UHGV virus genome: UHGV-0109417
Source: a virus
DNA length: 14,709 bases
Direction: 5' to 3' (one strand)
The notes under the pieces were generated by a model. The model saw only the letters and a program-made list of their open reading frames with translations. It made no database searches and had not been told where the DNA came from. Position numbers and translations under genes: made by a program. Positions within the stretch are counted from its first letter, which is position 1, and every line of letters starts with the position of its first letter. This document shows, piece by piece, positions 1-14,709 of this stretch.

Positions 1-54
1 GTCATCGGGCATTATCTGAACATAAAACACTATCAATAAGTTGGAGTCATTACC
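1..54 (+). mobile_element. IS1 right terminus (partial; the element body lies upstream of the window)
   Basis: nt 1-54 GTCATCGGGCATTATCTGAACATAAAACACTATCAATAAGTTGGAGTCATTACC match the IS1 right end as I recall it. 1-39 read VIGHYLNIKHYQ* (InsB C-terminus). The terminal inverted repeat is 32-54 (complement GGTAATGACTCCAACTTATTGAT). Recognised from memory, not from a search. Confidence 0.85.
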
Positions 55-259
55 GTTTTTTGGCCCCTTCTATGGTGGCTATAATGTAATCAAACTGGAT
101 GATGAGTATAAGTATGCTCTTGTCAGTGGTCCGAACAGAGAATACCTATGGATTCTGGCAAGGACCCCAACTATTCCAGATAAAGTAAAAGCAGACTATG
201 TGCGAACCGCTCAAAAGTTGGGATTCAATGTCAATGAATTATTATGGGTTAAACAATAA
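55..259 (+). pseudogene. blc: blc-like outer-membrane lipocalin, 3' fragment interrupted by IS1
   Basis: The translation FFGPFYGGYNVIKLDDEYKYALVSGPNREYLWILARTPTIPDKVKADYVRTAQKLGFNVNELLWVKQ* aligns at roughly 60% with the C-terminus of E. coli Blc (FFGPFYGGYNVIALDREYRHALVCGPDRDYLWILSRTPTISDEVK...). Similarity begins exactly at the IS1 end. The tracked start at 41 is a TTG inside the IS1 inverted repeat. The region is AT-rich. Confidence 0.75.
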
Positions 260-284
260 AATCCCTACCCGAAATAATACTTAT

Positions 285-314
285 TAGAAAAAAACCAGCC
301 TTTGGGGAGGCTGG
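285..314 (-). terminator. intrinsic terminator oriented for minus-strand transcripts (candidate tR-prime downstream of Q)
   Basis: 7-bp stem CCAGCCT (295-301) / AGGCTGG (308-314) with a 6-nt loop. On the minus strand it is followed by TTTTTTTC (A-run 288-294 on plus). There is no U-run on the plus-strand side. Confidence 0.6.
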
Positions 315-414
315 CTAAATCAGGAAACAAGCTGTTATATGATAATAACTACGTTGCGATTCCAACATTTAAAATGTTAGACTAATGACAATCAGACAGC
401 AACTTTTCCTTTAA
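315..414 (-). promoter_or_regulatory. candidate late promoter (PR-prime) / Q-utilisation region
   Basis: Assigned by position, between the Q stop and the terminator. Possible minus-strand -35 TTGCTG (402-397), 17-nt spacer, -10 TAACAT (379-374). Palindrome AACATTT-A-AAATGTT at 364-378. No strong consensus promoter is present. Confidence 0.3.
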
Positions 415-792
415 TTATTTCGAACAATCAGCATCCATCTCCAATCGGAGAACCAACACCATCAGCATACCCTCCACTACGCCCTCAGCTTTCTGAAGCA
501 TCCTGCCAACCCAACAATCAGATCGCCCATGCTTACGTGCAAGCGCCATAAAAGTCATGCCGCCGACATAATAGTCCACCAATAAATCATGCAAATCGCT
601 GTTGTTCTTTTTCAGACGGGCCATGCACCCGCAAATGATCATCGCGTCATCGTCACAACATTGTGGGCGAGATTTTACTTTTGAAGGAATTAATCCCTTA
701 AAACCGGCGGCAATGGACGACCAGGTCACATCTTCATGATTATTAGCCGCCCACGCTCCCCAACGCTCAAGAACCATCTGAATATCACGCAT
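415..792 (-). CDS. quuD: late-gene antiterminator Q (DLP12 QuuD type)
   Basis: [34 protein letters not shown]...[32 protein letters not shown] is near-identical to E. coli QuuD as I recall it. ATG at 792 with GGAG 7 nt upstream is preferred over the TTG at 807. Confidence 0.9.
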
Positions 793-877
793 CAACTTAC
801 TCCACAAAACTCAGACCAGAACGCCAATTACAAGCAAAAATCAACAAAACAGTATTAGTTGATTGTTATCTCTGACT

Positions 878-1018
878 TCATACTCCTGCTCCTGTCAGTG
901 TTTTGGCGTAATTCTTCAGTATTCGGTAATCGGTCAAAACAGAACCGGGGAAACGATATAAGCGCAGACGCCCCCAGCGGTGGCGAAGAAGTTCTGCCAT
1001 ATTAAACTCAAACATCAT
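878..1018 (-). CDS. ylcG: small protein YlcG (46 aa; below the ORF-track cutoff)
   Basis: Hand translation gives [46 protein letters not shown]. The start overlaps the rusA stop (ATGA). Same position as ylcG in DLP12. Confidence 0.7.
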
Positions 1019-1377
1019 TCATTCCCCATTTCGGTGATGGTCAGTTCCAGCCTCCCACCTTTGGTAACAGGCATCTTCACAACGCGGTAATCAACGACCT
1101 GAGCATCATCCAGCCAGAAACCTGCTTTAGTGAGTGCGTCAAAAGCGGCTTTTTGCAGATTATCCAGGTCACGGCGACGGCGATCCGGCATGTGGCACTC
1201 AATGCGGATTTTCACAGGCATAGCCAGACCGATATCCAGCATTGCGTTTTTAATGATTCGGGCGACGTTATCGCGGTATGCCTGCCCCTCTGCGCTGATG
1301 TGCGTGCGTCCGCGATTATGGCGGTAATAGCGATTATTGCTCGGAGGCCAGGGTAATGTGATGCTGTAGGTATTCAC
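1015..1377 (-). CDS. rusA: Holliday junction resolvase RusA
   Basis: 120 aa, [26 protein letters not shown]...[12 protein letters not shown], essentially identical to E. coli RusA. The GTG start overlaps the ybcO stop. Confidence 0.95.
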
Positions 1378-1664
1378 GCCTTAATAACCCCCTCTTTCAG
1401 CCAGATAACCTGTGTTCTCGCCATACCTTCCAGCGCGCATTCTTTTGCATATGCAGCATCGACAAAATGTGTGCGGCGGTCGATTTCGTCGTGGCAGGCA
1501 GAACATGCAATGGTGGCAATCAGGTCTGGCGGTTTGATACCGGTACCGCACAATCCAGCCAGCCGGATATGTGCCAGTACAGACGTCTCAGAATTGCCAT
1601 TACATACGCCAGGGATTCTTACCTGGCATTCCCGACCACGCGCTGCTTTTCTCAAATCAGCCAT
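1374..1664 (-). CDS. ybcO: YbcO-like protein (DUF1364, Cys-rich putative nuclease)
   Basis: [24 protein letters not shown]...[11 protein letters not shown]...[14 protein letters not shown] 1664 is preceded by AGGAGG. The longer tracked ORF start at 1703 lacks an RBS. Confidence 0.85.
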
Positions 1665-1827
1665 GATTCCTCCTTGCTGCCAGTCGCAACCATTTTTTAT
1701 CAACCAGGCTAGCGGTATATCCGAGCAGTGTTGGTATTTCGGATGGCTTCAGCTCAGGCTTACGCTTACGACGATTTGATACTCTGTAGATGTGTCCGTT
1801 CATGACACGAATAAGCGGTGTAGCCAT
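1657..1827 (-). CDS. ninE: NinE (56 aa; below the ORF-track cutoff)
   Basis: Hand translation gives [56 protein letters not shown]. The start shares 1 nt with the ybcN stop (TAATG) and the stop overlaps the ybcO start. Confidence 0.85.
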   Translation of the reverse strand: MATPLIRVMNGHIYRVSNRRKRKPELKPSEIPTLLGYTASLVDKKWLRLAARRNHG

Positions 1828-2282
1828 TACGCCTCCTGCTTGTCGCGGAGCAGCTGGAACTCGCAGCTCTGCGGAATAGTCAGGTGGCAGCCAATATTCA
1901 TCGCCCAGGCTTCAACCTTACACAGGAAGACATACATCTCTCCGGTATCAAGATTGGAGGTATGACGTAATGACTGAATGGTGGTGATTTCACCGGTTAC
2001 GACATCAACCAGTTCTTTGGTTTCATAACCGAGATAAGTGTGTTTGAGAGCATCTTTTACCCAAGCTGGAGTGGCGAACGTTTTACCCCTGCTGATGAGG
2101 TATTCACTGATTTCGCTGTACCACATGTGGCTGAGTGCATTCTGGGAAAGACTGCGTCTCTCGCGCCACGGTTTAAGCACCATGCGAAAGCATTTGCCGT
2201 CCTCCAGATAAGGCTGGATCTGCCGACCGATAGCGGTGAAGTTACCGCGATGCAATTTGATACCATCTTGTGGGAGGTTCAC
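1827..2282 (-). CDS. ybcN: NinB-family protein (YbcN)
   Basis: 151 aa. [20 protein letters not shown] matches the NinB motif (lambda RSLDQNRKLWACLGDVS). GTG start with GGAGGTGA upstream. Confidence 0.9.
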
Positions 2283-2380
2283 GCTTCACCTCCGCAGAGA
2301 TCAAACGCTGGATGCAAAATATCGCAGGTGCATTTCTGCATCTGTGAATGGAGAAGAGAGGTTGGATTGTATGTGCGCAT
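2279..2380 (-). CDS. ylcH: 33-aa ORF at the ylcH position
   Basis: [33 protein letters not shown]. The stop overlaps the ybcN GTG (GTGA). Assignment is positional only. Confidence 0.45.
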
Positions 2381-2488
2381 AAACGTCCCCGTTTAGCGCA
2401 GAAGTCACCGAAGTTGTTCAGGCTCCGATTACTTAATTATGGCAAGTTGATTATCGCAAATCAAAGGTTTTAATTGTGCTTTATTCTT

Positions 2489-2689
2489 TCAAGCGTTTCC
2501 TTCATACCAAAGCCTATAAAGTTTTTCTTCTTCGTTTGGGTTAATAGGCTCACCATGTTTTAATTTTTCAGTGTACAAAATTGTTGAACAAATCGCGGAA
2601 GTTAATCCAGTGATCGCCATCTGCCGCAGATCGGATTTTTGTGTCCCCCTCAACAGACGATCTCCCATCCATGTAATAATTGTATCCAT
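2489..2689 (-). CDS. hypothetical 66-aa protein (in the foreign cassette)
   Basis: ORF MDTIITWMGDRLLRG...YRLWYEGNA. Weak RBS, AT-rich, no motif recognised. Confidence 0.4.
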   Translation of the reverse strand: MDTIITWMGDRLLRGTQKSDLRQMAITGLTSAICSTILYTEKLKHGEPINPNEEEKLYRLWYEGNA

Positions 2690-3271
2690 GCTTCAGCCCT
2701 TCTTAGTAAATAGTGTGTAGGGCGACTGAAGGACCGAGTTTATGCTTTTTCGCATTGCTTTCAGTTAGTAGACCGGTATAGCACCGGAAACAATCCTACG
2801 GCAAATTGGTTGTCTGACCTCTCGGTTTTTCGTGCATTAACCGATACCCACTACAGTCTCGGCGAAAGCTGCACACCCCCAAGGTGTACTGGTAGCACTC
2901 GGCACAGCCTAGCGCGCCACTTTCTTCTCACTATCCAGTCTAATTTTATCCCCTAGTCAGACACTCAGATGTAGTGCTCAGCAGCGGCATGCGGGGGAAT
3001 ACAAAAACTCGGACAAAATTGGGCCCTCCTTTTTGAATCACTCGCGGGGATGTAGTTATTAATACATGGGAAAAGATCTGTTTTCAAATCCAACATTATA
3101 TGGTTTCAATACCACGGGGTGGCTATGTGTTTCTCATTATTATTTACAATCTACTGTAATCGCTCCGAACGCAAATGCGTCAATACTCGAATCAACTGAT
3201 CATCCTGCCACGACTGAAATCTCAAATAGGCCGTTTCTCAAGTAAGAGATTTTGAATGCATTATTGGCTAC

Positions 3272-3300
3272 TGAAATAAAAAACCCAGCGCAAACTGGGT
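3272..3300 (-). terminator. intrinsic terminator after the 164-aa gene
   Basis: Stem ACCCAG (3283-3288) / CTGGGT (3295-3300) with loop CGCAAA. On the minus strand it is followed by TTTTTTAT. Confidence 0.65.
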
Positions 3301-3318
3301 TCATATGAAATTTTTTTG

Positions 3319-3813
3319 TCATTTCCAATTGCAAGACTGTGAAATTTTTTCCACAACCTTATCAATCTCAGACAAGTCAAACTCAACTACTTGCATAGTT
3401 GATCCATAAGGTTCAAACCCAAAAATAGCTTTTTTATGCTTAGCCAAGGTCTTTATAAATTGTATTGGTTGTGGAGCAAATGCAGAATCACCGCCTTCCC
3501 CACCTCCCCAAACACTCTTGACCGGCTTTCCGCCATCTAACCGCACTGTAATTCTTGGGTTGTCCGAACCCATATAATCATTGAATGATAAATAGGCATC
3601 TGTTTTGTTATCACTACAACGCAACACCAGTGAAGTTGCACGATCAGTACCTGCTTTGTTATATGAATCTGGTGATAAATTAAGAGCCACAAAGTCAGTC
3701 TGGTCAGTCATTTTATTTATCTCAGACTTTGTTATCCACGGCCCTAACTTCTCTACACCAGCATTTGCTGTAAACGAGGCACTTATAACAAAGGCTAAAA
3801 TAAATTTTCTCAT
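3319..3813 (-). CDS. secreted/periplasmic hypothetical protein (moron)
   Basis: 164 aa. N-terminal signal peptide MRKFILAFVISASFTANA|GVEK. AAGGAG RBS. Low GC relative to its neighbours. Has its own terminator. Confidence 0.75.
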   Translation of the reverse strand: MRKFILAFVISASFTANAGVEKLGPWITKSEINKMTDQTDFVALNLSPDSYNKAGTDRATSLVLRCSDNKTDAYLSFNDYMGSDNPRITVRLDGGKPVKSVWGGGEGGDSAFAPQPIQFIKTLAKHKKAIFGFEPYGSTMQVVEFDLSEIDKVVEKISQSCNWK

Positions 3814-3959
3814 AACCCTATCTCCTTGGATTCAAAGAACTAAATATTATCAAGTCTCTTGCCACTAGAAAACCCACTTTATTTCCAAACTCTGATGGCA
3901 TTCCTGAAAATCCGCTTCATACTCACTTGCCCCGCCCTATCATCCTGAGTAGCTAACCG

Positions 3960-4133
3960 TTAAACAAACGTTCGCCAGACCTTACCATCAATGACCAGGA
4001 TTCCTGCCCGCGTCATTTTTGCCGCAGCCTTATTTATGCTGGTTAATGTCACACCTGTTGTCGCAGCAACGTCCGGCGCACAGAAGCTCTTGTGCGTCTC
4101 CAGATAATGAATAATTGCCTCTTTGCCCGTCAT
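3960..4133 (-). pseudogene. ren: ren, truncated (57 aa versus 96 aa in lambda)
   Basis: MTGKEAIIHYLETHKSFCAPDVAATTGVTLTSINKAAAKMTRAGILVIDGKVWRTFV* follows lambda Ren up to ..GKVWRT, then diverges and stops. The start overlaps the P stop (ATGA), as in lambda. Confidence 0.75.
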
Positions 4134-4831
4134 ACAGTTGCTCCTTTCAGTCCGAACTTCGCTTTGATTTCTGCGATCTTCGCCAGAGCCTGAGCCCGGT
4201 TAAGTGGTCTACCGCCCATGACAGGAAGTTGTTTTACTGGTTCAGGTATAGCCTCACCACGGTTAATTCGTGCGGTCATACAGGACAGTTCATCGGCAGC
4301 CTTGCGCCGTAATTCCGCGTCAGTCAACGCATTGGCCCGCATGTTCTGATACAGGTTGGTAACCAGCCAGTAGTGCGCGTTTGATTTCCACGGATAAGAC
4401 TCTGCATCCGGATACAGCCCGCGCTTCCGGCAATACTCGTAAACCATATCAACCAGCTCGCTGGCGTTTGGCAGCCCGGCGGTAACGGATGCTTCTTCCC
4501 GGCACCAGGCGACAAACTGCCCGGGTGATGGCAGGAATGGTCGATTCTGCCGACGGGCTACGCGCATTCCAGCGTTAACCTGTTCCATTGTGGTGATCCC
4601 GTTTTCCCGAAAAGCCAGCACCCACTGGCGGCGGATTTCGTTCAGTTCATTCTGGTCACGGTTAGCCAGGCTCGCCGGGAAAGTTGCCAGTAACTGGCTG
4701 AACACACCGTTGATGATCTGCGCTACCTGCTGTACCTGCGGCTTTTCGTCGTACTGTTCCGGCATGTTGTTGGCGATCCGACGCATCTGCTCACGGTCAA
4801 AGTTAACCATCTGTGCGGCGATGTTTTTCAT
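4130..4831 (-). CDS. P: replication protein P (DnaB loader)
   Basis: 233 aa, MKNIAAQMVNFDREQMRRIANNMPEQYDEKPQVQQ..., near-identical to lambda P. Confidence 0.95.
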   Translation of the reverse strand: MKNIAAQMVNFDREQMRRIANNMPEQYDEKPQVQQVAQIINGVFSQLLATFPASLANRDQNELNEIRRQWVLAFRENGITTMEQVNAGMRVARRQNRPFLPSPGQFVAWCREEASVTAGLPNASELVDMVYEYCRKRGLYPDAESYPWKSNAHYWLVTNLYQNMRANALTDAELRRKAADELSCMTARINRGEAIPEPVKQLPVMGGRPLNRAQALAKIAEIKAKFGLKGATV

Positions 4832-5757
4832 AAATCCACCCCGTAAATCCAGTCAGTGTTTGTCAGGTCGAGTTTTGGTTTGCTGGCTATCATGCCTGCC
4901 TGTTGCTTGTTACGGTTGATTTCGAGTTGGGTCCACTTGTCGCGGAGTTTGGCCGGACTTAGCACGTTACCGGACCAGAAGTTGTCCTGGCATGCCCAGC
5001 GGAAAAGCACGCACATGTCGCGGTGGTTACGTCCGTCACGTTCACGCATCAGGCGGATATCGTTAGCCCACCCTGCAAAATTCGGTTTTCTGGCTGATGG
5101 TGCGATGGTCTTCACCATGTCAAACATCCACTCTGCGGCGGTCAGGTCTTCTGCTGTCCCCCACTTGCTGCCGCTCTGAATTGCAGCATCTGGTTTCACC
5201 ACAGGAAGATCGTTTTCTGGTTGGTCAGAGGATTCGCCAGAATTCTCGGACGAAAAAGGTTTTATATTGTCTTTTGTTAGTTTGTCTTTTGTGTTTACCT
5301 GATTCGGGTAAACGCCTTTACCTGATTTGGGTAAACTTTTCTTACCTGATTCAGGTAAATTTACCTCTTTCAGGTAAACTTTATTTTCGTTACCTGATTT
5401 GGGTAATTTCACCCATTCGCTGACCGCTTTGTTAATCCCCACAGTTCTCCCGATTTGGGTAAATACCCCGCGCTTAACTAACGCGCTTTTAGCAGCAGAG
5501 CATTTGTGTGGGAGGATGCCGGTCAGGGCAGATAACTGATCATTGCTTACCCAGTCTGCCTTTTTGTTGAAACCGTATGTTTTGCGCATTACTGCCATGA
5601 AGACCAGCAGCTGATGCTGAGACAATCCAGCCAGCATGACAGCCTCCAGAAGTTCATTGGCGATGCGCGTATAGCCATCATCAAGATCTGCCACGCGCGG
5701 CTCCTTAGGTGCCACGTCAGGCACAGGGAAATTGATTACTTCGGCAGTGTTTGCCAT
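4828..5757 (-). CDS. O: replication initiator O (divergent N-terminal iteron-binding half, lambda-identical C-terminal half)
   Basis: 309 aa. From SSENSGESSDQPENDL to ...TDWIYGVDL it matches lambda O. The N-terminal half retains only VADLDDGY / RKTYG-type motifs. Confidence 0.95.
   Translation of the reverse strand: MANTAEVINFPVPDVAPKEPRVADLDDGYTRIANELLEAVMLAGLSQHQLLVFMAVMRKTYGFNKKADWVSNDQLSALTGILPHKCSAAKSALVKRGVFTQIGRTVGINKAVSEWVKLPKSGNENKVYLKEVNLPESGKKSLPKSGKGVYPNQVNTKDKLTKDNIKPFSSENSGESSDQPENDLPVVKPDAAIQSGSKWGTAEDLTAAEWMFDMVKTIAPSARKPNFAGWANDIRLMRERDGRNHRDMCVLFRWACQDNFWSGNVLSPAKLRDKWTQLEINRNKQQAGMIASKPKLDLTNTDWIYGVDL
5255..5407. repeat. replication origin inside O: five 19-bp iterons plus an AT-rich tract
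   Basis: Iterons are at 5294-5312, 5317-5335, 5341-5359, 5360-5378 and 5389-5407 (TTTACCTGATTYGGGTAAA type, each an internal dyad). The AT-rich tract 5255-5293 lies on the side expected from lambda ori. Confidence 0.85.
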
Positions 5758-5839
5758 AATTGCTCCTGTGAATTGATCCAGTTAATTCCACCTGAAAGCC
5801 GTTGGTGTTCCAGCACCGCGGCTTTTGCCCTTTCTGCGT

Positions 5840-6061
5840 TCATGCTTCAAAATCTCCCTTCACTCCATCCCTGCTAGAAATCAGGATGGCGAGCAGCAGC
5901 GACATGTTCGGCACCAGGTTCTCCCGCCACCGGCTTACGGTTGATTTGTTCACGCCAGCTACTTCGGCGATCCTGGTTGTCCCAAGATCTGCGATTTGCC
6001 GCTGCACCCAGCTCTCAATTCGTCGTGCCTCCGCTTTGTTGCGTGTCGTTAAGGTCTCCAT
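5840..6061 (-). CDS. cII: CII-like transcriptional activator (short, possibly truncated)
   Basis: RNKAEARRIESWVQRQIADLGTTRIAEVAGVNKSTVSRWRENLVPNMSLLLAIL parallels lambda CII (KRNEALRIESALLNKIAMLGTEKTAEAVGVDKSQISRWKRDWIPKFSMLLAVL). 73 aa versus 97 aa. Confidence 0.8.
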   Translation of the reverse strand: METLTTRNKAEARRIESWVQRQIADLGTTRIAEVAGVNKSTVSRWRENLVPNMSLLLAILISSRDGVKGDFEA

Positions 6062-6101
6062 TTGCGATAATTCCTCTGATTTAATTGGTTATGGCCGCCG
6101 G

Positions 6102-6347
6102 TCAGGCGGCATGTGAATCTTGTTTAATTCGGTCAGGGTTAGCTGCTTGACGGAGCCATTCAGCCGTAAACTGCCCATTTGATGCGTCAGCCAAAAGCTG
6201 CGAATAGTTGGTTTTCTCTGTGTACTCAGTACGAGGCAGCGCCGCGTTCTTCACCCACTTGTGAATAGCAACGTTCGATAGGCCACACAGGCGAGCAGCA
6301 GCGGTTTGACCGCCTACAGCTTCGATTGCAAATTGCATTGGGTTCAT
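6102..6347 (-). CDS. cro: Cro-like HTH regulator (YdaS/DUF1019 type)
   Basis: 81 aa. AVGGQTAAARLCGLSNVAIHKWVK resembles Rac YdaS (VVGGQSAMARLLGVSPPSVNQWIK). It is the first gene downstream of the predicted PR. Confidence 0.75.
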   Translation of the reverse strand: MNPMQFAIEAVGGQTAAARLCGLSNVAIHKWVKNAALPRTEYTEKTNYSQLLADASNGQFTAEWLRQAANPDRIKQDSHAA

Positions 6348-6358
6348 AGTGTTTTCCG

Positions 6359-6439
6359 TTAACTATATTAACTACGAGTTAAGGTTATATCTTAACTGAC
6401 AGTTATGTCAACTCTAATTGATAATTAACGAATGGTTAA
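6359..6439. promoter_or_regulatory. OR region: dyad operators with divergent PR and a candidate PRM
   Basis: Operators: TTAACTACGAGTTAA 6368-6382 (perfect dyad), TTAACTGACAGTTAT 6392-6406 and TTAACGAATGGTTAA 6425-6439 (spans the cI ATG). PR on the minus strand: -35 TTGACA (6411-6406), 16-nt spacer, -10 TATAAC (6389-6384). Candidate PRM: -35 CTGACA 6396-6401, -10 GATAAT 6420-6425. That would start transcription at about the cI AUG (leaderless); this part is low confidence. Confidence 0.7.
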
Positions 6440-7208
6440 AAAAGACGATTTAAAAGAAGAATTCTCGAAAAGACTTCGCGCTGCATTGCTTGATGCTGGC
6501 GTTGGTGGTCGTGGGCAGGCTGGTAGGATCAGAGAGGCTATGAAGTCCCAAGGAATTACTGTATCTGAGCCCGGGATCTGGAAATGGCTTAACGCATCAG
6601 CGATACCAGACCAAACCAATATCCTTGCCCTTAGCCGCTGGCTTGGGGTACGGCCTGAGTGGCTTGAATACGGAAGGAATGATCCCGAACCTGAACTGCG
6701 TAGGGAGTCATCTATCCCTCCAGAATCTGAATGGGGAACTGTTGACGCCTGGGATAAAAACACACCGCTTCCTGCTGACGAGGTTGAAGTGCCGTTTCTT
6801 AAGGATATTGAATTTGCGTGTGGCGATGGACGCGTACACAGCGAAGATCACAATGGTTTTAAGCTCAGGTTCTCAAAGGCAACCCTCCGCCGCGTTGGAG
6901 CTAACACAGATGGGTCTGGCATCCTGTGTTTCCCTGCTACTGGCGACAGCATGGAACCTGTGATACCGGATGGTACGACTGTAGCCGTCGATACGAACAA
7001 CAAACGCATAGTTGATGGGAAACTGTATGCCATTGGTCAGACAGATGGCGGGAATGGTCAACTCAAGCGCATTAAACAGCTGTATCGTAAGCCAGGTGGG
7101 AAGCTGATCATCCGCAGCTACAACAATGAGGCCTACCCTGATGAAGAAGCTGACATTGATGATGTTGAGATAATCGGCCGCCTCTTCTGGTACTCGGTAT
7201 TGCTGTAG
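6432..7208 (+). CDS. cI: CI-type repressor (N-terminal HTH, C-terminal S24/LexA-like autocleavage domain)
   Basis: 258 aa. N-terminal HTH (FSKRLRAALLDAG...WLGVRPEWLEYG). C-terminal FPATGDSMEP...GKLYAIG...LKRIKQLY, typical of the S24 Ser-Lys fold. No SD upstream. Confidence 0.9.
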   Translation: MVKKDDLKEEFSKRLRAALLDAGVGGRGQAGRIREAMKSQGITVSEPGIWKWLNASAIPDQTNILALSRWLGVRPEWLEYGRNDPEPELRRESSIPPESEWGTVDAWDKNTPLPADEVEVPFLKDIEFACGDGRVHSEDHNGFKLRFSKATLRRVGANTDGSGILCFPATGDSMEPVIPDGTTVAVDTNNKRIVDGKLYAIGQTDGGNGQLKRIKQLYRKPGGKLIIRSYNNEAYPDEEADIDDVEIIGRLFWYSVLL

Positions 7209-7254
7209 CGGTGGCCTGATGAGACGTTTTGGTGAAAGCATATAAGGACTGGTG

Positions 7255-8121
7255 ATGGAAAACACTGGCTTACACGATGTTAATTTTTCACTTAGATATG
7301 ACGGTTTGGATGCTGAAAAGCATGAGATTGAACTTTCTTCGCTCGGTGAATCGCTAAAGGGATTTTCGAAGATATTAGCTACAGCTGGAACCTTCGCATT
7401 AACCCAAAAGTACTCGCGAAGCACCTCAACTCAAGAGGTTAAAATTTACGCTACCGAAGCTAGGGCCAATTGTTTTTCTCTTGATACTATCATGAATTTT
7501 ATCAGTCAGTCTCAATTGTTCTCAGGGTCTGCGGGGGCTATACTTGGCGCATTAGTGCCTTATATCTTCGCTAAAAACTCGCAGAAGAAAGAGGAAATGA
7601 AATACCTAAAAGAAGCACTTGAGAAGGCAATTGAGGCCCTCGGAAATAAAGATAAAGATACCATCTCAGGTCTAATCTCAGTGATTGACAAGATGGCTAG
7701 TGAGTTACGCCCATCAGTTAGACAGGCAGTTTCCCCCATCGGTACCACCTGTAATAAGATAAGCGTCACACCGGGGAATGGTTTCAAGCCTGCTGTAATT
7801 GATGAGCAAGATAAAGCAGTAATAGACCAGTTGGACGACGACGAAGTTCTTGGCTTAAGGGAGTATCGAATCTTCCTTACTGAATTCGACGCTCACCGAA
7901 TGACCGCTAAAGTCATTATAGAAGGTGATGATTCAGATAAGCGCATCTCAGCACAAATAAGCGATCCATCTGCTTCAAAGGCAGACAACCCGTATCTCAT
8001 TTCACTTAGTCGTTTTCTGTCAACGGGTCTAAGTCATGAGTCAGCGGTAAAAGTAACTGCCAAAGCAGCAGTTAGAAAAGGGGCTATTAGTAAACTTTTC
8101 ATAGTTGATATTGAGCTTTAA
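7255..8121 (+). CDS. hypothetical 288-aa protein in the rexAB position
   Basis: ATG 7255 with AAGGA 7 nt upstream, 47 nt after the cI stop, with no terminator between. One hydrophobic segment, [18 protein letters not shown] (aa ~88-105). No family recognised. Confidence 0.8.
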
Positions 8122-8123
8122 CA

Positions 8124-8149
8124 ACCGGCCACCGCGCCGGGTTTTTTGT
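8124..8149 (+). terminator. intrinsic terminator shared by the convergent 288-aa and 72-aa genes
   Basis: Stem CCGGC (8125-8129) / GCCGG (8136-8140), loop CACCGC, then GTTTTTTG. Weaker on the minus strand (followed by TTGTT). Confidence 0.6.
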
Positions 8150-8151
8150 GC

Positions 8152-8370
8152 CTACTTCACAGCTTTACTACCCTTCCTGACTATCTCAGCTGCATCCCGT
8201 AGCATCCCCTTATGGATCACGTTTCCTACGGCTTTGCGCTTCCCTTCCAGAAATCCCACAATGTTGTCCTTATTGATTTCAATTCCGTTATAAACCAGCT
8301 CGAACACTACGCACCCAACCTCTCCAGCCATGAAGGCCATTCGTTCATCTGCACGTTCATCTCGTTCCAT
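8152..8370 (-). CDS. hypothetical 72-aa protein adjacent to OL
   Basis: MERDERADERMAFMAGEVGCVVFELVYNGIEINKDNIVGFLEGKRKAVGNVIHKGMLRDAAEIVRKGSKAVK. ATG 8370 is preceded by AGGAGGT. The tracked start at 8412 has no RBS. Confidence 0.7.
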   Translation of the reverse strand: MERDERADERMAFMAGEVGCVVFELVYNGIEINKDNIVGFLEGKRKAVGNVIHKGMLRDAAEIVRKGSKAVK

Positions 8371-8432
8371 AGCTACCTCCTGATGTTTTTTGCAGCATAG
8401 CACGTACTGCACAAATCCATAACAGAACTAAA

Positions 8433-8517
8433 TTAACCAATAAATCATAACCTTAATAACCAATGGCAAAATAATTAACCAACGGTTATTGACTGAAAAT
8501 AACCATTAGTTAATAAT
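8433..8517 (+). promoter_or_regulatory. OL operators and PL promoter
   Basis: -35 TTGACT 8489-8494, 17-nt spacer, -10 AATAAT 8512-8517. Dyads TTAACCAACGGTTAT 8475-8489 and ATAACCATTAGTTAA 8499-8513 have the same consensus and the same 24-bp centre spacing as the OR pair. Extra half-sites (TTAACC/ATAACC) occur at 8433, 8447 and 8456. Confidence 0.65.
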
Positions 8518-8563
8518 CAGCTCATCGAAACGAAACATCGACAGCTGAGCGAAGTTAGCCAGC

Positions 8564-8602
8564 GGCGGACAGCAAGTCGCCTGCTTCTTTAACAAATCAG
8601 AC
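8564..8602 (+). promoter_or_regulatory. boxA-like antitermination element preceded by a small hairpin (nutL-equivalent, rrn-like order)
   Basis: TGCTTCTTTAACAA (8582-8595) versus the boxA consensus TGCTCTTTAACAA (one extra T). It continues ATCAGAC, like the rrn leader (TTTATCAGAC). Hairpin GGCGG (8564-8568) / TCGCC (8577-8581). Confidence 0.45.
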
Positions 8603-9062
8603 TGAGTGACAGGCAAGCCGTAGCTCTCCTGGCAAAAAGAAATGGCACCCGATGGGATCGAGGTAAGCACTGAGTCCGTATGCGTACGGTAGGTGTAGAG
8701 GACCACGCTGCGATGAGCTGATAAGTCACTCAATTTGAAGCGCTCCGATGATGGGGCGCTGATTCAACTTAGAGGAGTGATTCCAATGAAGAACTAAAGC
8801 GGACAGACCGCAGCCTAAAGGCAATGCAGCAGTAATGATGCCGCCCTGAGTCGCCGAATGGCGAGCCTGTGTAGTGATGGGTCAAGGTTCTTATATCAAA
8901 ACAAGCTCCGGTAAAGCAGCGAGAACGCCAGACGCGCACCGGTTATGAGCGGCGATGAGCGACAAGGTCTCAAGGGCATGTGCGCGGCCACTGCGAGAGT
9001 GTGGCGAAGTTTACCAGCAGCTCTTTGCGAGGGGCTGACGGTAAACAAAAAGAGGAGTGTGT

Positions 9063-9404
9063 ATGGCAGATAAAAAAACGGCGCCACTACTGCTTAACGT
9101 AGACGCCAGCGAGGTACTTACTCAGACCGGGGAGCTTTTAAAGTTACTTGAACTTCCAGCCAGTTCCTTTCAGGGAATTCCTGAGCATGTCGTCGATCTG
9201 TTTTTTGACCGTGTCCGTGGCCTGATTGACAACATCGTCCTTAGTGATTTCTCGACCACAGTCAGCACAACTGACGCCGGTGAAATTTGTCTCAAAGTCA
9301 AAATCATCGGGCTGGTTGAACATCTCACTTCCGCAGTCAGGGCACACGGTCCGCATGGTTTGCATGAATATATCCTTTCTACTGTTGGGGAGATTAAAGA
9401 GTAA
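9063..9404 (+). CDS. 113-aa ORF, possibly a shadow of the antisense zinc-ribbon gene
   Basis: Strong RBS (AGAGGAG 9051-9057, ATG 9063) and the same strand as the operon. However, the composition is L/V-rich with CTT-dominated Leu codons, as expected for the codon-opposed antisense frame of an acidic protein. Confidence 0.3.
   Translation: MADKKTAPLLLNVDASEVLTQTGELLKLLELPASSFQGIPEHVVDLFFDRVRGLIDNIVLSDFSTTVSTTDAGEICLKVKIIGLVEHLTSAVRAHGPHGLHEYILSTVGEIKE
9144..9365 (-). CDS. 73-aa zinc-ribbon protein (antisense to the PL operon)
   Basis: MQTMRTVCPDCGSEMFNQPDDFDFETNFTGVSCADCGREITKDD... Two CxxCG knuckles lie 22 aa apart. AAGGA 9 nt upstream of the ATG. A T7 run preceded by a weak hairpin lies about 50-70 nt downstream on the minus strand (9070-9110). 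Confidence 0.55.
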   Translation of the reverse strand: MQTMRTVCPDCGSEMFNQPDDFDFETNFTGVSCADCGREITKDDVVNQATDTVKKQIDDMLRNSLKGTGWKFK

Positions 9405-9474
9405 GCGATTTCTTGCTGTTGGGGAATAGCGGGAAAGCGCGCGCCGGGCGCGGATAAATACCCCGGCACTAACT

Positions 9475-9603
9475 GGAATGTTTTGGGCTGGCAGACGGTT
9501 ATCAGCTAGTTGGTGAGGTAATGGCTCACCAAGGCGACGACGGCCTTCCCTGCTGCTTGAAAGCGGGGAGCCAGCACCAAAACATTTCTCCCGCATCAGC
9601 GGG
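9475..9603 (+). ncRNA. stem-closed structured element containing 16S rRNA-like sequence (function unknown)
   Basis: Closing stem 9475-9492 / 9570-9588 (10 bp + bulge + 6 bp, plus 2 more pairs). Internal hairpins 9510-9532 and 9548-9568, and a 3' hairpin 9590-9603. 9504-9540 matches conserved 16S sequence from memory. No credible ORF covers the element. Confidence 0.45.
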
Positions 9604-9623
9604 TAACGACAGAGGGTAAGGGG

Positions 9624-9920
9624 ATGATCGACGACATCAAGCGCATCGACTCAATGATAAATGCGCTTCGCAATATGAAACAGGACATCAAGCGTCAGCA
9701 GAAACTAAGTGAAATAAACAGTTTAGACCTGTCGCCGAAGCAAGCTCAAAAGCGCAATGCCGATGCTGACTGGATTGCGATGGAACAGATTAAGCGTCGG
9801 CATGAGCTGCACGCTCTGTCTGTTGAGCTTGGGTTCGCTGAGCGCCGGGAAAGTTATGCTCCATTTGAATTAACTGACGGGTGGCACCGATTCGACCACA
9901 AGCCGCGCGAACCTCAATAG
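9624..9920 (+). CDS. hypothetical 98-aa protein
   Basis: ATG 9624 follows AGGGTAAGGGG. K/R/Q-rich helical N-terminal half. Followed directly by a terminator. Confidence 0.7.
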   Translation: MIDDIKRIDSMINALRNMKQDIKRQQKLSEINSLDLSPKQAQKRNADADWIAMEQIKRRHELHALSVELGFAERRESYAPFELTDGWHRFDHKPREPQ

Positions 9921-9942
9921 CCGCCTAACCAGCGGCTTTTTC
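9919..9942 (+). terminator. intrinsic terminator inside the PL operon
   Basis: Stem GCCGC (9920-9924) / GCGGC (9932-9936), 7-nt loop, then TTTTTC. Confidence 0.7.
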
Positions 9943-10075
9943 ATACCTGGAGTCATTTACGAGTGGCTCAAGTTATGACAATCGGCGGCCATCCACCGCC
10001 CATTGAAACACTGAATAAATGCGTTGAAGTCTTGTATTAACCGTTCCGTTCGCCGCGATAAGGCCAAGAGGATTT

Positions 10076-10234
10076 ATGACAGTCACCCACAACGGCAAGC
10101 AGTACACAGCCAAAAAGCTCAACGATAACGAGTGGCAGCTGACGTCGGTGTCGGCACCGCGTGAAAAACTGGTGCTTAACCGCTGGCAGATGCATGTTGC
10201 CGGACTTCTTGAGCAGGTGGAGAAACAATCATGA
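10076..10234 (+). CDS. hypothetical 52-aa protein (below the ORF-track cutoff)
   Basis: MTVTHNGKQYTAKKLNDNEWQLTSVSAPREKLVLNRWQMHVAGLLEQVEKQS*. AGAGGA upstream. The stop overlaps the next ATG (ATGA). Confidence 0.5.
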   Translation: MTVTHNGKQYTAKKLNDNEWQLTSVSAPREKLVLNRWQMHVAGLLEQVEKQS

Positions 10235-10404
10235 CCATCAATCACCAGTTACTCCGTATGGCCCAGCAGAAAGCCCGTGACGCCATTGCACAACGCAACG
10301 GCACCAAGTGGATGGAAGCCAACGAAGAGATGAAGATAGCCGCTGGCATGCCGTGGTATCGCGGTAATTCGAATCAGCGTGGAGGCGAGCATGCAGAAGT
10401 TTGA
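10231..10404 (+). CDS. hypothetical 57-aa protein (below the ORF-track cutoff)
   Basis: MTINHQLLRMAQQKARDAIAQRNGTKWMEANEEMKIAAGMPWYRGNSNQRGGEHAEV*. Coupled to its neighbours on both sides. Confidence 0.5.
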   Translation: MTINHQLLRMAQQKARDAIAQRNGTKWMEANEEMKIAAGMPWYRGNSNQRGGEHAEV

Positions 10405-10612
10405 ATATTTCGTGATGGATGGTCGTGCCCAATATGACCTTGAGCGAGCGGCAGTGTTCGAAGCGCTGGGCCAAAAAGAACCGTCGAAAAAGAGCCTGCA
10501 GCGAGACTGGGGAGATATGGGCGCATTTCTTGTGCGCGCTCCGGTAATCAGTGAGGACGCATCAGGCAATTCCCGATGCGGTGCTTTCGAAGTAGTCCGT
10601 GAAATCCAGTAA
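10391..10612 (+). CDS. hypothetical 73-aa protein
   Basis: ATG 10391 with GGAGG 5 nt upstream, preferred over the tracked GTG at 10379. Confidence 0.6.
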   Translation: MQKFEYFVMDGRAQYDLERAAVFEALGQKEPSKKSLQRDWGDMGAFLVRAPVISEDASGNSRCGAFEVVREIQ

Positions 10613-10681
10613 TCCCCCACCCCATTTCACATCTGGCAGCCAATCGCCGGGTGACGCACATTCTGATTTCAGGAGTAACCC

Positions 10682-11653
10682 ATGAGTGAAGCAACGGATT
10701 TAGTCGTCATAGAGAAGTCGAACGCGATGGCAGTCTTTACCAGCAAAGAGCAGCTCGACCCGCTTCTCGAGAAAATCGAGACAGAGGCCCGCAGCCTGGT
10801 ACCCGACCTGACCACTAAGAAAGGTCGCGACGCCATCGCATCAATGGCCCACAAGGTCGCCCGCTCGAAAACGTACATCGACAACGCCGGTAAAGACCTC
10901 GTTGCAGAGCTCAAGGCATTGCCCAAGCAGATCGACGAAAGCCGCCGAATTGTGCGTGAGCGACTCGACGCGCTGAAAGATGAAGTTCGCCGCCCGCTGA
11001 CCGAGTGGGAAGCCGAACAGGAGCGCATTAAAGCCGAAGAGGAAATGAATGCGTGGCATGCCGAAGCTCTGGAGATGAACGCAGAGTTCGATCGCCAACT
11101 GGCAGCACGACGCGAAGCAGACCACGAAATGGCTCTGCTGATGAATGACAAGTTTGACCGTGACCGCGAAGAGCAGCGCCGCCAGGCGGAACAGGCACAG
11201 CGTGAACGTGACGAGCGTCTGAAGCAGGAAGCGGCAGAACAAGCCCGCCGCGATGCCGAAGCGAAGCACAAAGCGGAGATTGAAGCCGCAGCACGCCGTG
11301 AAGCTGAAGAGAAAGCGCGTGCAGAGCTGGCAGAGCGCCAGCGCATCGAAACGGAGCAGCGTGCGGAACGCGAGAAGCAGGAAGCGGAAGCGCGGGCGGA
11401 ACGGGAAAAAGCCGCGGCAGTGGAAACTGAGCGCCTCAAGGCAAAACAGGCAGAAGAAGCCCGCCTGGCTGAAGAGAAGCGCATCGCCGACGAACAGGCT
11501 AAGCGCGAAGCTGACGTGAAGCACCGCAAGACGGTCGGCACCAACATCGTTAACGCGCTCACCAGCCACACCAGCTTAACTCGCGAACAGGCTATCGAAG
11601 TGCTCACCGCTCTGAAAGATGACCTGATCCCCTGCGCGAAAATTCATTACTGA
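10682..11653 (+). CDS. DUF1351-like phage protein with a long E/R/A/K/Q coiled-coil insert
   Basis: 323 aa. The N-terminal ~110 aa (VIEKSNAMAVFTSKEQLDPLLEKIETEAR...KGRDAIASMAHKVARSKTYIDNAGKDL...PLTEWE) resembles the DUF1351 proteins found next to RecT/Bet genes. The middle ~170 aa is low-complexity charged helix. Confidence 0.8.
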   Translation: MSEATDLVVIEKSNAMAVFTSKEQLDPLLEKIETEARSLVPDLTTKKGRDAIASMAHKVARSKTYIDNAGKDLVAELKALPKQIDESRRIVRERLDALKDEVRRPLTEWEAEQERIKAEEEMNAWHAEALEMNAEFDRQLAARREADHEMALLMNDKFDRDREEQRRQAEQAQRERDERLKQEAAEQARRDAEAKHKAEIEAAARREAEEKARAELAERQRIETEQRAEREKQEAEARAEREKAAAVETERLKAKQAEEARLAEEKRIADEQAKREADVKHRKTVGTNIVNALTSHTSLTREQAIEVLTALKDDLIPCAKIHY

Positions 11654-11660
11654 GGCAACC

Positions 11661-11945
11661 ATGAACGCATACCTCACTTACGACCGCATCGAAGATCGGC
11701 GCTGGGTTGAGCAACAGCTCACCGACGAGAAAGAGAAGTGGATCAATGACCGGGCGCAGAAAATCATCGACATGATGCCAAAAGAACCGTCCGGCCTCTT
11801 CCACTTCACTGTCCCGATTGACTCCAGCCCATACGAAGGACTTCGCAGCGATGACGCTGGAAAGGCCTACAACGATTTCATTTCGGCAGTTGCTTACGCC
11901 CAGGCGGAATACGACTGGGAACACCGTACCGGCTGCCCGTTTTAA
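11661..11945 (+). CDS. gam: Gam-like RecBCD inhibitor (divergent)
   Basis: MNAYLTYDRIEDRRWVEQQLTDEKEK...DMMPKEPSGLFHFTVPID versus lambda GamS [28 protein letters not shown]...DMEKGLPQHLFESLCID. Lies immediately upstream of bet. Confidence 0.7.
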   Translation: MNAYLTYDRIEDRRWVEQQLTDEKEKWINDRAQKIIDMMPKEPSGLFHFTVPIDSSPYEGLRSDDAGKAYNDFISAVAYAQAEYDWEHRTGCPF

Positions 11946-11963
11946 TTTTTGAGGGGATTAACG

Positions 11964-12809
11964 ATGGCAAACGAATTAACAATCACAGCGACGTCGCTTC
12001 AGGAGATAGGCGTCGACGTCTCCACCTGGAGCGCGCTGAAGAACAGCATCTACCCTGGCGCCAAAGACGAATCGGTAATGATGGCGCTTGACTACTGCCG
12101 AGCCCGCCAGCTGGATCCGTTGCTCAAACCTGTCCACCTCGTTCCGATGTACGTCAAAGACTCGAAAACAGGTAAAGGCGACTGGCGAGACGTGGTCATG
12201 CCGGGCATCGGGCTTTACCGCATTCAGGCAGACCGTTCCGGCGATTATGCCGGGGCTCGGGAGCCTGAGTTCGGGCCCGACGTAACTCAGACGCTAACTG
12301 GCGTCGAGGTGACCTTCCCTCAGTGGTGCAAATACACCGTCTACAAGCGCATGCCCAGCGGCGAGATCGTCGAGTTCAGCGCCAAAGAATACTGGATTGA
12401 AAACTACGCCACCGGCGGCCGCGACACCACGGCGCCGAATGCAATGTGGAAAAAACGCCCATACGGCCAACTGGCGAAATGCGCAGAAGCCCAGGCATTA
12501 CGTAAGGCATGGCCTGAGATTGGACAGCAGCCTACCGCTGAAGAAATGGAAGGCAAATCGCTGGACGTTGATATTCGTGACGTCACCCCGCGCAGCACCA
12601 CAGAAGCGCTTCCACCAGCAGCAAGCGAAGAAACGCTCCAGGCGATAACCGATCTCTTAACGACCCTGGATAAAGACTGGGAGAAAGACTTCCTCCCTGT
12701 GTGCAGCGACATCTTCAAGCGGCCAATTCTTGAGGCGTCAGACCTCACTGAAGAAGAGGCACAGAAAGGGTTCAACTTCCTTCAGAAAAAAGCTAAGGCG
12801 GCAGCATGA
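11964..12809 (+). CDS. bet: single-strand annealing protein (Bet/RecT family) with a lambda-Bet-like C-terminal tail
   Basis: Core motif [24 protein letters not shown]. The C-terminal [32 protein letters not shown]...[12 protein letters not shown] parallels lambda Bet DETMQEINTLLIALDKTWDDDLLPLCSQIFRR...LGFLKQKAAE. ATG 11964 with a GAGGGG RBS. Confidence 0.9.
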
Positions 12810-13486
12810 CACCCGAAATTATCCTGTCCAGGACCGGTATTGACGTAACTACTATCCAACAGGGCGATGAGGCGTGGCACCGGCTGCGCCTCGGCGTTAT
12901 CACAGCCTCCGAAGTGCATAACGTCATAGCCAAGCCAAGATCGGGGAAGAAGTGGACAGACATGAAAATGTCCTACTTTCACACCTTGCTCGCCGAGGTA
13001 TGCACAGGCGTGGCGCCAGAGGTTAACGCCAAGGCGCTGGCCTGGGGCAAGCAGTACGAGGAAGACGCCCGCACCCTCTTCGAGTTCACCACGGATGTGA
13101 AAGTCACGGAGTCTCCGATCCTGTTCCGTGACGAGAGCATGCGCACCGCATGCTCCCCTGACGGCCTGTGCAGTAACGGGTTCGGTCTTGAGCTTAAATG
13201 CCCGTTCACCTCCCGCGACTTCATGAAATTCCGCCTTGGCGGTTTCGAAGCCATCAAGTCTGCGTATATGGCCCAGGTGCAGTACAGCATGTGGGTGACC
13301 GGGAAAGAAGCCTGGTTCTTTGCCAACTACGACCCACGAATGAAGCGAGAAGGCATTCACCATGTCGTTGTTGAACGGGATCCGCAGTACATGACCGATT
13401 TCAACGAAATGGTGCCGGAGTTCATCGAGAAGATGGACGAGGCGCTGGCGGAGATCGGATTCACGTTCGGGGAGCAGTGGAAATGA
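12806..13486 (+). CDS. exo: lambda-type 5'-3' exonuclease (Exo/YqaJ)
   Basis: 226 aa, [14 protein letters not shown]...[24 protein letters not shown]...[39 protein letters not shown]..., near-identical to lambda Exo. Confidence 0.95.
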
Positions 13487-13641
13487 AACATTACCGCGAC
13501 GCCATAACCGTAGGAAAAGTGAAGTGCATGTACTCCGTCCTTCATCGTGGCTGGCTAATGCCATCTGGTGAAGTGGTAAGAAACCCGTTAAAGGCTCAGC
13601 GGATGGCTGAAGAGCTGGCCACGAAAAGAGGTGCGCAATGA
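13483..13641 (+). CDS. hypothetical 52-aa protein (below the ORF-track cutoff)
   Basis: [56 protein letters not shown] overlaps with both exo and the methyltransferase. Confidence 0.5.
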
Positions 13642-14165
13642 CTGATTATGGCGGATCGAAAACTCCAAAAAATGAACGTGACTACTGGCAAACACCGATT
13701 GAAATTTTCAACGCGCTCGACCGCGAGTTTGGCTTCTGGCTGGATGCTGCAGCCTCTGAGAGTAATGCGCTATGCGCTCACTATCTCACTGAGCTGGATG
13801 ACTCGCTGAACAGCGAATGGACGTCATGCGGCGCGATCTGGTGCAACCCACCCTATTCCGATATCGGCCCGTGGGTGGAAAAGGCTGCTGAGCAATCCCG
13901 GGCGCAGTCTCAGGCCGTAGTGATGCTGTTACCTGCTGACATCTCTACTGGCTGGTTTATTTCAGCCATGCAATCAGCTGATGAACTCAGACTCATAACC
14001 GGCGGCCGTGTTCAGTTTGTTCCGGCATCCGTTACAGGAAAGCGCCAGAGCAACCCTAAAGGCTCGCTCCTGTTTATCTGGCGCCCGTACATCACCCCGC
14101 GACACATCATCACGATCGTATCGCTGGCTGAGTTAAAGCGGATCGGGAATCTGGAGGCAGCATGA
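13638..14165 (+). CDS. phage DNA N6-adenine methyltransferase (Dam-like, no partner endonuclease in the window)
   Basis: 175 aa. YWQTPIEIF...FWLDAAAS...IWCNPPYS (NPPY catalytic motif), typical of the phage N-6-adenine methyltransferase family. Confidence 0.9.
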   Translation: MTDYGGSKTPKNERDYWQTPIEIFNALDREFGFWLDAAASESNALCAHYLTELDDSLNSEWTSCGAIWCNPPYSDIGPWVEKAAEQSRAQSQAVVMLLPADISTGWFISAMQSADELRLITGGRVQFVPASVTGKRQSNPKGSLLFIWRPYITPRHIITIVSLAELKRIGNLEAA

Positions 14166-14380
14166 CGCCAGAAATAGAAAACGTTATGCGCAATCAGGGG
14201 CGCCAATGCGTTGATGAAATCCGCCGCGCCCTGAAGGCCAAGCCAAAACCGAAATGGAATGAGGTGGTGCCACCGATCCTCAAAAAGCACCACGAAAAAA
14301 TTAAGCCAATGGGCATCAGCCTTACGGCATTCGTCAGCAGCATTGGCCGCATGAATGGGCGGTATGGAGTGGAATCATGA
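14162..14380 (+). CDS. hypothetical 72-aa basic protein
   Basis: ORF coupled by ATGA to the methyltransferase and by ATGA to the next ORF. Confidence 0.6.
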   Translation: MTPEIENVMRNQGRQCVDEIRRALKAKPKPKWNEVVPPILKKHHEKIKPMGISLTAFVSSIGRMNGRYGVES

Positions 14381-14709
14381 AGGTAGAAAAAAGCGATGTT
14401 CTGGCATTTACCATTTCCGATGTTGAACGCCTCGACCCTGTCAGGGTGGTGATTGAAAACTACGAGCCAGGAAAGGGGCGCATCACTGTAACCTGCTTCG
14501 GAAAGGCGTGGACCGGTGCCTGGTTTGCTATGGGCGGAGACAACGTTCAGGAGTTCATTAAGCGTGTCAGCAATGGCTACCTTATCGGCTATTTCGACCC
14601 GCAACTGCAAAGCACAGTTGATGATGATAACGACGCCAACCTTGAATTTGTAAAGGGTGAAATCATCAAACTCCGGCGTCAGCAGGAAATCGATGCTGAG
14701 GAGGCCAGG
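14376..14709 (+). CDS. hypothetical protein, 5' part (runs off the window end)
   Basis: Hand translation gives MKVEKSDVLAFTISDVERLDPVRVVIENYEPGKGRITVTCFGKAWTGAWFAMGGDNVQEFIKRV..., open to nt 14709. Not in the ORF track because it has no stop. Confidence 0.6.

Follow-up and report, generated by a model that had tools for sequence, protein, structure and literature searches.

phi80 gene 40A, an apparent cargo gene behind prophage repressors with a candidate role in anti-phage exclusion

The stretch of DNA analysed here (the window; 14,709 nucleotides of the UHGV virus genome UHGV-0109417) covers the early genes of a lambdoid prophage, in the orientation opposite to the usual lambda map. Between a block of minus-strand genes and the early leftward region lies an operon of two genes on the plus strand (Table 1). 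Its first gene encodes a cI-type repressor, assigned by its self-cleaving domain and by a match to the transcriptional repressor family phrog_4. The second encodes a product of 31 kDa and is called 40A below, after its counterpart in phage phi80.

Table 1. Features of the window; positions are counted from its first nucleotide.
Feature	Position	Strand	Basis or remark
Q	415-807	-	
RusA, YbcO, NinB-like gene		-	
P	4130-4831	-	
O	4828-5757	-	
cII	5840-6061	-	
cro-like gene	6102-6347	-	Divergent from cI
PRM-like promoter, CTGACA-18-GATAAT	6396..6425	+	Consensus scan, 10/12 matches; just 5' of the cI start
cI-type repressor, HTH and S24 self-cleaving domain	6432..7208	+	Peptidase_S24, E 1e-15; phrog_4, E 7e-43
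Gene 40A, 288 aa	7255..8121	+	Pfam DUF7946 and DUF7947, phrog_5147, DNA identity to phi80
Codons of the hydrophobic helix, aa 88-105	7516..7569	+	Conserved, uncharged
Codons of the C-terminal OB-fold-like beta barrel, aa 197-288	7843..8118	+	AlphaFold2 model, fold matches
Putative intrinsic terminator of the cI operon	8125..8149	+	5 GC pairs, 6-nt loop, T-run; conservation
PL-like promoter, TTGACT-17-AATAAT	8489..8517	+	Scan; inside an inverted repeat; far edge of the slot
RecT	11949-12809		Early leftward gene, downstream of 40A
Exonuclease	12806-13486		Early leftward region
Dam methylase	13638-14165		Early leftward region

The open reading frame of 40A is listed from a GTG (7252..8121, plus strand, 289 aa), and the ATG at 7255 gives the 288-aa product; the GTG reads TTG in phi80, and the ATG is kept in both. 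A spacer of 46 nt (7209..7254, plus strand) separates the cI stop from this ATG. It carries a ribosome-binding site, AAGGA at 7244-7248, 6 nt 5' of the ATG, shows no terminator-like site on scanning, and holds no stable structure, folding no better than shuffled sequences (z +0.84). Downstream, a stem of the form CCGGC-6 nt-GCCGG at 8125-8140 runs into GTTTTTTGTG, with a folding energy of -9.7 kcal/mol. The stem energy alone is not better than that of shuffled sequence (z -0.51), and the element is called a terminator because of its stem-plus-T-run pattern and because other prophages keep it behind cargo of other kinds. The GC content of the ORF is 42.1%, while cI stands at 50.2% and the window as a whole at 49.9%. 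The initial annotation had described an ORF behind cI with its own ribosome-binding site and no intervening terminator, closed by a terminator and lower in GC than the repressor gene, and all of these points held. The PRM-like promoter occupies the position equivalent to the annotated pRM of phi80 and is presumed to be the promoter of a cI-40A transcript in the lysogen. Since 40A lies between the repressor stop codon and the operon terminator, it is most likely made in the lysogen on this PRM-cI transcript.

At the far edge of the slot, the PL-like promoter overlaps an inverted repeat with a 17-bp stem (8474-8514, to 8517 with the promoter), which probably contains the OL operators of this immunity type. 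The adjoining leader or nutL-like sequence at 8521-8601 is common to phi80 (93%) and AW1.7 (100%) and corresponds to the region annotated as nutL in phi80. An 86-aa ORF (8152-8412, minus strand; phrog_3975 match, E 2e-31; 72 aa, 8152-8370, in the RefSeq version) runs convergent to the cI-40A operon. Because phi80/DH10B, CX05 and HK225 have relatives of it in the corresponding place although their cargo differs, we count this ORF as phage backbone and not as cargo. The hairpin at 8125-8140 is common to both transcription units and may end transcription in both directions. Elsewhere in the window, between P and the nin genes, the minus strand encodes a 164-aa protein (3319-3813) with a signal-peptide-like N-terminus and a borderline Pfam match to VasI (type VI secretion; E 5e-6, 26.7 bits against a cut-off of 26.5). 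This is possibly a second cargo gene.

Gene 40A is a real and strongly conserved gene. The initial annotation had presented it as an unrecognised gene with no nameable motif, a label that is true of function only, as its sequence was already known. Window positions 7210-8226 are 99.1% identical to phi80, where the gene between cI and pL is annotated as '40A', and the gene itself is 99-100% identical at the DNA level to the copies in phi80 and in E. coli DH10B. Pfam places DUF7946 at residues 11-191 (E 4e-62; 210 bits against a cut-off of 27) and DUF7947 at residues 201-286 (E 1e-20; 73.8 bits against a cut-off of 27), both above the gathering cut-offs and in the order that defines the family, and phrog_5147 is matched over its full length (E 2e-156). 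Against homologs of 79-90% identity, dN/dS is 0.035-0.04. A profile search of 1.84 billion representative proteins returned 634 clusters (50% identity) at E<=1e-3, ranging from alpha- to gamma-proteobacteria; nearly all of the best 150 of these 634 clusters are 270-300 aa long and have the same two domains. The gene is present at 99% identity or more in 62 of 5,426 complete E. coli genomes. Carriers include DH5alpha, DH10B, TOP10, NEB 5-alpha, 10-beta, JM83 and XL10-Gold, all by way of the phi80dlacZdeltaM15 remnant, and the copy is identical in DH5alpha, DH10B and TOP10. DH10B has retained intact copies of both the phi80 repressor and 40A.

The family matches no characterised defence system. 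In a PADLOC search, no validated defence family was matched by 40A, and the only match was to the candidate PDC-S42 (23.1 bits, E 1.1e-5), weak and partial in that it covers profile positions 4-130 of 302. A search of the accessible literature for DUF7946, 40A, PDC-S42 and WP_000432054 returned nothing, and found neither an experiment on gene 40A nor a function for it. When the N-terminal 140 residues were used in a profile search for other C-terminal partners, only fragments of the DUF7946/DUF7947 family were retrieved. Proteins with odd match patterns in the representative search were plain DUF7946 plus DUF7947, and no informative domain fusion was seen among the relatives of 40A that were viewed.

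In the 1988 phi80 entry X13065 the gene appears as two ORFs, 40A (209 aa) and 40B (95 aa), presumably owing to a sequencing frameshift. The 2012 phi80 entry JX871397 carries the product label 'acetate kinase superfamily domain', which current Pfam and NCBIfam models do not reproduce. In IMG/VR, five loci (L095, L096, L097, L105 and L107) hold truncated or interrupted copies, with ORFs of ∼155-235 aa against ∼287 aa. These hint at occasional inactivation of the gene, with assembly artefacts as the alternative.

The place of 40A behind a repressor is kept across a wide range of phages. We assembled 108 homologous loci from IMG/VR, GTDB genomes, metagenomes and annotated records (14-sequence alignment), 106 of which were informative. 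A CI/S24 repressor lies directly upstream on the same strand in 86 of the 106, and these 86 repressors fall into 16 clusters (50% identity). The larger clusters of 40A homologs (85% identity) each pair with several repressor clusters. The same layout was seen in E. coli, Klebsiella-like phages, Morganella, Mannheimia and Vitreoscilla, with identities as low as 47%; the homologs of Mannheimia and of the beta-proteobacterium Vitreoscilla keep the position at 47-48%. With 16 repressor clusters in mixed pairings, the position has therefore been kept through many independent recombination events. The rexAB- or bstA-like layout in the cI-to-PL slot proposed in the initial annotation is thus borne out by 16 repressor types, and by prophages in which the slot holds other cargo or none.

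These related prophages show how the slot varies. The window's own cI differs from that of phi80, and identity to phi80 starts at 7210, 2 bases past the last base of the cI stop, and tails off ∼50 nt past the terminator. E. coli CX05 has a cI with 93% identity to that of the window, but its slot (2740-3734 of locus L015) holds a 194-aa hypothetical protein with no Pfam match, followed by a YafO-family toxin; the two look like a toxin-antitoxin or defence pair. HK225 carries HK97 gp48/49-like genes. The slot of AW1.7, a strain with a different cI, has no gene in it, and cI leads directly into a terminator and PL. The terminator and its 3' flank recur behind the different cargo of CX05 (89%) and HK225 (93%); on this pattern, we count the putative terminator at 8125-8149 as part of the backbone of the phage, not of the cargo. 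The cI-N region has been described as a mosaic hotspot that holds bstA, and rexAB in lambda (Owen et al. 2021, PMC8585504). Judged by these comparisons, 40A is a cargo ('moron') gene exchanged between immunity types, and is best described as a new variant of the repressor-linked class of prophage cargo.

The junction on the repressor side has features of its own. In phi80 (∼4895-5000 of locus L001), the interval between the cI stop and 40A contains ∼90 more bases than 7209-7235 of the window. The extra bases repeat the junction motif GTGGCCTGA(A/T)GAGACGTTT(G/T)GGTGA, which is present as a single copy in the window, and the repeats may be a scar of the recombination that moved cargo into the slot. 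A hammerhead ribozyme at the junction motif (CUGAUGAG after the cI stop) was considered and rejected: Rfam returned nothing at its gathering thresholds or at E<=1, and the spacer folds like its shuffles.

Distant homologs (28-43% identity) sit in other mobile-element settings. A homolog in Nitrosovibrio lies between a P2-type gpA, its immediate upstream neighbour, and an entire Kiwa pair, KwaA-KwaB, which comes directly next; the gpA-gpQ interval has been described as a defence hotspot of P2 (Rousset et al.). Another follows a TnsA-like gene, others lie beside IS transposases, and one stands alone, its surroundings free of mobile-element genes out to 6 kb. The gene that comes next after the homolog of the Vitreoscilla prophage encodes a SIR2 protein matching PDC-S25, a PADLOC candidate (E 2e-142). 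On a Steroidobacteraceae contig (L023), a full-length RmrA (2231-3313, minus strand; E 1e-145), the HTH-peptidase of antitoxin type from RosmerTA, is convergent with a DUF7946/DUF7947 homolog at a distance of 157 nt. These neighbours (Kiwa, SIR2/PDC-S25 and RmrA) are suggestive of a link to defence, as individual loci with no background rate for comparison.

An AlphaFold2 model built from 31 diverse homologs (mean pLDDT 78.6, pTM 0.62) divides the product into four parts. At the N-terminus, a strand (aa 10-16) and a long helix (27-50) hold the invariant residues R14, D16, G17, D19, A20 and H23 of the motif R-x-D-G-x-D-A-x-x-H. A further invariant motif, N72-C73-F74, follows ∼50 residues later behind a poorly modelled loop. 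A hydrophobic helix (92-108), with a lysine-rich stretch behind it, is the second part; the third is a helical hairpin, and the model shows three more helices at 112-158. The C-terminal domain is modelled with confidence as a five-stranded barrel with a helix between strands 3 and 4; it matches solved OB domains in fold, and its conserved residues are K219, R230, D237, P238, Y247 and K270. The K/E-rich helix, acidic linker and C-terminal domain of ∼90 aa described in the initial annotation are all seen in this model. No enzyme fold was found for the product. A sequence search of the PDB with the family profile gave only insignificant coiled-coil-like matches (E>=0.014), and Foldseek against BFVD retrieved uncharacterised phage proteins only. 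A catalytic Cys-His-Asp triad (C73, H23 and D16 or D19) was entertained as speculation and set aside, with pLDDT values of 48-68 in that part of the model and no fold match in support. Conservation of the two end domains is high across alpha- to gamma-proteobacteria. It suggests that they bind ligands that are themselves conserved, for example nucleic acid or a component of the host, and not phage proteins that evolve fast.

The hydrophobic segment at residues 88-105, already marked in the initial annotation, is real by the Kyte-Doolittle measure, with a 19-residue maximum of 1.67, just above the usual threshold of 1.6. It is free of charge in 30 of 31 homologs, though its sequence varies. K+R amounts to 0.26 in the 15 residues before it and to 4.39 in the 15 after it, a 17-fold asymmetry over the 31 homologs. 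This is a classic positive-inside signature, by which the helical and OB parts would be cytoplasmic. On the other hand, Gly, Ser and Pro are frequent in the segment, and its Hessa dG is +3.45 kcal/mol (median ∼+3 over the 31 homologs), which makes constitutive membrane insertion doubtful. An N-out topology would need the export of ∼88 residues without a signal peptide. A conditionally inserting helix and a buried helix are equally possible, and an association with the membrane, as an anchor or by conditional insertion, is a possible reading of the segment.

Several known systems resemble 40A in part. Like lambda rexA-rexB, it is placed in the cI-to-PL slot on the repressor strand, with the terminator before OL/PL and not after cI; it shares with rexAB a cargo nature, dispensable for lytic growth, and possibly a membrane-linked action. 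Where rexAB comprises two genes, 40A is a single ORF, and no RexA or RexB family was found in it by Pfam or PADLOC at E<=1. RexB is a multi-pass membrane protein, whereas the 40A product has one marginal hydrophobic helix. The RexAB system excludes T4 rII mutants by depolarising the membrane. BstA of the Salmonella prophage BTP1 (PMC8585504) is likewise a single gene directly 3' of a prophage repressor with its own Rho-independent terminator, and its family too keeps synteny across many Gram-negative prophages, as 40A does at 86 of 106 loci. The two proteins differ in predicted architecture and have no sequence similarity: PADLOC finds no BstA, and Pfam finds DUF7946 and DUF7947 only. The bstA locus also contains aba, a cognate DNA element for self-immunity. 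PDC-S42, phrog_3243, phrog_33593 and NCBIfam LAPAL_fam are of similar length (∼275-300 aa), and their N-terminal 130-190 residues weakly match the DUF7946 half (E 1e-5 to 6e-8). The likeness is confined to that half and far under the cut-offs (24.8 bits against 60 for LAPAL_fam), and the C-terminal domains differ; no tested function for any of the four was found in the literature.

Two further comparisons concern the way the protein could work. Kiwa couples a membrane protein, KwaA, to a cytoplasmic nucleic-acid-binding protein, KwaB. The analogy to 40A, which would join a membrane part to a cytoplasmic nucleic-acid-binding part, is a possible one only, alongside the one homolog that lies directly upstream of KwaA-KwaB; the two are not homologous, and 40A is a single polypeptide. 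P22 SieA, HK97 gp15 and T4 Imm resemble the 40A product in being small and phage- or prophage-encoded; they are lysogen-expressed and have a hydrophobic anchor, both of which are putative for 40A. No sequence relationship to it was detected, and 40A carries in addition ∼180 predicted cytoplasmic residues that include the OB fold.

Genes behind prophage repressors, among them rexAB, bstA and sieB, have repeatedly proved to have immunity functions. Gene 40A probably serves in anti-phage exclusion or abortive infection. We favour an anti-phage cargo because of the position of the gene, its movement from one immunity type to another, the other cargo that its slot can hold, its occurrence in P2 and transposon hotspots, and its defence neighbours. 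In the mechanism we propose, the OB domain on the cytoplasmic side would bind an infection cue, either a nucleic acid or a conserved protein, and the membrane-proximal N-terminal half would act at the inner membrane. The outcome would be either a block at or near genome entry or the collapse of the infected cell. As a whole, the account of a real, conserved cargo gene identical with phi80 40A, made in the lysogen and most likely shielding it from other phages, stands in our estimate evenly balanced between right and wrong. The initial annotation's candidate exclusion or abortive-infection factor has thus been upheld as a cargo gene; the defence function is deduced from context, with no validated family matched and with the plating behaviour described below.

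What is reported of phi80 lysogens bears directly on this proposal. They show a tenfold interference with P1 and exclusion of T4 (Rotman et al. 2010), and that report does not name the gene behind them; 40A is an obvious candidate. A published study used DH10B as a plaque host for lambda, T4, T5, T7, N4 and others. DH10B carries cI-40A intact and plates these phages, so a broad or strong block of them at native expression is unlikely. Gene 40A alone probably does not explain the T4 exclusion of phi80 lysogens, and any protection it gives would be narrow or weak, given that T4, T5, T7 and lambda plate on this host. Partial effects on these phages would agree with the plating results, and so would effects on P1 or other phages beyond the DH10B panel. 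The conservation of the end domains from alpha- to gamma-proteobacteria is, moreover, unusual for a sensor in an arms race with phage proteins.

A simpler form of protection would be superinfection exclusion, with 40A as a bitopic inner-membrane protein, N-out and C-in, that blocks genome entry without killing the cell, in the manner of P22 SieA, HK97 gp15 and T4 Imm. The conserved uncharged segment of 18-22 residues, with its K+R asymmetry and Kyte-Doolittle maximum, agrees with such a protein, as do the lysogen-expressed position and the label of one JGI homolog as a membrane-anchored YhcB-like protein. We nonetheless consider it unlikely, as the Hessa dG is positive at ∼+3 kcal/mol, an N-terminal domain of 88 residues would have to be moved without a signal peptide, a simple block needs no large conserved cytoplasmic OB domain, and lambda, T4, T5 and T7 plate on DH10B. 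The gene might instead tune lysogeny in the way of 434 Hex, for instance through an effect on RecA-dependent cleavage of the repressor or on induction, with the OB domain perhaps acting through ssDNA. The near-obligate link to S24 self-cleaving repressors in lambdoid phages speaks for this, and OB folds commonly bind ssDNA. There is also precedent in Hex, described as PRM-transcribed and acting on repressor cleavage (PMC3564112), and phi80 is described as unusually easy to induce (Rotman et al. 2010). Yet some homologs have no S24 repressor (those beside P2 gpA and Kiwa, a TnsA-like gene or IS transposases, and lone chromosomal genes), so the function of 40A would be independent of cI; the same or a partly shared cI also occurs with other cargo, and one different cI with an empty slot. 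We regard a lysogeny-tuning role as quite improbable.

Nor do we give much weight to a lysogenic-conversion factor that would serve host physiology, such as the envelope or stress tolerance, and have nothing to do with phages. A low-GC cargo gene expressed in the lysogen, with a possible membrane association and no similarity to validated defence proteins, could be of this kind. Such a gene would not be expected to recur in phage and transposon hotspots beside Kiwa, SIR2/PDC-S25 and RmrA, and the product has no domain for transport, adhesion or metabolism; the probability of this reading is low. An enzyme of the acetate-kinase superfamily is suggested by the product name in JX871397 and by nothing else. 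No acetate-kinase or ASKHA domain was found by Pfam at E<=1, by NCBIfam, or by sequence and fold searches of the PDB, all of which contradict that identity, and the predicted fold is one of helices and an OB barrel; we rate this reading as having a negligible chance of being correct.

Within the preferred reading of 40A as anti-phage cargo, a bolder proposal can be made, which we put forward tentatively and with more doubt than confidence. DUF7946/DUF7947 may be a new single-gene immunity family in which a helical hairpin links a cytoplasmic OB sensor to an N-terminal effector that inserts conditionally into the membrane. It would travel behind repressors and in P2 and transposon hotspots, might explain part of the interference of phi80 with P1 and T-even phages, and would be silently active in DH5alpha, DH10B and TOP10. 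If true, this proposal would make 40A the single-polypeptide equivalent of systems that pair a sensor with a membrane component, such as RexAB or Kiwa, in a family that is widespread (634 clusters) and unrelated to any characterised system. It would also give the P1 and T4 phenotypes of phi80 a concrete candidate gene, with T4 made the less likely target by the DH10B data. Finally, the most-used E. coli cloning strains carry an identical, apparently intact 40A behind an intact repressor, and any activity of this gene would be a hidden variable for phage work in DH5alpha or DH10B.

Follow-up and report, generated by a model that had tools for sequence, protein, structure and literature searches.

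The early-left leader of a phi80/HK639-like lambdoid prophage is a patchwork of conserved RNA modules headed by boxA

The window analysed here (the whole 14,709-nt stretch of UHGV virus genome UHGV-0109417) belongs to a lambdoid prophage that is a mosaic of the phi80/HK639 kind, and its positions 8518-9062 form the untranslated leader at the 5' end of the early-left (PL) operon. We report that this leader is a patchwork of conserved RNA modules, apparently undescribed, with a boxA at its head. The first of them, module A, begins with boxA itself and is found in many other phage loci, all of which lack an arginine-rich N gene and a put RNA in so far as they were searched; the second, module B, begins with a mini-ORF and in some other phages lies in front of N genes. 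We tentatively propose that boxA and module A together could act as a cis-acting antitermination signal that needs no lambda-type N, a reading that we prefer to the others but regard as possible rather than probable, and we weigh it below against three alternatives. The coordinates of all features are collected in Table 1.

Table 1. Features of the early-left leader, its surroundings and related elements of the PR operon
Feature	Position	Strand	Remarks
PR-operon intrinsic terminator	3281-3302	-	9-pair stem and T-run
Second hairpin copy GCCGCCTGACCGGCGGC	6094-6110	-	End of cro, PR operon; no T-run
phi80-like block	7210-8595		90% identity; gene 40A, small divergent ORF, PL, 5' leader, hairpin, nutL boxA
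PL promoter	8489-8517	+	-35 TTGACT, 17-nt spacer, -10 AATAAT; inside operator-like inverted repeats
Conserved 5' leader	8523-8581	+	93-96% identity to phi80; ends in hairpin just before boxA
Hairpin GGCGGACAGCAAGTCGCC	8564-8581	+	Directly 5' of boxA
boxA TGCTTCTTTAACAA	8582-8595	+	Homologous to annotated phi80 nutL boxA
Module A	8582-8760	+	boxA and ~165 nt of conserved multi-helix RNA
Module A terminal hairpin GCGCTCCGATGATGGGGCGC	8741-8760	+	
Module B	about 8772-9009	+	Mini-ORF, then ~225 nt of conserved structured RNA (8783-9009)
Shine-Dalgarno GAGGAG and mini-ORF ATG AAG AAC TAA	8772-8777 and 8786-8797	+	5' end of module B
HK639-like block	9010-9485		98% identity
Strong hairpin TTTACC..GGTAAA	9010-9045	+	Common to HK639, there just 3' of the put RNA core
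ORF homologous to HK639_45	9063-9404	+	113 aa; 98% identity; overlaps antisense ORF
Putative ECs_2282-family CxxC zinc-ribbon gene	9144-9368	-	Convergent with PL transcription; mechanical ORF extends to 9596
16S rRNA helix 11 look-alike	9498-9544	+	Just upstream of 'N' gene
phi80-like block	9577-10079		99.4% identity
phi80 'N' gene	9624-9920	+	98 aa, family PF26859
Intrinsic terminator (phi80 tL1A)	9919-9942	+	Hairpin GCCGCCTAACCAGCGGC (9920-9936) abuts N stop codon, then TTTTT

Layout and mosaic origin of the leader

The PL promoter predicted in the first-pass annotation holds up: it is of sigma-70 type, matches the promoter consensus at 10 of 12 positions, is the sole promoter-like site in 8000-10300, lies within operator-like inverted repeats, with one of 17 pairs at 8474-8514, and aligns with the annotated pL and OL of phi80. 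The roughly 540 nt that follow had been described as free of long ORFs and of anything arginine-rich, and both descriptions are borne out. On the + strand of 8518-9062 the only ORFs of at least 40 aa are those at 8945-9073 (42 aa, the largest) and 8980-9102 (40 aa), and the three + frames of 8500-10080, scanned in windows of 18 aa, contain nothing arginine-rich.

BLAST against phi80 and HK639 divides the region into two phi80-like blocks and one HK639-like block, and leaves 8596-9009 with a match to neither phage. The first 45 nt of the conserved 5' leader (8523-8567), homologous to phi80, also show 95.6% identity to HK639. The whole arrangement is present in 12 complete E. coli genomes. Rfam 15 yields no match at gathering score across the whole window; in E-value mode on 8450-9700, the sole notable match is the 16S-like fragment at 9498-9544, which corresponds to positions 237-283 of the SSU_rRNA_bacteria model (32.2 bits, E 2.6e-7) and whose hairpin is unchanged across seven sequence variants.

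boxA and the preceding hairpin

The boxA of the window, CTTCTTTAACA, agrees with the gamma-proteobacterial boxA consensus GYTCTTTAANA (PMC5725501) at 10 of 11 positions, the deviation being at position 1 (G1 to C). That of phi80, GCTTTTTAACA, likewise agrees at 10 of 11 (C4 to T), and most relatives of module A carry GCTCTTTAACA, which agrees at all 11. As a bare motif it does not rise above chance (3 matches with at most three mismatches, vs 4.5 expected). We nonetheless judge, from homology, that the window boxA is genuine, because it corresponds to the annotated nutL boxA of phi80 and marks the 5' boundary of a module that in most relatives has the consensus sequence there. The boxA-like motif noted at 8582 in the first-pass annotation is thus retained, its significance coming from these relationships.

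The rrn-like order that had been claimed, hairpin then boxA, is also correct, the hairpin ending at the very nucleotide before boxA starts. One relative (L034) retains the stem of this hairpin with a different loop, and some module-A contexts lack the hairpin. As to the statement that no boxB follows, no short boxB hairpin was found in the window within about 10-15 nt after boxA, where phages with a true nutL (L014, L015) do show an adjacent hairpin. The statement therefore stands for a simple adjacent hairpin, but a conserved multi-helix RNA does follow, and the next conserved pairing after boxA belongs to a multi-branch domain of 128 nt, whose outer helix it forms. The PR transcript has no credibly placed boxA-like match within three mismatches.

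Module A, a conserved RNA fused to boxA

Among 37 distinct variants, module-A homology starts exactly at boxA and stops after the terminal hairpin, with unrelated sequence on either side. The RNAalifold consensus structure comprises 45 pairs in 8 helices, with 99.6% of cells paired, as compared to 23-42% in slid controls, and three of the pairs show compensatory double changes. With the variation coming from essentially two clades, these comparisons lend moderate support to module A being a structured RNA. A minus-strand ORF across this block (8506-8733), which PGAP annotates as a hypothetical protein, was rejected: it shows no 3-base periodicity, one variant has a stop, and another has a frameshift. 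We therefore treat the block as non-coding.

A covariance model of module A (R2) scores the window at 213.9 bits (8577-8768) and finds a single copy per locus. It finds none in phi80, HK639, HK022, mEp213 or yong1, none in any of the 31 phi80-N loci searched, and no second copy in the PR operon of the window. A module-A 20-mer occurs in 51 viral contigs, where it heads the early-left transcripts, and also in Citrobacter, Pseudocitrobacter and Trabulsiella genomes; its matches in Verrucomicrobiota and Massilia genomes were set aside as chance, since the module-A model has no match there.

The genomic setting of module A is uniform in some respects and diverse in others. In every case an operator-flanked promoter precedes it by 20-75 nt, with a repressor gene alongside, and these promoters are of at least seven unrelated types, including those of non-lambdoid phages. 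Of 55 module-A loci, each inspected over about 4-6 kb surrounding the module, not one encodes a recognisable arginine-rich N, and a put RNA was found in none of 43 (covariance model, E <= 0.01); phi80 N accompanies module A only in the lineage of the window. In many module-A loci the early genes come after a strong intrinsic terminator, which stands 60-320 nt downstream of the module. In one locus (L029) there is a compact unit of about 290 nt that consists of promoter, boxA, module A, GCCCCTCGCAAGAGGGGC and a T-run.

Module B and its mini-ORF

Module B follows closely and is also conserved in several phage contexts, at 74-89% identity and always co-oriented with transcription. The structure predicted from its alignment (A5) contains 44 pairs, and compensatory changes occur at 12 of these. 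Visual inspection of 12 of the 17 aligned homologues showed in each a Shine-Dalgarno sequence and an invariant AATG, with a stop in the same frame 1-6 codons later, although the encoded peptide varies. This opening resembles the bar minigenes of lambda, two-codon ORFs in the PL operon, in that a Shine-Dalgarno sequence and a very short reading frame of 1-6 codons stand at the front of module B. There is, however, no sequence relationship, and the mini-ORF of the window is the 5' end of a conserved structured RNA.

Elsewhere, module B lies between nutL (boxA and adjacent hairpin) and an arginine-rich N gene (Hafnia phage yong1, an Stx2c phage), directly upstream of a second, arginine-rich N-like gene (gp47 of mEp213), after Q (Klebsiella phage RothC), or ahead of the terminase gene (vB_EcoS-733R5); a Providencia phage also carries a homologue. 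The copy in the window is orphaned, being separated from any arginine-rich N gene.

HK639-derived DNA and the search for put RNA

With HK639 the window shares the hairpin at 9010-9045 and the ORF that follows it. Mapping via HK022 putL and putR places the put core of HK639 at L001:2423-2497, and homology to the window begins at L001:2501, so that the core ends before the shared DNA begins; the HK639 record also has a 126-nt 'putL-like' feature that overlaps the match to the window. We built a put covariance model from three RNAs (HK022 putL, HK022 putR and HK639 putL), which gives 69-96 bits on true put RNAs and at best about 7 bits (E 2.5) in the window. A put-like RNA, one of the antitermination agents suggested in the first-pass annotation, is excluded on these grounds.

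Two overlapping ORFs compete for the DNA that follows. The + strand ORF has a weak PHROG match only in its 9057-9404 form, and as 9063-9404 it has no NCBIfam match. The antisense zinc-ribbon ORF matches NCBIfam NF047912 over residues 84-139 (80.8 bits vs a cutoff of 37), and PGAP annotates the gene in CX21, 09-00049 and AW1.7. PGAP and NCBIfam thus favour the antisense zinc-ribbon gene as the coding strand; the substitution pattern over both ORFs shows no clear preference for either.

Lambda-type N and the phi80 'N' gene

A tblastn search with 11 diverse arginine-rich N proteins found no credible match in the window. Weak matches at 11159-11516 were rejected as compositional, as they fall in a 323-aa E/R/A-rich coiled-coil protein (phrog_1376). 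Among the leader ORFs, neither N nor Nun was matched in Pfam, PHROGs or NCBIfam, and a lambda-type N is absent. The earlier claim of no recognisable N gene can be kept for 8518-9062 and for lambda-type N, but not for the operon as a whole, which has the gene annotated N in phi80. The first-pass annotation had named an N-family match within 8500-9700 as evidence against its view, and the ORF at 9624-9920 begins inside that interval; three phi80 records (M11919, X13065 and NC_021190) have a CDS annotated N with which it shares 100% identity.

This 98-aa protein has no arginine-rich motif, no similarity to lambda-like N, and no Pfam-A or NCBIfam match in local libraries, and the PHROG that it matched has no assigned function; in the protein database, PF26859 members are named 'regulator' (NCBI) or 'probable regulatory protein N'. 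The family is predicted to be well folded, with two long helices plus a beta hairpin in the AlphaFold2 model (pLDDT 90.8). In the PDB, Foldseek gave nothing beyond generic helical hairpins (best E 0.37), and a sequence-profile search found no match.

Relatives of phi80 N are encoded in 37 viral loci. A put-type RNA lies upstream in 7 of the 37 (81-91 bits), and at least nine of the more distant loci have a canonical arginine-rich N upstream in the same operon. A consensus boxA often precedes the distant family members. In two other loci (L091, L094), moreover, arginine-rich N genes have a leader with homology to that of phi80, over the 3' part of the phi80 leader. Outside the phi80 and window lineages, the family thus usually accompanies another antitermination device, and because of this the role of antiterminator that record annotations assign to phi80 'N' is doubtful.

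Terminators and the genes ahead of them

The intrinsic terminators reported earlier for both early operons are present. That of the PL operon is identical in place and sequence to tL1A of phi80, and it is conserved in relatives whatever gene precedes it. That of the PR operon follows a moron-like gene (3319-3813) and lies ahead of ninB, rusA and Q (415-807). The hairpin motif GCCGCC-TRACC-NGCGGC occurs twice in the window, vs 0.00 expected, once in tL1A and once at the end of cro; phi80 carries the same pair, after N and after its cro-like gene. The stop codons of N, cro and most of the genes that replace N lie at or inside this hairpin. Several ORFs end in Ala-Ala-stop inside it, and a terminating ribosome could therefore mask it.

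A leader of the window type (modules A and B, about 86%) is found in 15 viral contigs, most of which also carry the terminator block 9919-10072. The slot between leader and terminator is occupied by unrelated genes, for example phi80 N, a 42-aa basic peptide, proteins of 59, 81, 82 and 94 aa, or a 212-aa zinc protein. In two loci (L030, L060) the slot is empty, module B abutting the terminator with no ORF ending in it. Since the slot gene is unrelated or absent among relatives, read-through of the terminator cannot generally depend on it.

Comparison with known antitermination systems

The closest known system is the PL-nutL-N-tL1 region of phi80 (M11919, X13065, NC_021190), of which the window carries a variant with the post-boxA leader replaced. 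Between the two, PL/OL and the opening ~79 nt of the transcript, with hairpin and boxA, are ~90% identical, as are gene 40A and the divergent small ORF. The 98-aa 'N' ORF is the same in both, and both have tL1A; their immunity (cI/cro) regions differ. The 292 nt that phi80 has between boxA and N, with its putative nutL core, are replaced in the window by about 1 kb comprising module A, module B, the HK639 hairpin and ORF, and the 16S-like hairpin. Homology to phi80 ends at 8595, and no copy of the nutL core, CACGTAAACGTG, was found in the PL or PR transcripts of the window. We also considered whether module A is a diverged form of the post-boxA leader of phi80, and found no homology.

With the lambda-type N/nut systems (lambda, P22, phi21, HK620), the window has in common a boxA close to the start of the PL transcript, terminators that precede the recombination genes and Q, and an expected dependence on Nus factors, but it differs in having no arginine-rich N, no boxB adjacent to boxA, and no boxA in PR. 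The put systems of HK022 and HK639 resemble it as cis-acting RNAs at the start of PL transcripts in related phages, and HK639 additionally shares with it the start of the leader and the DNA immediately 3' of putL; yet the put core is absent from the window, and module A has a boxA, which put does not. Finally, rrn operons (boxB-boxA-boxC; NusA/B/E/G, SuhB, S4) offer the same order of hairpin and boxA, the latter being near consensus in the window and at consensus in relatives, and in rrn operons, CRISPR arrays and the suhB leader boxA precedes a long untranslated RNA, as it does here. The window differs from rrn in its context, a phage early operon, in which boxA leads into a specific 165-nt structured RNA and intrinsic terminators. 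It lacks the defining components of lambda-type N/nut and of put, and shares the sequence features of rrn-type boxA leaders only approximately. The suggestion that no lambda-type N acts here, and that control may instead be boxA-led and RNA-based, gains support from the comparisons.

Possible mechanism and alternatives

Because module A is fused to boxA and is mutually exclusive with N and put, we tentatively read the two together as the antitermination signal of this operon. In such a mechanism, boxA would load NusB/NusE(S10) onto RNA polymerase soon after initiation, the Nus complex being brought along with them, and boxA and module A would jointly keep PL transcription resistant to termination. 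The resistance would have to extend over about 1.1 kb of essentially untranslated RNA, with its threat from Rho, and across the intrinsic terminator (9920-9942). The phi80 'N' protein, whose gene directly precedes that terminator, would be cargo or an accessory regulator of uncertain contribution. The loading of Nus complexes by boxA is known from rrn operons, nut sites and CRISPR arrays, and BoxA/Nus complexes protect long untranslated RNAs from Rho (PMC7665894, PMC5725501). For the window, the comparisons establish the anatomy and homologies of the leader, its conserved and covarying RNA structure, and the lack of a lambda-type N and of put, whereas Nus loading, any part of module A in antitermination, and terminator read-through are inferred. 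The figure of 1.1 kb for the untranslated RNA holds if the + strand ORF at 9063-9404 is not real.

Several observations weigh against this reading. The PR operon has a terminator ahead of Q and yet no copy of module A. rrn-type Nus complexes are established as acting against Rho-dependent terminators, not intrinsic ones, and the covariation in module A depends in essence on just two clades. A promoter, module A and a terminator in a row might just as well delimit a discrete small RNA. The phi80 records give the N function to the 98-aa ORF, and the boxA of the window is off consensus at position 1. Still bolder would be the proposal that boxA and module A constitute a third early-operon antitermination device of temperate enterobacterial phages, beside N/nut and put, which would employ host Nus factors and no phage protein, pass intrinsic terminators, and leave phi80 'N' with some other function; in that general form we consider it unlikely.

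The strongest alternative, doubtful though still a serious contender, is antitermination of the phi80 type, in which the 98-aa 'N', a protein unlike lambda N, would work with boxA and Nus factors to carry polymerase through tL1A. It draws on the identity of the ORF to an annotated N, on the terminator being tL1A, and on the 90% likeness to phi80 from PL through boxA. phi80 itself has no arginine-rich N or put and is viable, a consensus boxA often lies upstream of the distant family members, and N, nutL and tL1 of phi80 were reportedly characterised functionally by Tanaka and Matsushiro in 1985. Yet the post-boxA region of phi80, including its nutL core, is missing from the window and is replaced by a module A that is not homologous to it; the family co-occurs elsewhere with arginine-rich N and with put RNAs; and the protein, predicted to be well folded and devoid of an arginine-rich motif, bears database names that go no further than regulation. 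Moreover, relatives with the same leader and terminator carry an unrelated gene or none in its place.

It is also conceivable, though rather improbable in our judgement, that boxA only shields the leader from Rho, with the terminator at 9920-9942 being partly leaky or masked by ribosomes that finish the ORF upstream. Modules A and B would then serve other ends, for instance in RNase III processing, in regulating translation further downstream, or as a source of small RNAs. The action of BoxA against Rho on untranslated RNA is documented (PMC7665894). Masking would fit the stop codons at or inside the terminator hairpin and the several ORFs that end Ala-Ala-stop there, but not the two loci that have no ORF ending in the terminator. 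Processing would fit the position of module B elsewhere, in leaders of arginine-rich N genes, where lambda has an RNase III site, and release as a small RNA would fit the 290-nt unit of L029. Against shielding alone, the strong terminators that many phages have directly between module A and the early genes, with 7-bp GC-rich stems, argue for a read-through device, and the mutual exclusion between module A and either N or put points to functional equivalence.

That boxA and module A are instead a nut-like site for some other phage protein, neither lambda-type N nor phi80 'N' and encoded elsewhere in the genome, appears very unlikely: module A resembles a nut site in where it lies and in having a boxA, and its loci, inspected over about 4-6 kb each, contain no known N, but no protein is common to its surroundings across phage types, and it is identical in phages of quite different gene content.

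Significance

If boxA and module A prove self-sufficient, then rrn-like, Nus-only antitermination would extend to phage early operons and to intrinsic terminators, by way of a compact element of about 180 nt present in dozens of E. coli, Citrobacter, Pseudocitrobacter and Trabulsiella prophages, and the function of the phi80 'N' protein would become a question again. Even if the antitermination reading fails, modules A and B stand as two delimited, conserved structured RNAs that have no match in Rfam, and the comparison indicates that the early-left leaders of such phages are built from exchangeable RNA modules.

The phi80 'N' family

The name 'N', given in 1985, may misdescribe the function of the phi80 family PF26859, to which the 98-aa ORF of the window belongs. 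We suggest this because in one set of loci (L087, L091, L094–L096, L098, L099, L104, and L105) a member of the family is found downstream of a canonical arginine-rich N gene, and in another (L074, L076, L079, L085, L089, L092, and L093) downstream of a put RNA, the antiterminator RNA of HK022 and HK639. In its 3' part, the leader of phi80 shows homology to the sequence lying directly 5' of the arginine-rich N gene in L091 and L094; from this match, we propose that phi80 may have lost an arginine-rich N gene. In mEp213 a single PL operon carries two different arginine-rich N-type genes, and module B, the structured RNA of the PL leader, precedes the second.

Other elements of the early operons

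At its 5' end module B has a predicted mini-ORF, reminiscent of the lambda bar minigenes. The Shine–Dalgarno sequence, the ATG, and the early stop are conserved, while the codons between them are not; module B homologues with the same layout occur in mEp213 and in L010, L014, L015, L017, and L106. Within the PL transcript, closely 5' of the 'N' gene, lies a look-alike of 16S rRNA helix 11, whose hairpin is unchanged across seven sequence variants, with compensated differences in the neighbouring stem. This element may derive from rRNA as a captured fragment, or it may be a ribosomal-protein mimic. In both early operons the opening ORF ends at the same GC-rich hairpin, GCCGCC-TRACC-NGCGGC, with the stop codon inside the hairpin or at it; only the PL-side copy is followed by a T-run.

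Features of the window and of related phages
Feature	Coordinates	Strand	Remarks
GC-rich hairpin, window	6094-6110	-	
GC-rich hairpin, window	9920-9936	+	
GC-rich hairpin, phi80	L002:54-70	-	
GC-rich hairpin, phi80	L002:3208-3224	+	
phi80 leader, 3' part	L002:2742-2875		
mEp213 N-type genes	L013:1345-1677; 2830-3102		arginine-rich
Module B mini-ORF	8772-8797	+	stop after 1-6 codons
Helix 11 look-alike	9498-9544	+	47 nt; Rfam SSU model positions 237-283, E 2.6e-7
ORF	9063-9404	+	overlaps next
ORF	9144-9596	-	NF047912, 80.8 bits
Moron-like gene	3319-3813	-	secreted 164-aa protein; signal-peptide-like N-terminus; phrog_1848
40A homologue	7252-8121	+	289 aa; DUF7946 + DUF7947 domains

Opposed ORFs and other genes

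Two ORFs on opposite strands overlap fully. The plus-strand ORF is the one annotated in the HK639 record, whereas PGAP and NCBIfam favor the minus strand, a putative small CxxC zinc-ribbon gene convergent with PL. In vB_EcoM-606R2 the corresponding antisense site after module A, the boxA-containing structured RNA, holds a zinc-ribbon gene distinct from this one. The PR operon carries a moron-like gene between replication gene P and ninB, with its own terminator after it. The window has a homologue of phi80 gene 40A between cI and PL, where lambda has rexAB; it is a candidate exclusion or defence gene that may be expressed from the prophage.

What the first reader, a model, noticed from the sequence alone, without database searches (positions are those of the whole stretch)
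9475..9623. 16S rRNA-like block inside a stem-closed, hairpin-rich spacer of the PL operon
9504-9540 (AGCTAGTTGGTGAGGTAATGGCTCACCAAGGCGACGA) is, from memory, a perfect 37-nt match to the conserved 16S segment near E. coli rrs positions ~245-285, in the variant seen in Vibrio/Pseudomonas-type sequences. It differs from the E. coli K-12 version (AGCTAGTAGGTGGGGTAACGGCTCACCTAGGCGACGA) at 4 positions. Those include a compensatory A:U to U:A swap in the 8-bp hairpin 9510-9517/9525-9532.

The flanks show weaker but collinear resemblance to later 16S 5'-domain segments:
- 9543-9569 GGCCTTC..AGCGGGGAG (cf GGCCTTCGGGTTGTAAAGTACTTTCAGCGGGGAG).
- 9573-9583 AGCACC..AAC (cf AGCACCGGCTAAC).
- 9590-9620 CCCGCATCAGCGGGTAACGACAGAGGGTAAG (cf CCAGCAGCCGCGGTAATACGGAGGGTGCAAG).
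This looks like a 16S 5' domain shortened by internal deletions.

The block is closed by an interrupted ~18-bp stem (9475-9492 with 9570-9588) and ends at the RBS of the 98-aa ORF (ATG 9624). Only a start-less upstream extension of a minus-strand ORF covers it. I do not know of rRNA-like sequence described in a temperate-phage early operon.

Possible readings:
- A relic of captured rrn DNA.
- An rRNA mimic that binds a ribosomal protein or assembly factor to control downstream translation, as r-protein operon leaders do.
- A decoy for an rRNA-targeting enzyme.
Basis: partly seen in the sequence, partly recalled or inferred. Interest (0 to 1): 0.75.

Follow-up and report, generated by a model that had tools for sequence, protein, structure and literature searches.

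The report
Phage RNA mimicking 16S helix 11
Just upstream of an early gene, this E. coli prophage encodes a small folded RNA that copies the part of 16S ribosomal RNA bound by ribosomal protein S17, and similar copies occur in many unrelated phages, often among their tRNA genes, which suggests a previously undescribed way for phages to interact with the host ribosome machinery.

Summary
The core observation holds. Window 9504-9540 is a 37-nt copy of 16S helix 11 (Rfam SSU model 237-283, E=8e-8; 33/37 to E. coli's own 16S; 37/37 to Pseudomonas, Vibrio and Streptomyces 16S). It is closed by the 18-bp stem 9475-9492/9570-9588.

The element is not a relic, a chimera or coding sequence. It is a three-way-junction RNA on the + strand, in the PL leader directly upstream of phi80 gene N (100% identical). 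It occupies a hypervariable slot on top of a conserved stem. Other lambdoid phages carry tRNA-like or unrelated cassettes there (at least 23 types).

The same mimic occurs in lambdoid, Yersinia, Shewanella, Jedunavirus, P2-like, T4-like, N4-like and Streptomyces phages. None of the 112 hits to the first viral scan pattern is a real 16S gene. All three helices show compensatory changes. Actinophage versions match 16S positions 106-311 with h8-h10 deleted. That is the h7/h11/h12 junction, which published work assigns to uS17.

Best reading, inferred and not shown: an excised small RNA that mimics the uS17 site. No Rfam family and no paper describing it was found.

The parts
8489..8517 (+). PL-like sigma-70 promoter (TTGACT-17-AATAAT). 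It starts the transcript that carries the element. Context only.
   Evidence: Promoter scan, 10/12 match. Window 7210-8595 is 90% identical to the phi80 segment that holds the annotated pL and CI operators.
8582..8591 (+). nutL boxA-like sequence TGCTTCTTTA. Context only.
   Evidence: It follows the hairpin at 8564-8581. It aligns with the annotated nutL boxA of phi80, L216 2696-2704, TGCTTTTTA. Assigned by homology; function not tested.
9144..9365 (-). ECs_2282-family CxxC zinc-ribbon gene, antisense to the PL leader. The true start is most likely the ATG at 9365 (Met78 of the annotated 150-aa ORF).
   Evidence: NCBIfam NF047912 matches only residues 84-139, E=4.9e-23. The translation and an AAGGA RBS upstream of Met78 are seen. 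The PGAP extension to 9596 covers the RNA element.
9475..9492 (+). 5' strand of closing stem P1 (GGAAUGUUUUGGGCUGGC). Positions 9475-9486 are the conserved left flank of the cassette slot.
   Evidence: MFE structure. 98% of cells paired, with compensatory changes, in 51 sister sequences. All 18 P1 pairs show compensatory changes across families.
9497..9545 (+). Arm P2, the mimic of 16S helix 11. Pairs: base stem 9497-9500/9542-9545; 9502-9503/9539-9540; 9505-9507/9533-9535; hairpin 9510-9517/9525-9532; loop GGUAAUG 9518-9524.
   Evidence: Rfam SSU_rRNA_bacteria positions 237-283, E=8.4e-8. 33/37 to E. coli 16S. Across 60 distinct phage copies, 94.2% paired against 83.5% in shuffles, with 83 compensatory cells.
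9547..9569 (+). Arm P3, a hairpin (9547-9554/9562-9569) in the position of 16S helix 12.
   Evidence: MFE structure. 4 of 6 pairs show compensatory change within family A. In the Shewanella phage copy cmscan aligns this arm to h12 (SSU 237-308). Real E. coli 16S h11-h12 matches model R1 positions 24-93.
9570..9588 (+). 3' strand of closing stem P1 (GCCAGC-A-CCAAAACAUUUC). A9576 is bulged. It contains an acceptor-end-like ACCA at 9576-9579. Positions 9577-9588 are the conserved right flank.
   Evidence: The resemblance to a tRNA acceptor end is inferred from sister cassettes that ARAGORN calls tRNA-like.
9590..9603 (+). Conserved leader hairpin CCCGC-AUCA-GCGGG. It is present downstream of every cassette type and in phi80.
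   Evidence: Function unknown.
9612..9616 (+). Shine-Dalgarno GAGGG of gene N, 7 nt before the ATG.
   Evidence: Read directly from the sequence. Conserved with phi80.
9624..9920 (+). Gene N of phi80 type (98 aa), the first gene after the element.
   Evidence: 100% amino-acid identity to phi80 N. The annotation 'early transcription antiterminator protein N' comes from the phi80 record. phrog_25091.
9919..9937 (+). Intrinsic terminator after N (tL1A of phi80).
   Evidence: Terminator scan. phi80 annotation.

Best explanation
Window 9475-9588 (+ strand) encodes a ~114-nt three-way-junction RNA in the untranslated PL leader, directly upstream of the phi80-type gene N.

Anatomy:
- An 18-bp stem, made from two flanks conserved among lambdoid phages, closes a swappable cassette.
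- Here the main arm of the cassette reproduces 16S rRNA helix 11 in its pan-bacterial consensus form.
- The second arm sits where helix 12 sits.

Family: it belongs to a family of phage RNAs found in at least eight unrelated phage lineages. These RNAs copy the h7/h11/h12 three-helix junction of the 16S 5' domain. Published work assigns that junction to the primary assembly protein uS17. The family leaves out h8-h10, the bS20 site.

Shown here: the sequence and structure mimicry, the compensatory changes in all three helices, the strand, the family distribution, and the genomic contexts (N leaders, tRNA clusters, stand-alone genes).

Inferred:
(1) The RNA is cut out of the leader. RNase III acting on the long stem is the likeliest route, as with the RNase III hairpin of the lambda N leader and the processing stems around 16S. 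RNase P acting at the acceptor-like end is also possible. Cutting would sever nutL from the N message.
(2) The released RNA acts in trans as a protein-binding mimic, most likely of the uS17 site. It would titrate newly made uS17 and so disturb host 30S assembly, or it would form a stable RNP.

The confidence given is for 'a selected, processed RNA that works by being recognised as h11 by a host factor'. Confidence that uS17 specifically is the ligand is about 0.3.
For: - Match to h11.
- Structure: MFE z=-5.8.
- Family A (51 distinct sequences): 98.4% of cells paired, 10 pairs with double changes, 0/500 shuffles reach this, slid controls 37-53%.
- Cross-family h11 arm: covariation 0.303 against 0.113 in shuffles.
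- Model-fitted cross-family alignment: 93% paired against 70.8%, 32/41 pairs compensatory, including every pair of P1 and P3.
- Strand: invariant U.G pairs on the + strand. Model R1 scores 133 bits on + and 18 bits on -.
- Recurrence: 112 IMG/VR hits to the first pattern, none of them a 16S gene, with different closing stems. The degenerate scan added 35 further non-16S copies.
- Cultured phages carrying it: Yersinia 30.14, Shewanella Y11, ZCEC13/SBP, Omar/Stella, Muldoon, Pokken.
- Extended mimicry: SSU positions 106-311 with h8-h10 deleted, 68-71 bits, above the gathering score.
- uS17 site: PMC4604426 states that S17 interacts with helix 11 and S20 with helices 6, 8, 9 and 10. [quoted passage not shown]
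- No conserved neighbouring protein across lineages, which points to a universal host ligand.
- Association with tRNA genes. tRNA-like alternatives occupy the same slot.
- Position between a canonical nutL and a true lambda-N homologue in L222 and L243.
Against: - No binding, processing or expression data exist. The ligand is inferred only from which rRNA helices are copied.
- In this window the h7 strand is replaced by a non-homologous closing stem, so any uS17 contacts to h7 may be missing.
- The slot tolerates many unrelated cassettes, and some relatives have none. The phage does not strictly need the h11 cargo.
- The cassette is rare: 13 of 5426 complete E. coli genomes.
- The search patterns fixed part of the core, so the apparent invariance of h11 is partly ascertainment.
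- Alignment A5 was fitted to the model, which favours pairing.
- An 18-bp stem with a bulge is a plausible RNase III substrate but not a proven one.
Confidence: 0.55

Rival explanations
1. Cis-acting leader. The h11 mimic recruits a ribosomal protein (uS17) or an assembly factor onto the PL leader next to the N ribosome-binding site. This would couple N translation or leader processing to the state of host ribosome synthesis, in the way r-protein operon leaders work.
For: - The element ends 35 nt before the N start codon, in this phi80-N-type window.
- In lambda-N-type phages it sits between a canonical boxA/boxB and the N ATG, with the cassette ending about 25 nt before the ATG.
- In lambda the same interval holds a regulatory RNase III hairpin that controls N translation (own knowledge: Wilson et al. 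2002, EMBO J 21:4154).
Against: - The same RNA occurs inside tRNA gene clusters of lytic phages, upstream of a P2 gpE-like tail chaperone gene, and as a stand-alone gene with its own terminator in Jedunavirus.
- The slot works with tRNA-like and unrelated cassettes.
- Different downstream genes follow the same leader.
Confidence: 0.2
2. Decoy for an rRNA-targeting nuclease or modifying enzyme, for example an abortive-infection or defence effector that attacks 16S rRNA. By analogy, phage tRNA genes are thought to offset tRNA-targeting defences.
For: - It is interchangeable with tRNA-like cassettes and co-located with tRNA genes.
- The slot is hypervariable and each allele is at low frequency, as at arms-race loci.
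- Defence systems that cleave rRNA and tRNA exist: the abstract of the type IX retron preprint 10.64898/2026.07.14.738597.
Against: - No enzyme known to me targets helix 11.
- h11 lies low in the 30S body, in the S17-binding domain (PMC5591316), not at a functional centre. Its placement in the body is own knowledge.
- The mimic keeps a whole junction rather than a short cleavage site.
- The mimic carries the pan-bacterial consensus, not the host-specific sequence.
Confidence: 0.15
3. A processing or spacer element only. What matters is the conserved long stem as an RNase III site or insulator between nutL and N. The apical cargo, including the h11 copy, is a neutral passenger picked up by recombination.
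For: - The flanks that form the lower stem are conserved across at least 23 cassette types.
- Mosaic joints with HK639 and phi80 fall on the stem.
- Some relatives lack a cassette.
Against: - The h11 arm and the junction are maintained by compensatory changes.
- The mimic recurs in phage lineages that do not have this slot at all.
Confidence: 0.08
4. Non-functional relic of captured rrn DNA, an assembly chimera, or part of a minus-strand coding sequence.
For: - The actinophage copies are collinear with 16S positions 106-311, so the family may have originated by capture of rDNA.
- PGAP annotates a 150-aa minus-strand ORF across the block.
Against: - Independent assemblies carry it with point variation and covariation.
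- The copy is closer to the bacterial consensus than to host 16S.
- The protein-family model covers only residues 84-139 of the ORF.
- 0 of 112 viral hits to the first pattern are true 16S genes.
Confidence: 0.02

Closest known systems
16S rRNA 5'-domain h7/h11/h12 three-helix junction (uS17 binding domain)
   Same: Sequence and secondary structure of helix 11, including base stem, internal loops and the GGUAAUGGC loop. A second arm sits at the h12 position. Actinophage members also keep the h7 strands and the h12 loop.
   Different: About 100 nt instead of 1.5 kb. Not part of an rrn operon. h8-h10 are deleted. In this window the h7 strands are replaced by an unrelated closing stem, which gives a circularly permuted topology. 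It is encoded by phages.
Ribosomal-protein operon leaders that mimic rRNA (S15, S8/spc, L1, L20, S4 leaders; review cited in PMC7247131)
   Same: An mRNA leader structure that imitates an r-protein binding site on rRNA and lies just upstream of a translation start.
   Different: No r-protein gene lies downstream; the next gene is phage N. No uS17 leader appears in the leader survey I checked. The imitation here is near-identical in sequence over 37-47 nt, rather than a few shared nucleotides. The same RNA also occurs away from any translation start.
RNase III-sensitive hairpin of the lambda N leader, between nutL and the N RBS (own knowledge: Kameyama 1991; Wilson 2002)
   Same: Same position in the PL operon. 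In L222 and L243 it sits directly between a canonical nutL and a lambda-N homologue. A long double-stranded stem.
   Different: No sequence similarity to lambda. Cleavage is untested. The stem here carries a swappable structured cargo.
DicF sRNA of the Qin prophage (own knowledge)
   Same: A small RNA embedded in, and processed out of, the early-left-type operon of a lambdoid prophage.
   Different: DicF is an Hfq-dependent base-pairing RNA. This element is a folded protein-site mimic, with no evidence of antisense targets.
Phage tRNA genes and tRNA-like elements
   Same: It occupies the same slot as tRNA-like cassettes (HK639, L176) and lies within tRNA clusters in Muldoon, Pokken and L069. 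The closing stem ends in ACCA.
   Different: ARAGORN finds no tRNA in the window. There is no D arm, anticodon arm or T arm.
GOLLD/ROOL large phage ncRNAs (own knowledge)
   Same: Structured non-coding RNAs of unknown function carried by phages, often next to tRNA genes.
   Different: They are far larger and have no rRNA similarity. No Rfam family other than SSU matches here.

Membership tests
Bacterial SSU rRNA gene (Rfam RF00177) | Reaches the family gathering score and spans the rRNA domains | tested here: not met
   32.2 bits against a gathering score of 50. Only model positions 237-283 of 1533 are matched.
Bacterial SSU rRNA gene (Rfam RF00177) | Local sequence and structure of helix 11 | tested here: met
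   E=8.4e-8, with all helix-11 pairs formed except two non-standard ones. 33/37 to E. coli 16S. 37/37 to many bacterial 16S genes.
Autoregulatory r-protein leader (rRNA mimic) | Imitates the rRNA site of an r-protein | tested here: met
   It copies h11, and at family level the h7/h11/h12 junction. That junction is assigned to uS17 in PMC4604426 and PMC5591316.
Autoregulatory r-protein leader (rRNA mimic) | Lies upstream of the operon that encodes the cognate r-protein | tested here: not met
   The downstream gene is phi80 N. No r-protein gene is in the window's ORF list or in the neighbour annotation.
Autoregulatory r-protein leader (rRNA mimic) | Binds the protein and represses translation | not testable with these tools
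   Needs EMSA or filter binding and reporter fusions.
Lambda-type N-leader processing hairpin | Located between nutL and the N start codon on the PL transcript | tested here: met
   pL-like promoter at 8489-8517, boxA-like sequence at 8582-8591, N at 9624. In L222 and L243 the cassette lies directly between boxA/boxB and a lambda-N homologue.
Lambda-type N-leader processing hairpin | Cleaved by RNase III | not testable with these tools
   Only the 18-bp stem with a 1-nt bulge is shown.
tRNA / tRNA-like element | Cloverleaf recognised by tRNA finders | tested here: not met
   ARAGORN finds 0 genes in the window. There is no Rfam tRNA hit. Sister cassettes in the same slot are called tRNA-like.
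put antiterminator RNA (HK022/HK639) | Corresponds to the annotated putL-like element of HK639 | tested here: not met
   HK639 putL-like is at L002 5575-5700, about 420 nt upstream of the slot. The window element aligns to L002 ~6107-6200, where HK639 carries a different cassette.
Proposed family: phage mini-16S (h11 / h7-h11-h12) RNA | h11-like arm closed, together with a second hairpin, by a stem formed from the flanks; on one strand; in non-rRNA context | tested here: met
   Window: 133 bits on the + strand with model R1. Full-length matches of 36-58 bits in families B, C and D, in L097, L228, L222 and L243, and 32 bits in L004. Pair statistics. None of the 112 first-pattern viral hits is a 16S gene.

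The most novel reading that the evidence does not exclude
Phages from Actinobacteria to Gammaproteobacteria carry a previously undescribed class of small RNAs that are miniature copies of the uS17-binding junction of 16S rRNA. They are expressed together with tRNAs or, in lambdoid phages, from a hypervariable 'small-RNA expression slot' on the processing hairpin of the N leader. They would act by capturing a primary 30S assembly protein, or another h11-recognising host factor, to reprogramme or shut down host ribosome biogenesis, or to blunt an rRNA-directed defence.
Probability: 0.4. Interest if true: 0.9.

Novelty: new variant of a known kind. Interest (0 to 1): 0.8.

Why it matters
rRNA mimicry is known from bacterial r-protein operon leaders. 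I found no virus-encoded, cross-phylum copy of an rRNA assembly junction in Rfam 15 or in the searched literature.

If the RNA binds uS17, or another factor that reads helix 11, it would be a new way for phages to interfere with ribosome assembly or with translation-directed immunity. It would also be a ready-made minimal RNA for studying uS17 recognition.

Separately, the leader hairpin upstream of N turns out to be a hypervariable platform that carries at least 23 different structured cassettes, some tRNA-like, one rRNA-like and others unknown. That opens a defined and testable locus for discovering phage small RNAs. It also gives a concrete handle on how N leaders are processed outside lambda.

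It also corrects genome annotation. PGAP and several phage records call ORFs across this RNA.

Tried and rejected
blastn-short against an E. coli rrn operon found only a chance 9-mer. Rejected.
- Rfam families other than SSU. There were none at gathering score in the window and none at E<=10 around the block. The other slot cassettes gave no rRNA or tRNA hit, only one very weak tmRNA-like hit.
- Are the other cassettes also rRNA mimics? BLAST of 23 cassette types against rrnH was negative except for the h11 type. ARAGORN called 2 of 23 tRNA-like.
- Minus-strand coding. Rejected, because the protein family model covers only residues 84-139.
- Plus-strand ORF 9057-9404 (HK639_45-like). It gives only a weak PHROG hit, and it ends before the element.
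- A conserved protein neighbour. Downstream ORFs differ between lineages: N types, a P2 gpE-like chaperone, unrelated ORFs, or none.
- Moraxella phage Mcat16 and several short 'phage' records turned out to be true 16S sequence. They were excluded.
- T-arm-like sequence upstream of the L226/L246 copies. ARAGORN calls no tRNA or tmRNA there, so nothing is claimed.
- MAFFT plus RNAalifold across families recovered only the h11 arm, because P1 and P3 are not alignable by sequence. A covariance model was needed.
- Literature. Nine searches found no description of a phage 16S or helix-11 mimic. The library lacks most subscription journals, so this is absence in that library only.
- The genome-contig scan with the exact 37-mer was saturated by real 16S genes.
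Full report
**1. The observation**

Window 9504-9540 reads AGCTAGTTGGTGAGGTAATGGCTCACCAAGGCGACGA.
- No Rfam family reaches its gathering score anywhere in the window.
- A permissive cmscan of 9300-9700 gives a single hit. 9498-9544 (+) aligns to SSU_rRNA_bacteria positions 237-283 (helix 11) at 32.2 bits, E=8.4e-8, with the helix-11 pairing preserved.
- Against an E. coli rrnH operon fetched for the purpose, the block is 33/37 identical to 16S 246-282 (E=2e-7).
They include the compensatory swap at 9511/9531.
- A degenerate helix-11 pattern hits the window once and hits none of 200 shuffles.
- The exact 37-mer is present in true 16S genes of Pseudomonas, Vibrio, Shewanella, Pseudoalteromonas, Streptomyces and many other phyla. 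Of 120 genome hits, 104 were verified as 16S by downstream landmarks.
- So the block carries a widespread bacterial consensus form of h11, not E. coli's own variant.
9475-9492 pairs with 9570-9575 plus 9577-9588, giving 18 bp with A9576 bulged. The MFE is -58.8 kcal/mol and z=-5.8.

- Only the 9-mer AGCGGGGAG matches (E=2.9), and most sister copies have GTGGGGAG there.
- 9547-9569 is a covarying hairpin.
- 9570-9588 is the 3' strand of the stem.
- 9590-9620 is a leader hairpin plus RBS that phi80 and all other cassette types share.

**2. Where it sits**

- The 98-aa ORF at 9624-9920 is 100% identical to gene N of phage phi80 (annotation).
- The window is a mosaic. 7210-8595 is phi80-like and includes pL and the boxA of nutL. 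9010-9485 is 98% identical to HK639. 9577-10079 is 99% phi80.
- A pL-like promoter lies at 8489-8517, and the tL1A-like terminator lies at 9919-9937.
- The element therefore lies on the PL transcript, in the leader just upstream of N.
- PGAP annotates a 150-aa minus-strand ORF (9144-9596) across it. The NCBIfam zinc-ribbon model matches only residues 84-139, and Met78 (ATG 9365) has a good RBS. The part over the element is most likely a spurious extension.

**3. A variable slot**

- HK639 matches both flanks of the element but not the middle. In its place ARAGORN calls a 70-nt tRNA-like element with a GGTTCGAATCC T-arm and a CCA end.
- I scanned IMG/VR for the conserved right flank and found at least 23 different cassettes between the same flanks. 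Two are tRNA-like by ARAGORN. None of the others resembles rRNA. Some relatives have no cassette.
- The two flanks (GGAAUGUUUUGG / CCAAAGCAUUUC) pair with each other, so every cassette sits on top of the same long stem.
- In two IMG/VR phages that have a genuine lambda-N homologue, an h11 cassette lies directly between a canonical nutL (boxA GCTCTTAAA, boxB GCGCTGAAAAAGCGC) and the N start codon.
- In lambda that interval holds the RNase III-sensitive regulatory hairpin (own knowledge).

**4. A family of phage RNAs**

- A pattern for the h11 core found 112 stretches in IMG/VR. None is followed by the next 16S landmarks, so none is a real 16S gene.
- A more degenerate pattern added further variants.
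- GenBank phages that carry it include Yersinia vB_YenM_30.14, Shewanella vB_SbaS_Y11, Escherichia ZCEC13 and Klebsiella SBP (Jedunavirus), Streptomyces Omar and Stella, Serratia Muldoon and Cronobacter VP8 (both ~167-kb genomes; the Muldoon record notes homology to T4), and the Stenotrophomonas phages Pokken, Piffle and Paxi (Schitoviridae).
- The lineages share the h11 arm but have unrelated closing stems and second hairpins.
- cmscan shows that the mimicry goes further in some lineages:
  - The Shewanella copy aligns to SSU 237-308 (h11 plus h12).
  - Streptomyces phage Omar aligns to SSU 106-311 (68 bits).
  - An IMG/VR contig aligns to SSU 108-309 (71 bits, above the gathering score), with the 99 model positions of h8-h10 replaced by 3 nt.
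  - Another contig reaches h13.
- The family is thus a miniature of the h7/h11/h12 junction of the 16S 5' domain.

**5. Evidence for a selected RNA structure**

- In 51 distinct copies of the lambdoid type (alignment A3), 98.4% of cells pair in the three-way junction. Ten pairs show changes on both sides. No shuffle out of 500 reaches the observed values. Slid controls pair at 37-53%.
- Several pairs are invariant U.G on the + strand. They would be A-C on the other strand.
- Across 60 distinct h11 arms from all lineages (A4), 94.2% of cells pair against 83.5% in shuffles. The covariation score is 0.303 against 0.113.
- A covariance model built from A3 scores the window at 133 bits on + and 18 bits on -. 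It finds full-length matches in the other lineages at 32-58 bits. It also matches real E. coli 16S h11-h12 over model positions 24-93, which places arm P3 at the h12 position.
- In the resulting alignment, 93% of cells pair against 70.8% in shuffles. 32 of 41 pairs carry compensatory changes, including every pair of the closing stem and of P3. That alignment is fitted to the model, which favours pairing.
- Part of the core was fixed by my search patterns, so the invariance of h11 is partly ascertainment.

**6. Contexts**

- In Muldoon, in Pokken and in IMG/VR contig L069, the RNA lies within tRNA gene clusters on the same strand.
- In Jedunavirus it is a stand-alone unit followed by a terminator among oppositely oriented tail genes.
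- In an AT-rich, P2-like group it lies just upstream of a gpE-like tail chaperone gene.
- In Omar it lies in a gene-poor genome end.
- In lambdoid and Yersinia phages it lies in the early-left operon.
- No protein neighbour is shared between lineages. This points to a ligand supplied by all hosts.

**7. Mechanism (inference)**

[quoted passage not shown] - The phage RNA keeps the first junction and deletes the second. The most economical reading is a mimic of the uS17 site.
- The long closing stem resembles the RNase III processing stems that flank 16S in pre-rRNA, and the RNase III hairpin of the lambda N leader. The acceptor-like ACCA end and the tRNA-like sister cassettes also allow RNase P.
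- I therefore propose that the cassette is cut out of the leader. In lambdoid phages this also separates nutL from the N message. The released RNA would then bind uS17 or another h11-reading host factor, either titrating it or forming a stable RNP.
- None of these steps has been tested.
- Rivals are:
  - a purely cis regulatory role on N translation, which fits the lambdoid copies only;
  - a decoy for an rRNA-directed nuclease, which fits the tRNA association and the hypervariability, but no enzyme known to me targets h11;
  - a neutral passenger on a processing stem, which the covariation and the recurrence outside the slot contradict.
- A relic, a chimera or coding sequence is excluded.

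**8. Novelty**

- No Rfam 15 family other than SSU matches.
- The literature searches found no description of a phage 16S mimic.
- A survey of r-protein leaders that I checked lists no S17 leader and no phage case.
- The library lacks most subscription journals, so prior description cannot be ruled out.
- The cassette is rare in E. coli, at 13 of 5426 complete genomes.
- I rate it a new variant of a known kind (rRNA mimicry by a leader or small RNA), with a substantial chance that it is a new class of phage RNA.

Noticed in passing
L002 (phage HK639, NC_016158) 6124-6193, the position equivalent to window 9487-9570: An unannotated 70-nt tRNA-like element occupies the same slot. ARAGORN calls it tRNA-Ile (gat), with a T-arm GGTTCGAATCC and a CTCCACCA end. 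The Rfam tRNA model does not hit it, so it is not a canonical tRNA.
   Followed up: partly
IMG/VR loci L119-L215; slot equivalent to window 9487-9576: The leader hairpin upstream of N is a hypervariable slot. At least 23 unrelated structured cassettes (78-196 nt) lie between the same pairing flanks. Many have an acceptor-like stem GGTGTGGTG/CACCACACC followed by ACCA, and some have T-arms. One scaffold (GAATGCGCAGGCTGATGCGC ... GCCGGAGATCAGCACCGGCC) is shared with the Jedunavirus RNA but carries different inserts.
   Followed up: partly
window 9144-9596 (- strand): RefSeq/PGAP annotates a 150-aa 'ECs_2282 family putative zinc-binding protein'. The family model covers only residues 84-139. The likely start is ATG 9365 (73 aa). 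This gene is antisense to the PL leader transcript.
   Followed up: yes
window 9485 / 9571-9577: The mosaic joints between HK639-like sequence (up to 9485), the cassette, and phi80-like sequence (from 9577) fall on the two strands of the closing stem. This suggests that the conserved stem serves as a recombination boundary for cassette exchange.
   Followed up: partly
L004 (Streptomyces phage Omar, NC_054662) 1717-1781, 2113-2175, 2614-2678, 2878-2957: Four Hammerhead_II ribozyme matches above the gathering score (41-48 bits) lie between small genes, downstream of the phage's mini-16S RNA (550-667) on the same strand.
   Followed up: no
L146 743-837 (-), L120 1354-1433 (+), L127 3394-3474 (-): Weak Trp_leader-like cmscan hits (23-29 bits, E 0.08-2.3). 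In L146 and L120 they lie about 360-450 nt upstream of the slot; in L127, about 930 nt upstream. They may reflect a terminator/antiterminator-type structure in the PL leader.
   Followed up: no
L120 8444-8588: A complete SraC/RyeA and SdsR/RyeB sRNA locus (175 and 115 bits) lies near the end of the fetched stretch of a 46-kb IMG/VR 'viral' contig. It may be host DNA at a prophage border.
   Followed up: no
L257 (Moraxella phage Mcat16, KR093640) ~3650-3830; also several short unannotated 'phage' records: These records contain genuine 16S rRNA gene sequence, continuing through the 341F/GGCAGCAG landmarks. They reflect host DNA or contamination rather than the mimic.
   Followed up: yes
L006 (Escherichia phage ZCEC13) 2451-2549; L003 (Yersinia phage 30.14) 2252-2914; L256 (Pokken) 1925-2107: Deposited annotations call hypothetical-protein ORFs across the h11-mimic RNA. 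These calls are probably spurious.
   Followed up: no
window 9590-9603: The hairpin CCCGC-AUCA-GCGGG, immediately after the slot and before the SD, is conserved in phi80 and downstream of all cassette types, while the gene that follows varies. Its role is unknown; a protein-binding site or translational control are possibilities.
   Followed up: no
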